Positions 1 to 64,000 of a stretch of DNA of 64,000 bases are shown one piece after another. Each line of letters starts with the position of its first letter. Within the stretch, counting starts at the first letter, position 1. This DNA is from Alloascoidea hylecoeti. Taxonomy: Eukaryota. The notes under the pieces are model-generated. The model made no database searches. It saw only the letters and a list, made by a program, of their open reading frames with translations, and was not told the DNA's origin. A program made the translations under genes and the position numbers. The stretch is from the NCBI GenBank assembly GCA_001600815.1, contig BCKZ01000009.1, positions 460,194-524,193 on the forward strand, read 5' to 3'.

Positions 1-236
1 TTTCCATTTTAATTTTTTTTTCGCAATTGGGTATTCCTTGCATTTGGTATAGATAAATAGTTGATTTAATAAAAACGTTTCCTGTCATTTATTTTTTAAT
101 AGCTCATATATCCATGAGTCTAATTACATCACATAAATTAAGTAATATGGTATATCTATAATTATAAGTGTAGCAATTACAAAATAAACATTATTTAGCA
201 TGATCTATCCGTTGAATATAAACTAAAGCCAAGATA

Positions 237-3200
237 TTAGCCACTCCATCGATTGTTTTTAACCCAATCTACCAATTCTTCTTCTGCCGTTTCCATCTTG
301 GCGTGAAGTTGACTGACATATTTCCCAAAATTTTCAACTTTCTTATCGTGTTCTTCAACCAACGCTTGAATCTTATTCTCAAGGTCTTGCCTCATCTCAT
401 CTGATCTCTTTTGAATTACACCCTCTACAAATTTCATTCTTTTAATTAAACTAAAAGAGATTGCATTAAGTCCTTGAAATACTTGATCATGAAATACATC
501 TGGCTTTGACAAATTAGCCGGATCTTGAACATAATCATAATTAAGAATGCACTCTTTCCGTTTACCCAGAACCGTTGATTCATTTACCAATGTTTGCTCG
601 TTGGTATCCACAGTTATTTTACTCTCATCTGTTTCATCCTTGTGACTTACTGTTGGTTTGCTTGGAGATTTTGTCGCTTGTAACTCATTTACGGCTTTTT
701 TCGATTTTAATACTGCTTTATTAGATTCAGAGGGTATTGATTTTAATAGCTCATTTTCAGATTGATTAGTTTGGGTCAATATTTTTAATGGAGAATCTGC
801 ACGTTCCAGAGAGATACCCGTTAAACCTTTTTCATTAGCGTTATTATCATTACTCGTAACTTTTTGATTAGCAAATTGAATTTTAGTAGAAGAAGAAACT
901 GAATCCCGGTTGATTAGATTACTGCTTTTAGGACTAGTTTTCCTTCCTTCATCAATAAAGATGCCTGATACAGGATTTGAATTATTGTTAACCTTTCTTC
1001 CGTTGGCCCTTAAGTTTGAGGGATGTTTCGCCCCCTCTTGAATGCTATTTGATATCTTTGTCTTCTCCATTTCAGAATTTCTTTTATTTATGATTACCTC
1101 CACCTTATCCGTTTTATTATCTTTAGTAGGAAGAACATTAGTGGCCACTCTAGTCGCTGCTCTTATGGAGGGGGATATTCTATATTCATCGGCAGAATCA
1201 GAGGGGACAAAACGTGAATCTTGCCTCTCATGGTTTATTTCTGAGGAGTCAAGTGCCTGTGTTGTCTGCACTTTTACCTGCTCTTTTGTAGGAAGAGATT
1301 TACCAATTATCTTAACAACGATGGGTGATATTTTCTTAGTTTGTGATGGCGCTATTGTATCAATTGTAGGTGTAAGTTTCTCCAATCCTTTTGATAAAGC
1401 ATGCAACGGTTTTCTTCTTGGACGACCACGCTTTTTTGGAAGATCTGACAATTTTGTATTTGTAGAGTTTGAAGTTTTACTAGTGCTTTCGATTTGTGAT
1501 CCAATTCGGGGAATTCCCCTTAGCTTCTTGCCTTTTGCTGGTTTACGTACTCTTTTAGGGGACTTAACGTTTGGTATGGATGCCACAGGATTATCTGATA
1601 TAGTAGGGTTTGTGTTCAAATTTGGTGAAGATGAATCATCAAATTCCCAAAAATCTATAGTTTCATTACTTGTATTAGTATTTCTACCTCCTTTAGAATC
1701 CACATTTTTATGATCCTTATGTATTGTAGTGTTTGAAGTTTTTGTTTTTCTAGATATTGTTTTTTTACCGTTATATTTTTTCCCAGAGTCTGCAAGATTG
1801 TTCTGCTTCTGTGTTGGAATCGACAGAATTGTAGTCAAACGCTTATAGGTATGAACTGCCTTTTTTTCATATGAATCTTCTTTCTGTTGTTGAACCATAG
1901 TATCTTTTGACACATTAATACTAGTATCCTTTTTCAAACTAATGCTATTTTTTTCTCCAATTTTTGTAAGATTTCTTGCAATATCCGCCAATTGTGAAAT
2001 TGACATATCCACTTTATGAGTTGCATTCGAAGTGGAGGTTGCTTTTGTGATTGTAGAGGTTGTATATGGTAATGACAGATCGGAAAATTCTGTCAACTCT
2101 GAATCCTGAGAGGGAGTAGATGTTCTGTTTAAGCCAATTATTGACATTGATTTACTAATCTTTTTTTTAGATGGTGGTGTTATAATAGAAGACAATCCCA
2201 ATTTAATCGCTTTTACTACCGTATTGGTATCTTCTGATTTCTTAAGTATTAATTGTAGTGTACTTTCTTTAAAGCCAGACTTTAACGTCCACATGGAAAA
2301 CCTGTGCTGATATTTTGATGGAGTTTTAGAAACATCCAACACTGTTTTGAATGTGATTTTGTCACCTTCACTTGCAATATTATTGATGGTATTAAGGCAG
2401 ACTTCAAGAGGTTGCAACCTTAAGGTCTCGGTTGGTATAGGGTACCAGATAACAAGACTTTCTGTTAATATTTGACAATAAAGGGTACTTTTGTTAAAGT
2501 CATGATCTAATATTCTAGCTCCTGATAATGGAATCAACGAATGTTGTGCTCTGAAAATAATTCATCAACTTAGTTTAGAATAAAATTTTAAGTAGTAAAA
2601 AGAATTGAACATACTTCAGTTTCATTTGCTCACGGAGAAAAATTGACTCGACCATTTTTAAATATTTTATACATTCTTTATCACCAGCTTTAGCCCCCGG
2701 GGGAAATAAGGTATATAAATCTTCACAGTAATCTGCTGGCCATAATTTTGCAACAAATGGTATCCCAGTAGTAAATTTTCTTGAAGGTAATAAAGTTCCA
2801 ACTAATTCAACAAGATAGTTTCGAGTTGAAAAATCCTGGCACTCATAAATAATTCGTCCTAATACAAAATTGATCTTCTTTCGAACAAGGCCCAGGCTTG
2901 CTATTTTCAAATCATCAAATTTTTGAACAAGAGAGGTGAGAAGATGACACGCCTATATACGCGTATAAAAATGGTAAGTTAATATTCAGTCTGGTTAGAG
3001 ATCGGTTAAATGATAATATATATGAAGATATATACTTTCCAGGAATCATTTGAATTGGTAGAAACAAGATTGAATAAAGGTTCAATTACTAAGGTATCGA
3101 CCGTAGCATTAGGCTCGTTGGTATCGATCATGTCCAGTACTTCCTTAAATATCTAGTTAGACTTCAAGATAATATCAACGCAAAAATTATGTTAATTGAG

Positions 3201-3682
3201 ATCAGTATACTAACAGCCATTATTAGCCAACTTCTTTTATTATTTTTTCCATAGTCCAAACACAACTTGAGTAAAAAGAAATAACATCGAGATTGTAATT
3301 TCCCAACTTGATGATCTAAGATATGCAGCATTTTATCCAGGTCTTCTTCAACAATAATTTTCTGAGATTCCTAAATAAATAAATGTTAGTGGTTCACAAC
3401 ATCAAGAAAGTTGTGGGGGGTACAGATGTGGGAAATATGATAACAAACATTTGTATATCCATTTCTTATGGTAATAGGGATGGTTAAAAAGTTATCCAGG
3501 AAGTCCCAGTCTTCATCATCAATTGATCTAATAGGTAGTGATTAGACACAGATTTAATTAAGTGGAATCTTTTCCACATACCCCTTCTCCAAAAATCCTT
3601 TGTTTTGTTCTAAAGCAACAAGAAGCTTGGCAAAGGTATTTGAGAACTTTGTGATCGCTGCGGTCCCTGTTAATCTTGCCAT
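237..3682 (-). CDS. Multi-exon gene, probable meiotic chromosome-axis core protein (Red1/Rec10/SYCP2-like)
   Basis: ATG at 3682 (MARLTGTAA...). About five short GT-AG introns (e.g. 3528-3581, 3371-3423) join ORF-track fragments 3554-3835, 2575-2910 and 237-2537. Architecture: helical N-terminus, beta-rich PH-like segment (LYCQILTESLVIWYP), long S/T/K-rich disordered middle, C-terminal coiled coil. Family call is inferred from architecture, not alignment. Confidence 0.55.
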
Positions 3683-3942
3683 TTTCAGACAGAGTCCTGT
3701 CCTAATTAAATCGGAAAATGTGGCTGTGAAACTTTTGGATTTCGAATAAACCGTGAAGAAGATGAGTGAGGAGGTTTGAATGGAACTAACATAGCACGTG
3801 TAAAATTGATCAATATTGGGAAGGTGCATATGCATTCATGCAGCATGAATTTTAGAAATCCTCGAGATATTATAATTAATTATGAAGCTCCTTAAATTTG
3901 CAAGGCACCAATATGAATATCTCTTACAACTATTACTTTCGA

Positions 3943-6741
3943 ATGTCAGAGCCCCCTAATCCAAATTTTAAGCCCACTCCCGAGGAAGTTCACGAACACC
4001 CAAAGGGAAATCAACTACCTCTTCCAGGCTTCCCTAAAGGCAAGCGTTCATCTTTTGATAGTGTACGAGAGGTTAACGATATAGTGGAAATCGGAGAAGA
4101 TGACGATGATGATGTTCAGATTATTGCTGTTCGAAACGTTTCCAAATATCCTTCAAATGGGTTTAACCCTTTAACTAGAACTCAAAATAAAGCTATGCCA
4201 TCCTCTTCAAAGTTGAGCTCAAATGTTCGGACAGTTAATATCCATGACAGTGATAGTGAAAGTGAGAATGAAGATGAACCTGGTCTTGTTTCCAAGGCCA
4301 GCAAATCAAACGATGTAGCAAAAAAGGGAGAATCAACTGAATCAATGGATTATATTAAGGTTGAAAATATCGACCCAAACGTTTCGTCTAGTGATAGTTT
4401 ACATTTAGTCTCTAATATTTCAAGAATCCCTACGGCTTCATGTTCAGCCAGTTCTTTTAGCCTTAACTCAGGAGATTCCAAGTCAACCAACGAAAATATT
4501 CAATATTACAGCCAGAATATAAACTATAATCAACACCCTGCTTCTGCAGGTGGTAGTTTTATTGACGTGAAAAGTGAAGATACTAGTAACAACTCCGTGT
4601 CCCAAGCATATGATGAAGAATGTTCCCGTGAACTTTCCAACCCCAAGTCCTTTAATTCTCAAATAAATAACACTAGTCAAACTGAATTCTCAATGAATGT
4701 TAGTAAGTTAGAGGAGACTGAAGCTTCACTTAAAGGTTTAAAAGAAAGCTTTAGTAAGGTTGCGCCTTCACCTTCCGATGAAGATGAAAAGGTTGTCTAT
4801 GAAATAGACAAGCCTAATCAAAAAATCCAAGGAGAATTATATTCTATTAATAATGTTAATGAAAACGCTGAGAACATTGAGAGAATCAATATCGAAAAAG
4901 ATGAGATAATTGAAAAGGAAAATAACGAAGAAACTCACCAGGAGGAGCTAGAGAAAGAAATAGGGAAAGTTGAGAACGATGAGAAGGACGAGAAAGGTGA
5001 GAGAGACGAGAAAGATGAAAAAGATGAAAAAGATGAAAAAGATGAGAAAGAGGATGTAGAGAGAGTTGAGAAGGAAGCTGGGAAGGTTGAGAAAGATGGG
5101 GGTGAGGAAGATGAGAAAGAGGAATCGGAGAAAGATAAGAAAGATGAGGTTGAAAAAGATGAAAAAGATGAAAAAGAAATTGACAATGAAATTAAGACAG
5201 GGGATCCAGAGAATGAAACCGAGAAATCAGAGATCAAAACTGAAAAAGAAACTGAGAATGGTGAAGGTGAGGGCGAGGATGAGGATGAATCTGATGCCGA
5301 TAGTATGTGTGCCACATTGGGTAGTGTTGAAGATGACGAAGATAACGAAGATAAAGAAGATGGTAAAGCTACAGATAAGACTGAAAAAGATTCATCAGGA
5401 GAAAATGGAGAAGGAAATAAAGAAGATAAAGAGACTAAAGAAGATAAAGAAACTAAAGAAACTTGGTATTACTCACCTGAAACATTCAAACCGGCGGCTA
5501 TTCCGTCAGAGCCTTTAATAATGAAGGCAAGAAACAGAGAAATAGAGGCCAAGAATAAAATGGAAGAGCACAATAAGGTAACTACCTCTTCTGGTGAAAC
5601 ACCTGGCTGGTTTAATCGGTTCTTCTCGAAACCTATCATATACGAATCTCAACAAGATCCGGAAAAAATAAAATCACCTGTTCGTCCTACATCTCCAATT
5701 TTAAAAGGTTCACTTTTAGATGAGATTGACTCTCGGAAAGAGGCCCGTAAAAATGAATTGGCTGTACGTTCAAAGTATGATAGACCTCCTTTTAATGTTG
5801 AATCAAAAGAGGAGGACGAGAAACCGGAAGGTACAGATAAGAGCCAGAAAGTTAACGATGATAAACCGAATGTAGTCAAACTTCATTCGTCATCTTCATC
5901 AGACTCTTCCAATGGTAGTGATTATGTGCCTCTAGGTGTTATCTATCAGGCTAATAAAAAAAACAAAAATGAGCCGCAGCCACGTCTCCAACAAGAAACA
6001 CCCATAGAGGAGAATTTATCACAGCTAAATAGCAACAGAATGCAGGTTTCCATGGGCTATGATGGTGCCAGCAACAGAGGTCTGATTGGTAGAGTTCCTG
6101 GTGGGGGAATTAAAGAGGATAGTAATACCCTTACGGGTCAGATTAATACTAGGAAAAGGATGGTACAAACAAATAACAAATTAAAATTTGTCCAAGAAAT
6201 GCAATCTGGTGTCAATTCTAAGTCGAGATTTAACTATAGAGCATCGCAAATGTTACCTACAACTGCAACTCAAGTGAAAGAGAAAATTCTAACACATTCA
6301 GATAGTGATAACAATTCTGATTATGCTCGTTATGGACAGGCAAATGATGCGAACTCTAGATTTAATTATAAAAAGGCTAAACCTAAACCTGATATGCAAA
6401 ATACACAAAGAAACTTAGCCAGTCATTCAAATGGGACGTCTAATTACAATCGGTACAGCAGTCAATTGCAAGCTCAAATTCCACAAAACCAGCCCATTCA
6501 AGCTCCCAACCAGTTTCAATTTCAAGCAGGTAACGCCAATACTGTCTACTCTAATTATATCAATCCTCAATTTCAAACCAACAGTATGTATTACAACCCG
6601 GCTACTAATATGTATCAAGGCTATAGCTATTCTAATAATCAGGGATATTACAATAACATGGCTTATGGACAATATCCAAATTCTATGATGAATACTAATG
6701 GGAATGTGGGCTATAACGGGTATAATACCCTTCGTAATTAA
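3943..6741 (+). CDS. Orphan intrinsically disordered protein with an acidic D/E/K tract and Q/N/Y-rich C-terminus
   Basis: Intronless ORF of about 930 codons, likely start MSEPPNP at 3943. No folded domain recognised. Confidence 0.75.
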   Translation: MSEPPNPNFKPTPEEVHEHPKGNQLPLPGFPKGKRSSFDSVREVNDIVEIGEDDDDDVQIIAVRNVSKYPSNGFNPLTRTQNKAMPSSSKLSSNVRTVNIHDSDSESENEDEPGLVSKASKSNDVAKKGESTESMDYIKVENIDPNVSSSDSLHLVSNISRIPTASCSASSFSLNSGDSKSTNENIQYYSQNINYNQHPASAGGSFIDVKSEDTSNNSVSQAYDEECSRELSNPKSFNSQINNTSQTEFSMNVSKLEETEASLKGLKESFSKVAPSPSDEDEKVVYEIDKPNQKIQGELYSINNVNENAENIERINIEKDEIIEKENNEETHQEELEKEIGKVENDEKDEKGERDEKDEKDEKDEKDEKEDVERVEKEAGKVEKDGGEEDEKEESEKDKKDEVEKDEKDEKEIDNEIKTGDPENETEKSEIKTEKETENGEGEGEDEDESDADSMCATLGSVEDDEDNEDKEDGKATDKTEKDSSGENGEGNKEDKETKEDKETKETWYYSPETFKPAAIPSEPLIMKARNREIEAKNKMEEHNKVTTSSGETPGWFNRFFSKPIIYESQQDPEKIKSPVRPTSPILKGSLLDEIDSRKEARKNELAVRSKYDRPPFNVESKEEDEKPEGTDKSQKVNDDKPNVVKLHSSSSSDSSNGSDYVPLGVIYQANKKNKNEPQPRLQQETPIEENLSQLNSNRMQVSMGYDGASNRGLIGRVPGGGIKEDSNTLTGQINTRKRMVQTNNKLKFVQEMQSGVNSKSRFNYRASQMLPTTATQVKEKILTHSDSDNNSDYARYGQANDANSRFNYKKAKPKPDMQNTQRNLASHSNGTSNYNRYSSQLQAQIPQNQPIQAPNQFQFQAGNANTVYSNYINPQFQTNSMYYNPATNMYQGYSYSNNQGYYNNMAYGQYPNSMMNTNGNVGYNGYNTLRN
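4975..5180 (+). repeat. In-frame 9-bp minisatellite (GATGAAAAA-like) encoding DEK repeats
   Basis: Tandem GATGAAAAA/GACGAGAAA units read directly; protein DEKDEKGERDEKDEKDEKDEKDEK. Confidence 0.9.
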
Positions 6742-7180
6742 TATCCGACTAACTTATATATATTGGTTCTTTTTATAATTAATAAAGCATATACATTTAT
6801 ATTTCTAGAAGAACTATGCATATCTCTAAATTTCATCTTTACAAATTTATAATTAGTTAACATAATACAGTTAAATTAGTAATTACATTGCCGATTATTT
6901 AGTCTGGAATTTGGCCTAAATTAAGTAGAAATATAAGCTGTAACGATTATATATATGATACCATATGCATATGAAACTCGTGCAACGGTAAATATAAAAT
7001 TTATTTCTTTATTAATAATATGTAATATTAATGAAATTAAGCTAATACTAATTGAAAGATAGCCTCCCATAACTTTATAAAGCCTAAAAGTTTACTGATC
7101 AACCCTTGCAAACTCTTTTATCTTAGACTCCGAATTACTTTAACTTCCCTCCCTCCTCTCCTTTGAAAATTTATTCGACA

Positions 7181-7651
7181 ATGAAGTTAAGTCTTACATC
7201 CTTCAAATTTGCACAGCTTCTATCCAAATTACTTTTTCTTTTTATCATTTCTTCTCCTCATGTGTTAGGTGCTGAGGTTACAACAACAGAAGAAACAACA
7301 GAAGAAACAACAGAAGAAGACACGACCAGTGCCACTACTACTTCAAATACACTAATTTGGGTTACTGGCACTGACGCCAACGGTGTTACACAGACTACTC
7401 AATCTATCTATTCTCAGTTCTTTTCTTCCATGTATTCAACGGTCGCTAGTCCAACGTCAGGTACCATTGGGCTTGGAACTATTTCGGGTTCTGTCGGAAC
7501 TATACGCACTTATTCAGTCACAAGTGTTGGAGCTGGAAATGGGCTCAAAAATTTAAATATCCTCTATAGTACACAGGGGATTGGCTCACTGACATCATAT
7601 GCGTTTGGCTTGATCGGCACTGGTGTGTTATCTGCTCTACTATTTGTTTAA
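7181..7651 (+). CDS. KRE1: Kre1-like GPI-anchored cell-wall protein (beta-1,6-glucan assembly / killer toxin receptor family)
   Basis: Signal peptide, T/E-rich stalk, KRE1-type motif ([22 protein letters not shown]...[21 protein letters not shown]), and hydrophobic C-terminal GPI signal ([17 protein letters not shown]). Confidence 0.85.
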
Positions 7652-8509
7652 AAAATAAATCAGTAATGCATAATTTTAACGTTTGATTAAGAAAAATAAT
7701 TAACTGTGCAGATTTCCGCTTTAGTTGGTTTCTCTGATCTTCTTTTCAATCTCAACTTTCATCTTTTTCTTTTTCTTTTTCTTGTATTCTTTTGCATCAT
7801 TTGCATCATTATCCTTCAAATTTTTATATGAAGTATATAGTAACGATCATATTAAAGGTTTAAATTTTTTTGCCTAACTAGCCAAACATTCAATATATTA
7901 AACTTTATTAATATATTTTCATTAATCTCAACAAAACACAAGCATATATTGCTGAAATTAGAAAATAAATATTAATTTAACTTTTACTCAAATCAAATTC
8001 ATCTGTTTAGCAAATTAATAGAATGTAACTCATAATTTTAGTTATGTGATTTGTCGACAAAACAACACTCTAACTTAAATCATCATGATTCTAAATGATT
8101 TATGAACAATCTTATTGTGAATTACACTTCAGCTTAAATGGTTTACGAAAACAATAAATGGTAATGTTTCAAAATACTAGACGCATAGAATGTTTTAGTG
8201 TGTTGAAACTATTTTAAATTGATGTCTAATTGATAAAATAGTACTATCATTTATTACGTTTCAGATCATGATATCATAATTTCGGAGTACATGTAGTCGA
8301 CATTGATTTATTATTCCCTGTATAACATGTCCATAATACACCAGAGTCCATACCATATACTATAGGTCTCCACGTACTAGTCTATTGTATTAACTATGCT
8401 TCTAAGTCCCCAAAGAATCACCGCACTATTGCCCTGTAAAATTATATCATGGGGTTATAATCAATTCAAAATACAAAATAGATTAATTATGTGTGACTCT
8501 GAATAATTA

Positions 8510-8752
8510 ATGTAGACGGCATACCTGTATCCCTCAAATTCGGACGAGCCTATTTCGGATTCTGGGTGGGCAGAAAAAAATTCACCCAGGCTGAACTTTC
8601 GGGGTGCCCGAGTTCATTTTTATGCGGGTACTCTAAAAACGGTAACTGTGCGAAATAAAATACTCGGCCAAATACTCGGCCACAGTAAAAATACCGTACG
8701 GGTTAATTTATCACCATCCCCGTCCAGATAGGCTCGTCCGAAGGATACACGT
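8510..8752. mobile_element. Small MITE, pogo/Fot1 (Tc1-mariner superfamily)-like
   Basis: Perfect 15-bp inverted repeat TTCGGACGAGCCTAT (8539-8553 / 8728-8742), extended by TGTATCC/GGATACA. Termini ATGT...ACGT flanked by TA on both sides (8508-8509, 8753-8754). No ORF. Confidence 0.65.
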
Positions 8753-8770
8753 TAATTATATTGTGCTTAG

Positions 8771-9854
8771 ATACCACAAAAATCGATCTGTTTCATCCAC
8801 GAATTACAAAACCAACAATAATGATAAATTATTATAAATACTATCACTAAAATCTACTTAATCTCATAATTCTTATAATATTTGCTCAATGTTTTCTATC
8901 TATTTTTTATGTGGTGTGACTATTTTTCTATAATTTAGCGCCCAGTATATCCATTAATAAAATTTTTGTTATGCCACTATTAGTAGAAAGCTGCCATATT
9001 GATATCATATGATGCCTCGATGATCAAAAAATAGTGTAGATGTTTTCTTGAGGCAGTGATAGTAATATACTGTGAGAATTGAGAAGATCCACAAATTCTG
9101 AAAAAGTTCACAAATCACTGCAACTCAAAAGTTCCATTTTTAAAACAACCACTAAATCACCACCAGAAATATAAGTTAGGACTATGAAGGATTCTAATAA
9201 TTAAAAATAATCATAAGAACAAGCTGATATTCTTATTTGCCGAATATAATATAAAATATAACATTTGAAGCTGTCGTATGTGAAAGTTTCCGACAGATTT
9301 GGTATCTTAAGATTGACTCTTTGTACTCACTTTCACGGTAAATTATTAAGACAAGGCTCCCACATCAAAAACTACCATCCATTCTCGAAGACAAAGAATT
9401 TGTTCTGTAACTTTAATTTTGGGGTAAAAATAGTTGTAGCGCTAATACAGAACCTTTTTGTGGGCCGGTTGATGATTGTAGGCGTGTAGAAAATATCCTT
9501 AAATTTCCAACAAAGAACGCAATTCCAAAATATTATTCCTTCTGGATTTTTTACGACTGAAAACTTTATGGCCTTTTGACCCTCAGAAGAGCTCGGACAA
9601 GTTTGGATGGTGTAAAACGAGGAGGAGGTAACGAGAAAAATACGTTTCAGGAGATTGGATCCACTGAGCTAAACACCCATAGTTTGTAGAAGTAATCTTA
9701 CACCCCAACAAAACATACAAAAATAAAATATTAACCAAATATTTTTAGAATTATGAGATTAAGTAGATTCTAATGATAATATATATAATATTTATAATAA
9801 GGTATATTTGTTGCTGGTTTTGTAATTCGTGGTTGCAACATAACAATGTGGTGT
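8771..9854. mobile_element. Non-autonomous long-TIR element, family A copy 1
   Basis: Inverted arms of about 150 bp with perfect blocks CCACGAATTACAAAACCA (8797-8814 / 9815-9832) and AATCTACTTAATCTCATAATTCT (8851-8873 / 9747-9769). Interior is homologous to about 49.96-50.2 kb. Confidence 0.8.
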
Positions 9855-10908
9855 AGTATGCCGTCTATGGTTCGTGAATTGATGAATACCGATCTAATAG
9901 TTTCATTGATCAGGCGCTTAAATTTAGATCTTAAAGGGGGGTTCAGGCCATTTATTATGTCTCGTTTCTTCATCTATCCAAATTTTAATGTTACTGTTAC
10001 TAACCGTCTTCATTTGCAAAATTAGCTCATTGATTTCCAGACAAAAAAAAAAAAAAAACCACGTCAATTAATTCCTGAATAAATCGTAAACAAAATTCCA
10101 AATCTATAACTAAATAATTTCAGGAGTTATCGCTAAATAACATTTATCCAAATCGCCAATTTTTCTACGAAATCACTAAATCATTATAAAAAAAATTGCT
10201 AAATAGTTCATTATTGGATTGCTAATTATTTTAAGATGTCTTGACTAGATGGTTGGTTGTAAATAAAATTCCTATTACTATATAGAATAACCTAAGCAAA
10301 GTGTTATTTAATTTTGATAAACGTCGCAGATGAACTTCCAAACTCTTTGCAAATAAATTTAAAAAATATGGATGAAAAAACTGTAAACTTATAAAATTAA
10401 GTACTGAGCAAGAGAGAAACTCACTTTTTCCTTTCCAATACTAAACTGGAGGATACAACGAATGATTTGTGATCGATAGATCATTACTATTATTTCCATT
10501 AAAACCTGCGGATGATGGAATTTGTTTTCAGTGGGTGGAATAATTGGTCTATACTTAGTACTTAGATATAATATGTATCACAAAAGTTTGATAAGTATGT
10601 TTTGAATCACGATTACCAGGAAGTGAAATCAGCCCAACGTGGTAAGGCTTAGATAGTGGGTGGTAGTGGGTGTATAACACTGCATATCCACTTTATTAGA
10701 AAAGTGATTACTATAAATATTTATGGTTATTAGGTTTCTTGTAACGTGGCCGATAGATCTAGATAGTATGCATAAGGCAAAATGTTAACTTTATTAGCAA
10801 CCCCGTGACATGCTGTTTTTTGTTTCTTAGCAATTGTATAATATTATTCTATTCCTGTTTTCGTTAATAATCTACACAATAAATTAAAACAAATTTACTA
10901 ACTTCATT

Positions 10909-11229
10909 ATGCAACTCTCATACTTTTACACATTTGTTATATCGTTCATCGCTTGTTTCACTGCATACACAGTGGCTGCGGATACTGACACGGCCACGGA
11001 CACCGCGACAACCCCGACGACGACATCAGCCACATTAATATATGTCACCGTTACAAATGCAGCCGGTGGTATAGTTGTTACACAGTCTCCATTTTCTCAA
11101 AAGTTTTCATCTTTTTGGACTACTGTTGATGTTCCTAAAGCTGGGACCATTGGACTTGGGACTGTAACTCTCACTGAAAACATAGGTAAAGTGAGGACTT
11201 ATCCGACTACAACAATCAAAAGGAATTAA
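10909..11229 (+). CDS. Second KRE1-domain protein, secreted form with no GPI signal
   Basis: Signal peptide, D/T-rich stalk, KRE1-type motif (YVTVTNAAGGIVVTQSPFSQKFSS...PKAGTIGLGTVTLTENIGKVRTY). Ends PTTTIKRN-stop with no hydrophobic tail. Confidence 0.8.
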   Translation: MQLSYFYTFVISFIACFTAYTVAADTDTATDTATTPTTTSATLIYVTVTNAAGGIVVTQSPFSQKFSSFWTTVDVPKAGTIGLGTVTLTENIGKVRTYPTTTIKRN

Positions 11230-11873
11230 ACTCAACACTATTATACATTAGTGTTAGATATCTGAATGTAACTTATACTATTAATTATATGCAAAACAGA
11301 TACGAGTTGCGTATACGATTTTTACGGACACTTGGCTACAGATTTTTTAAGAAATGAAGAATACAGCTAAATATAGAATCTGGATAATGAATAATATAAT
11401 GGACCTATGATAATGGGTAATAAAAAACTATAATTAATATTAATGTTTGCAAGAATGTAAGGATGTGTACATTACACTGTATAATCACGAATTCATAATT
11501 ATAATTACAAGTTGACTTTGAAATAATAACACAACAAAGCTATTGATAAGAACAACCTCGAAATTCTAATCTGAAATTGAGAGGTTAACTATAACTAACG
11601 TATAAATAATAATTAATCATAAAATTTAAACATCACTTTCGTACAATTAGCTAGAGTTACCTTCAATTGGATCATATTGAATAAACGGCACAAAACCCTA
11701 CTCTCACATTTACATACTACAAGTAGAGACAATGATAATAGAAGTTAAAAGGAAGTTGAATTAAGGTACATGATTTCATAAATAGTTGACTTTATCTCCT
11801 AGTCTATTATCATATATATATATAACCAAAACATCGGATAATTATCATCGACCAGTTAATGTGTGTTAACTCC

Positions 11874-12346
<473 letters not shown>

Positions 12347-12416
12347 TTTGTAATATTATTGTATTGTTAATAGTTGAAGAAAGATCAAAAATGAGCCATA
12401 GTTTTTTGTTGCCTTC

Positions 12417-12549
12417 CCCTAACACCCATGCATCATCGATTTGAGGCGTGACTGCTGTGTATATTTCAGCATGAACTCTCTAAAACTGGTAGTCTCTTGT
12501 AGTCTCTATGAATAAGCCCTAATATGCATTACATAATCCAAGGCTTATT
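12417..12549 (-). promoter_or_regulatory. RPS30 promoter with Homol-D, Tbf1-like and Rap1-like motifs
   Basis: CAGTCAC on the gene strand (12448-12454); CCCTAA at 12417-12422 and AGCCCTAA at 12515-12522; ACACCCATGCAT at 12422-12433. Confidence 0.5.
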
Positions 12550-12635
12550 ATTGCTGTAGCTTTGCTCACAGCATACATTTATAGTACTTATATGAAAATA
12601 CATCTTCGTTTAAATTTAAATAACTTTACTATCAT

Positions 12636-13426
12636 TTATTCTATTATAATTAATAAAGCAAATGTAACTAGTACCAGCTAAAATATTGATGTTAGTTTTA
12701 GAGCAATTACTTACTAAATAACAAATGAAACATACTATAAAAGAGATGGAAAAGACGAAGATTATTGAAGCTCTACTAGCAGGCATCTTGTCCTTTTGGA
12801 GTAATTTCTGAGTAGAAAAATATCGAGATGTTCCTAATATTAAGACGATTATGGAAGCAATAACAAAACATCCTTTTTATCTTATGTTAATTCATTGTAA
12901 AAGTTTTTAATTGCACTGTAATTGCAAGAGTGCCATATTATGGCCAAAGTTAGCTACGTACCACCGATACCGTTGCCTGCTTTCCGCAGTTGCTCTTTAT
13001 TTTCCTTAACAAGCCGAAATAGTTGTGTAATACCGACACCGATTGAAGAAAATGCAAGACTGGTTCTATTCCACGCCAAAAACGTCCTTTCATTTGCAAG
13101 CTATTAAAGTAGTGTTAGAGATTTAAACATATAGCCCCATACCACACAGGGTTTCCGCCAATCAATCCAAATCTTACATGATCTCTTGCAACTGCACCTT
13201 TGTTCTCTAAAACAACGGACTTATAGTTGCTCAAGTGTAATATATCGAGGGTTCTTTCAAGCCACCCTGGTTGGACAATGTCTCCATGGGAAGATGTTTC
13301 TTCCACTAGGGCATTGTCAGATTCAGTTTGGGTGAATTCAGTGTCTTGAATATGACTTCGCGAACGTACTGGAATGACTGACTGGTTTGTGGATACAGCC
13401 ATAGCAGTTTTGGGATATCCTGACAT
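12636..13426 (-). CDS. DUF202 (YidH-like) small membrane protein, 4 exons
   Basis: Spliced translation gives ARDH|LANERTFLAWNRTSLAFSSIGVGITQLF (DUF202 signature) followed by two more hydrophobic segments. First intron 13101-13177. Confidence 0.85.
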
Positions 13427-13557
13427 TCGCTGATATTTAATGTAGCATAATATGTAGACTGCTGTAGGATTTTATCTGTACAACTAAAAACTTTCGTCAT
13501 TCATCACCAGGATTTGCAATTGAATCGCGATATAGCATACACAAATTTGTAAAAAAA

Positions 13558-14367
13558 ATGGAGGATGATAGTCTTGATGTCCCACTCTCCTTATTTGACG
13601 AGCCCGAAAATTTTTATAAACCGCCGCCAGAGCCTACTTTCATCACCTATTCCCGTGTTTCCAGCCAGCTCCACCCAATACCGAAACCTCGTGATTTAAC
13701 TGTTAGACTGATTGGAAAATCACCATTATGGGGCCATCTATTGTGGAATGCTGGTAAATCAACTACAAATCATCTGGACGCAAATGGTGATACTCTATGT
13801 AAAGGAAAAAATGTTCTTGAGTTAGGAGCTGCTGCTGCTTTACCAAGTTTTATAGCTGCCATCAACGATGCTAAAAAACTTGTCATTACTGACTACCCCG
13901 ACCCTGACCTCCTGGAAAATATCAAATATAATGTGAACAATTGCACCGCTTTGACAGATGATATGCGCTCTAAAATGATCATTGAAGGCCATATTTGGGG
14001 AAGTGAGCCTGAACAGCTTTTACGTTTCATTAATCCTGATATATCAAACTCTTCAGATTTCAAAATAAAATTTGATCTCATCATCCTCTCAGATTTAATT
14101 TTCAACCACACTGAACATCACAAGTTGCTTACAACGTGTAAAGAAACAATTGCACCAGATGGTATCATCTTTGCGGTTTTTTCCCCACATAGACCAAAAT
14201 TAATTAAAAAAGATTTTGCTTTTTTTGAAATGGCTGAGACTGAATTCAACTTCAAATGTGATAAAATAATAGAGCAAAAATGGTCTCCTATGTTTGACGA
14301 AGATGATCCAGATACTGTTGAGATAAGAAGTATGGTTTATGGTTATTTTTTAAGACCTAATTGGTGA
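13558..14367 (+). CDS. EFM7: Protein N-terminal/lysine methyltransferase Efm7 (Nnt1)
   Basis: SPLWGHLLWNAG, VLELGAAAALPS SAM-binding motif, TDYPD, DLIILSDLIFNH. Confidence 0.93.
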   Translation: MEDDSLDVPLSLFDEPENFYKPPPEPTFITYSRVSSQLHPIPKPRDLTVRLIGKSPLWGHLLWNAGKSTTNHLDANGDTLCKGKNVLELGAAAALPSFIAAINDAKKLVITDYPDPDLLENIKYNVNNCTALTDDMRSKMIIEGHIWGSEPEQLLRFINPDISNSSDFKIKFDLIILSDLIFNHTEHHKLLTTCKETIAPDGIIFAVFSPHRPKLIKKDFAFFEMAETEFNFKCDKIIEQKWSPMFDEDDPDTVEIRSMVYGYFLRPNW

Positions 14368-14473
14368 GTCTTTTGTTCTTTGCAATTAGGGATGCATTGT
14401 GTAAATAGAATTATTTTTCATTACGACCATTCCATTTTCAAGACTATTTTATACAGATTTATCTCATATATAT

Positions 14474-15235
14474 AACCAGCAACAAATATAAATTATTAAA
14501 AATAGTATTATTAAAATATTAATCTCATAATTCTGGTAATATATGTTTTATTTTTATTTTTGTGAGTTTCGTTGCGGTGTGAATGTTCTTCTAGGCTTTA
14601 ACGGGTTGAGTTCTCCTGTTCCAAGCTTCCGAAAAACATCTCGCGAAGGTATTGTAACAAGTGTGACATCGGTGGATCCTAGCCATCGTTGAAATGAAAT
14701 ATATGTTTCTATACTTTATTTGTCTATAGTTAGGTATAGATATCGATAGAAAGTACTCGGTATATAAAGAAAATAAATCTATAATATAAATTTTTAATTT
14801 GATACTATTATGATTTAAACTCAACCCTTTACAACTAATTACTCAATATGACATTGAAATGGATGAAATCAATTGCAATAGCTCTTGTCACACCTATCTT
14901 TGTTAACTTCAGATAATTGTGTGTAATTAGTGCTTTCCTTCTCTCAGATGTCAGAATTCCACTCTCGAATAGTTTTCAGGGGATCATCGAGCAATGTGGT
15001 GGAAAGTACTAATTACATATAATTATCCGGAAAAAACAAAGTAGATGCGTATCGAAAGTTTGGAGCTCGTGGACTCAATACTCTGAATCCTGGGAGAACG
15101 TTCACACCACAACAAGATTTACAAAAATAAAAATCAAACATATATTATCAGAATTATGAGATTAGGTAGATTTCAATAATACATTTTAATAACTTATATT
15201 TGTTGCTGGTTTTGCAATTCGTGCTTGAAATGTAA
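14474..15235. mobile_element. Non-autonomous long-TIR element, family A copy 2
   Basis: Inverted blocks AACCAGCAACAAATATAA (14474-14491 / 15194-15211), TAATCTCATAATTCTG (14520-14535 / 15149-15164) and GGTGTGAATGTTCT/AGAACGTTCACACC. Same TIR sequence as 8.8-9.85 kb; left outer end truncated. Confidence 0.8.
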
Positions 15236-15686
15236 CTTAGCGTTGCCTAATATGTCAGCAAAACTTTGGAGCTTCAGCTCAAGGTTAATTCTAAATGAAT
15301 TAAAATCCAAGCAAGTGATTGCAATATAAAATTTAGAATAAGAAAAGTTTCAAATAACTTTTCATTTTATCTCTATCATAGAGAAGTTACGAGAAAGATT
15401 AACTGACCACATATTTAAGCGTTCTTATAAATGTATAATAATCTAAAGCCTTTTGGTTTGGAGTATTTACGTATACATATGCCATGGTATTTTTAGATTA
15501 ATATGAAATTATGATTTTTCAAAAGGTAATCACATTAGTATAAATATACAGTAACTACGTTACGGTATTATATATATAGATCCCCTTTTCTGTTTCACTA
15601 GATTTATCATAAATTATCCACAACTGATAGTTCTGGTGTTTATATACGGTGGTGTATATAGGCTTTCATTCAAGATTCTTAAAGAG

Positions 15687-15733
15687 ATATGCATATGCAC
15701 AGTTATTGCATACGTAACTGTGCATATGCATAT
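15687..15733. repeat. Perfect 19-bp inverted repeat (hairpin, 9-nt loop)
   Basis: ATATGCATATGCACAGTTA-TTGCATACG-TAACTGTGCATATGCATAT. Confidence 0.95.
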
Positions 15734-16186
15734 TAGGAAAATACAGGAAAGTATTTGCTTTCAATTATTTGATTGAATATATTTTTTCTTATACCCAGGT
15801 CTAGTTTACAACTATAGTAGTATAGTAGAATTTTTGCTTCTCTTTATATTGCTTTTAATTCACCATTGGGTATCAATCGGTTTGTAAGCCCAGAATAGCC
15901 AAACGGTATCTGGAGTTCATATTACATCTTATATATTCGTTTATAATCAAGTTATATATAATTGATACTTTACCACTTCATGATCAGAGGGAACCTCAAA
16001 AACAACAGTTAGTTATAATTATGTTGTACGTATAGTAGCTGATATCGATCATGATAAAGTTTTAAAATTGGGTCAATCTCATTATTACTTAATAATTGCA
16101 ATATGCCTAAAATTAGCAGCTATACCTATTTATGATGAATTCAAAGTATGATATATAATTTATACAAGTAAACTAAACAGCTTTGA

Positions 16187-17953
16187 TTAAATGAAATGAT
16201 TTAATCTGAATAATCTTAGTTTTCCGCTTTGATTTCCAATACTTAGCATTTCTCCACCAGAACTGAAGGACATCGCAGTGACTCTTCCCAATGGAGTACC
16301 AGAAGTTGGCCAATTTCTAAACACAGTAAAACTGGGAATATGTGCAACTCTCAAAGCGTCTTTTTTGGCACTACTTGCAAATACCAACATTTGACCATCT
16401 GGTGAGAACAACAGATTGCTGATACTTGTAACGAGCTGATCAAGAGTTGCAACTTGTTTATAGACTGAATTGACGGAATTTTTCTTTCGAAGAGTTTCCT
16501 TCTTTGTTCTATCGTAAATATTTACTATGCCACTTTTCGATCCAACTGCGCACCATCTATCGCCTTTACCTCCAAAAGCTATTTTAGTGATGCCAATACC
16601 GGTATTATCAGTCCACCTATCTACAAACCGTTTTTCTTCAAGGCTATATTCCCACACATGTCCCGCAGTATTTATAATACTGGCAGTTGTACCATTATAA
16701 TGCCATGTAAAGTCAGCAATAGATCCTTCAACTTTTGCTCGTATAACTAATTGACCATTTAAGGCAGATAATACATTAAGCCATCCTCCACTTCCAATTA
16801 GCCCAATGTATTTACCACAAGGAGATAATTTAAATTTTTCAAAACTTTTTTGCGTCTGCTCATACCCTCCCATTCTTGTAATCTTTTCAACTGCTTGAGT
16901 TTCGATATTCCAGATCCACATATACCTTCTTCGACCTGCACCAAATACTCTTCTTCCATCTGGATGAAATTGAACTGTCTGAAAAGGTGATCTATTTACA
17001 TATAAAGAAGTAATTTCTTTATTATGTGTTCCATCAATGTTATATATGCGTAATGTTTTATCGTAACCACCCGTTATTAATAGTGGATGTGTTGGATGAA
17101 AATTGATCATTTGAATTGATGCGGGAGCATACTGTTCTTTACCCAATCGACTTGGATCTTTTAGTCTTGCAATATCAAGTGTTGAAGGGGGAAGTAATTT
17201 AGTTGTTGTTATTCCGGAGTATTTACTACTTGTTTGTAACAATTGTTCTAATTTAGTTTTATCTTCATTCTTAGACACTAGTGCTTGCTCATCTTCTTCA
17301 TCGATATCCATTTCATTATCAGAATCCTCTTCATCAGAATTATCGAGTTTTAATTGTTTTTCATCATCAGTAGCCCATTTGGTTTTGGGAAACATTCTTA
17401 CATGTAAAGCACGAAGTCGTCGCATATATTCTTTACCGCTGACTGAAGTATCTGTTTCAGTATGTCTTAACTTCTTCAACTTGTTTGAAGCAACAATTGA
17501 AATCGTTAATTTTTCATCATCACTATCTGACCAAGCAGCGCTACTATCAGAGTCAGCTTCTGATTCCAGATCTGGTTCTTCTTCATCAGTTCCACTCTTT
17601 TTATCAATGGCATTATTTGTCCCATCATCCATATAGAAAAGTAAATCTGCATCCTGAATATTGGCCAAATCTGCTTCTTCCTCAATATTCTTTTCATTAT
17701 CATTTGCAAAATCCTCAACATAAAGACCAGACTCAATATCCAGCTGCTTCAAACTTTCTTCAAAGCCTTCTAAATCACCAAAGACAGCTTTTTCTAAAGC
17801 TATTTCTTCAGCATCCTTTTCTGGTATCTCGACCTTTTCAGTAGACTCCATGTCAATATCATTATCAACAAACTTCAAGCCATTTAAGACACCATGTCCT
17901 TCATTATCAGAACTGTTTTGAACCTTAGACCTCTTAGATTTTCTCTTGCCCAT
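16187..17953 (-). CDS. UTP18: SSU processome WD40 protein Utp18
   Basis: LEKAVFGD, AAWSDSDDE, LKKLRHTE...GKEYMRRLR, WD40 repeats, C-terminal TVFRNWPTSGTPLGRV. Confidence 0.95.
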   Translation of the reverse strand: MGKRKSKRSKVQNSSDNEGHGVLNGLKFVDNDIDMESTEKVEIPEKDAEEIALEKAVFGDLEGFEESLKQLDIESGLYVEDFANDNEKNIEEEADLANIQDADLLFYMDDGTNNAIDKKSGTDEEEPDLESEADSDSSAAWSDSDDEKLTISIVASNKLKKLRHTETDTSVSGKEYMRRLRALHVRMFPKTKWATDDEKQLKLDNSDEEDSDNEMDIDEEDEQALVSKNEDKTKLEQLLQTSSKYSGITTTKLLPPSTLDIARLKDPSRLGKEQYAPASIQMINFHPTHPLLITGGYDKTLRIYNIDGTHNKEITSLYVNRSPFQTVQFHPDGRRVFGAGRRRYMWIWNIETQAVEKITRMGGYEQTQKSFEKFKLSPCGKYIGLIGSGGWLNVLSALNGQLVIRAKVEGSIADFTWHYNGTTASIINTAGHVWEYSLEEKRFVDRWTDNTGIGITKIAFGGKGDRWCAVGSKSGIVNIYDRTKKETLRKKNSVNSVYKQVATLDQLVTSISNLLFSPDGQMLVFASSAKKDALRVAHIPSFTVFRNWPTSGTPLGRVTAMSFSSGGEMLSIGNQSGKLRLFRLNHFI

Positions 17954-19589
17954 TTCTATCTATATTTTTGTCTGTGAATAATTTTATTTTTGTTTAGGTT
18001 AAGAAAATTTAGGAAAATAATTGATGCCGTCACATGATCATACTGATATTTTACTATGCTGTAAATTACCTAGTATGAGAATTACCATAAATATACAGAT
18101 CTAGATCATCTAGCTATAGAGTTAAGTTCAATAACTTAATTACTTTCCTTTTCATTATAACCTGTTTTAGGATATTGCCTAATTGATCCAACTTATATAT
18201 ACTTGTATCTTTAGTCTTCATGGTAATAATTCTATTGGTAGACTTATAAGCTTGAGCAGAATTCCGGAAGTATCTAGTATATCTAGCTTGAAATTGTGTT
18301 TTGGGGGTTTTGAGTCTACGGGTATCAATTTTTTACCTTTTTTTTTATCCTTTTTGTTATCTGGCTTAAACTGAAAATGAGGGTATTTGGTATAATTATA
18401 GATCACCTACCTTCAAACTATGAAAACAATGCTAGCTGGTATTGAATAGAATAGCTGTAGAATGTCAGACCTAGGATCGAGTACAAGTGCAATAAGCTTA
18501 AGATTATTGAAATGGGAGCACCGGCTGGGTTTACTGTAATAGCGTGTTTAGTGATATGCGTGTGTACCAAATTAGATAAAAAAACTCCTTTTACTTTCAT
18601 TAAATTCAAAATAATGTGAGCGCGTCTAGTGTCATCGATTCAACAAAAGCAGGTCCATTAAATTCACCAATTGCAATGTTTCGAAGTTAAGCTCAATTAA
18701 TAAAGACTCATGTATATTGTTTAAAATCTATTATGACCAACGAGACGTAAAGGTCGGATATGACCAATCAGAAAGGAAAAAGACTGTAGTATCGACTCTC
18801 CTACCAATATTGTTAGAATACATTATACATGTTACATAAAACTAAGAGTTCATACTAACATTGGTACAGTATGGTTGATCACGACTCATGATCATGATCA
18901 TGATCGAGTTCTTAAATGCGTGTTTCTTATTTTTACTGTAACACTACTGGCTTGAAATTTACTGTGAATTATATGAAACCATATGATTGTCTGGATCTTG
19001 AATTGGATGCGCTAAATTACAGTATTATAATTAATGATTGACCTGTACCCGAGCTCCTTTAAAAGTTGAAAATTGGAGAAACAAGTAGACTACGTATGAT
19101 TCTCTATTAAACTATTATACTGGCATACAGTGCAATATGCATCGAAGGATTTAAACCTCGCTTACAAGGATACTTTATTGTGCCATCAACCACCAAATTT
19201 TCTGTTCGATTATACGGACTAACACCTTTGGTTTTTAATTTGAAGGTTTCACCTACAGGAAAAACTAAGTCCAGAGATTAAAATGGTGGTAGTATGAATC
19301 TTAGACTATTTCGACAAAAAACAAGAAGGTTATGAACATTAGTCCGATGGGATATGCGATGATTTTGCATCCAGCCTCCATGCTAGGTTACGAACTACAA
19401 AGAGAAAATGCATGTGGGAAGACGCACTGGCGCAAAGAATACGCATGCACAACACCGTGTTTGGTCGAGATATGGAGAGCTGCATGAGATAAGCCTACAC
19501 CCCGTCACCCACATACGAAGCTGCAAGCTTATTATCTTGCTCTTTTTCCCACCATTTCCACCAAATAGTTCACTCCCACCTCCGATTAA

Positions 19590-22523
19590 ATGGCTTCGTC
19601 TACTATCCTGCGTACCCATTCGCCCACCCCGTCCCCATCCCGCCCGGGTTCTCCTATGTCCTGCGGTACTCTCTCTCCCCCTTCTGTAGATCAATGTTCT
19701 CCACGCACCATCGACATGGTCACGGCTTTCGAGGATATGGCTGCCCAGAAGGAGAGAACCGGCACCATTGGAATGGCTTTGCTAACAAAGAGCTCAGCAT
19801 CCGCAATGCCCTCTAACTTTCACAAGAAAATAGAAAATAAACTGAAAACCATCGAACACTCAAATACCTTTGAATGGGATTTTGACGACAAGTCAATGGA
19901 CAAAATCCTCCCTGCGAAACGATCTCATTCAATATCGGTGCCAACTCTCACCTCTAAATATTCAAACATATCTTCAAGCTCTACATCAAGTTATGCTTCA
20001 ACATCAGACTCTTCAGCAATTCCAAATGTATATCCAATTTTTGCGACTCAAGCTGTTTCGGCCATCCATAATCATTACTCAACTCCTTTACCCCCAACAG
20101 ATGAGGTCTTTCCGTGGCTGCATGGTCTGCATAAACAAAATTCCTCCCAACGATCCTTCCTGGACCCAGCCCGTCCAAAACAATATTTTTATGCGTTCGA
20201 TCCAAACTATATGCCTCCCGCAATACCCAATCCTTCGTCATATAAAGGACTGCTATTGGTTAAAGTGGGCAATCAAATTGCTGGTAGTCTAATTGGGTCA
20301 GTGATGGCACAAGATATCTTAAAGATCCCTTCTGATGTTGAAGGGCTAAACTTAAACACCATCCTAGGGAAAGGTTCATTATTATCCCAACTACCATTAT
20401 CCTTTGCACATTTTAGAAAATCGAGCTCAGCCACATCCAACTCAAATGCCGATTCTATTTCCCCATCAACTTCGATTTGTTCCTCCTCCTCTTCTTCGTT
20501 TTCATCGCAATCATCTACATCATTTTCCACTGCAATCCCAGCTTTGGATTTTATCTCTTCCTCCAAGCAAAGAAAGCAAGTCGTCAAAATATGCAAAGAA
20601 CTGCAACTGTTACCAGAGTTTGTTGATCTAGATCCTCCCGCTGGCATATCTTTACGCAATTTTCATATACAAGTAGCAAAATTCGCTACTGTTTCAGATG
20701 TTATTGTGTATGGTGATGGCACTGAATCCCCAAAAGAAGTGGAGAAGACTGCAAAGTTAATTTCTTTGGCCCAACAGGTAGTACGAAATAATCAATTAAA
20801 AATGTCTGTAGCAGAATCATTACCGGTATATAAGACATTTGTTTTAAAGGATCCGTTTAATGAAATATCCAAAATAGCCCCTGAACTAATTCATATTCCA
20901 TATATTTCTTCATCAACTTTATTTAGCGTACCAAAAACAATGGCTGAACTTAAGGATGTCGATGATGCCAATGAAATTCTAAAAAGTGCCTTATTACATA
21001 ATTGGGATAAAAATTACTTATTTAGAGAACAATTAGAGATGAGCATATTGTCTTCAAGCTCAGTAATTGAAAATGGTGTGTGGCTTGGGAACTTTGCTGA
21101 TGTTGGTGCTTTTGAAAGATATCAACAACAAAAAAATAAAGATCATAATATAGAAGATGATAATAAGGATAATTATAGACTGAGCAGTTTCCCAAACAGA
21201 CTACTTTCACTGGAAGAAGCAGATTTAATTAGTGAAGTATTATGGCACGAACCACCATATTCTATTTCTACATCAAAATTAACTGGTCGTGTTTCATATC
21301 CTAAAGAGTCTAAGAATTGGAAGACATTTGTTTCTTGCACTGACACTTCGACGTTTCCAAATATAGAAGATATAGAAAAATTATTCGAGATTACAACAAA
21401 AGATGATAAATCCGCTTGTGAGAATGAATTGACAGTTTCAATTGAATTCCCTAGTTCCGGATCGATTGGACTCGGAGATATGACTGAGTCCGATCTACTA
21501 TGTTTTATTAATGTTTTAAAATTGATTTATATTCGATCATCCGATAATACACCAACATTATTTTTTTGTAATGATGGATATACAGAAACTAGCATGCTGG
21601 CTATTGCTTATATTGTTTACTCTAAAGGAGTTACTGTTGCGGAAGCATATAAATTGTTGCATACGACTTATAATAGGCCTTTCTTCACATTTTCATCTGA
21701 CAAGGATTTATTATCACACCTACAAGACTTTATCTTACACTTTTCTCCCGTGAGGCTAAATAAAGACAGTAATCATAGCTGGAACCCATATATATTGGAT
21801 AAACCAAAGAACGGATTTAGATCTGTTTCGAGATTACTTTTGAATCCAACTGTTGAAGATTGGTTCGTACGATCTGATGGCTCTTTACCATCTAGAATTT
21901 TACCTCACCTCTATTTAGGAGGAATCGCCCACGTTAACAATGTCAAAATGTTGAATGAGATAGGGATCAAAAGAATTATTTCTGTGGGTGAGGCTTTTAA
22001 TTGGCTACCTATAAATAAAAAATATATCGAATCGGAGATCGTTAATGAAACTTATCAAATTTTTAAATTGAAGCCAAATTGTGAAAGTCTGGGTAATATC
22101 AGAGAAATTCTATGCATTCCATTGATTCAAGATGATGGAATTGATCAACTTTCACAGTTCTTAGAACCATGTCTTAATTTTTTGGATGAAGCACATAAGA
22201 AAAACGAACCTGCATTGGTTCACTGTAGAGCCGGCGTGTCTAGATCAGCCACAATTTGTATTGCTGAAGTGATGAAGAAATTAGATTTGGATGTTGCAAA
22301 AGCTTATCTTTTCGTTAGAGTTCGAAGGCTAAATGTCATTATTCAACCAAATCTAAAGTTTATGTGGGAACTATTTGTTTATGGTGAATGGCTGAAAAGA
22401 GATAAATTAAAGAAATTACCCCTTACAGAGAAAACGGGAAAGCAAAGATGGCTACGAGAGGTTGATTGGCATATTTTTTGCCGGGAGGTTTATCTAATGA
22501 ACTCAGTATATATCTCTAGTTAA
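19590..22523 (+). CDS. PPS1: Dual-specificity protein phosphatase Pps1
   Basis: VFPWLHGLH, GISLRNFHIQVAK, CNDGYTETS, DGSLPSRILPHLYLG, catalytic VHCRAGVSRSAT. Confidence 0.92.
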   Translation: MASSTILRTHSPTPSPSRPGSPMSCGTLSPPSVDQCSPRTIDMVTAFEDMAAQKERTGTIGMALLTKSSASAMPSNFHKKIENKLKTIEHSNTFEWDFDDKSMDKILPAKRSHSISVPTLTSKYSNISSSSTSSYASTSDSSAIPNVYPIFATQAVSAIHNHYSTPLPPTDEVFPWLHGLHKQNSSQRSFLDPARPKQYFYAFDPNYMPPAIPNPSSYKGLLLVKVGNQIAGSLIGSVMAQDILKIPSDVEGLNLNTILGKGSLLSQLPLSFAHFRKSSSATSNSNADSISPSTSICSSSSSSFSSQSSTSFSTAIPALDFISSSKQRKQVVKICKELQLLPEFVDLDPPAGISLRNFHIQVAKFATVSDVIVYGDGTESPKEVEKTAKLISLAQQVVRNNQLKMSVAESLPVYKTFVLKDPFNEISKIAPELIHIPYISSSTLFSVPKTMAELKDVDDANEILKSALLHNWDKNYLFREQLEMSILSSSSVIENGVWLGNFADVGAFERYQQQKNKDHNIEDDNKDNYRLSSFPNRLLSLEEADLISEVLWHEPPYSISTSKLTGRVSYPKESKNWKTFVSCTDTSTFPNIEDIEKLFEITTKDDKSACENELTVSIEFPSSGSIGLGDMTESDLLCFINVLKLIYIRSSDNTPTLFFCNDGYTETSMLAIAYIVYSKGVTVAEAYKLLHTTYNRPFFTFSSDKDLLSHLQDFILHFSPVRLNKDSNHSWNPYILDKPKNGFRSVSRLLLNPTVEDWFVRSDGSLPSRILPHLYLGGIAHVNNVKMLNEIGIKRIISVGEAFNWLPINKKYIESEIVNETYQIFKLKPNCESLGNIREILCIPLIQDDGIDQLSQFLEPCLNFLDEAHKKNEPALVHCRAGVSRSATICIAEVMKKLDLDVAKAYLFVRVRRLNVIIQPNLKFMWELFVYGEWLKRDKLKKLPLTEKTGKQRWLREVDWHIFCREVYLMNSVYISS

Positions 22524-23068
22524 TACCATTTTTTTTTTATAATTCTGATGAATATTTATCTTATTCGTCTTCTTTTTTGGTTTGTTAATTGCAATATGTT
22601 GCAATTGTTTTATGCTACATGATTCTTTGGTGGTTCTTGTCAACTTTAAATTTTGATATTTAAATTTATCATATTCCTTGGAATTGTTTTATTATTATCA
22701 TGTTTATATATTATACACTCATTTTTTTTAAAATTTTTTTCTTTTTCATTACGATATTTGTAATCTGTTTTCGGAATTTTTTAGTTCTTATTATGTCATA
22801 TAAGTCAGTGGAATTTGAGATTTGATTTGGGTTATAATACTATTTATATATATTTATACGATCGCGATTTGTTTATACCTGTGAATATTAATATTATATC
22901 TTATGTTTTATTTTTATAATAATATTTTACTGTGAATAATTGAATTTTGTTTGAAATATAACTGATTATTTCTTAACGCTTGAAGTCTATCGTTCTCTAT
23001 ATAGCTATTAATTAATTGACTTATACTGAAATGTTTGTTTTGCTATTCTTTAATGGACGTACTATGCT

Positions 23069-24309
23069 CTAATCAAGGATAGCATATTTTTGCAAATGTT
23101 CGGGGACTTTCAAACCTTTAGATTCTAACCAGCTTTTACTAAAAATTCGATCAGCATACTTGTGGGCAGAATCAGCTAAGAGAGTGACAACATTCGAGCC
23201 CGGTGGTAATCTTTCGGCAAGCTTAGCAGCAGCGACGACATTGAGGGCTCCAGTTCCTCCAATATACAAACCTTCCTCATCGAGCAATCGATAAAGCATT
23301 TCAATTGAATCAGAGTCATCAATCTTAAATGCACCGTCAACCAGGTCGAGATCTTGAGCTAAATTATCAGTTATACGACCCTGACCAATTCCCTCTGTAA
23401 ATGAAGATCCACTTCTATCCAATTCTTTACCACCTGAGTTAATGTAGGAGTATATAACCGAACCAGGCGGATCAGCCAAGAAGCATTGAACGCTTCCATT
23501 AGATATTTCTTTTAGATATCGGGTTATTCCAGCAAAAGTACCGCCTGTACCAGTAGAACAAGTGAACCCATCCACTTTACCGTTCAGTTGAGCCCAAATT
23601 TCGGGACCTGTAGTTTCAATGTGGGCCTGACGATTGGCAAGATTGTCAAACTGATTTGTCCAAACGGCATTTTCCAAACTTTCAGCGTGCCTCTTAGCCT
23701 GATGGTTATAATTCATAGGATCATCAAAGGGCTTTACAGGTACTGGATGAACTTCGGCCCCTAATAATCGAAGTAAATTGATCTTGGATGGCGCTTGAGT
23801 GTTTGGCATATATATAATACATTTATAGCCACGAGCTCGGCAGACGTGAGCAAGACCAATACCTGTATTTCCGGCAGTACCTTCAACAACAGTTCCTCCA
23901 GCTCTGATTTGACCTTTTTTCTCGGCATCCTCTATGATGAAAAGGGCAGCCCGATCTAACAAAATCAGATTGATATATATTAGTCACACAATTACCTAAC
24001 TGGGAAATATTGTGGCTTGAAAAATAAATAAAAAAACATACCCTTAACGGAACCACCAGGATTCATGAATTCCCCTTTAGCATATATGTTTCTACCGATC
24101 TCTTTGCTTAAATTGACAATTTTTAATAAGGGGGTATTTCCTACGGCCCCTGGAAAGCCAGTATCCGAAGTTAATGGGATAAATGGAGGTTTAAAGTTTT
24201 CCTCATTCTTTTCTGCAAAATCAGGAAATTTGGAGATTGTAATAGATCTCTTAAAAAGAGGAGCCAATGTCTTAGACACCAATATTTGTCTTTTAGCGAT
24301 ACAAAACAT
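23069..24309 (-). CDS. PLP-dependent cysteine synthase (O-acetylserine sulfhydrylase family) with a mitochondrial presequence-like N-terminus, 2 exons
   Basis: Intron 23956-24041 (GTATGT...TAG) restores the PLP-lysine motif NPGGSVK|DRAA. GTAGNTG and TGTGGT motifs present. ATG at 24309 (MFCIAKRQ). Confidence 0.93.
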
Positions 24310-24398
24310 CGGTACAACTAGAATTCTCAATTGAAATCTGTAATCCAGAAGATAAATCTAAATCTTAAATTAATATTTTGTATGTTCTTTGACAAATG

Positions 24399-24406
24399 CC
24401 GGGTAA
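24399..24406. promoter_or_regulatory. Reb1-type site CCGGGTAA in the divergent cysteine synthase/COA3 promoter
   Basis: Exact match to the TTACCCGG consensus; the same motif recurs upstream of other genes (27931, 33158, 41290). Confidence 0.6.
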
Positions 24407-24481
24407 TTGTGGATGGTTTTGATTTTTGCGTCGAATGATTTATGAATCCTCTTTGAAAGTAACACTTCACGATAACCCAAG

Positions 24482-24826
24482 ATGCCAAACAGATCTCGAT
24501 AGTATGCTATTATTAATATTTTTGTTATTTAATGTTGATTTTAATAAATTCTCTTCTCTAGTGGAATTCCAATTTCGCCTTATCAGGACCCAAGGACCTG
24601 GAAAATGACACCTGCTATGATCAGGGCAAGACAACCTTTTTTCTGGAAAAATCTTGCTACTTTTGGATTATTGTCTAGTATTGCTGGAGGAGTATATTAT
24701 TATACAGTCTTGAAACTATCTCGTGATGACTTTGCTGATATTCCAGTACCTCCTATTGAAGAAAATGAATTAAAACAACTACAACAAGAATATGAAGCAA
24801 AAAAGCATGCTGAAGGGAAAAAGTAA
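24482..24826 (+). CDS. COA3: Cytochrome c oxidase assembly factor 3, 2 exons
   Basis: Exon 1 24482-24501 and intron 24502-24561 (GTATGC...TAG) give [37 protein letters not shown], a Coa3-type N-terminus. One TM segment and DDFADIPVP motif. Confidence 0.9.
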
Positions 24827-25919
24827 ACTTAAACAACATCATTCATTTATTAATAATGATAATTCAATAATGAAGCAGAACATATGGAGCATACCATCTA
24901 ACCAATTCTGATATATAAACAGAGGGGATATTAAATTCATCTTATATTAAACGCAACTCAAAAACTTGTATATACACAGAGTAAATGAATTATTTACAAT
25001 TTTCATAGCTGTCGAAAAATGTATCTAATCAGAAAATTAATCTATTATCGCTAATATTTTAAGTTATATGTTGAAGATGAACACTGCTGTGTTTATTTAA
25101 GCGTGATAGTGCTAAAATAGTACTTATAGATTTAACCAACTTCCAATCGCAAAACTGAGATCAGTGTAGCTCAATTTATTTTAAAATGTATGTTATAACA
25201 TACAGTTTAGAACCAGATTTTATAAACCATCTGATCAACTTGCTGGGTGAAGTTGAGAATTAACTGCAATAGACACCTTAAAAACTGTTCGGTAAAACGA
25301 TTGTAACCAATAGGACTAGTTCTTCAGTATACATATGCTATTCGTTGATTTTACTTTAATTATTTATCACAGCATATTGTGTTCGTGTACTACGACGTGT
25401 AGTGAAGATAATTTGGCTAGTGTATTTTAGTGGGACCACCTATGAGTTAATATTAACGATAACGAATATTCTTCTGCAATTGGTTCATAACTTCATAGTT
25501 CAAACACTAATTATAAAAAATATACCAACCATTTTGTTAGACATAAAACATATCCAGGAATCGACAGTTGTATAACTTATATATGGAATATATAAAGCTC
25601 TAGATCTAAGATTATTTCCAGCAGTATAAAATAGCTAGGATATTACTGGCATATTTTTATAGCTATAAGGCAACACACAGACGTACAGTTTAGAATAAGA
25701 AATATAAATATAATATTAATATTAAAAGCAAATTTTAATCAACTAGATGATAGGAAATAAAAGAGTATAGAAAACAAAAGCCTATAGTAATCATACCAAA
25801 AAATGTAAATCATAAAACACAAAATGTAAAAAAACCCAATAATACCCAACCAATATGACCCCAAAGCCTGCCTTTTCATATTAGATAAGTGTACAATTCC
25901 CCAAGGTGAGAGCGAATAA

Positions 25920-26375
25920 TTAGTTGTCAACTGGAAATATATCCTCATCACTATCATATATGATAATATCGTGAACCTTTGGAGCATGGCTTTTTTCGTC
26001 TAAACAACCTGATAAGGATCGTTGGTATCTTGACGTAAATAAATCCTGGTTCCAAGAGAATCCTTGTGCTTCACGGAGACTCATTGTAAAAGAGAGAACG
26101 CCAGGCTCCCGACTATAACACTCGTAGACCGAGTGCTCTTCGTGGGACAGCATAGTATCGGAAAGTAAAGATCTGCGGCGGGCCCATGGAGAATTGGGTG
26201 ACTCGAAAACCGATTTCCGTCTTCGCTGCTTCGAAATGGGGACGGATGCTGAAGTAGCGGATGAAGATGATTTGCGGATCAGAGAGTCTGAAGAGCCTAT
26301 CAAGCTTCTTGAAGGATCTAACAAGGAAGATGAAGGGGAAGCGGCTTCTTTCTGTTGTGCTGATCTAGTTCGCAT
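25920..26375 (-). CDS. Small uncharacterised S/R-rich protein
   Basis: 151-aa ORF with coding-like GC content, divergent from EMC3; motif-like SLREAQGFSWNQDLF. Family not recognised. Confidence 0.7.
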   Translation of the reverse strand: MRTRSAQQKEAASPSSSLLDPSRSLIGSSDSLIRKSSSSATSASVPISKQRRRKSVFESPNSPWARRRSLLSDTMLSHEEHSVYECYSREPGVLSFTMSLREAQGFSWNQDLFTSRYQRSLSGCLDEKSHAPKVHDIIIYDSDEDIFPVDN

Positions 26376-26488
26376 TGATAATAATGATTCGTGAAAACGA
26401 GATGACCTACATTATATATGGGCATCCACGTAGCAACTCATACGCACTTATGCCATAAACGCACTTCTGCATCTGCAGCATCTTTATC

Positions 26489-26496
26489 GTCACGTG
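26489..26496. promoter_or_regulatory. Cbf1/bHLH E-box GTCACGTG in a 200-bp divergent promoter
   Basis: Exact RTCACGTG between 26375 and 26576. Confidence 0.5.
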
Positions 26497-26575
26497 GATA
26501 ACACAAAGTCAGGGTAATTGTTCGAGAACTGCCAAATTTCATTCACAGTCCAACCACAATATACACTCACGACCA

Positions 26576-27334
26576 ATGAATGTTCCTGACTTATTGTTGG
26601 ATCCCAGCTTGGCAGGTTGGGTTTTATTTCCGATTTCACTTGTCATGTTGCTCGTAGGGGTTATCAGGAATAATGTCACATTTTTATTGAGACCAAAACT
26701 AAGATTGAAGCCAATTAAAGAAGTTAGAGAACAACATTATTTAATGGCATGTGGAAATCTTCGGAATAATCATCAAACAGTTACAAAGCAGTTCTTTGAA
26801 AATAAAAAGAGCTTTTTCTTAGATGGAATCAAAAAGGGATCATATTTGAAGGATCCATCCGCCAGAGGTCAAACTCCAGCAAACCCATTAACTGATCCCA
26901 AAGGAATGGATGGAATGATGGAGATGATGAAAGGAAATATAGCAATGATTGTCCCACAGACTTTAATGATGAGTTGGATAAATTCTTTTTTTGCCGGATT
27001 CGTATTAATGAAATTACCATTTCCATTGACAGTAAGATTCAAATCAATGCTGCAAAGTGGTGTTATGACACAAGATTTGGATGTCAGGTGGGTCAGTTCA
27101 ATCTCTTGGTATTTCTTAAACTTAATTGGGCTAAAGGCTGTTTTTGCCTTAATTTTGGGAGAAGATAACGCTGCTAGCGAGCAAATGGGTCAACAACAAA
27201 ATATGGGTGGATTTCAACCAGGGGTTGATGTTGATAAGATATTCCAAGCCGAAGGAGAAAACTTGAATATAGTGCAACATGTTTATGTTCTAGATGGAAT
27301 TGAGAACCGAGTACTGGTAGCATATGGTTTGTAA
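26576..27334 (+). CDS. EMC3: ER membrane complex subunit 3
   Basis: LLLDPSL..WVLFPI, GFVLMKLPFPLTVRFKSMLQSGV, DLDVRWVSSISWYFL. Confidence 0.96.
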   Translation: MNVPDLLLDPSLAGWVLFPISLVMLLVGVIRNNVTFLLRPKLRLKPIKEVREQHYLMACGNLRNNHQTVTKQFFENKKSFFLDGIKKGSYLKDPSARGQTPANPLTDPKGMDGMMEMMKGNIAMIVPQTLMMSWINSFFAGFVLMKLPFPLTVRFKSMLQSGVMTQDLDVRWVSSISWYFLNLIGLKAVFALILGEDNAASEQMGQQQNMGGFQPGVDVDKIFQAEGENLNIVQHVYVLDGIENRVLVAYGL

Positions 27335-28021
27335 TAATAGTCTTGTAAACTTCAAACAAAATCATGAATCGAACTATGCAAATCCACAGAAAAGCACCAT
27401 TTCCAAATACAAGAATCAACTGGATACATATAACTATATGTTGAAAAGTTTTATGTGCTTATATTGATTAAATTGTTTCTATATGCACATTATATATAAA
27501 TTTAAATCTACTCTTAAGGTGGTATCACTAGTGTTGTTGCAATTGTAGTCTATAGATAACATTAATTTTCTGATGCATTCGATTTAATTTAGGCGCTAAT
27601 ATTAAATAATAAACATAAGATGCCATTTTACATAGACTTGAATATCTGAAATTTACGGAACATTATAGACTATTCAAAAACACCTTAAGGCCTTGTAGAG
27701 TATTCAGTAACTGGGTATGTTCTTGCCACTTTAATCCTGATACGGTTGTATGGTTTGCAGAGTTGCAGTAGCACGTAGTCAATATCTAGCCTGCTAAAAT
27801 AACCCAAGAAAATGAGAATTATTGCAATTGACTATCTTATATATATCGTATTACTTTGAAGTCCAAAGATGAATAAAATAGACACGATAATTGTTTGACT
27901 ACATTTAAACAGTTGCAGGAAAACTACTAACGGGTAATTCCCCTACTGAGTAATTATCAGCATGAAGCATACTGCAGGCTATAATACTAACTTTTCACTT
28001 ACAGTAACAAAACAGTCTAAG

Positions 28022-29218
28022 ATGAGCATTGACTTTAACAGTTCCACAAAGTATCACTCTCTTCAAGCTAGAGCTTCATCAGCTGCTGTCCGTCAGCCAA
28101 AAGAAGTTGCACACTTCTCTAGAGATAAGAACTACAACTATCATCTTGATCGCTCTTCTCTAAAGTATTATTACTTACCAGATGCATCGATCGAGGCTGG
28201 AATAAATCTGGATAAGGGATATGAAAGTTGGGTACGAAGTGATGAAGCAAATGTCAAACCCGTCCATCTTGATGGAATTTTGCTAGCATTGAAGAAATAT
28301 GAGCTGTTAACAAATAATAAGGAACCAATTAAAGTTGACTTTATCACTTTTAGAGGTGTAATGTCTAACATTCTTTGCTTACCTTATGCTAATGATGAAT
28401 CTTTTGATTTTAATATTGTTTATTTTGATGGACAGATATTCATCGAAAAAGACTCTGAGTTAGCAAAGCAGAAAAGTGCAAAAGAAAAAGCAGAGCCAAA
28501 TCCAATGCTAGAGAGATTTCAATATAGTGGATATAAATTCGAAACAATTTCAACAATACCTAAACCATGGAGCGCTTTAACAAGAGATGAAATCGAGACA
28601 AGTAAAAAAGGAGTAGTAAATAATATTGAGCAGTATTGTTCTTTAGTCAGATCTGGGATTGGCAAAACAAAAACACTACTGGGAGGTGAGGTTGATGCTA
28701 TTTGGGATTACGTACCTGATGAAAATGATCCTTACGCGCTAAAGGATGATATTTTAAAACATTATGTTGAACTGAAAACATCAAAGACTATAGGCCATCC
28801 AAAACAAGTCGTCAATTTTGAACGGAAATTGTTCAAAGCTTGGGCACAATCTTTTTTAATTGGGGTTAGGAAGATTATTTATGGTTTTAGAGATGATTCA
28901 TTTCAATTAAAATCAGTTGAAATTTACGAAACTGAAAAGATACCGGCGATGGTCAAGAGTTCATCATTCAGTCAACAAGATAAGAAATGGAATGGTGTAA
29001 CAGCATTGAAGTTTTACGCCTCAGTTCTGGAATGGTTAAAAGCCGAAATTCCTAAAGATGAGTCAAAAGTTTGGAGACTGAAATATGATGGAGAAAAGAA
29101 AGCTTTGGGCCTTACAGAAATTACTGATGATAATTGTGATCACAGACAACAAATAATAGATGAAATACTACTGAAGGAGTTTAAAGAGTGGAGGCAGATA
29201 ATTAGAGGGGATTTATAA
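28022..29218 (+). CDS. RAI1: Decapping nuclease Rai1/DXO
   Basis: RQPKEVAHFS, FITFRG, GYKFE, GEVD, YVELKT, WAQSFLIG motifs. Start placed at 28022 because ATG 27962 lies in an apparent leader intron. Confidence 0.93.
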   Translation: MSIDFNSSTKYHSLQARASSAAVRQPKEVAHFSRDKNYNYHLDRSSLKYYYLPDASIEAGINLDKGYESWVRSDEANVKPVHLDGILLALKKYELLTNNKEPIKVDFITFRGVMSNILCLPYANDESFDFNIVYFDGQIFIEKDSELAKQKSAKEKAEPNPMLERFQYSGYKFETISTIPKPWSALTRDEIETSKKGVVNNIEQYCSLVRSGIGKTKTLLGGEVDAIWDYVPDENDPYALKDDILKHYVELKTSKTIGHPKQVVNFERKLFKAWAQSFLIGVRKIIYGFRDDSFQLKSVEIYETEKIPAMVKSSSFSQQDKKWNGVTALKFYASVLEWLKAEIPKDESKVWRLKYDGEKKALGLTEITDDNCDHRQQIIDEILLKEFKEWRQIIRGDL

Positions 29219-29295
29219 ATATAGAATGCATTTTTTTCTTCTTATTTTGATGCACTTGATAAAATATAATTAATTTAGCTTTGTGTATGTATTTA

Positions 29296-30804
29296 TCAAT
29301 ACATCAGTCGGTTCTGCCTTCTTCTGCTACTGTGGACTGAAATTTGCCGTCTTTTATCCACAGACCGGTTTGTATTCGTATCGAAACGATATGGCGATGA
29401 ATAAATCATTGGAGTTGTATTTATTGATGGGCTATAAAAGGGCATCGGTAAATCAACCGGGTATTGTGTAGGTGGTTGAGTGAATTTCTCATCCATTTGA
29501 ACTTGATCGAATTGGTCCTTCTGAGATCTGTATGTACTAAAAGTCGCGTTCACTAAAATCAATGACCCAAAAATTAATAGTGTTAAAAATAATAAGGATT
29601 TAAAACTAACTGGCTGAATAAAACCATTAATTATCTCTGATATGGTCTCTGCTGTAACCTTTGCACGACCAATCTGCTTATAATCTTGGTGGATACAATC
29701 TGATAATTCGGCACATGCTTTTGCAACAATAGGTACTAGATCACCCGTTCCACAACCATAGCTGTCATAATCTTGAGTACAAATTCTAATTTCATCCTGA
29801 ATTTTTCGTGTATTAGCTTCCACTTTAATATTGATATCGTTGTTTATAGTTGATATAAAAATATAAAGAAAATGTGTTATAACGGCAATGAAAATCACAT
29901 TTAAAAATAATTGAACGTATAAAGATAATACATATGGAATATTGGGGTCAACTAATAAATGTTTTATGTATGGTGATATTCTTGTGAAAAAACTGGGACG
30001 CTGTCGAGAAAGTCTATATTTTTTCCTAACTACTTCTTTATGAGACTTTTTTGATTCTTTCTTTATAGGGCTTTGATAATCTTCTTCATCGACCCATTCA
30101 CTATCATCCGTGTCATCTGTGTTGTCAGTTATATAATTTTCATGTTCCTTTAATTTTTCAGAAAGAAATGTCTTGCTGGCCGTTAGCATCGGAGATACAC
30201 CACGACGAATTGCTGGTAAAAACTTAGGAGCTTGAGGTCTTGACAGTAAATGATGTCCATTATTATGGCCTTGCCGTAAATGAAAGTTTTTTCTTGGTGA
30301 AAATAAATCTCGTGCTAGCTTTGTTGAACTTGGCTGTTGATTTTGACTACGACTTTGTGTGGGCTTCGAAGGTTTGAAAGATTCCAAAACTTTGGATTTT
30401 TTGATACTAGAAGTTTTAAAATCTGGTTCTGATATCTCTAGAATTGAATCATCATCTAAAATATTTCCAGTTTTACGGAAGGATTTGTACGACTGAATTT
30501 GTCTTGTATCCTTATGAACTTCCTCCCTTGACAACTCTCTAAGTCGCTCCCGTAAAGGTTTATCTGACCCATTAGATTGGTTTAAATATTCTATTGTAGA
30601 GATGTCAATTGTCGAGTTATCAAGCGTTGCAGTTTCTGATTCAGAATAGGAAATTGAATCGTCTAGTAAACTTCGGTGTTTTCTTAGTATTTCAGCATCT
30701 CTATTTCTTATATGGTCCAAACGACGTGACCTATCACCATTAAAGCTCTGGGACTTTGCATTCTGTGGCAAAGAATCACTGAAAATAGCTATAGGAGTTC
30801 CCAT
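29296..30804 (-). CDS. BRL1: Nuclear envelope Brl1/Brr6-family protein
   Basis: PYVLSLYVQLFLN TM, four luminal Cys (C..DY..YGC, C..L..C), AETISEIINGFIQPVSFKS, second TM. Confidence 0.88.
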   Translation of the reverse strand: MGTPIAIFSDSLPQNAKSQSFNGDRSRRLDHIRNRDAEILRKHRSLLDDSISYSESETATLDNSTIDISTIEYLNQSNGSDKPLRERLRELSREEVHKDTRQIQSYKSFRKTGNILDDDSILEISEPDFKTSSIKKSKVLESFKPSKPTQSRSQNQQPSSTKLARDLFSPRKNFHLRQGHNNGHHLLSRPQAPKFLPAIRRGVSPMLTASKTFLSEKLKEHENYITDNTDDTDDSEWVDEEDYQSPIKKESKKSHKEVVRKKYRLSRQRPSFFTRISPYIKHLLVDPNIPYVLSLYVQLFLNVIFIAVITHFLYIFISTINNDINIKVEANTRKIQDEIRICTQDYDSYGCGTGDLVPIVAKACAELSDCIHQDYKQIGRAKVTAETISEIINGFIQPVSFKSLLFLTLLIFGSLILVNATFSTYRSQKDQFDQVQMDEKFTQPPTQYPVDLPMPFYSPSINTTPMIYSSPYRFDTNTNRSVDKRRQISVHSSRRRQNRLMY

Positions 30805-31194
30805 TGAATATATGATAATTTAATATTCATTAATAATGAGCATTTAGTGAGGTCTGTTTTGTTTATTTGCTAAACATATCAACCTTACATCTAATATTAT
30901 TGTATTCATTGCGTATCTCTTCCTATTTTATTCGCATGATGACAAAATATTAAGAAAGCTGCTCTGATGGTACATCAAATTCCATATGTCTATTTAATTG
31001 CCATATAAGATCCTTATCAAAAGAAAGTTTGGAAATTTTATCTTATACTTAAGATAATTAGACATTTCGTATATTAATATTTAAATTAAAGAACCTAATA
31101 ATTATAATTACAACTATAGTTTGAAATACTGAAGTCAAATGCAAGTACCACTTAATTAGAAAAATAAACAATATCAATCATGATTCATGACATA

Positions 31195-33069
31195 CTAGCG
31201 CTTCAAATTTTTGATAATAAAATAGCGTATGGCAATCTCAAGAGAAGTAACTAAGACTGATACAACAAAAAGCGTAATTAAAATCCAAGTAATTCTAGAC
31301 ATGTTTGTCTCCGCTATAGAATCAGAGATAATCTCCGTGAGGTCAAGAAACACTTTACATCGTTCATTCAGTGCCTTCACTCTTTGGTTTATTTCTAAAT
31401 ACTCACGCGTGGCAGTATATAACGGGTTAAGACTAGGCTCTGAGTCCCAAAAAATGTCGGGAGTATCTAAAACGTTTGAACTCAAATTTACATCAACTCG
31501 CAGTTTGAACAACTTCCCTGAAAGCTTTAGGACTTGCTCTCGATTCATACCTAGTTTTCCTGTTAGGGCCAATCTTTTCGGAAGCTTTTGAACATCGTTC
31601 ATTTGAATTGACATTCTTTCCTCAAAAGAGCAAAGTTTTGTTGATTGTGCTATTGAATGTGACATGGCCAATTTTATAACATGATCTCCAGACTTTAACG
31701 TGATCATATCATTATAAATTCGAGGCCTACGGATTTCCTTTGAGTATTGAAAATGAAACTCCTCCGTCTCAATTTCATCCTCATTAAATGGTCGACTAAC
31801 CAATGACACTGGATCACCCGAAGGAGAAGAATATCTCGCGAATGTTAGATCAGCTAAAATTTCCTTCTCCTGGTTTTCTGTGAAATTCCAGAGCACTATT
31901 ACCCCATAAGAAAAAATAAATAGCTCTGCATGTTTTGTCATATCTGGTACTGGTAGCTCTATTGAGGGAATTGAATTATTACTTTCTGTCCTCGAATCCT
32001 CAATTATACTAATAGTAGGCTGTACCTGTGTAGTTGTATCGGAATATGTTTTGGGTGAAGAATTACTATGTTCGGGTTTAACCTCAGAATTTGAGGGATA
32101 GACCATAAGAGGAGAAGATCTAGGTGAGAAATATTGTGGTTCTGAAGGATCAAATGCATTTTGAGGATTATTTGTAGCCCAATCTTCAATTGAATCGGTT
32201 GGTTTAACTACCTGGTTATTATTAATTTCCACTGCCGAATAGTATTCATAATGATGATCACCTTGTTCAGATCTATCAATCATGGTTTCCATTAGCGTCT
32301 TTCCTTTCGAATTTTTTATAGATGTATTACTTTTTATTCTACAACCATTTGAACCAGGTAGAAGTGGTAGGTAATAAGGAACATAAAGGGCTTCATCATA
32401 AAGTCTTGGTTTCACTACATGATTGTCTCTTAGAAAATCTGTCACAGGTTTTAATTTAAAACCCTCAGATATACAATAAGCAGTGACTCTTGGAAAACTG
32501 GCCCTTTGATCTTTTGGTGCTCGTTCTGCTGGTGATCTGACTTGTTTTTTGGAGGTAGGATGATTTAGAGATGACCTAGAAGTTTGTTTATTTGACTCTC
32601 CGGTTTCAGATTCAGATTCATTTCTATTATCATCGTTGTCATCGTTATCATCAAAGGTATCCAAACTGTCATTTTCCGGAATATATACCAACTTCTGTGA
32701 AGTTTTTGAAGTTCTTTGGGGAAATTTTTGTGTCATCATTTTTTTCTGGGCAGTAGGCCTTCTGCCTGGTTGAAATCGCTGAGAAGCCAACTGATCCATA
32801 TATGAGCCATGAGGAGCATATCTTCCTTGATTTCCTGCGATGTCACTGGCATTTCTACTTCTTCCTGTTGAGAGGTTGTTCGAGTTGAACAAGATATTTG
32901 TCACTGAGATGTCGCTAAATCTAGTTCTGGGTTTAGATCCATTTCCCTGTTTCAACGCTCTTCTTCCACCAGCAAAAGGAGCCGATCTCCCCTTTGAGGA
33001 TTGGCTTCTAACATCTGTAACTAAAATTGAAGGTGATCTTTTCGCAGTTGGAGTTCTGGAATTTGGCAT
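31195..33069 (-). CDS. RMD8: DUF155/RMD1-family protein, Rmd8-like
   Basis: SQKLVYIP, PRVTAYC, FIFSYGVIVLWNF, KLAMSHSIAQSTKL, REYLEINQRV, C-terminal TM. Confidence 0.8.
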   Translation of the reverse strand: MPNSRTPTAKRSPSILVTDVRSQSSKGRSAPFAGGRRALKQGNGSKPRTRFSDISVTNILFNSNNLSTGRSRNASDIAGNQGRYAPHGSYMDQLASQRFQPGRRPTAQKKMMTQKFPQRTSKTSQKLVYIPENDSLDTFDDNDDNDDNRNESESETGESNKQTSRSSLNHPTSKKQVRSPAERAPKDQRASFPRVTAYCISEGFKLKPVTDFLRDNHVVKPRLYDEALYVPYYLPLLPGSNGCRIKSNTSIKNSKGKTLMETMIDRSEQGDHHYEYYSAVEINNNQVVKPTDSIEDWATNNPQNAFDPSEPQYFSPRSSPLMVYPSNSEVKPEHSNSSPKTYSDTTTQVQPTISIIEDSRTESNNSIPSIELPVPDMTKHAELFIFSYGVIVLWNFTENQEKEILADLTFARYSSPSGDPVSLVSRPFNEDEIETEEFHFQYSKEIRRPRIYNDMITLKSGDHVIKLAMSHSIAQSTKLCSFEERMSIQMNDVQKLPKRLALTGKLGMNREQVLKLSGKLFKLRVDVNLSSNVLDTPDIFWDSEPSLNPLYTATREYLEINQRVKALNERCKVFLDLTEIISDSIAETNMSRITWILITLFVVSVLVTSLEIAIRYFIIKNLKR

Positions 33070-33157
33070 AATATGAGAATTACTATAATTAAAACGTTAT
33101 AATTAACTGTTAAAATTGGATAGAAATATTGATTACATAATATAATGTTACCCAAAG

Positions 33158-33165
33158 CCGGGTAA
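33158..33165. promoter_or_regulatory. Reb1-type site CCGGGTAA in the RMD8/RTF1 divergent promoter
   Basis: Exact consensus in a 147-bp divergent intergenic gap, with TTACCC immediately upstream. Confidence 0.6.
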
Positions 33166-33216
33166 ACCTCATCTTCTTACTTCTCTGCCTCCTATAATAC
33201 CAAAACGTAGTTAACA

Positions 33217-35168
33217 ATGTCTGATATCGACCTTGATGAGGATCTTCTAGCTTTAGCCGGTGCTGGCGATGAGGGATCTGAAACCGAAACCGAGGTTTCT
33301 CACAAAAGATCGAAAAGCGCGAGTGGAGATTCACAGCGAAAGAAGTCAAAACTGTATGTGATATTTATATATATTTTTCAAGTGAAGCTTCCTAACAATA
33401 TTGAGTAGTTCTGGCTCAGAGTCTCAACCGGATGCAAGTGAAGATGAAGAGGATGATGATAATTATGATCCTGCCGATAATGATGCCGGCATCCAGGCAG
33501 TTAATGGTGATAATGATGACCATGAAAATGATGACGACGATTTCAAAAATCCTTATCCTATTGATGGGAAATATAAAGACGAAGAAGATATGGAATGGTA
33601 AGCTTATATCATTATAACATCACTTTGTTTTAAGAAAACAATGCTCTAGAACTAATGAAATGACATAGGTTGGAATCGTTATCTGAAATCAAGCGTGAAG
33701 AAATTCTCTTTGAACGTTCTCAAAAAGTATAAAACATTATTATTTTTGTTCAATAGATGGAAAACTAATGAGACATTAGATACAAGAAATTAATCAAAGG
33801 AAATACCTTGCACAACGTTTGCGTGAGAGTCGTCAGCAAGATGAGCATTCAAGAAAAGGTATTATATTTCAAGTTTTAAAACAATAACAAAAACAAAAAG
33901 CAATTTGCTAATATTTTCGATTTTCAGGGACACAATCTAGCAAAAAGAAATCTCAATTGTCTGAACTTAAGAAAAGGCGAGAAGAGAAACATAAGACGAT
34001 TGTATGTTTAAGTGTCACAATTATTTCTCGCAGTTATTTTATGTTACTGAAATACTAATTGAATTCATAGGAGAGACGTCGTCGAGAAAGACAAGATGAA
34101 TCGGATGAGGACTCTGATTATGGTAAAGATGATAAAGAGGATGAAGATGAAGAGGGTAGTTATGAGGAAGACGATAAAGTGCAATGGGTGGAACCTGAAA
34201 AAGCAAAGGAGGCATCATTATCGGATATTAATAAGGTCAGATTTGGGCGTTCCTTATTTGCAAAATTTTGCCATTATCCCGAATTTTCCAGTGTTGTTGT
34301 TGATTGCTTTTCACGACTAAACGTTGGTATCGATAAGGCTACTGGACAATCATCTTATAGAATGGTTCAAATTAAAGCGGTAATTGACTCTAAGCCATAT
34401 AAGATTTCAAACGAACGTATTGTGGACCAAAGAGTAGTTGTGGCACAAGGTACAACACAAAGAAGATCAGATATGTCCGTCTTTTCTGATCAACCAATCA
34501 CTCGAGAAGAGTTTGATCGATACAAGAATCAACTTCTCAGGGACAAATCATCGCTACCATCCGTTAATAAGCTACAAAGAAAATTTGGGGAATTGACTAG
34601 AATGAGTAGGAGACAGTTAACACCAGAGGAGACCAACCAGGTCATCCAGAGAAGACAGAAATTATCTGCTAATATGCTAGGGGCGAATGCTATCCTCCAG
34701 AAATCAATATTGCAGGAAGAATTACTTGAAGCGAAGGACAATAACGATTTAGATAAAGTCGCAGAACTTGAAGCTAGGTTAGATCAACTTGAATCTAAGA
34801 TGCAAACTCAACATCAGAAAGTATCAACGCAGGAATCTTCCTTAGACAAATTAGCTAAAGTTAACGAAAGAAATAGAAAGATAAATCAGGAGTATATCAG
34901 AAAGGCAGAAATTAAGAACCAAGAGACTAGAAGAAAGCAAGACAATACCTCTGGTGTTACAGGAAATCCCTTCAGTAGATTGAGAACTAACGCTCGTATC
35001 TTCTACCAGGACACTAATAACAAATCGGAAGATATTGTACCGAAAGAGGATGCTACTAAAACTGTTGAGAAGAGAGAAAATGGTACTGTTAAAGCGAGAC
35101 ATGGGGGTATACAGTCAATCGATGATTTGATCGCTTCAATTGAATTAGGGTTTGAAATAATAGTTTGA
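33217..35168 (+). CDS. RTF1: Paf1 complex subunit Rtf1 (Plus3 domain), 6 exons
   Basis: MSDIDLDEDLLALAG, NPYPIDGKYKDEED..LESLSEIKREEILFER, Plus3 domain, NPFSRLRT. Introns start at 33354, 33598, 33727, 33859 and 34002. Confidence 0.95.
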
Positions 35169-35744
35169 AAACTATTCAACTTGAACCTTTTCTTGAAGAT
35201 AATATAAGTGTGATAGGAAGTTGGTATGGAATCATGTTATATAATATTATCTAATTTCTTAACTATTTTTTCTACCTATTTGTAGCGTTATTTTTGAAAA
35301 ATATATAGCGAAAAGTTTGGGGATTATAATTAGTTTGCACTTTCGTGTGGACCCACCATCCGTCACAATCTCGCTGCTTATTACCATGGCCAGATTCGAA
35401 ACGAGACCTTTTGTTTCTTTCTATCTACAGCTGGTTTTACACTTATGAATTTCTTGGGTCCGAAGGAACTTGGGTCCCCAAGTGTTAGTTTGGATTCTTT
35501 ACCAGACCAAATTTTGCCTGTGAAGTGAATTCGAAAGATTTTATTTACAATTAAGAAATTACCAAGTGAAATATGCATATGCATAATGCTAAGTTCAGGA
35601 TTGGCTATGCATATATCCTACCTAATTTTTCTATGCATATTAAGATATTATCGAAAATTGGACATATCTCTACAAATATTAATCGCTAGTTCACAACTTC
35701 ACATTGCCAACTTCAAGTTCTCAAGTTCACAAGCCAACTTACTA

Positions 35745-36320
35745 ATGAAAAAAGTACTTCTGTTGATCTACTCTGTATTGATATTCTGGGCGTTTGTTGG
35801 TATGCTCGATACTAATGAGAGTGAATTCTTTTGAGCTAATGTCGACGTCTCTAGTGGAATTTCCATCTAACAGATGATGAACCACAACATATAATACTAA
35901 TGATGATTCTCTTATGAACGTTCAAGACTACTTTATAATTTTCTTATAACGAAATGGATTTACGTCGATATTAGTCCTATGAATTAATATTCAATTGAAT
36001 CTGAAGCATAGATATAACTAGTTCAAGTACCAGTGAGTTTTCTTGATTACTTTAATTTCTAATTTTATAATCATTTTAGGTACATTCTAGGAATCATCCA
36101 CCTGAAGTTGAATTACTAATGAGGTGACAACATTGGCATCAACGTTGATTGTGTTGGACATTTTCATGGGATTTATTGCAGTTAAATCCTTGGAAAACAG
36201 TATTTGCTCAAATGGAAATAATTGATCAATTACAGACTGAAAACATATGAAGTATACTCCACAGCCGTTACACCAAGCCTTTGAATCGAAAATATTCATA
36301 CGATAAGAAGCCTAAGTGTG
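35745..36320 (+). pseudogene. Possible decayed fungal transcription-factor (Fungal_trans middle-homology region) gene
   Basis: Stop-riddled fragments VLLLIYSVLIFWAFVGMLDTNESEFF, TNDDSLMNVQDYFIIFL and HPPEVELLMR*QHWHQR*LCW occur in the expected order, around an intron-like GTGAGT...CTAAT...TTTTAG (about 36033-36079). Resemblance judged by eye only. Confidence 0.35.
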
Positions 36321-37603
36321 TCTTATAATAAGGACTGTAAAGGAGGCCGTGCTTCACTATAAAGCGACTTGCCTGTAATCATCGCTAGTGTGTCATGTAA
36401 GGGGTAAAATATGAGGCAACTAATAACCTAACTAAAGGATGTGAACTTTACTGAATTATCAGAGAACAGTATGATCTGCTATTTAAGTGCAAATATGATA
36501 AAGTCTTTGCAAAGAGACTTAACTCTAGTTACCACAATCGTTTCAATCACTCTGTGTATTACAGAAAATAAATATCAAGGCCAAAAATGTCCATCAGCGC
36601 AACTACGAGAAGAGCTGGTATAATACAACACCTGAAGAAGGCTTTAAATGATTCTCCACTTGACGTTCTGTAAATTTACACATTTATATAGAAAAATTTG
36701 AAAAGTGTGTCTTTTTTTTATTCTTCCTAAAGGAAATTTCAGATATATTATAATTATCAAAAAACCTTATTGTTTACTACGTCCTAATTTATCTGACTCG
36801 TAGAAAATATGCTTATATATTAATGGCTTGGAATATTCCAATGTGTACTAAAAGATTATGGATCTTGTATGCTTATAATTATATTTCAATGATAAGTTTT
36901 AAAATTATTTACAATTAGTTATGGTATATATAAAAGAATGGAGTCATTATCATAAGTTAAAAACGCTTTCTTTAGATATCACTCCAAGAAATAAAATAAA
37001 AAAAGCCACTACTATAACCAGCTATTGATTACTCCACAAAATCAACTGTTCTTAGATTTTAGATGTTGGATGTATATGCATATCAATCTACATAAAATGA
37101 TATTTCAACTTTACTATTTAGTTAGCGCCTATCATTCGTTTATAAGATTATATTATATTCTGATTGAAAGGGACTCAAAAAATTGATTATCTTCATTTCC
37201 ACACCATGTAGAAAGCTCATAGTTGCAATTCCTGCCTTGTAATGAGGAGATTCCTTATGGACTCAATTGGATTCAGGTCCAGTGAATATGGCTGCTACTC
37301 CAGCACCTCCATCTCACGAAACCACTCCTGTCTCATATGTGTCTATCTTTAAATTATATCGTTTTGTTTCCTTCATTATTTTCATTCAAAAAAGGCCCTT
37401 TACATGCCGAACATATTCTGCATTTATGTTTTTATAAAATTATTAGGGTGGACTCTGAAGAAAAAAAAGGGTAAATTTAATCGAGGAGCAGTTGAACATA
37501 ACAAATGTCATAGGAGAGACGATATATGGAAATGCTATTACTAAATTGGTCTTAATTATATTGTCTAATTTAATTTAACTACAAACACATACTGATTATG
37601 AAC

Positions 37604-40600
37604 TCAATCATTAAGACCCCGAAGAAATTTCTTTCGTATTTCAACACCATCTTTTCCATGTTTTAACGTTATCCGCCGCAAAGCTTTTTTATCAATAGAT
37701 AACTCCTCATAATCTATTACAGGCCTTAAAACCAAATCATCGCCTTTTGACCATATCCCACAACTTGTTGGTATTAATTTCTTCTCCAAAATATATTTCA
37801 GGACAAATTGCGCTAATTGTTTATTGCAACTCGTGAGATATATGGCTCTATTAATATCACTTAAAGCCGCATTCGGAAAACTTTTGGAAAGATGGGTAAT
37901 TATGGTCTTTTGTTCCAACATATTAGTAGCCCTTGACTTTCTGAATTGATTTTGATTGATGATTTCGGTAGATATTTTTTCTAAAGATGAATGAGGTTTA
38001 TTCTTATTAAAATTATTATTCCTCATGGTATTATTGTGATTATTTTTGTTAGTCTTATTATTTTTGTTAGTCTTATTGTTTTTGTTAATGTTATTACTTT
38101 TGTTGATCTTATTATTATTGTTAACATTCTTATTACCGTTAATGCTATTGTTGTTAATCATATTCTTATTGTTAACATTCTTATCACCGTTAATGCTATT
38201 ATCATTATTGACTTTTCCTGTTTTGAATGCAGAATTTTTGATTGAAATTAGACCGGGGGATGGTGTGGACTTTCTATCACTAGATGGCGTAGCTTCAACT
38301 AATTTATTAGGTTTTATTTGATATAACGTAAAATTCATAGACTTTTCATTATTAGACACCTGACTAGAACCAAATGGATTATTTGAGTTCTGTGATGATT
38401 TGTGATTTAAGATTAAAGTTTGTGTATCGTTATTTTGTGAAGCTTGAGATTGAACCTGATCGAAAAGAATATCGATATCACTAATAACATCCTTTTTATT
38501 AGAACTATGATGGGTTGAAGGTATACTATTTTCCAAACTATCACTTAAAACTACTCTTTCTTCATCATTTAGATCCTGTTCGGGTTCTAGTTCAGTTTGG
38601 CTCAACAAACTAATATGTAATTGTTTCCGAGTTTCTAGGCTATTTGACTCATTTATCACACCGGATGTTTGCGATTCTTCCTGTGTTTCCAAAGTATGAT
38701 TGTTTTGAACGATTTTGTTATTGATGTTTCCATCATCATCAAATTTTGAAAATACAGATTTAGAATACATTGGAAGTTTTCTTTCTTCATTATTATTATC
38801 ATTATCAAAAGCTATATTGAGTATAATGACATCATCATCTACATCATTATTGTTTTGAATTTTCAATTCAGTGATATTATTCAATGAAGATGGTAGTGAT
38901 TGTAATTGAGTGCTTGAAGCAAGAAATTTGGAAGTCGAAGGAATATCGCCGTTGATATTAAAATGTGTTTTTTCCTGACTTGAAATACTACCAAGTGATG
39001 AGCTAGTATTATTTATATGTATTTCACTACTATCACTGTTATGGTAGATATTGCCTTTATTGCTTTGCCCCTGCTTTAATAGTACAGATTTATCTGTAAT
39101 AGATGAGTCTTGGGTTGGAGATTCCGTGCCTGGGATAATAGTAAGTCGGATTGATATGTCTGTTTCTCGTGAAAGTTTTTGAGAAGGGCTATCGTTAGAA
39201 CTAGGAATATCTATAATACTTTCATGCGATGGTATATATGGATCTGAATCTTGGGTTGTTTTATTAGTCGACTGAGATAATTGTGGAATATTCATTCCAA
39301 GTTGAGATTTTGAAAATTGGGGTTGACCAGATGGTAAGTTAATGTCAATTTGCGGACTATTTGATGAAAAAGAGGAATATGGAATAACATTTTCACCGTT
39401 AGTTTTTGGTGAACCTTCCACAGCAGGACTGTGATTGTCCCCATAACTTAAGTGTTTCTGATGATTGGATATTTCGATTCTATCTGCCGTGGGGGTTAGA
39501 ACCTCCGACTGAGTAGGGTTAAAAGAATTATTTAAGTAAGAGTCTTGAGACCCACTCGAGAAGGAATGTGTGGATTGCGTTAATTCAGATAAACTTGAAT
39601 TTCTGATAATTTGACGCAATTCAATCCATCTAGTTTTACTATTGACATCTGATGATTTAGCTGTGGGTTGAGAAAGAGACAAAAACTTTTGAGCATTGGA
39701 AGATTCGCTTATATTGACTCGAGTTGGAGGTTGTGATTGAGATATATGTTGAGAGTCAGTTGATGTAGATAAATTTATTTCATTAATGTATGAACTCATA
39801 TTTCGATGTGATTGTACTATTAATGAATCACTATTAGAACCATTAGTTGAGCTTTCAAAAGAAGTACTATTATTCACTTGTCTTGAGTTAAGAACGAGCC
39901 TTGCTTTGCGTTTAATAACAGATTCTTGCTCAATTGAAGAATTATTAGCAGAAGAAGTAGTATGGGTATTAATTCTCATGATATTAAAAGTTTCATTAGG
40001 AACTTCCATTGAAGTTAGTTGTGCATCTTCAGATGATGATTGGGGAGCACCATTCTCTATAGGCACTATTATTATTGACTGTAAATTTGAGTGGTGGCCT
40101 TCATCTCTTCTAGGTTGAGAGATTACAGGATCGCTATCAATATGTTCTTTGGATTGCATTGATTCTGTAGAGATTAAAGGGTTTTGTGATATTTCTGTAT
40201 CGGACAGAGGTTTAAGACTATTCGTGGTATCATTAATAACATGTGACGAGTTATTATGCCGAGGACGAGGAATATTGATCGGGTTGAATGCTCCTCCAGT
40301 GAACTGTTCACGTCGTCTCTTTTTCAGTAATAATAAGTTGTCGATTTGTGCTGTGTTTTCCGCACTGTCATTTCTTTTTCGCTTGTTTCCCTTACTGAAG
40401 TCCAAATTATACTCAGGAGATAGTTTGCGTAGTCTGTATCTAATAGATTGAAATGTCCTATGAGAGATCTATATTAAATCAGTTAAAAAACAACTCTAAA
40501 ATATTTACAGTTATAAAAATACTTACTTTTTCGAGCAGTTTATAGACAACCTTGGTCTCATTCCAATATAACTCAATTCCATGTCTAGCCTCTTGTACAA

Positions 40601-41020
40601 TAATCATGTCTTCTTCGTTTGTGTATTGTTTTTTATTGATATAAGTGTACATAAGATAGTTTTTAGGATCTTGAAGTTCCTTACAATTGATACAATCTTT
40701 GATAAAATCCAGAGTTAACATGAGTTTTGGGGGATTATGCTTTTTTACTGAAGAATTTGTTACGATAATATAATCACATTCCGAGGCAGGTTTGATAAGT
40801 CCACCATATTGCTAAGATATTTGGAGTTAGTTGGAGCGAACTTGAACACAAATGAATAGCAAACGCGTACGCGTACTTCAATTTTTAAAGACCAATCTCG
40901 AACAAAGTCCTTTTCCGAAGATAGTATATAGAAGCTAATAGAATGATTGTTCCTAATAAATAGAGAGCTGAGATCAGAGTTTAGGGTAGTTGGTCCCAAT
41001 TCTGATATCGATGGAATCAT
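37604..41020 (-). CDS. RAP1: Rap1/TERF2IP-like telomere protein: BRCT, one Myb, long S/N-rich linker, RCT; 3 exons
   Basis: Introns 40812-40876 and 40469-40526 join a BRCT (SFYIL...IEQYGG...LDFIKDCI), a Myb (KQYTNEEDMII...ISHRTFQSIRYRLRK) and a C-terminal RCT (RAIYLTSC...GIWSKGDD..L...KHG..GVEIRKKFL). Confidence 0.82.
38010..38210 (-). repeat. Asn/Lys-rich coding repeats in the RAP1 linker
   Basis: Duplicated TTGTTAACATTCTTATYACCGTTAATGCTATT (about 51-bp period) plus 18-bp NKNNKT units. Confidence 0.85.
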
Positions 41021-41289
41021 TGGATTATCACATATCAAAATTTAAATTCTAAAAAGTTCCAGATTCTCATGTAGGGTAACCCAAAATACAAGCACTTTTT
41101 GCTTACTGAAGTATTTCCTACTAATGTTTCGCATGAGATAAGGTGTGTTGCTGGTAACTATGGAGAGTATAGCTACGCATTGATATAACCACTCTCTTTA
41201 TATATTTTAAGTGTTAAATGTTAAAAAACTCTTCTTGAGTTTAATGCGTACTTCAGCGGCTATTAGCTTAACTATGGAAGCATCAAATG

Positions 41290-41296
41290 CGGGTAA
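41290..41296. promoter_or_regulatory. Reb1-type site CGGGTAA in the RAP1/DUF2011 divergent promoter
   Basis: Consensus match about 70 bp upstream of ATG 41365. Confidence 0.55.
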
Positions 41297-41364
41297 CACC
41301 TTGAACAAAATTGGTTTTTAGTAAACTTCCCATAGTCAAAATATAATATAATTTATAAATTTAA

Positions 41365-42205
41365 ATGGACAAAAGGTATAAAATCAACTTATTTATCGTC
41401 TTGCAATTCCTTTCTTATTTTGTTTTGCTAACTTTGATAATACAGAATATCTAGAGCGGAAATATTTGGTTCCGACAAGGAATCATCTCCTGATCCTGAG
41501 GTAGAAGGTGCCTTTCTTCATCAATTCGATGATATTGAATTTGAAGATGTCAATGATACTCCTTCAAATATGACAAAAACCATTATCAATCCTGAGGTAT
41601 CTGATGATAATAATATGGAAAATTCAGGCGATGAGTTTGATTTTCCGTTATTTGAAATAATAAAACCTTCAAAAGATGCTTCACGAACAGATAATACCAT
41701 GTCAAAAATAACATTAAGGTCACCAAGTCCAGAAATATACATACAGCCCGAAAGACCAAAAAGTTATTATTTCTCAGAAGTGTATGTAGAAATAAAATAT
41801 ATATGGCGGTAGTTGGTTGACTATAAAGCTAACTATCACATGTTATAGCACTGATGTATCACGACAACAATATCAATCTTCGGCAATCTCAGGGAAAGAT
41901 ATTATCTCACAAAGCACCATAATATTGGTATGTTTTCATAAGTTTATCCTCAATGTTATATCCTGCTTGTTTTAACCTCCCAATTTTTGAATTAGAGCGG
42001 AATGAAAATGCCTTGGAGAGTAATCAATCTAAATGCTCATAATGAATCTGTCAAACGGAATAATAAACGAAATAGACCCTCAAGTAAGAAAAGAAAAGAG
42101 AGAGTTGAAAAGAGAAAAACCGAGAAACAAAGATCTAAAAAAGAAAGGCTTGAAAGGATGTCAAAGAAGAGCCCAAGGTGGTACAATAAAAGTCGACAAA
42201 AATAA
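41365..42205 (+). CDS. DUF2011-like small fungal protein with a basic C-terminus, 4 exons
   Basis: Spliced MDKR|ISRAEIF...FDFPLF...ITLRSPSP...ERPKSYYF...PWRVI...RPSSKKR. Introns at about 41376-41445, 41782-41849 and 41928-41995. Confidence 0.75.
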
Positions 42206-43918
42206 CATCATGAAGTCAAACCAACAATAATTGTATTCTTTTAACTCTCAACAGCGGTATTCATTAAAGTGCTAGGGCATCGACACAAGAACCTCATTTT
42301 ATCTCTCAATTCAAAAGTTAATGAGATACCCTTCGAATTCCGTTTTGATATAAACCGATCTATGTTCTCTTATGCAATTTATCATGAACACAAAACACTT
42401 AAATTTATAACCGTAGCTGTTTTTTTTTTGAGAAACGCCAGAAAATCGTATTGCGTGTCTTGTTTAGTTAGTTTTACAATTTCAATATATCCCATATCGC
42501 ATATCAAATGGGACATGAGAAGCGCTACTTTGCAACTATAATGGATCATGAACGTATAGAAAACCATATATGTATTCAAGAAGCGTCTTAATTAATATAT
42601 AAATTCATGGTTAAAATAACTAAATTATGTAAATATTAGATAATGATCTAAATGTTTTAATTTTATATATAGAATTATATCCGTATAAATAAAGAGTAGT
42701 TACCTTAAGCTTTAGTTTATTGTTGTCCACTCTATAAAATCTTGTTAAGTAGTCGAATGTTGTGTTTAAGATATGGCCGATTATTTAATTTATCAACTAC
42801 CTGATATTTATTCATCATGACCTAGTGTATCATGTGGCTGTAAGTACAAGTAGCCGAATATTACTACCTTAAGTGATCCAACGGAAGTCCATCATCTGAC
42901 CGATTATTTACTTCTATAAATATGCGAATATATCTTATCAGAATGCCGAATACTTAATGCTTACGATATTTGTGAAATATTCCAAAAGATAGTGCTTCTA
43001 GTATAATGACAGTATGGAACCAACATCTTTCCATCCGCTATATTGGAAAAATATTAGCAAAGAGCCTGGGTGTTAATTAGCGATATATGCCTAAATTAAT
43101 TGGGGCCAACTTTAGAAATTTAATTAAAATACTTTCTGGTAATTGGTTAGTGATCTACTTGTTGGCTGTTGTTGAAATTGTGATTTACACATATGATAGG
43201 AATTGAAAGGGAAAGAGAGGTTATTGGACAACGATACCCTTCACTGATTTTAACACATATCTACACTGATAAGCCAGATGAATGTTTGATTAAAAAGAAT
43301 GATATTTACTATAGCTATAGCTATAGACTATGCATATATGAGAAATTTGCAATTGATATTGCAAGAGCCAAATTAGTTTGCTAAATATAATATTTAAACA
43401 AAAAATTCTGCTCTCAATCTCTACGTAACGATGATGGTAAAGATATAGAGGGAGAAAATGAATTGAACTGAACACCAAGTTTAATTAAATATGAATTATA
43501 CCCTAGACCCGGTGAAAACGTAAACACCCTTGGTCCCTTATATAAAATATTATATACAAGCCTTACATCTGGAAAACTGTAAGGTGTATAAAATATTACC
43601 TGACAAAAACATTTAAAACTTGTATATTATTTAATTATGAGATATCTATATATTTGGGAGGATTGGGAATATATAATTATAATCGATATGTTCTTTATTT
43701 ATAAAAACTATATTTAAAAATATGAGCTATACCTTTATAATATCTTCATCTATTTATGATCAGAAATCAATTGTGTAATATAAACGAGAACATATACAAA
43801 TCAAGTTATAGTAGTACAATTCATTTATTTATACTTAATTATTTGTTTTTTCCGAGTGGCTTTTAGAATCTAACAAAAAAGGGAATTTTTTTATATTTTT
43901 GTTTTTTTAAATTTAGAT

Positions 43919-46231
43919 TTAAACATCTAAATGAGTATTAATCTCATTAAGACCAAAATTAGCCATATTCCTAACATCAATATCATTATCATCGTGCATT
44001 TGTTTATTTAAATCATCAATTAAAGCGATTATTGCCTTTCTTGTATTGGGATTCAATTTTGAAGTATCTGAAGAATCCTTAATTTGGTTTTCTAACTTGT
44101 CAAATTTTGATTCAATATCTTCTTCAAAGGGTGAAAGAACTAAATGTTGAAGTTTATTTTGCTCGTGGTTAGGGGATACATGTATTCGAGATGAATTTGT
44201 TTGAATATTCCCGGAAAGAGATGTAAGGCTATGAGGGGAATTTTCATCTAACTTCATTTCAGTATCAGGATCATCAGCATTAAGAGATGGTTCTGAATTT
44301 GGTAAAAATGAAGAAGGTGTAGGTGTGGCGGAATTAAGGTTAGCAGCTATGATTGAATGATTTTCCTCCTTTTTTGTATTTGTAGTGGGTTTGGATTCAA
44401 AAATATCTTTATGAGTTGATTTAAAATTATCGATAAATTGTTTAACAATGGTAACATAAATTTTTGAAACATTAAATCTAATATTTGGAATATCATCTTC
44501 CAAGAAATTAATTTTCAGGAAAGGTAAAATATAATTTATAATAATATCATCATTGGTGATTGTAGAAACTAAAACATTTAACGTCTGGATAGCAGTTAAA
44601 CGATATTGAAAATGCATTTTTGTCTTATCTACTACATTACTCTTTAGGTCATTATTATCAGCTGAAACATCTTTATCTTTATCAGCATCGTTCAATTCAA
44701 TATCTTCATCTGATGTTTGAGAGCTTGGAGCAGGATCATTTGGTAAGTTATACCACTGAGTAGTAATTAAACTTGATATGATTTCTTTCTTACACCATTC
44801 AACACCAAAAATTTGAGTTAATGATCTTAAATTTTGCATTGCAGTTTCACGGATAGAATAAACTGGATCACATAACCAATTTAAAGATAAGACTTTCAAT
44901 TCTTTATTAAAGAATTCCACACCTAATTGAGATGATAATGGGGGGATATTTTTCACAATTTCCAACCTGACACGCCATTGAGGGCTTGATGCCAAATCAG
45001 TAATAGACAACAATAAAGCAGTTGCCAAATGACTGATACCGATTACCTTATTGACAACGGAAAGATTTGAGATGATATTTAATCTGACATCAGAGAAATC
45101 ATCTCTTAACAGAGCTAGGAAAGTTGGTAGCAAATATTGAATAGTTAGATCTTTACCTAATATAGGGGATAAATCAGTAATTTTAGAAGAAAAAGCAGCT
45201 CGAACATGTTCATTTTCATCATTAGCCAAGTCATCCAAAAGCGGTAATATTGAGTCGAGAATATTTTCAGGGGTTAGGATTTTACAAAAAGCAGGCAATT
45301 TCTTGGCCATAACAGTTCTAACTTCAGCTTCTTTATCTTTAATTAGAGTGATGACAGTGGATGTTATGAGTTCTTTGTGTTGAGGGGAAGTTATCAAAAA
45401 AGAAACGATTTTATCTATTCTTTCCACGGTCATATACCTGACACGCCAACTCTTATCAGTAAATAAACTTAAGCAGTAGTTTAATAGTTGATCATTAAGT
45501 TCGGGAGAAATGTGAGAAGAAGCATCGAGTTTTTCAGTTAAGGCGACGAGGGTGTCTATAGTTAATAAACGAACTGAATCCTGGGGATCATTAAAGAGTA
45601 AATCTAGCATTTCCTGCACGTGGTCGAAGTAAGGGACCAAAAAAGGGAGATGTGTTGCGGCCGCACGTCTAACCATGGGGTCATCTTTGACAAGGCGAGT
45701 GAATAGTTCCTCTAACTGGATAGTATATGATACAGGAAGCTTTTGGAGCATATTTTTGAAGAGGGCGGTAGCAGAGACTCTTGTCATGATCCACTTATTA
45801 TTACCCAAGCGCATGACCAAGGGAAGAAAATCATCAATTATCTGGCTGTCAGAGACACCGTCATATGCAGCCAAGTAGTTGAAAGTTTGAATGGCTTGAT
45901 CTCTAATTGGAGGCTCCAACGAAAGAAGCGATTCCAAGGCAGGCAGTAAGACGGAGATGTGGTCAGGACCACCCACCAGGGGGACAAACAGACGTAGCTT
46001 TTCTGCAATGACAAGGTAAACATCGTCTTCGTCGTCCAACAGTGAGTCCTCTAGAAAGGGAATGAGTTCAGATCTGGTTCGTTCTGGTTCCAGAGAAGTG
46101 GCGATTTGCGGCAAGTGTTCAAAAGCATTCAGTCGGACAGCAGGATCATCATGCTTGAGATCGTCCATCAACTGCGCGAGGGGGAAGAGAGGCGACGCAG
46201 GAAATTGGGTGTCTATATTGGAGTCGTCCAT
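43919..46231 (-). CDS. TPD3: PP2A scaffold (A) subunit, HEAT repeats; divergent, with C-terminal insertions
   Basis: LFPLAQLMDDLKHDD, PERTRSELIPFL, PMVRRAAA, DSVRLL, DKSWRVRYM, WLCDPVYSIRE, IPNIRFNV. Confidence 0.88.
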   Translation of the reverse strand: MDDSNIDTQFPASPLFPLAQLMDDLKHDDPAVRLNAFEHLPQIATSLEPERTRSELIPFLEDSLLDDEDDVYLVIAEKLRLFVPLVGGPDHISVLLPALESLLSLEPPIRDQAIQTFNYLAAYDGVSDSQIIDDFLPLVMRLGNNKWIMTRVSATALFKNMLQKLPVSYTIQLEELFTRLVKDDPMVRRAAATHLPFLVPYFDHVQEMLDLLFNDPQDSVRLLTIDTLVALTEKLDASSHISPELNDQLLNYCLSLFTDKSWRVRYMTVERIDKIVSFLITSPQHKELITSTVITLIKDKEAEVRTVMAKKLPAFCKILTPENILDSILPLLDDLANDENEHVRAAFSSKITDLSPILGKDLTIQYLLPTFLALLRDDFSDVRLNIISNLSVVNKVIGISHLATALLLSITDLASSPQWRVRLEIVKNIPPLSSQLGVEFFNKELKVLSLNWLCDPVYSIRETAMQNLRSLTQIFGVEWCKKEIISSLITTQWYNLPNDPAPSSQTSDEDIELNDADKDKDVSADNNDLKSNVVDKTKMHFQYRLTAIQTLNVLVSTITNDDIIINYILPFLKINFLEDDIPNIRFNVSKIYVTIVKQFIDNFKSTHKDIFESKPTTNTKKEENHSIIAANLNSATPTPSSFLPNSEPSLNADDPDTEMKLDENSPHSLTSLSGNIQTNSSRIHVSPNHEQNKLQHLVLSPFEEDIESKFDKLENQIKDSSDTSKLNPNTRKAIIALIDDLNKQMHDDNDIDVRNMANFGLNEINTHLDV

Positions 46232-46524
46232 TGCTGCTGCCTTGAGTGAAGGGTTTCAATATTGAAGGTGTATTTGATGTGCTGGTCTATGCGTGTAAAC
46301 GTGGGACCGGTACCACAACTACACACCCGCCATATGATGATTTTCTCGGTTCCTTTCCTCACAAACGTAACAATCTCTGTTCGCACTGTAAGTAAGTATC
46401 TCTTAGTGTTCCTCTTGGCTGTGCCGCCCCACACCGCCCCACTCCCGAACCCCACCCGCACAGCAACCCTGTCTGGGTGCCGGGGCCGGCCCTTCGCATT
46501 CCTGGTATTTCATTTCCGCTGCTC

Positions 46525-46531
46525 TGATTGG
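46525..46531 (-). promoter_or_regulatory. CCAAT box (Hap2/3/5-type) upstream of COX5
   Basis: TGATTGG about 35 bp before the COX5 ATG, the expected element for respiratory genes. Confidence 0.5.
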
Positions 46532-46566
46532 CTGATCTCTAACACTACTCATCTCAGTAATCCACC

Positions 46567-47091
46567 ATGCTCAAGTTTGCTGCTTCGTCCGCACGTCCTG
46601 CTCTCAATTTCAAGCCCTCGGTCCTCGCCAAGGCCTCTGCCGTCAGGTTCGCCCACCCCATTTCAAATCCTACAATTGCTGGTCTCTCACAACGCTGGGA
46701 AAAGCTCCCAAAAGAAGAACAAGCTGATATTGTTGACCTTTTGTCCGAGCGTCAGAAGGTTTCCTGGAAAGAGCTTTCCTTAAACGAAAAGAAGGCTGCT
46801 TGGTACATTTCCTACGGTGCCTGGGGGCCACGTACGCCCATTCACAAACCTGGTGATGTGAAATTTATCATTTTGGGTACTTTAGCTGGTTTAGCTGCAG
46901 CCCTCGCATTATTCGCCAGTGTCCGTACTTTTGGTGGAGAAGAGCCAAAGACTCTATCTAGAGAATGGCAAGAGGAGACTAATAAATACCTGAAATCAAA
47001 GAATGCCGAACCTTTCAGTGGTGGTGTTGATTACATCCAATCTCCTTCTAAAGGTCCTTTAGATGTTGAAGAAGATGATGATGATGAGTAG
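46567..47091 (+). CDS. COX5: Cytochrome c oxidase subunit 5 (COX4 family)
   Basis: Presequence, ISNPTIAGLSQRWEKLP, WKELSLNEKKAAWYISYGAWGPR, TM, TLSREWQE. Confidence 0.96.
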   Translation: MLKFAASSARPALNFKPSVLAKASAVRFAHPISNPTIAGLSQRWEKLPKEEQADIVDLLSERQKVSWKELSLNEKKAAWYISYGAWGPRTPIHKPGDVKFIILGTLAGLAAALALFASVRTFGGEEPKTLSREWQEETNKYLKSKNAEPFSGGVDYIQSPSKGPLDVEEDDDDE

Positions 47092-47332
47092 ATCTAATGA
47101 TTGATCCCCTTCTGTATCAATATATATATATATCAGCATCTTGTCCAATCTCCATCGACAATCAAATTAAACTACCGTTTATATAGTTAGATTACAATGT
47201 CAATGAAATAACATATTGTCTATTATAATTATATCCATAATAAGATTTCATAGGCCAGCTTACATCCATTCTCCTGTATCTAATGTTAGATTTGTTTTTT
47301 ATTTAATATACCAGAAGAAAGAAAAATATATA

Positions 47333-48766
47333 ATGTCTGACAACTCCAATCCTAATCCAATCGACCTTTCAAATGATCCATTATTTGAAGATCTATTGGA
47401 ATTCTTAGATGAAAACTTTTCCCCCATAAAATTCTCAAATTCTTTAATATTAGCGACAAATAATCCAAATGAAAAGGAATTAGATTTACATACCCCTATG
47501 AAAAGAATAGGTTATGATATTGATGATATTAATAAAAAAATTGAAAAACTAGTAAGTTTTCTTATTTACTCTTTTCATTGTTATTAATATACTCATCACC
47601 ATTGGTTCTAGTCTCAAGATAATTATTCGGAATTAATAGAAGAGGCCGAAAAGCTATCCCTCGCCGAATCATCTTTGCATTCTCTCAAACCATCTTTAAA
47701 TCATGTCACTATATCATATAATCGTCTTAAATCTGATTTAATCGACCCTTATTATGCTGCTTCGGTCCGTTATGAAACCCTTAAGAAAATACAAGCCACT
47801 TCTTCGTTATTACGTGGCATTATATTTTTCATACAAACTTTCATTCAATTAGAGACTTCTCTTAATGATATTAAATCTATTAAAAATGACACTGATACAA
47901 AAACTTTAGCAAAAAGTGCCAATACTTTGTTAAAAGCAACACAAGTTTTATTACAATTGGAAAATCATCTTGTTATGAATCCTAGCTTACAAAGTTTACA
48001 ATTGATTAGAAATTATGAACCTGTTATTAATATGAAAGAAAAATATCTTTTAGAATTAAGTCAATCTATAGTTAGTAAATCTTCAACAACAAATTCTGAT
48101 ATAAATACTTCTTCATCTTCAAATATTTCTTCGAATTCACAAATTACTAAACAAATTGAAACAATAGGATCTATATTATCAAGTGATAAATCATCAATTG
48201 CAACATCATGTTTAACTCTTTATATTTTTTCATCTGAACGTTTAATTTTTTCAATATCAAAAATATTTAAAATTGAAATTGAATATGCAAATCAAGCAAT
48301 ATTAAGATTATTTAACTCAACCGGTACAAATTATTATATTGATTCAACAAAATTACAATTAATTCACCAAGCACAATCTATTGTAAGATTATCAAATATT
48401 CTTAATTCAATTCCAATTCCAAAACAACGTAAAAAACAATTAAAGGGGAAAGATAATTCTTATTCTACAACAATCATTAAAACCAATGCAAAACCAAATG
48501 AATCACTATTAACTTTTATACTTCATAGATTATCAATGCCTTCATTAATATCAAGATTTTGGAATGATGTAGCAACTGTTATTGGAGGAAAGGCACGTGA
48601 GATTGGTCCAAGAAATGGCTCTTTACCAAATTCTTTAAAATCTCACGCAAGTGAAATTAGAGATGCGTTAAAAGCAGCTGTTGTTTTAGGTGGTGATGTT
48701 AATGAAAATGGGGTTGAAGTAACGATGGTTGTTAATTCATTGATTGCTTTAGGGAAAGGACAATAA
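47333..48766 (+). CDS. COG5: Conserved oligomeric Golgi complex subunit 5, 2 exons
   Basis: FLDENFSPIKFSNSLILATN, LDLHTPMKRIGYDI; intron 47552-47611; C-terminal SLISRFWNDVA. Confidence 0.88.
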
Positions 48767-49640
48767 AATAATTACTACCTCTTAAATATTAATCCTGTAT
48801 TTTTACTCATTATTAATGTTAATGCAAGAACAATTAACCATCAATTACAAAAATTAAGTATGCTTACAGGTCAAGTCTAAGTTGCGGCTACCACTCCAAG
48901 TAAAAATTCCGATACAGTTGATGATGTTAAGATCGTCCACCTACTTTCGTCCAAGGTAGTTTGTAATTTTTCGATTTTACCATACAAAAAGTGATCAACT
49001 TCGTCCGTCCGTCCAAATTTTCCTTGATGGGACGAAGTCTGCAATGTTTTATTAGAAAATGACAAATTGATCCATGGGAGTATCTGATAAATAGTAGTTA
49101 GTATGGACGAAATTAAGTGAAATTACTTTACATGTATTTAAACTGATAAATATCCCCTAGTTCAAATGACGTGTTTCTAATCTGATAGAATACTTTCATT
49201 TTTATTTACCAATTTTATGCTTGTACGAAGTTTACAAGTAGGCTAACTTATACATAGTAAGACAGGTTCACAGTAAATTGCTATAAAGCGCTTTATATTG
49301 ATACTAGATCTATCTAGTACAAGCAGAACCATTGAACTGTTAAAGCTGTGTGTGAAATATGATTAACTATATTGTATTATTATAACTACAGTAATTAAAA
49401 GCCGATTGGTGACTAAAAGTGATATCAAAAATAACAACTGAACTAAAAAATGTGCGAGTAAACTGTAAGAAGGCATATTAGTGTACATTTAATAAAGATA
49501 TAAAGTGATGTAGATATTTCTACCATTCGAATTTACTATGTATGGGCAGTCTCGAAACGATCGATATGAATATGTAGCATTCTTACATAATCAAACACAG
49601 AGGTATGTCTGTCCACGCTACTCGGACACTCAAAAATGGT

Positions 49641-50553
49641 GCATTTCAGACACGAATTTAAAATCCAAAAACATATAAATTAATCTAAATAGTATTACTG
49701 AAGTCTAATTAATCACATAATTCCAGTAATATTTCTTTAAAATATAAATTCTGTTTTTTTGTTGTGGTGTGAATGTTTTTCTATTATTAGAGTATTTAGC
49801 TCAGCATAACTAATGCTTCAACACTATTTTTCAGTGCTGGAAAATTTTTATAATCATTGGATGCGTCTAGGATTGTATGATACTTTAGGTGTATTTTTAT
49901 AGATATTCTAGTAGTAATTTGTGGAAATAGAGAGGATTTATAAATTTCTGGTCGACCCCTCCAAAACGCGAAAAATGCTCCCTCTTTTTTAAATCATCAC
50001 AGAACCACCACCAGAAGCTGAAATGACACTTATAAACGCATTAACAAAAGAGAAAAAGTGTCAGAACAAACTGATATTCTCAACTTTTGAATATAACTAA
50101 CAAACCAAACAGGAAAAATATATGAAAGATATTAAAAATCCTGGTATCTCAAAATTGACTCTTTATGATCATTTCCACCGTGGATGATCATGACAAGACT
50201 CCTACCGAAAATAAAACATTTTTATATACTCTTGTGGAGTAGAGGCTTGCCCTGTTTTGTCTAGAAAGCATTTGTGTGGCCAATTTAAAGTATTTTCGTG
50301 AGCTTGGCCATGAGATCATATCCGAACGCGTTCAAAATTTCCTTTTCAAAGATTTCCAACGCAAAACACGTTAGAATTGCATTCTTTTTTCTTAAGATAT
50401 CATAGACGAGTGATGGCACGTAATCCCGTCAAAAAATCCTTAATTTTACTGTCTATGAAATATTGAGTGAAGATCCTATCAAGTAAAGTATCAACAATTC
50501 ACAGATTATGCACATTAATATATTGATCATAATTAGAATTTTGTGCTTGATGT
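49641..50553. mobile_element. Non-autonomous long-TIR element, family A copy 3 (most decayed)
   Basis: Left arm CACGAATT...TAATCACATAATTC...GTTGTGGTGTGAATGTT matches the family TIR. Interior shares CACCACCAGAA (50006 vs 9158), GAACAARCTGATATTCT and TGGTATCTYAARATTGACTCTTT (50142 vs 9300) with copy 1. Right arm barely visible. Confidence 0.7.
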
Positions 50554-50997
50554 TTGATGTTTACGAAATAATGTAAAAAAGAAAAAGAGTTGTTGTAAAG
50601 CTCTCCTCGAGTCCTCAGTACAGTGATTAACTTTTTAAGTAAGTTTATCCTAGCTCTTTTATTATTTATTAAATGTTTTGTTAAGTCATTTCATTTCATC
50701 TGTAAAAGTATGCAGGTATATAAGAGATAGAGCCACAAAAGGTCATGATATTTAATCAATTGGAAATCTTAATAGTATCCCCGGTTTAAGGGATCTTTTT
50801 TTAAAACCTTTGTTAAACAACTCCGCGAGTTAAAAAAATATATATATAAAAATTAGTTTATGTTTCAACGTTCTAACGGTTTTTGTCAACTGCAGGTTCT
50901 GTTTTCTTCGATTTAGGAAATACATCTCTACACCTCGCGTCGATAATGCATAGCCATCAGTTCTACATTTTTATGAAAAGTATCGAAGAACCTCATA

Positions 50998-53900
50998 ATG
51001 GAACTTGCACAAAAAAACATCGTCAATGGCCTACTCCCCTTGGTTATCACAAAGCTAGGCATGGAGGTAAGACGCCATATATAATTGCTAAATAAACTAA
51101 CCTGGACTATCATGATTTAACCAAGACACTATTAGTTGCCAATTGATACAGGAAAAACAGTGCAAGAAACTGAATCAGATAAACTATTCATCTCGAGAAA
51201 AGAACTTCTTATTGGAATGTCAAAATCAAATAATGATTTATTCTCAGAGGTTATTAGATCATTTGTTGTACTTTTGGATAGACTATCAGAGGTAAGCAAT
51301 CATTATTTTAATATGGCTCTATAATTATAATTATATATTAATCAATATCTTATTAGAGGAATAATTATGAACCATTACAAAATTCCGATTTACTATTTTT
51401 ACAATCTCTTTCGTTAGTCATGAAAGTGTTTTCTAATTGTACTGAAGCCAACTGGGATTCAATTGATACAGGTAAAACTAATAACAAGCGCCCAGCAATC
51501 ATCGGTCATGACAGATATGTTCAACGTCGTGTAAAATATCACTCTATATCTCCCGAAGAACTTCCTGAAAATATAGTTAAATTGTTATTTGAAAAAATCA
51601 TTAAGCTAAGATCAACTTCAAAAATTTCTGCTACAATGAGTCTCCTCTCAAATGGCTCGATTAAAGCTAATAATCAATCAAGCAATCATCCCCACAAAAC
51701 TATTATCGACGAAATTGATGAATATTGCAATACTATTATACTATACTTATCTGCTTCAAATTGGAAAGCTTGTTATCAAGTAATATATTTGAAAATCACA
51801 AATTTGATGAACTTTGCTTCTGGCGAAGAAGAAGCCTATCCCTTTATCGATATATTTGGTTGCGTCTATCTTGATGAGAATGCAATCTCTACAATTTTCA
51901 AAGATCTATGGGCAATTTCAGCTAACACTAAAAGACTTCTTCATTGTGCTTCGCTTTCCTTTTTTCTTTCTATGGGAATAGAATATTGGATCATTGCTCG
52001 ACCGAAAGAATATTACAATTGTTTAGTATCGAATTCAAATTTATCGTTTCAAGCTAGTGGCTTTTTCGACCACATTTACAATATTTCAAAACTAAACAGC
52101 AATAAATATTCTACATTTTATAGTAGATTAAAATCTAGTTTGTTATGCTTAATTCCATCCGCGTTTGAGCCTCCTAGTAGGTCGTCAGAATTGACATTAA
52201 CTGTTACGAAAAAACAAAAACATTTAACTGCTCTTAAAGTATTCATTCGCAATGGAGAATCCACATGTACAGATCTTCAGTTTAGAGGAGGGTTATCACT
52301 AATTCTAATGGCTGCCTCAACTATTTATTTATTTGATCCACAACATTTATTTGTTAAATTTTCGATCAACATCTACCCTGAATTAAAACCTTTATTATAT
52401 GTACAAGAGAATGACTTATCCGTTCACGTTATACGAACCTGGATTGAATACTTCATAAGCTACATTATAATTATACCTAATGAGGTTATGGATGATATTG
52501 TCAAAAGTTTTGATGATTCTGCTACTCATCCATCAATTTTGTGTTGCATGGCTACTGGTATCAGAGCAGTTGCTGGTGTTCCCCAAGCACGATCTACTTA
52601 CATTTCTTTTATGAAAGCGCATTCACAGTCTTTAAGACGCATAATTTTAAAACAAGCAACGCTTTTAGAAAAATCAAAACGTTCTGAATTACAAGTATCT
52701 TCGATACCGTTACCGAAATCGATATCTTCATCATCTTCATCATCTTCATCACCATCAATTGCATCATTATCGATAACATCATCGACTAAATCAGATATCA
52801 TGCATATGGCTACTCAAATTCTTGTCAATGTTTTAAATGCATATACCCCAAACCCTTATTATTACTTTCAAAATGTTCGCACTAATGATAATACAACTAC
52901 CTTAAATCATCTAAAATATATAGTCGACTGTGTTTCGGATTATGATAATGAGATATCTAGTGCTGCCAGTAATTTTCTTTTTTCTTTCACCTCCACGACA
53001 AAAATATGCAATGACAATATGGAAGAGAGTGCCATATGTGAAAAGAGTGGTATATGTGAAAAGAGTGGTATATGTGAAGATGAAAAGTCTTTTCTTATAA
53101 CAGTTTATGCAACATGCGGATGTATTATACTAACTATTTCACAAAAATTGATAGATATTATTTTACGAAATTCAAAACCCCATGCTTTAGATTTATTGAA
53201 ACTTCTTATTGCATGTTTAAAGAGCAGACAAGTGGTAACTGAAGAACTCAAAGTACTTTCAGACAATAAAAAACTTAATGAATGCCTAGATGCCTCTGGA
53301 CTTGAAGAAATTGACACCAGGAAACAGTTATATGATTCTTTGGAAACTACTTTACTAATAGCTCTTTGCTTTGCAGATTCTGAGATTTATAGATTAGTTT
53401 CCGATGCTTTTTCATATGCAATAGATGATGCTATTGTATATGACAATTGGGGCAATGCTGGAAATGAGAAAACATGTAATATGCTTCTCAATGTTGAACA
53501 ATATAGAGAGTTTTCAAAAGAGTATGTTATTACAGGACAAGTTGCCCTACAAAGGAGGGTCAGGAGTATCTTAGAAAAAATCGAGGTCCCAACCCCAGGA
53601 ATCATAAATGCTTGGAAAATAGTAAGTCATTGTCTTATGCATACTAATACTGCAAATAAATTTGATTATGAATCTAAAAACACATTTGTTGTTCTCGAAA
53701 GATGTTATGCAGGACTATTAGCATCATTATGTGACTGTTTATTCTCTCTTGAACAAGATAAACTCCAAGACATAATACCACACATTAGGGAGTTTGTTAA
53801 ATTCTTAATTGGAAAATTTGAGAGTAAAAATATATTAACTAATGGTGCTCTTAAAGAGTTATTTGGTAGAGAACTAGGGAAAAGAGTATATCCAACAATA

Positions 53901-56900
53901 TTTGAAACTCTTACAGGTTTTTTTGAAGAAACTCTTAAATCGCCAGATGTAGATCTTGTACTTCATGTTTTCGATCAGATGATTGTTATTATTAAAATGG
54001 TAATTGAAAGGGCAATAAAAGAAAAGTCACCTCTTGGAATTAATATTGAATTGTTATCAATGGGTGTTAAAGTTGTAACATATTTACATGATTTAGATAG
54101 CAGCATTTCATCTGTTTTAAAAATAAAAATCCGAATTTGCAATTTATCTCAAACTCTTGATGCTGGGAAAGATATTATTTGCCTTCGTATTCCAACAAAA
54201 ATAAAAAATAATTTGGTGCGAATAGTTGCTGAATGGTTTGAGCAGTCTACTTTTAGGATGGATGAATGTCATATTGAACCAAATTTAAAATCTAGCAGAA
54301 AAATAAATGAAATTGATCATATGAATGCCAATCTCAGTCGTGAATCTGTTAAATCATTGGCTTTCTTATTCGAGGGTCTTAGTATTGAGACCCCACAAAC
54401 TTCACATGAGGATGACTTTTTGATGGCAAAATCTGTTATTTTTGGTAACTATTTCTCTTTGTGTTTTAGGGTATTGGAAGTATTGGGAATGGATAACTCA
54501 AAAATTACGAATTCTGTAGCAGTTATCGAATCTCCTCAATTGCAAAGAACCGGTAATAGTACCACGAATTTTTCACAGAAATACTCAGATAACCTGTCTG
54601 CTCCTTCGTCCAGTGACCCTAGTATTAGAGTGATGCCAATCATTTCTACTTCCCACAATAATCCATATAATGTCAAGGTTATAGCAGAACAGGCTATTTT
54701 ATGTTTGACTAATTTGTTAACTTCTAATGTTGATGTTGGGTTGAGGTGGGCGTTTCCCCTATGTTATCATAAAGATGCACAGCTAAGATTATCTTTCATA
54801 CAAGTATTCACTAATATTATTGACAGAAGTACCAAAGTTACTAATAATAAAACAGAAGAGGAACGTTATGAGGAGTTAATGGACTTTCTCACAGATAATC
54901 TACCGATTTGCATAAAATTCTTTGATAACTGCCCTACAAGAGAAATCGATTCGCTCTCTGCTGCGTTCGTGAATCTTTTTGAATCAAGAGGGAAATGCCT
55001 TGATCTAGTGAAGGCCTCTGTAACGAGAGAAATCGAACAGACACAAAAAGCAGTAAATTTATTAAGAAGGAATAGCGTCGCATCGAGAGTTTTGTCACTA
55101 TTTGCAAATAACCATGGATCTCAATATTTGACTTCAACTTTAAATCCGATAATACAGGCTTTTATTGATAATCCTGAAGAGCATATGTTCGAACTTACCG
55201 ATGTGGCAGATGAGGAAGATGATAAATCATCAGAAAACATTGAAAAACTCATATCAGCACTATTTAGTTTATCTACTGCATTCATTGATTCTCTAAAATC
55301 TATGCCTTTGGAATTTAGAGATATTTGCCGTACAATCAAAGACGCGGTATCAGTGAGGTTTCCAGATACTGTAGCCACTGCAATTGGATCATTCTTACTT
55401 TTGAGATTCTTCTGTCCCGCTCTTGTTGCACCCGACACAGAAAATATTATACCAATACGTACAAAAGATGGTCGACGATCGCTATTGTTATTAGCTAAGG
55501 TAATCCAGAACATGGCCAATGGATCATCACTTCATATTTTAAGGAGTTCTTTAACAGAGGAACAATCTTCCAATCTAAGTAAAATCAATAAGCGAGTCCT
55601 AAATTTTTTAGAGCAAGCATCTGAACAACACCCCGATGATGTTGTTGTTTCCCCCATCAATTATCGCGATATGAAATTTAAAAAGCATGAAATAATATTC
55701 ATTCATCAATATCTCTATACCCATTGGGATGATATTTACTACAAGCTCATGCGCCATAATGATATGAATGAAACTAAAAATAATCCACAATCATCTTCTA
55801 TAAGTGAAATTTCTAATTCTTGGAGTACAGAGTCTGAAGCTTGTTTTAAATTAGATGATCTTCTAGAAGCTTTGGGTCAACCAAAAGGAATAGGATCCGA
55901 TGAGATACCAGAATCTATCATAAATGATACCACTGAATCTGGTATCCGTCTTTACACTTTCATGATGAAATACTCTAATAGAAATGCCAATTTACTGCGT
56001 GAGAGACAACTTATCCATGAAGGAGTTTTAAGAGATGGGACACCATTAGTCATTATAAATTTAAAACATTACGATCCAACTGCTTTGACAATAAATGTAG
56101 TTATTTATCGTTTTTTTCAGGTAGTCAGCAAAGTATGGGACAATAAATATTCACTAATTATGGACTGCACAGACATGTCGTATAATAATTTTTTTAGTCA
56201 GCTTCTATCAGAGAAAATATTGAGTTTATCTCCTTTAAAGATTTCTTTTAATTGTCTTGGTGTTTACTACTATAATGTCTCATTTGATGGAGCTGACAGT
56301 ATTCTAAAACTGGCCCAACATCAACAAAAAAGTGCATTCTTCAATCCTTTCTCAGTTCCATATCATTTTACTTCTTCGTTTCTAGGGAATGATAATATTC
56401 CACTTGAAACAATTGGATTATCAAGTAGAACTAAAGCCATTTCTCGAGATCCAAGAGTCAGTTTCACCGATATTCAAGGCTATAATCTAAACTCGAAAGA
56501 TATCATCAATGTGGCCATGAAAATAGGGGATCAATTTCTTCAGATCTGTTATACGAACAGCATCAGTTTCGAATTAGGAAACAAAACTGTTAACTTGAGG
56601 CCGTTGTGTGTCATTCATGGTACGGAGATCACTAAGACATACTTCTCAAATTCAATATTTGAATCAAATGAATTTACAATTGAAGTAGAAAATGGGAGGA
56701 AACTAATATTTTCAACGAGCCAAAGGGCGGAGATCATAAGGAATCTTACTGGTCTTACTAATAAGTATTCACAATGCTCCGAATCATCTTTTTTAGACAT
56801 GGAAATATATACTCTCAAAGATAGTCTTGGAACTTTGCTTAATATAGATTTCCTAGGACTAGGATCTGAAGACAGTGGAATACGTGCTGGCTCTTACAAT

Positions 56901-59123
56901 CTACTAGTCTCTTTACAACGAAGCTTCGATCTTGACATTGGGAGGATAGTAACAAAAAATGATAACCAATATTTCCCCAAAAATTCAACACAGTTTATTC
57001 TTCAAGTAAGTGAATCTATTTCTAGAACGCAACCAGAACTCACATATGACGTAATAAATGGCTTCTTTGTTGCCTACGAATGTACTGCTAGCAGTAGAAA
57101 AGAGGGAGTGATTAGATATCTGATTCCATGGTTAAAGAATATATATCAATATGTATATCTTTCAGACGAACGCTATGGGTTAGATAAAACCACAGAACTG
57201 ATTAAAAGGCTAATAAAAGCAACATTTCAATCACGAGATCACATAACTACATTTATTTCCGATCTTTGGTCCAAACTGTGCATGGAAGAAAATATGACGG
57301 ATTTAATCGTGGATGAAGTTATAACTGCCGCCATTGATAAACAATCTGAATCCGGAGAGTGTGAAGTTCTGTGCCTGGTCACTTCTAATCCAACAATTGA
57401 GATTTGTGGGAATATCGTAAAGCGCTTAAAAAAGGTGGCACAAATTCCTGTAGATGCCAAAAATGAGAGTGCAAACACCGCTTGTTATGCTAGCTGGACA
57501 GAGTTAGTTGTTCTAGTCAAGGCATGCGCAGACTTATTCTTTGATTCAATTGTTTTTTCAGAAATGTTTCTACCTGATATATGTTTTATATGTACAGTTT
57601 TCATTGATATTGGTCCTTACGATTTAAGGGTTGCTACTCACCATTTAATTACTAATTGCCTGAGCGCGTTTATAACAAAGGACGATTTAACTAGTGTAGA
57701 AAGGTCTCGATTAAGTGTTATAGTTGAAAGACTTTCTAGTAAAAGAGCTCAATTGTTGTTTGGGTTAAATCGACAGAATACAAATTTTGAAGATTTAGTA
57801 ACACATGACGCAGGTTCGATAAGTGGTTTGGAAGATTTTTGTGTTTATCTTTTGGATTTTATTGAAATTGTTGGTGACGATGATACTTCCAATTTATGGA
57901 GAGTGCGCTGGACAGCATCTATAATTGAAACTGTTCTCCAAGACAATTCAGTCCTTAATTCAAGATCATTTTTACTTCTTGGATTTCTTGCTAAAGGTCA
58001 GTCAACAGAAGTATTTATCTCTAAGATTTTAGATGGTTTAGCTAGAGCTTCGAATTCAATACTAGACTCACTGGATGATAATAGAGTAATTGATAAGAAT
58101 ATTTGTATATTCAACTGTCTTTCTCGGTTGGTGGAAGGATTATCAGCCACTTTAGACTATTATGGGAAGCTTTTCTGGTTAATCATCGGGTTTGCTCGCA
58201 TATCTAATCCTGTATTATTTATATCTGTCATTGAGCTCGCTGGTAAAATATTGATGGCAATGGACGAACACGGAGACTTTCCAGATGGCGATGTAATTGG
58301 TGTACTTACAAATGAAAGAAATGCTCTTGGTTCGAAATTAAAAGAACTGGATGACTTATCAGGTATTGAATATAGACCAGATATGTTTGATAATTATATA
58401 TGTGCCCTGTTACTAAAAGGCCTTCACAAGGCTTCTACACGACACTTTACAATCATAGTATTGAAGCTATTCTTGAAAATTAGGACAAAAAATGTTCAAA
58501 TATATCTAGAAGCACACAAGGACGAAAATTTACCTAATAAGGAAATGATTTTGTTATATCCAGCAGCATATTTATTATTTTTATTTTTATACGAAGGAGA
58601 AAAGTTCCTCGCAGATTATCCCCAAGAACAGTTAATCATTATTGGAGAAAATCTAAAGATTCCAAAGTTATTATTAAACTACTCAGATACAGTTTCTGAT
58701 CAATCAACTATCACACTTTATTTGGCAAGTCTACTGGCCAGAGAGCAATCGGCAGATGAGGACATCCAAATAAAATTCATTAAATGGCTTTACGAAACTG
58801 GTAATAAGAATTCATCTCCCAAATTTCTAATTACGGGGTTTATTGGATCAGAACTCAAAGCCGTTCCCCACAGCACCTCTGTTAATTTAGTACTTGCTCT
58901 ACATCGTATAACGATTCAGTTATTTACAAATCCAAAATATGACTATGCTGGAAGGGAAAAGTATAGAGAGGAACTTTTGAAATTGGTAAATGAATATAAG
59001 TTTGGTTCTGTGATGATAAATTTCGCTGCAAAACCACTAATAGATTCGGATTCAAAGAGGCAGGCTAAGATAGTTCGATCTATTTTATTAAGAATTGTCT
59101 CCCCATATGCTGAAATGTTTTAA
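50998..59123 (+). CDS. IRA2: Neurofibromin/Ira-family Ras GTPase-activating protein (about 2670 aa), 3 coding exons
   Basis: Exons from 50998 splice in frame (introns about 51067-51135 and 51292-51356), giving NF1-like LPIDTG. RasGAP motifs LLRRNSVASR and LLRFFCPALVAP, followed by a Sec14/PH-like region. IRA1 vs IRA2 not distinguishable. Confidence 0.9.
53025..53078 (+). repeat. Three-copy 18-bp in-frame tandem repeat
   Basis: GAGAGTGCCATATGTGAA AAGAGTGGTATATGTGAA AAGAGTGGTATATGTGAA (ESAICE KSGICE KSGICE). Confidence 0.95.
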
Positions 59124-59243
59124 TTATGACTAATTGCAACTGCAATTGATTTTTCACGTATAAAGATTTCTATTATATATTGTATAGCTATAAGATATAA
59201 TATAATATATTATATTATATTTATAATTTCAAAACCTTAGGCA

Positions 59244-60325
59244 TCATTTTCTTGATAATTTCCCTCTTGATCTGGATTTAGCCATTGCTAGATCCTCAAA
59301 TTCTTTTTTATGGGTTCTGTACAACAACATTGTTGCACGGGCATCTTCAACAGATGAATGTTCCGAACCTTGGATGTCGAGGTGTAAAACCTCTTTAGTT
59401 AAAAATTTAAGTGATGGTTTCTTACCTTTTGTAACAAGAGCTTTAAATGAAGGATGCATACTAGTGTCTCTAATGGCGTATCTTGGATGAGAAAGCATGA
59501 GAACTTTAAGATCATTTTGTATGGAATGGCCAATCAATATTCTGTTCTTCATTAAATCGGCTACTTGTTTTTGAGCATCTTGAAAAGAGATTGCATCTTT
59601 CATGTGGGCAGCAGTCACACCAGATACCCATGTTCTCCAATCTGTAACATGTTCTTTTGGTTTAACAAATGTATCAAGAATTGTATAGCCATAAAAGTTT
59701 ACAATCGAAACTCGGGCAAGGGCGGATGTTTTACCATCTGAACCTATTCCAACGAATTCACAATCCATGGAAATAAATTTCCCTGTTTCCTTTTTACGTC
59801 CTGTATAAGAAGGTAATTCGAGGGATAAATCCTGTGAAGGTAAGCTAGGCTTTAGACCATATGATTTTTTAACATCATCAAGAGATATATTCTGCTCCTC
59901 AGCCCATAAAGCTAATAAAGCAGGACTATACTCACCTCTGTATAAATCGTTAGAATTATTTTACTAAATGATGAAATAATATTAACATACTTTGCATCCT
60001 TAACTTTGATAGAAGCAGTGCGTTTAGGTGTTTTCTCATCAAGTTTCATTTTCTTTAATACTCTATTTTGGATTTCATTTTCATTTTCAAGCTCGATCTC
60101 TGAATTATCTATAGCTTCTTCTTGACTTTCTCCCGTTCGTTTTACAGAATGATTTGGTATTGATATGCTAGAAGAATTAATTTGAACTTTAGTCTTTTTC
60201 CTTGACTTCGTGATTTTACTGGAAGCGTTAGTCTTTTTAGAGTGTATTGGGCGTAGGAGCGGTTTCTTTTCGATTTTCTGCCTCTTTAACAAATCTTTCC
60301 AATTTGAGGAAAACTGTGTGGTCAT
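59244..60325 (-). CDS. REX4: RNA exonuclease 4 (DEDDh), 2 exons
   Basis: FSSNWK N-terminus; intron 59938-59990 restores [36 protein letters not shown]. Confidence 0.95.
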
Positions 60326-60345
60326 TTTATATGAGCTATATTAAA

Positions 60346-60370
60346 TAAAAATTTTATATTATAGATGAGC
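60346..60370 (-). promoter_or_regulatory. PAC (GATGAGC) and RRPE-like (AAAAATTTT) ribosome-biogenesis motifs upstream of REX4
   Basis: GATGAGC at 60364-60370 and AAAAATTTT at about 60346-60354, 20-45 bp upstream of a ribosome-biogenesis gene. Confidence 0.6.
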
Positions 60371-60536
60371 TTGATATGAAAAAAAACACCCGGAAACAGC
60401 ATTACGGATTCCAGCCCGGGTACGGATCCGGGTTTCCAATCCTAAACCGGATGTGATTTGGGTGTTCGGGTGTTATGATAGCGAATTGCAACCATAATAA
60501 TTCAAGCTTCTGTCTCAACAACCATAAACATCAAAA

Positions 60537-60804
60537 ATGGGTGCTGCTTATCAAATATTCGGTAGAACTTTTCTCCCACATCAATTGGCCCTTGGAACCA
60601 TTGGCTTGGTCGGGTTGATAATCGCTTTCCCCAAGGGCAAGAAGTCTTCGGCTCCACTACTGAATGCAAGTAGTCCGGAAGAAGAAAAGTTTATTTTGTA
60701 AGTCTGATTTGTTGTATCTTTATGTATGCTAGTTGATACTTACTATTTTTATCAGGGACTATATTAGAAAGAAGGAATCCAAACCTTCCTGTTGTTGCTC
60801 CTGA
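60537..60804 (+). CDS. ATP19: Mitochondrial ATP synthase subunit k (absent from ORF track), 2 exons
   Basis: MGAAYQIFGRTFLPHQLALGTIG...NASSPEEEKFIL|DYIRKKESKPSCCCS*; intron 60698-60755 (GTAAGT...CAG). Confidence 0.92.
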
Positions 60805-60964
60805 TCATCGTCATGATGAAGCAGACATAACTAGTTATAACGATAATTCTAACTACCTGTATAATAGCTAGGGCTAATGGTATAATGTTATAATTTCTGT
60901 GTACTTTTCAACCTGTACCGTAGACCTCCATACTATCAAGCTCCCATACCACTAAACAATTTCA

Positions 60965-61769
60965 ATGTCTAAAGTCAAGAAAAAAACTCCTAAAAAGAAC
61001 CTAAAACTTGCCACAAGCTCTGTACCCCCTAGATCCAGTACTGCAAGTTTTGATTGGCCTAGATCTTTTTGGGATGCTCCCCCAACGACCGATTACACTT
61101 TCGATTTCAAACAGAAACCTCCAAAGCTTGTTAGTGTAGTACCATCTCAAATATATTTAATCGAAAATTTATTTTCACCGTCTCTTTGCAAAGATCTGTT
61201 AAACAAATTCAATGACTTGTCTATGGTAACTACACCCCTAATCAAGTCAAAAGATTATGCACCAAGAGTTAATGATCGTGTTTTGATGACCGATAATAAA
61301 GCCACAGACACTTTATGGCGTATCCTCAAACCTGCCCTTGAAGAAGTAGATGAGGATTGTTTTATTAGAGCTAGCGGCTTAAATCCTAACTTGAGAATTT
61401 ATCGTTACACAAAGGGTCATTATTTTGGGAAGCATTACGATGATAGTGTTGATGTTGTTATTGATGGCAAAAAGAAACAAACTAAATGGACGTTATTAGT
61501 CTATTTAAGTGGTGGATCTGGTGACGATTTAGAAGGTAAGTCATAATATTAAATCGATATGCCTTTGTGTTCAGTTGTCTAACTTCTCAAAATATTTAGG
61601 TGGTGCTACTATATTTTATTTACCTATTTCCCGATCGGAGCCTGTTAAAGTAAAACCAATAAAAGGCATGGCGCTATTACATAAACATGGTGATGACTGT
61701 TTCTTACACGAAGGCGAACTGGTTCGAAATGGTGTCAAATGGATATTAAGATCAGATATTGTTTATTAG
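60965..61769 (+). CDS. 2OG-Fe(II) dioxygenase (prolyl-4-hydroxylase-like fold), 2 exons
   Basis: GLNPNLRIYRY..G.YFGKHYD (HxD motif); intron 61536-61599; GGAT.F, LHEGELVRNGVKWILRSD. Confidence 0.9.
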
Positions 61770-61902
61770 TGCCTGCTGGAAGTATTTACTCTTGACCAGT
61801 CAACTAAATATGGCTTTTTGACCCAATCAATACAGCCTCTTTGATAGTACCTTTTAAATATAAATAAATATAAATATTTAATACGCATCAAAGTATGTTG
61901 TA

Positions 61903-64000
61903 TTACTCTTTCCTGTCTCTAAAAAATGTGTCTATTTGTCGTACCCCTTCACTAAAAGAAGTACAATCATTTTTTGTCACAATCTTCTCCCTGATCCATA
62001 AGGATAGTTTATTTTGAATATAACTTTTTCCAAATCTATCATCCATTAGAATAACGACTGCATAATCGTTTTTATGTCTAATAGCACGTCCAACACTTTG
62101 ATTAACGGCCCGCATGCAAATATTTTCATAATAATCTCTACTAGCATTTTTGGCATCTGTTTGTGTACCACCAGATTTCAAAACTGACGTTTCAACAAAC
62201 TTCCTTTTAGCTATTAGTTCTCCTGAAAATGCATTGGAAAATGGTAGTCCAATCATAATTACGGCTCTAGCTAATGTATCTGAAAAATTAATCCCTTCAG
62301 ACATCTTACCGCCAACAACTGATAAGAGCAAAGCGCCCTGATTATCATTCATAGAAGATGATGCTTTCTCCGAATATTGTGTTAAAACCTGTGATAGTTT
62401 TTCAGATCCTTGTGGTTCCATAAAAACTGGCTTCACTTTATTTAAATCATCCCAAATTGCTGTCACTTTCCACCTTGAAACAACTTGATTCAAATATTTG
62501 TAACTAGGAAAGAATACTACAGCTCCGTTATGAATCTTTCTACAAAGTATAATAAGTGATTTTCCTAATTCATCAATCATTTCTTTGGAATTTCTTTTTG
62601 CAAACGAAAATTCCAGTTCTAAGTCAGAAGATCCTCTTCCAATGGGAATAACCTTCAAATTATCTTTTGGAATAATGTGTCCACATCGAAATCTCTTAAT
62701 TTGATTTGAAGGAATATAAGGAAATAAGTATCGCATATAATCATTAACCGGTTCCATTGTCCCGCCAGCTAATATCACACATCTTGCTTCTTCAATAATC
62801 TCACGAAATACGAAACTAGGGTCAAGAAGCATATACTGTAAAGATATATTCTGACCAGAGTTATCAAAAAATATCTTTCCTTCGGAAGAAGGATTTGATA
62901 ATGCATGTAAAAAGGCAGATATTTTGAAAAGTAAGGGTAATGATGAATTCTTTGGGGAATTTATTATATGATCATTTGGATTGTCCTTTATTTGCTTTAT
63001 TTTCTTTAATTTTTCTGAATATCTTTCTAACTTAAAAGCAATTTTTGATTTCTCCATATACTTTTCCAATTTATGAATATTTACTAAATCGGCAGTTGAA
63101 CCTTGAAAAATATCATTTGCTGTTATCTCAGTACCTGGTGCAGTATTTTGAGCATCTACTCTTGCTTTTATAAATGATTTTAAGAGTTTAATAAACTTTT
63201 TCAATTGTGATAAATAAATTCGATTATTATTATTGAATTTCTTCCAAAATTTTTGCATATAATGTTTTAAAGCTGTATCAATATCTAATAAATTACTTAG
63301 AGATACCGAACTTGAATTTAAAGAGGAAATTGTATCTAGAAGATTATGTGCTTCATCGATTATAATTATAGAAGATTTTAAATCAATGTTCAAGGCTGTT
63401 CGAGCCGACTTTGTAAGAAGAAGTTGATAAGGTAAGGTAATAATTTCAGCCGTTGATATCCCAGATCTAACGCTATAATAAGGGCATATAGTCAGTTCTT
63501 TTCCGATCGTTGTTAGATCCTCGATATCATGAACTTTCATGAAGGTTTTGTCCCTAAATTTAATAATATTATCTTGTGATGTATTATCGTACATTTTGGG
63601 AAAATATGGACAGGATTTATCCCCCGAATCTTTGTTTTGAAGATCTAAGCAGGCATCATTCATTAGCATAGCATCTTTTAGTTTTGCTACTTTTGAGTTA
63701 ATACATAATTGCTTCCTAGAGCCAAGTGGTAAAAACTTGGTCCTTTCATTTTCAATTTCACTAAACGTAGGTGGAAATGAAGTGAGTCGTAATTGACCTG
63801 AAAACTGACTAAGTTGTGAATGTGTTCTTGAGGCGAAATAAATTTTCAAATGACCATTATCGAGAGAATCTATTTTTGTAGTGGAAGAATCCTTCGGAGT
63901 ATCTAGAGCTTGTAATAAAAATAATACTTCCTGGGATATATTCCCATTTTTGCTATTTTCCGTGCCTTTATCATTTTCATCATCGCTGTAATAATCATCC
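61903..64000 (-). CDS. CHL1: Fe-S DNA helicase Chl1/DDX11, 5' part outside the window
   Basis: YFASRTHSQL, LGSRKQLCIN, CPYY, IIIDEAHNL, LAGGTMEP, GGKMSEGINFSD, NQSVGRAIRH. Frame stays open to the window end. Confidence 0.95.
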   Translation of the reverse strand, partial: DDYYSDDENDKGTENSKNGNISQEVLFLLQALDTPKDSSTTKIDSLDNGHLKIYFASRTHSQLSQFSGQLRLTSFPPTFSEIENERTKFLPLGSRKQLCINSKVAKLKDAMLMNDACLDLQNKDSGDKSCPYFPKMYDNTSQDNIIKFRDKTFMKVHDIEDLTTIGKELTICPYYSVRSGISTAEIITLPYQLLLTKSARTALNIDLKSSIIIIDEAHNLLDTISSLNSSSVSLSNLLDIDTALKHYMQKFWKKFNNNNRIYLSQLKKFIKLLKSFIKARVDAQNTAPGTEITANDIFQGSTADLVNIHKLEKYMEKSKIAFKLERYSEKLKKIKQIKDNPNDHIINSPKNSSLPLLFKISAFLHALSNPSSEGKIFFDNSGQNISLQYMLLDPSFVFREIIEEARCVILAGGTMEPVNDYMRYLFPYIPSNQIKRFRCGHIIPKDNLKVIPIGRGSSDLELEFSFAKRNSKEMIDELGKSLIILCRKIHNGAVVFFPSYKYLNQVVSRWKVTAIWDDLNKVKPVFMEPQGSEKLSQVLTQYSEKASSSMNDNQGALLLSVVGGKMSEGINFSDTLARAVIMIGLPFSNAFSGELIAKRKFVETSVLKSGGTQTDAKNASRDYYENICMRAVNQSVGRAIRHKNDYAVVILMDDRFGKSYIQNKLSLWIREKIVTKNDCTSFSEGVRQIDTFFRDRKE

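What the first reader, a model, noticed from the sequence alone, without database searches (positions are those of the whole stretch)
7181..11229. Tandem KRE1 pair: GPI-anchored receptor plus anchorless secreted paralogue (candidate killer-toxin decoy)
Seen: two same-strand KRE1-domain genes 3.3 kb apart. The first ends in a hydrophobic GPI signal. The second keeps the signal peptide, stalk and full domain but stops at TTTIKRN; the one shifted downstream frame I translated gave no hydrophobic tail, and no convincing splice restores one. The domains are well diverged, so the copy is old yet intact. Known: S. cerevisiae Kre1 is the membrane receptor for K1 killer toxin and acts in beta-1,6-glucan assembly. 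Inference: a receptor/soluble-decoy module for toxin defence, or a mobile glucan-assembly factor. This is my best candidate for an undescribed system here.
Basis: partly seen in the sequence, partly recalled or inferred. Interest (0 to 1): 0.72.

Follow-up and report, generated by a model that had tools for sequence, protein, structure and literature searches.

The report
Anchorless secreted Kre1 paralogue in yeasts
A yeast carries a normal membrane-anchored copy of the cell-wall protein Kre1 next to an intact copy without the anchor; the anchorless form turns out to be a recurring, unnamed type in several budding-yeast lineages, probably a secreted wall-building helper and possibly a toxin decoy.

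Summary
7181-7651 encodes a 156-aa KRE1 protein with a hydrophobic tail. 10909-11229 encodes a 106-aa KRE1 protein that stops two residues after the domain. No splice, frameshift or readthrough restores a tail.

It is not a one-off. The same genome has a second anchored-plus-anchorless tandem pair on another contig with unrelated flanks. Of 196 non-redundant KRE1 homologues, 47 lack the tail, and tail lengths fall into two sharp classes. Named anchorless proteins come from nine species of Wickerhamomyces, Cyberlindnera, Komagataella, Pichia and Candida boidinii. K. phaffii has both forms, not adjacent, and its anchorless gene is transcribed.

The decoy reading has no direct support. The family's core residues are kept, this genome has also expanded KRE9 and KRE6, and an engineered anchorless Kre1 fragment was exported and partly complemented kre1 (Boone 1990). 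For a decoy: the two anchorless copies are more diverged than the two anchored ones (28 against 46 of 63 identical).

Best reading: a secreted beta-1,6-glucan assembly paralogue (0.55). Decoy: 0.15. New variant of a known family.

The parts
7181..7651 (+). Gene A: anchored KRE1 protein, 156 aa (signal peptide, acidic Thr-rich stalk, KRE1 domain, GPI-type tail)
   Evidence: ORF; Pfam PF17056 E 9e-24; hydropathy
7334..7528 (+). KRE1 domain of gene A (residues 52-116)
7529..7648 (+). Spacer and hydrophobic C-terminus of gene A; predicted GPI attachment signal
   Evidence: hydropathy peak 2.1, 40 residues after the domain; prediction only
8770..9855 (.). Dispersed element with long terminal inverted repeats (MITE-like) between the two genes; ends approximate; not needed for the pair
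   Evidence: inverted arms 8782-8879/9750-9847 and 8827-8912/9708-9793; 81 matches genome-wide, a lower bound
10712..10719 (+). TATA-like box 197 nt before gene B; the C1 anchorless gene has the same 8-mer at -201
   Evidence: pattern match only, in AT-rich DNA
10909..11229 (+). Gene B: anchorless KRE1 protein, 106 aa (signal peptide, short Thr/Asp stalk, whole KRE1 domain, stop)
   Evidence: ORF; Pfam E 1e-19; no tail by frame, readthrough or splice scan
11017..11220 (+). KRE1 domain of gene B (residues 37-104); modelled as one confident beta-hairpin followed by an extended chain

Best explanation
Gene B encodes a secreted, unanchored Kre1 that does the family's ordinary job outside the plasma membrane. 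SHOWN: intact ORF, whole KRE1 domain, no tail, form recurring across yeast lineages. INFERRED from hydropathy and 31% Ser/Thr: it enters the secretory pathway and is O-mannosylated. INFERRED from Kre1 genetics: it helps extend or mature beta-1,6-glucan chains, but from the periplasm or wall and not from a GPI tether. INFERRED, untested: because the domain models as a lone hairpin plus an extended chain, it probably acts by docking on a partner (anchored Kre1, Kre9/Knh1, Kre6/Skn1 or the glucan). The tandem pair arose by local duplication with loss of the tail, and the pair may then have been copied as a block.
For: 1) The core of the domain is kept in the anchorless class: four glycines of the G-x-I-G-L-G...G motif are invariant in 44 of 44 anchorless rows. 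2) Stops cluster at the domain end: 45 of 196 rows end within -5 to +10 residues, 3 at +11 to +18, 143 at +19 to +50. 3) The glucan pathway is expanded in this genome: 4 KRE1, 2 KRE9/KNH1, 5 KRE6/SKN1 matches, while two control genes are single-copy. 4) Boone 1990 (PMC2200168; parts 3-6 of 9 read): S. cerevisiae Kre1 without its last 59 residues was exported to the medium and partly complemented kre1 in the killer-sensitivity assay, so the tether is not strictly needed. 5) kre1 loss shortens beta-1,6-glucan in S. cerevisiae (same paper) and C. albicans (PMC11620752, passages). 6) The K. phaffii anchorless gene PAS_chr3_0288 is among 98 genes induced on a microarray (PMC5349127, section 6). 7) dN/dS of the A/B domains is about 0.26 (near saturation, indicative only).
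Against: No expression, secretion or glucan data exist for gene B. Boone's construct was overexpressed, complemented only partly, and also lacked the second half of the KRE1 domain (cut at residue 254; the domain runs from about 227 to 285 in that paper's Fig. 1), so it does not model B exactly and does not test a decoy. The two anchorless copies share 28 of 63 domain residues against 46 of 63 for the anchored copies (Fisher p 0.002), which is not what a strict housekeeping role predicts. B has a 2-residue insertion and lacks one otherwise common glycine. The K. phaffii induction was by YAP1 overexpression, and that paper lists the gene under 'Unknown', not as a wall gene. A soluble protein with no visible retention signal may simply leave the wall.
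Confidence: 0.55

Rival explanations
1. Soluble decoy. The anchorless protein carries the toxin-binding part of Kre1 and captures K1/K2-type killer toxins in the wall or medium before they reach the anchored receptor. A variant: it keeps the glucan function while offering no membrane docking site.
For: A C-terminal region of S. cerevisiae Kre1 binds K1 in vitro and is necessary and sufficient for killing spheroplasts (PMC12637454, passage), and the KRE1 domain is the conserved C-terminal part. The anchorless copies here are more diverged than the anchored ones. The anchored-then-anchorless order occurs twice in this genome. Fast-evolving toxin-defence genes exist in yeast (KTD1; PMC9974470, passages). 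Several anchorless carriers belong to genera known for killer strains (recalled).
Against: No binding evidence; the exact K1-binding residues were not seen (Breinig 2002 not read). K1 binds beta-1,6-glucan first, so a Kre1 that promotes glucan should raise sensitivity, as in Boone 1990. Kre1 alone does not set sensitivity: C. albicans Kre1 is usable by K1 yet the species is resistant (PMC8218651, passage). K1-like genes were reported in six non-Saccharomyces species with a sporadic distribution (PMC7888664, passages), whereas the anchorless form is widespread and typically one or two copies where named. No dN/dS above 1. The divergence contrast also fits an older split or relaxed constraint.
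Confidence: 0.15
2. A secreted O-mannoprotein that has moved to another job: a stage- or stress-specific wall or matrix protein (adhesion, septum, spore or biofilm), using the same binding motif without acting on bulk beta-1,6-glucan.
For: Faster change in the anchorless copies; the anchorless domains are more basic (mean net charge +1.6 in 44 rows against 0.0 in 136; rows are not independent); class-linked residues such as Pro after the final Tyr (10 of 44 against 0 of 136); induction by YAP1 in K. phaffii.
Against: No new domain is added; the core is unchanged; the tree does not resolve a separate anchorless clade.
Confidence: 0.2
3. Gene B is a truncated dead duplicate, an assembly error, or a gene whose tail is added by splicing.
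For: No transcript of B was seen. Earlier scan notes describe other decaying or domain-losing tandem duplicates in this genome (unchecked). For the C1 copy, 2 of 352 splice combinations give a hydrophobic tail. Many homologues are unnamed gene calls that may ignore introns; 33 of 44 anchorless tree rows start with Met and a hydrophobic N-terminus, 11 do not.
Against: Intact frame and start context with synonymous sites near saturation; the same end in a second allele (P0001) and, for the C1 copy, in P0004 from another source; 0 of 219 splice options for B, and the 2 for C1 use non-consensus donors with 1.2-kb introns and are below the 5.7% background; no remnant of a tail downstream (best E 0.07); anchorless proteins annotated in nine named species.
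Confidence: 0.07

Closest known systems
Saccharomyces cerevisiae Kre1p (313 aa; Pfam PF17056)
   Same: Signal peptide, Ser/Thr-rich stalk, KRE1 domain; gene A also has the hydrophobic C-terminus. Known roles: beta-1,6-glucan maturation and K1/K2 membrane receptor.
   Different: A is half as long and lacks the RPDPS-type segment seen before the domain in long Kre1 proteins. B has no anchor signal at all.
Short anchored KRE1/PGA1-type proteins of Candida, Spathaspora, Metschnikowia and Lipomyces
   Same: About 110-160 aa, same layout as gene A; Spathaspora passalidarum has two.
   Different: All named ones keep the tail. The three metagenome loci fetched hold a single anchored gene with no second copy in the DNA held.
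Uncharacterised anchorless KRE1 proteins: K. phaffii PAS_chr3_0288, W. anomalus WICANDRAFT_83413, W. ciferrii BN7_1310, W. pijperi WICPIJ_009130, Cy. jadinii CYBJADRAFT_86317, Cy. fabianii CYFA0S11e02080g, P. kudriavzevii C5L36_0B09980, P. kluyveri DAPK24_050720, C. boidinii (two)
   Same: Signal peptide, stalk, whole KRE1 domain, stop within about 8 residues. These are the real class-mates of gene B.
   Different: Annotated as hypothetical, 'putative secreted protein' or 'Protein KRE1'; no function found in the searches. In K. phaffii the anchored copy is far away; a tandem layout was seen only in this genome.
Kre9/Knh1
   Same: Cell-surface factors of beta-1,6-glucan assembly (PMC13604645, passages); the two copies in this genome also end without a hydrophobic tail. 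A precedent for an untethered factor in this pathway.
   Different: Unrelated domains (PF10342 and PF05390).
KTD1/DUP240 defence factor against K28
   Same: Duplicated yeast genes acting against a killer toxin.
   Different: Membrane proteins with codons under positive selection and shown protection; neither is shown here.

Membership tests
KRE1 family (PF17056) | KRE1 domain above the Pfam cut-off | tested here: met
   A 83.4 bits, B 70.4 bits, cut-off 27; C1 copies 77 and 78.8
KRE1 family (PF17056) | N-terminal signal peptide | tested here: met
   Hydropathy peaks 2.2-2.7 in the first 30 residues of all four copies; hydropathy only, no SignalP
KRE1 family (PF17056) | Ser/Thr-rich, no N-glycosylation sites | tested here: met
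   31-33% S+T and no NxS/T in all four; O-mannosylation itself not shown
Canonical GPI-anchored Kre1 | C-terminal hydrophobic GPI signal, gene A | tested here: met
   40-residue tail, peak 2.1; omega site not predicted
Canonical GPI-anchored Kre1 | C-terminal hydrophobic GPI signal, gene B | tested here: not met
   2-residue tail; no rescue by frame, readthrough or splice. B is therefore not filed as a canonical Kre1
Canonical GPI-anchored Kre1 | Needed for beta-1,6-glucan amount or chain length | not testable with these tools
   Needs complementation or deletion
Canonical GPI-anchored Kre1 | Binds K1/K2 toxin | not testable with these tools
   No toxin sequence or binding assay was available
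Soluble decoy receptor | Keeps the receptor's ligand-binding region without the anchor | tested here: inconclusive
   Whole KRE1 domain kept; the K1-binding residues are described only as a C-terminal region in the passage read
Soluble decoy receptor | Arms-race signature (positive selection, copy turnover) | tested here: inconclusive
   B/B' more diverged than A/A', but pairwise dN/dS below 1 with dS saturated; no close relatives for a site test
Soluble decoy receptor | Protects cells from toxin | not testable with these tools
   Needs a killing assay
Pseudogene | Frameshifts, internal stops or neutral drift | tested here: not met
   Intact frame, whole domain, conserved stop position across the class

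The most novel reading that the evidence does not exclude
About a quarter of the KRE1 homologues found are a so far unnamed secreted class that uncouples Kre1's wall function from its role as toxin receptor. They bind K1/K2-type ionophoric killer toxins away from the membrane and so form a soluble-decoy defence spread across budding yeasts. In this genome the class is paired twice with its own anchored receptor and diverges faster than it.
Probability: 0.15. Interest if true: 0.8.

Novelty: new variant of a known kind. Interest (0 to 1): 0.43.

Why it matters
Kre1's molecular function is still described as unclear (PMC11620752), and it is treated as a GPI-anchored protein. A natural soluble form of about 80 mature residues separates the domain from the anchor. 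It gives a small, secretable handle for finding out what the domain binds, and a tractable test case exists in K. phaffii (PAS_chr3_0288 beside anchored PAS_chr3_0973). If it neutralised toxin it would be a new kind of yeast defence and could help explain species differences in K1 sensitivity. If it only builds wall, it still changes the picture of where beta-1,6-glucan is matured.

Tried and rejected
RNA evidence: no RNA holder was listed. Three same-study metatranscriptome runs gave 0, 0 and 1 laid contigs, the one a 36-nt low-complexity match. This says nothing about expression.

Single-protein homologue search with B found only P0001; profiles were needed. The 'longer' search scored 7999 candidates and gave 16 hits, too weak to say whether Wickerhamomyces, Cyberlindnera or Pichia also have anchored copies.

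Metagenome scan: 3 of 52 candidate stretches were relatives, all anchored and single; no context for anchorless genes elsewhere.

Trees on 62 columns do not resolve origins. Quick tree: 180 rows, label changes 12 against 39.5 shuffled. Careful tree: 45 hand-picked rows, 9 changes, bootstrap not settled, A and A' not joined. AU tests on 92 rows rejected neither one anchorless clade (p 0.27) nor B with B' as sisters (p 0.72). Rows left out of the tree: 3 copies of own genes, 10 cluster mates, 1 false hit, 2 likely fragments, the 'other' class, and rows covering under 50 profile positions.

Structure: AlphaFold of mature B, mean pLDDT 74.5, pTM 0.33, one hairpin. An earlier job folded homologue P0003, not B (pLDDT 63.8). 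Foldseek found nothing at E 0.001 or better; the PDB sequence search gave one hit at E 2.6; ESM Atlas top score 0.82, uninformative. Complex prediction of A with B was not available, so partner binding is untested.

Whole-genome duplication or hybrid origin as the source of the second pair: rejected, since the flanks differ and 2 of 2 control genes are single. Carriage of the pair inside the inverted-repeat element: not supported; copies lie between A and B and upstream of A', not around the pairs. DUF5341 (recalled as a K2-type toxin domain) gave no match in this genome, but no control rang either.

Literature: ten searches listed no paper whose title or abstract start describes natural anchorless Kre1 or a Kre1 decoy. 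Most subscription journals are not held. Breinig 2004 was not held; Breinig 2002, Roemer 1995 and Boone 1991 were seen only as citations. bioRxiv supplements are closed and could hold secretome data on the K. phaffii gene.
Full report
Observation. The window is from an AT-rich (about 33% GC), intron-bearing budding yeast whose assembly has 24.8 Mb in 136 contigs. Gene A (7181-7651) and gene B (10909-11229) are intact same-strand ORFs 3257 nt apart. Both pass the Pfam KRE1 cut-off (83 and 70 bits against 27) and share 30 of 61 domain residues. Both begin with a hydrophobic stretch and are 31-33% Ser/Thr. A has 40 residues after the domain ending in a hydrophobic run. B has two. These signal calls rest on hydropathy alone.

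Is the missing tail real? The three frames behind B close early, and readthrough adds 11 polar-to-mixed residues. Of 219 GT-AG combinations none gives a GPI-like end, against 90 of 1572 in intergenic background; the same classifier calls both anchored genes correctly. All four donors lie before the conserved Arg96/Tyr98. No remnant of A's tail lies downstream. A database protein one residue different from B ends identically.

A second pair. The genome has 4 KRE1 matches (a lower bound). The other two lie in tandem on contig C1 in the same order: a 153-aa tailed gene, 1908 nt, then a 94-aa tailless gene. The flanks (amino-acid permease and zinc-ribbon repeats on one side, a Snf7 gene and others on the other) do not match the window. 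Two control genes are single-copy, so this is not a duplicated genome. The anchored copies share 46 of 63 domain residues and the anchorless copies 28 of 63 (p 0.002). Synonymous sites are at or near saturation in all six comparisons (pS 0.66-0.76), with dN/dS about 0.26 for A/B. Block duplication with faster change in B is allowed (AU p 0.72 for B with B') but not shown; the free trees do not join them.

A recurring form of the family. I pooled 78 hits, the best 150 of 271, 10 cluster mates and the 4 own genes: 210 rows. After dropping 14 rows (3 copies of own genes, 10 cluster mates, 1 false hit), 196 remain: 141 GPI-like, 47 tailless, 8 other. Tail lengths are bimodal: 45 rows end within -5 to +10 of the domain end, 3 at +11 to +18, 143 at +19 to +50, 4 beyond, 1 short. 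The pool is biased towards the query, and many rows are unnamed gene calls; 33 of the 44 tailless rows in the tree look complete. I looked up 30 chosen proteins. With names, tailless proteins come from nine species: W. anomalus (33 contigs), W. ciferrii, W. pijperi, Cy. jadinii, Cy. fabianii, K. phaffii, P. kudriavzevii (38 contigs), P. kluyveri and C. boidinii (two genes). By my recall these fall in Phaffomycetales and Pichiales. Named proteins from Candida/Spathaspora-type yeasts, Lipomyces, Dipodascopsis, Tortispora, Ascoidea, Kluyveromyces, Kazachstania and Lachancea have tails, so the anchored state is probably ancestral (inference). The tailless label clusters on the tree (12 changes against 39.5 shuffled), which points to stable lineages and not scattered truncations. 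One origin is neither shown nor rejected. K. phaffii holds a 95-aa tailless gene and a 248-aa tailed gene whose locus tags are 685 apart, so coexistence is shared and adjacency is not. The tailless K. phaffii gene is listed among induced genes in a YAP1 overexpression microarray (PMC5349127; passage, section 6 and a supplement search).

Anatomy. Four glycines of the G-x-I-G-L-G...G motif are invariant in all 44 tailless rows. Tailless domains are more basic, and 10 of 44 (B among them) have Pro after the last Tyr against 0 of 136 tailed rows; kinship inflates both contrasts. AlphaFold with 126 sequences gives B one confident hairpin (residues 21-39 of the mature chain, pLDDT about 95) and an otherwise extended chain, with no fold match. 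I infer a motif that folds on a partner; this was not tested.

Mechanism. Known: Kre1 loss cuts beta-1,6-glucan by about 40% and halves chain length in S. cerevisiae (Boone 1990, PMC2200168; passages and parts 3-6 of 9) and shortens chains in C. albicans (PMC11620752, passages). K1 binds that glucan first and then needs anchored Kre1; a C-terminal region of Kre1 binds K1 in vitro (PMC12637454, passages; PMC5705960, passages; PMC11727844, passages). In Boone 1990 a Kre1 lacking the last 59 residues was exported and partly restored killer sensitivity to a kre1 mutant. That shows the anchor is not strictly required for function, but the construct also lost half of the KRE1 domain and so cannot test a decoy. 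This genome has also multiplied KRE9/KNH1 (2) and KRE6/SKN1 (5). Together these favour a secreted wall-assembly paralogue (0.55). A decoy (0.15) keeps two arguments: the retained C-terminal domain and the faster divergence. Against it stand the wide, low-copy distribution, the absence of any dN/dS above 1, and the point that Kre1 does not by itself set sensitivity (PMC8218651, passages). Another secreted wall or matrix role gets 0.2 and a dead or spliced gene 0.07. Unchecked scan notes describe other tandem duplicates with lost parts in this genome; if right, adjacency alone says little about a module.

Other papers seen: PMC13604645 (passages), PMC10282164 (passage; reports Kre1 missing from Agaricomycetes), PMC7888664 (passages), PMC9016338 (12 of 28 passages), PMC9974470 (passages), bioRxiv 10.1101/2025.02.12.637931 (passage, not relevant). 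Breinig 2002 and 2004, Roemer 1995 and Boone 1991 were not read.

Novelty. B belongs to the KRE1 domain family but fails the GPI feature of canonical Kre1. Ten searches of the held library listed nothing on natural anchorless Kre1; subscription journals are largely missing, so this is weak. Verdict: a real, apparently unremarked variant of a known family, wider than this window, with an easy test in K. phaffii. The defence reading remains a minority hypothesis. Interest 0.43.

Noticed in passing
G000:C1:757947-758408 and 760317-760601 (L005:5948-6409, 8318-8602): Second tandem KRE1 pair, tailed 153 aa then tailless 94 aa, with flanks unrelated to the window.
   Followed up: yes
window 8770-9855 and 14470-15236; L005:4309-4817: Dispersed family with about 100-150 nt terminal inverted repeats, 81 matches genome-wide. 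No transposase or target-site duplication seen. A 3.9-kb copy (L031:256-4122) holds broken frames that resemble a LINE endonuclease by eye (recalled likeness; no Pfam hit).
   Followed up: partly
L005:2349-3137, L007:8845-9573 and L007:2588-3925 (all - strand): Two near-identical ORFs about 3.5 kb apart and a diverged third, upstream of the C1 pair; weak GRF-like zinc-ribbon hit below cut-off in two. They resemble Mutator-type DNA-binding domains (recalled).
   Followed up: no
genome-wide (L024-L030): Five KRE6/SKN1 and two KRE9/KNH1 matches; one KRE6/SKN1 gene is on the window's own contig.
   Followed up: partly
window 3913-6741 (+) and 237-2294 (-): Two long low-complexity ORFs (942 and 685 aa) upstream of gene A with no Pfam match above cut-off.
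   Followed up: no
window about 11880-12350 (-): RPS30-like gene (recalled likeness) with an intron right after the ATG: donor GTAAGT, weak branch site TATTAAT, about 280 nt.
   Followed up: partly
L032:1620-2780 (-): RTA1-family gene between two copies of the inverted-repeat end; both ends face the same way, so it is not packaged in one element.
   Followed up: partly
P0001 against gene B residue 74; W. anomalus cluster P0010, P0082-P0085: The one difference between the two alleles of B falls in the same alignment column as a D/E polymorphism among W. anomalus members. The column is variable in general, so this may be chance.
   Followed up: no
P0036 and P0131 (Candida boidinii): This species has two different tailless KRE1 proteins; no tailed one was named in the searches, which were incomplete.
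   Followed up: no
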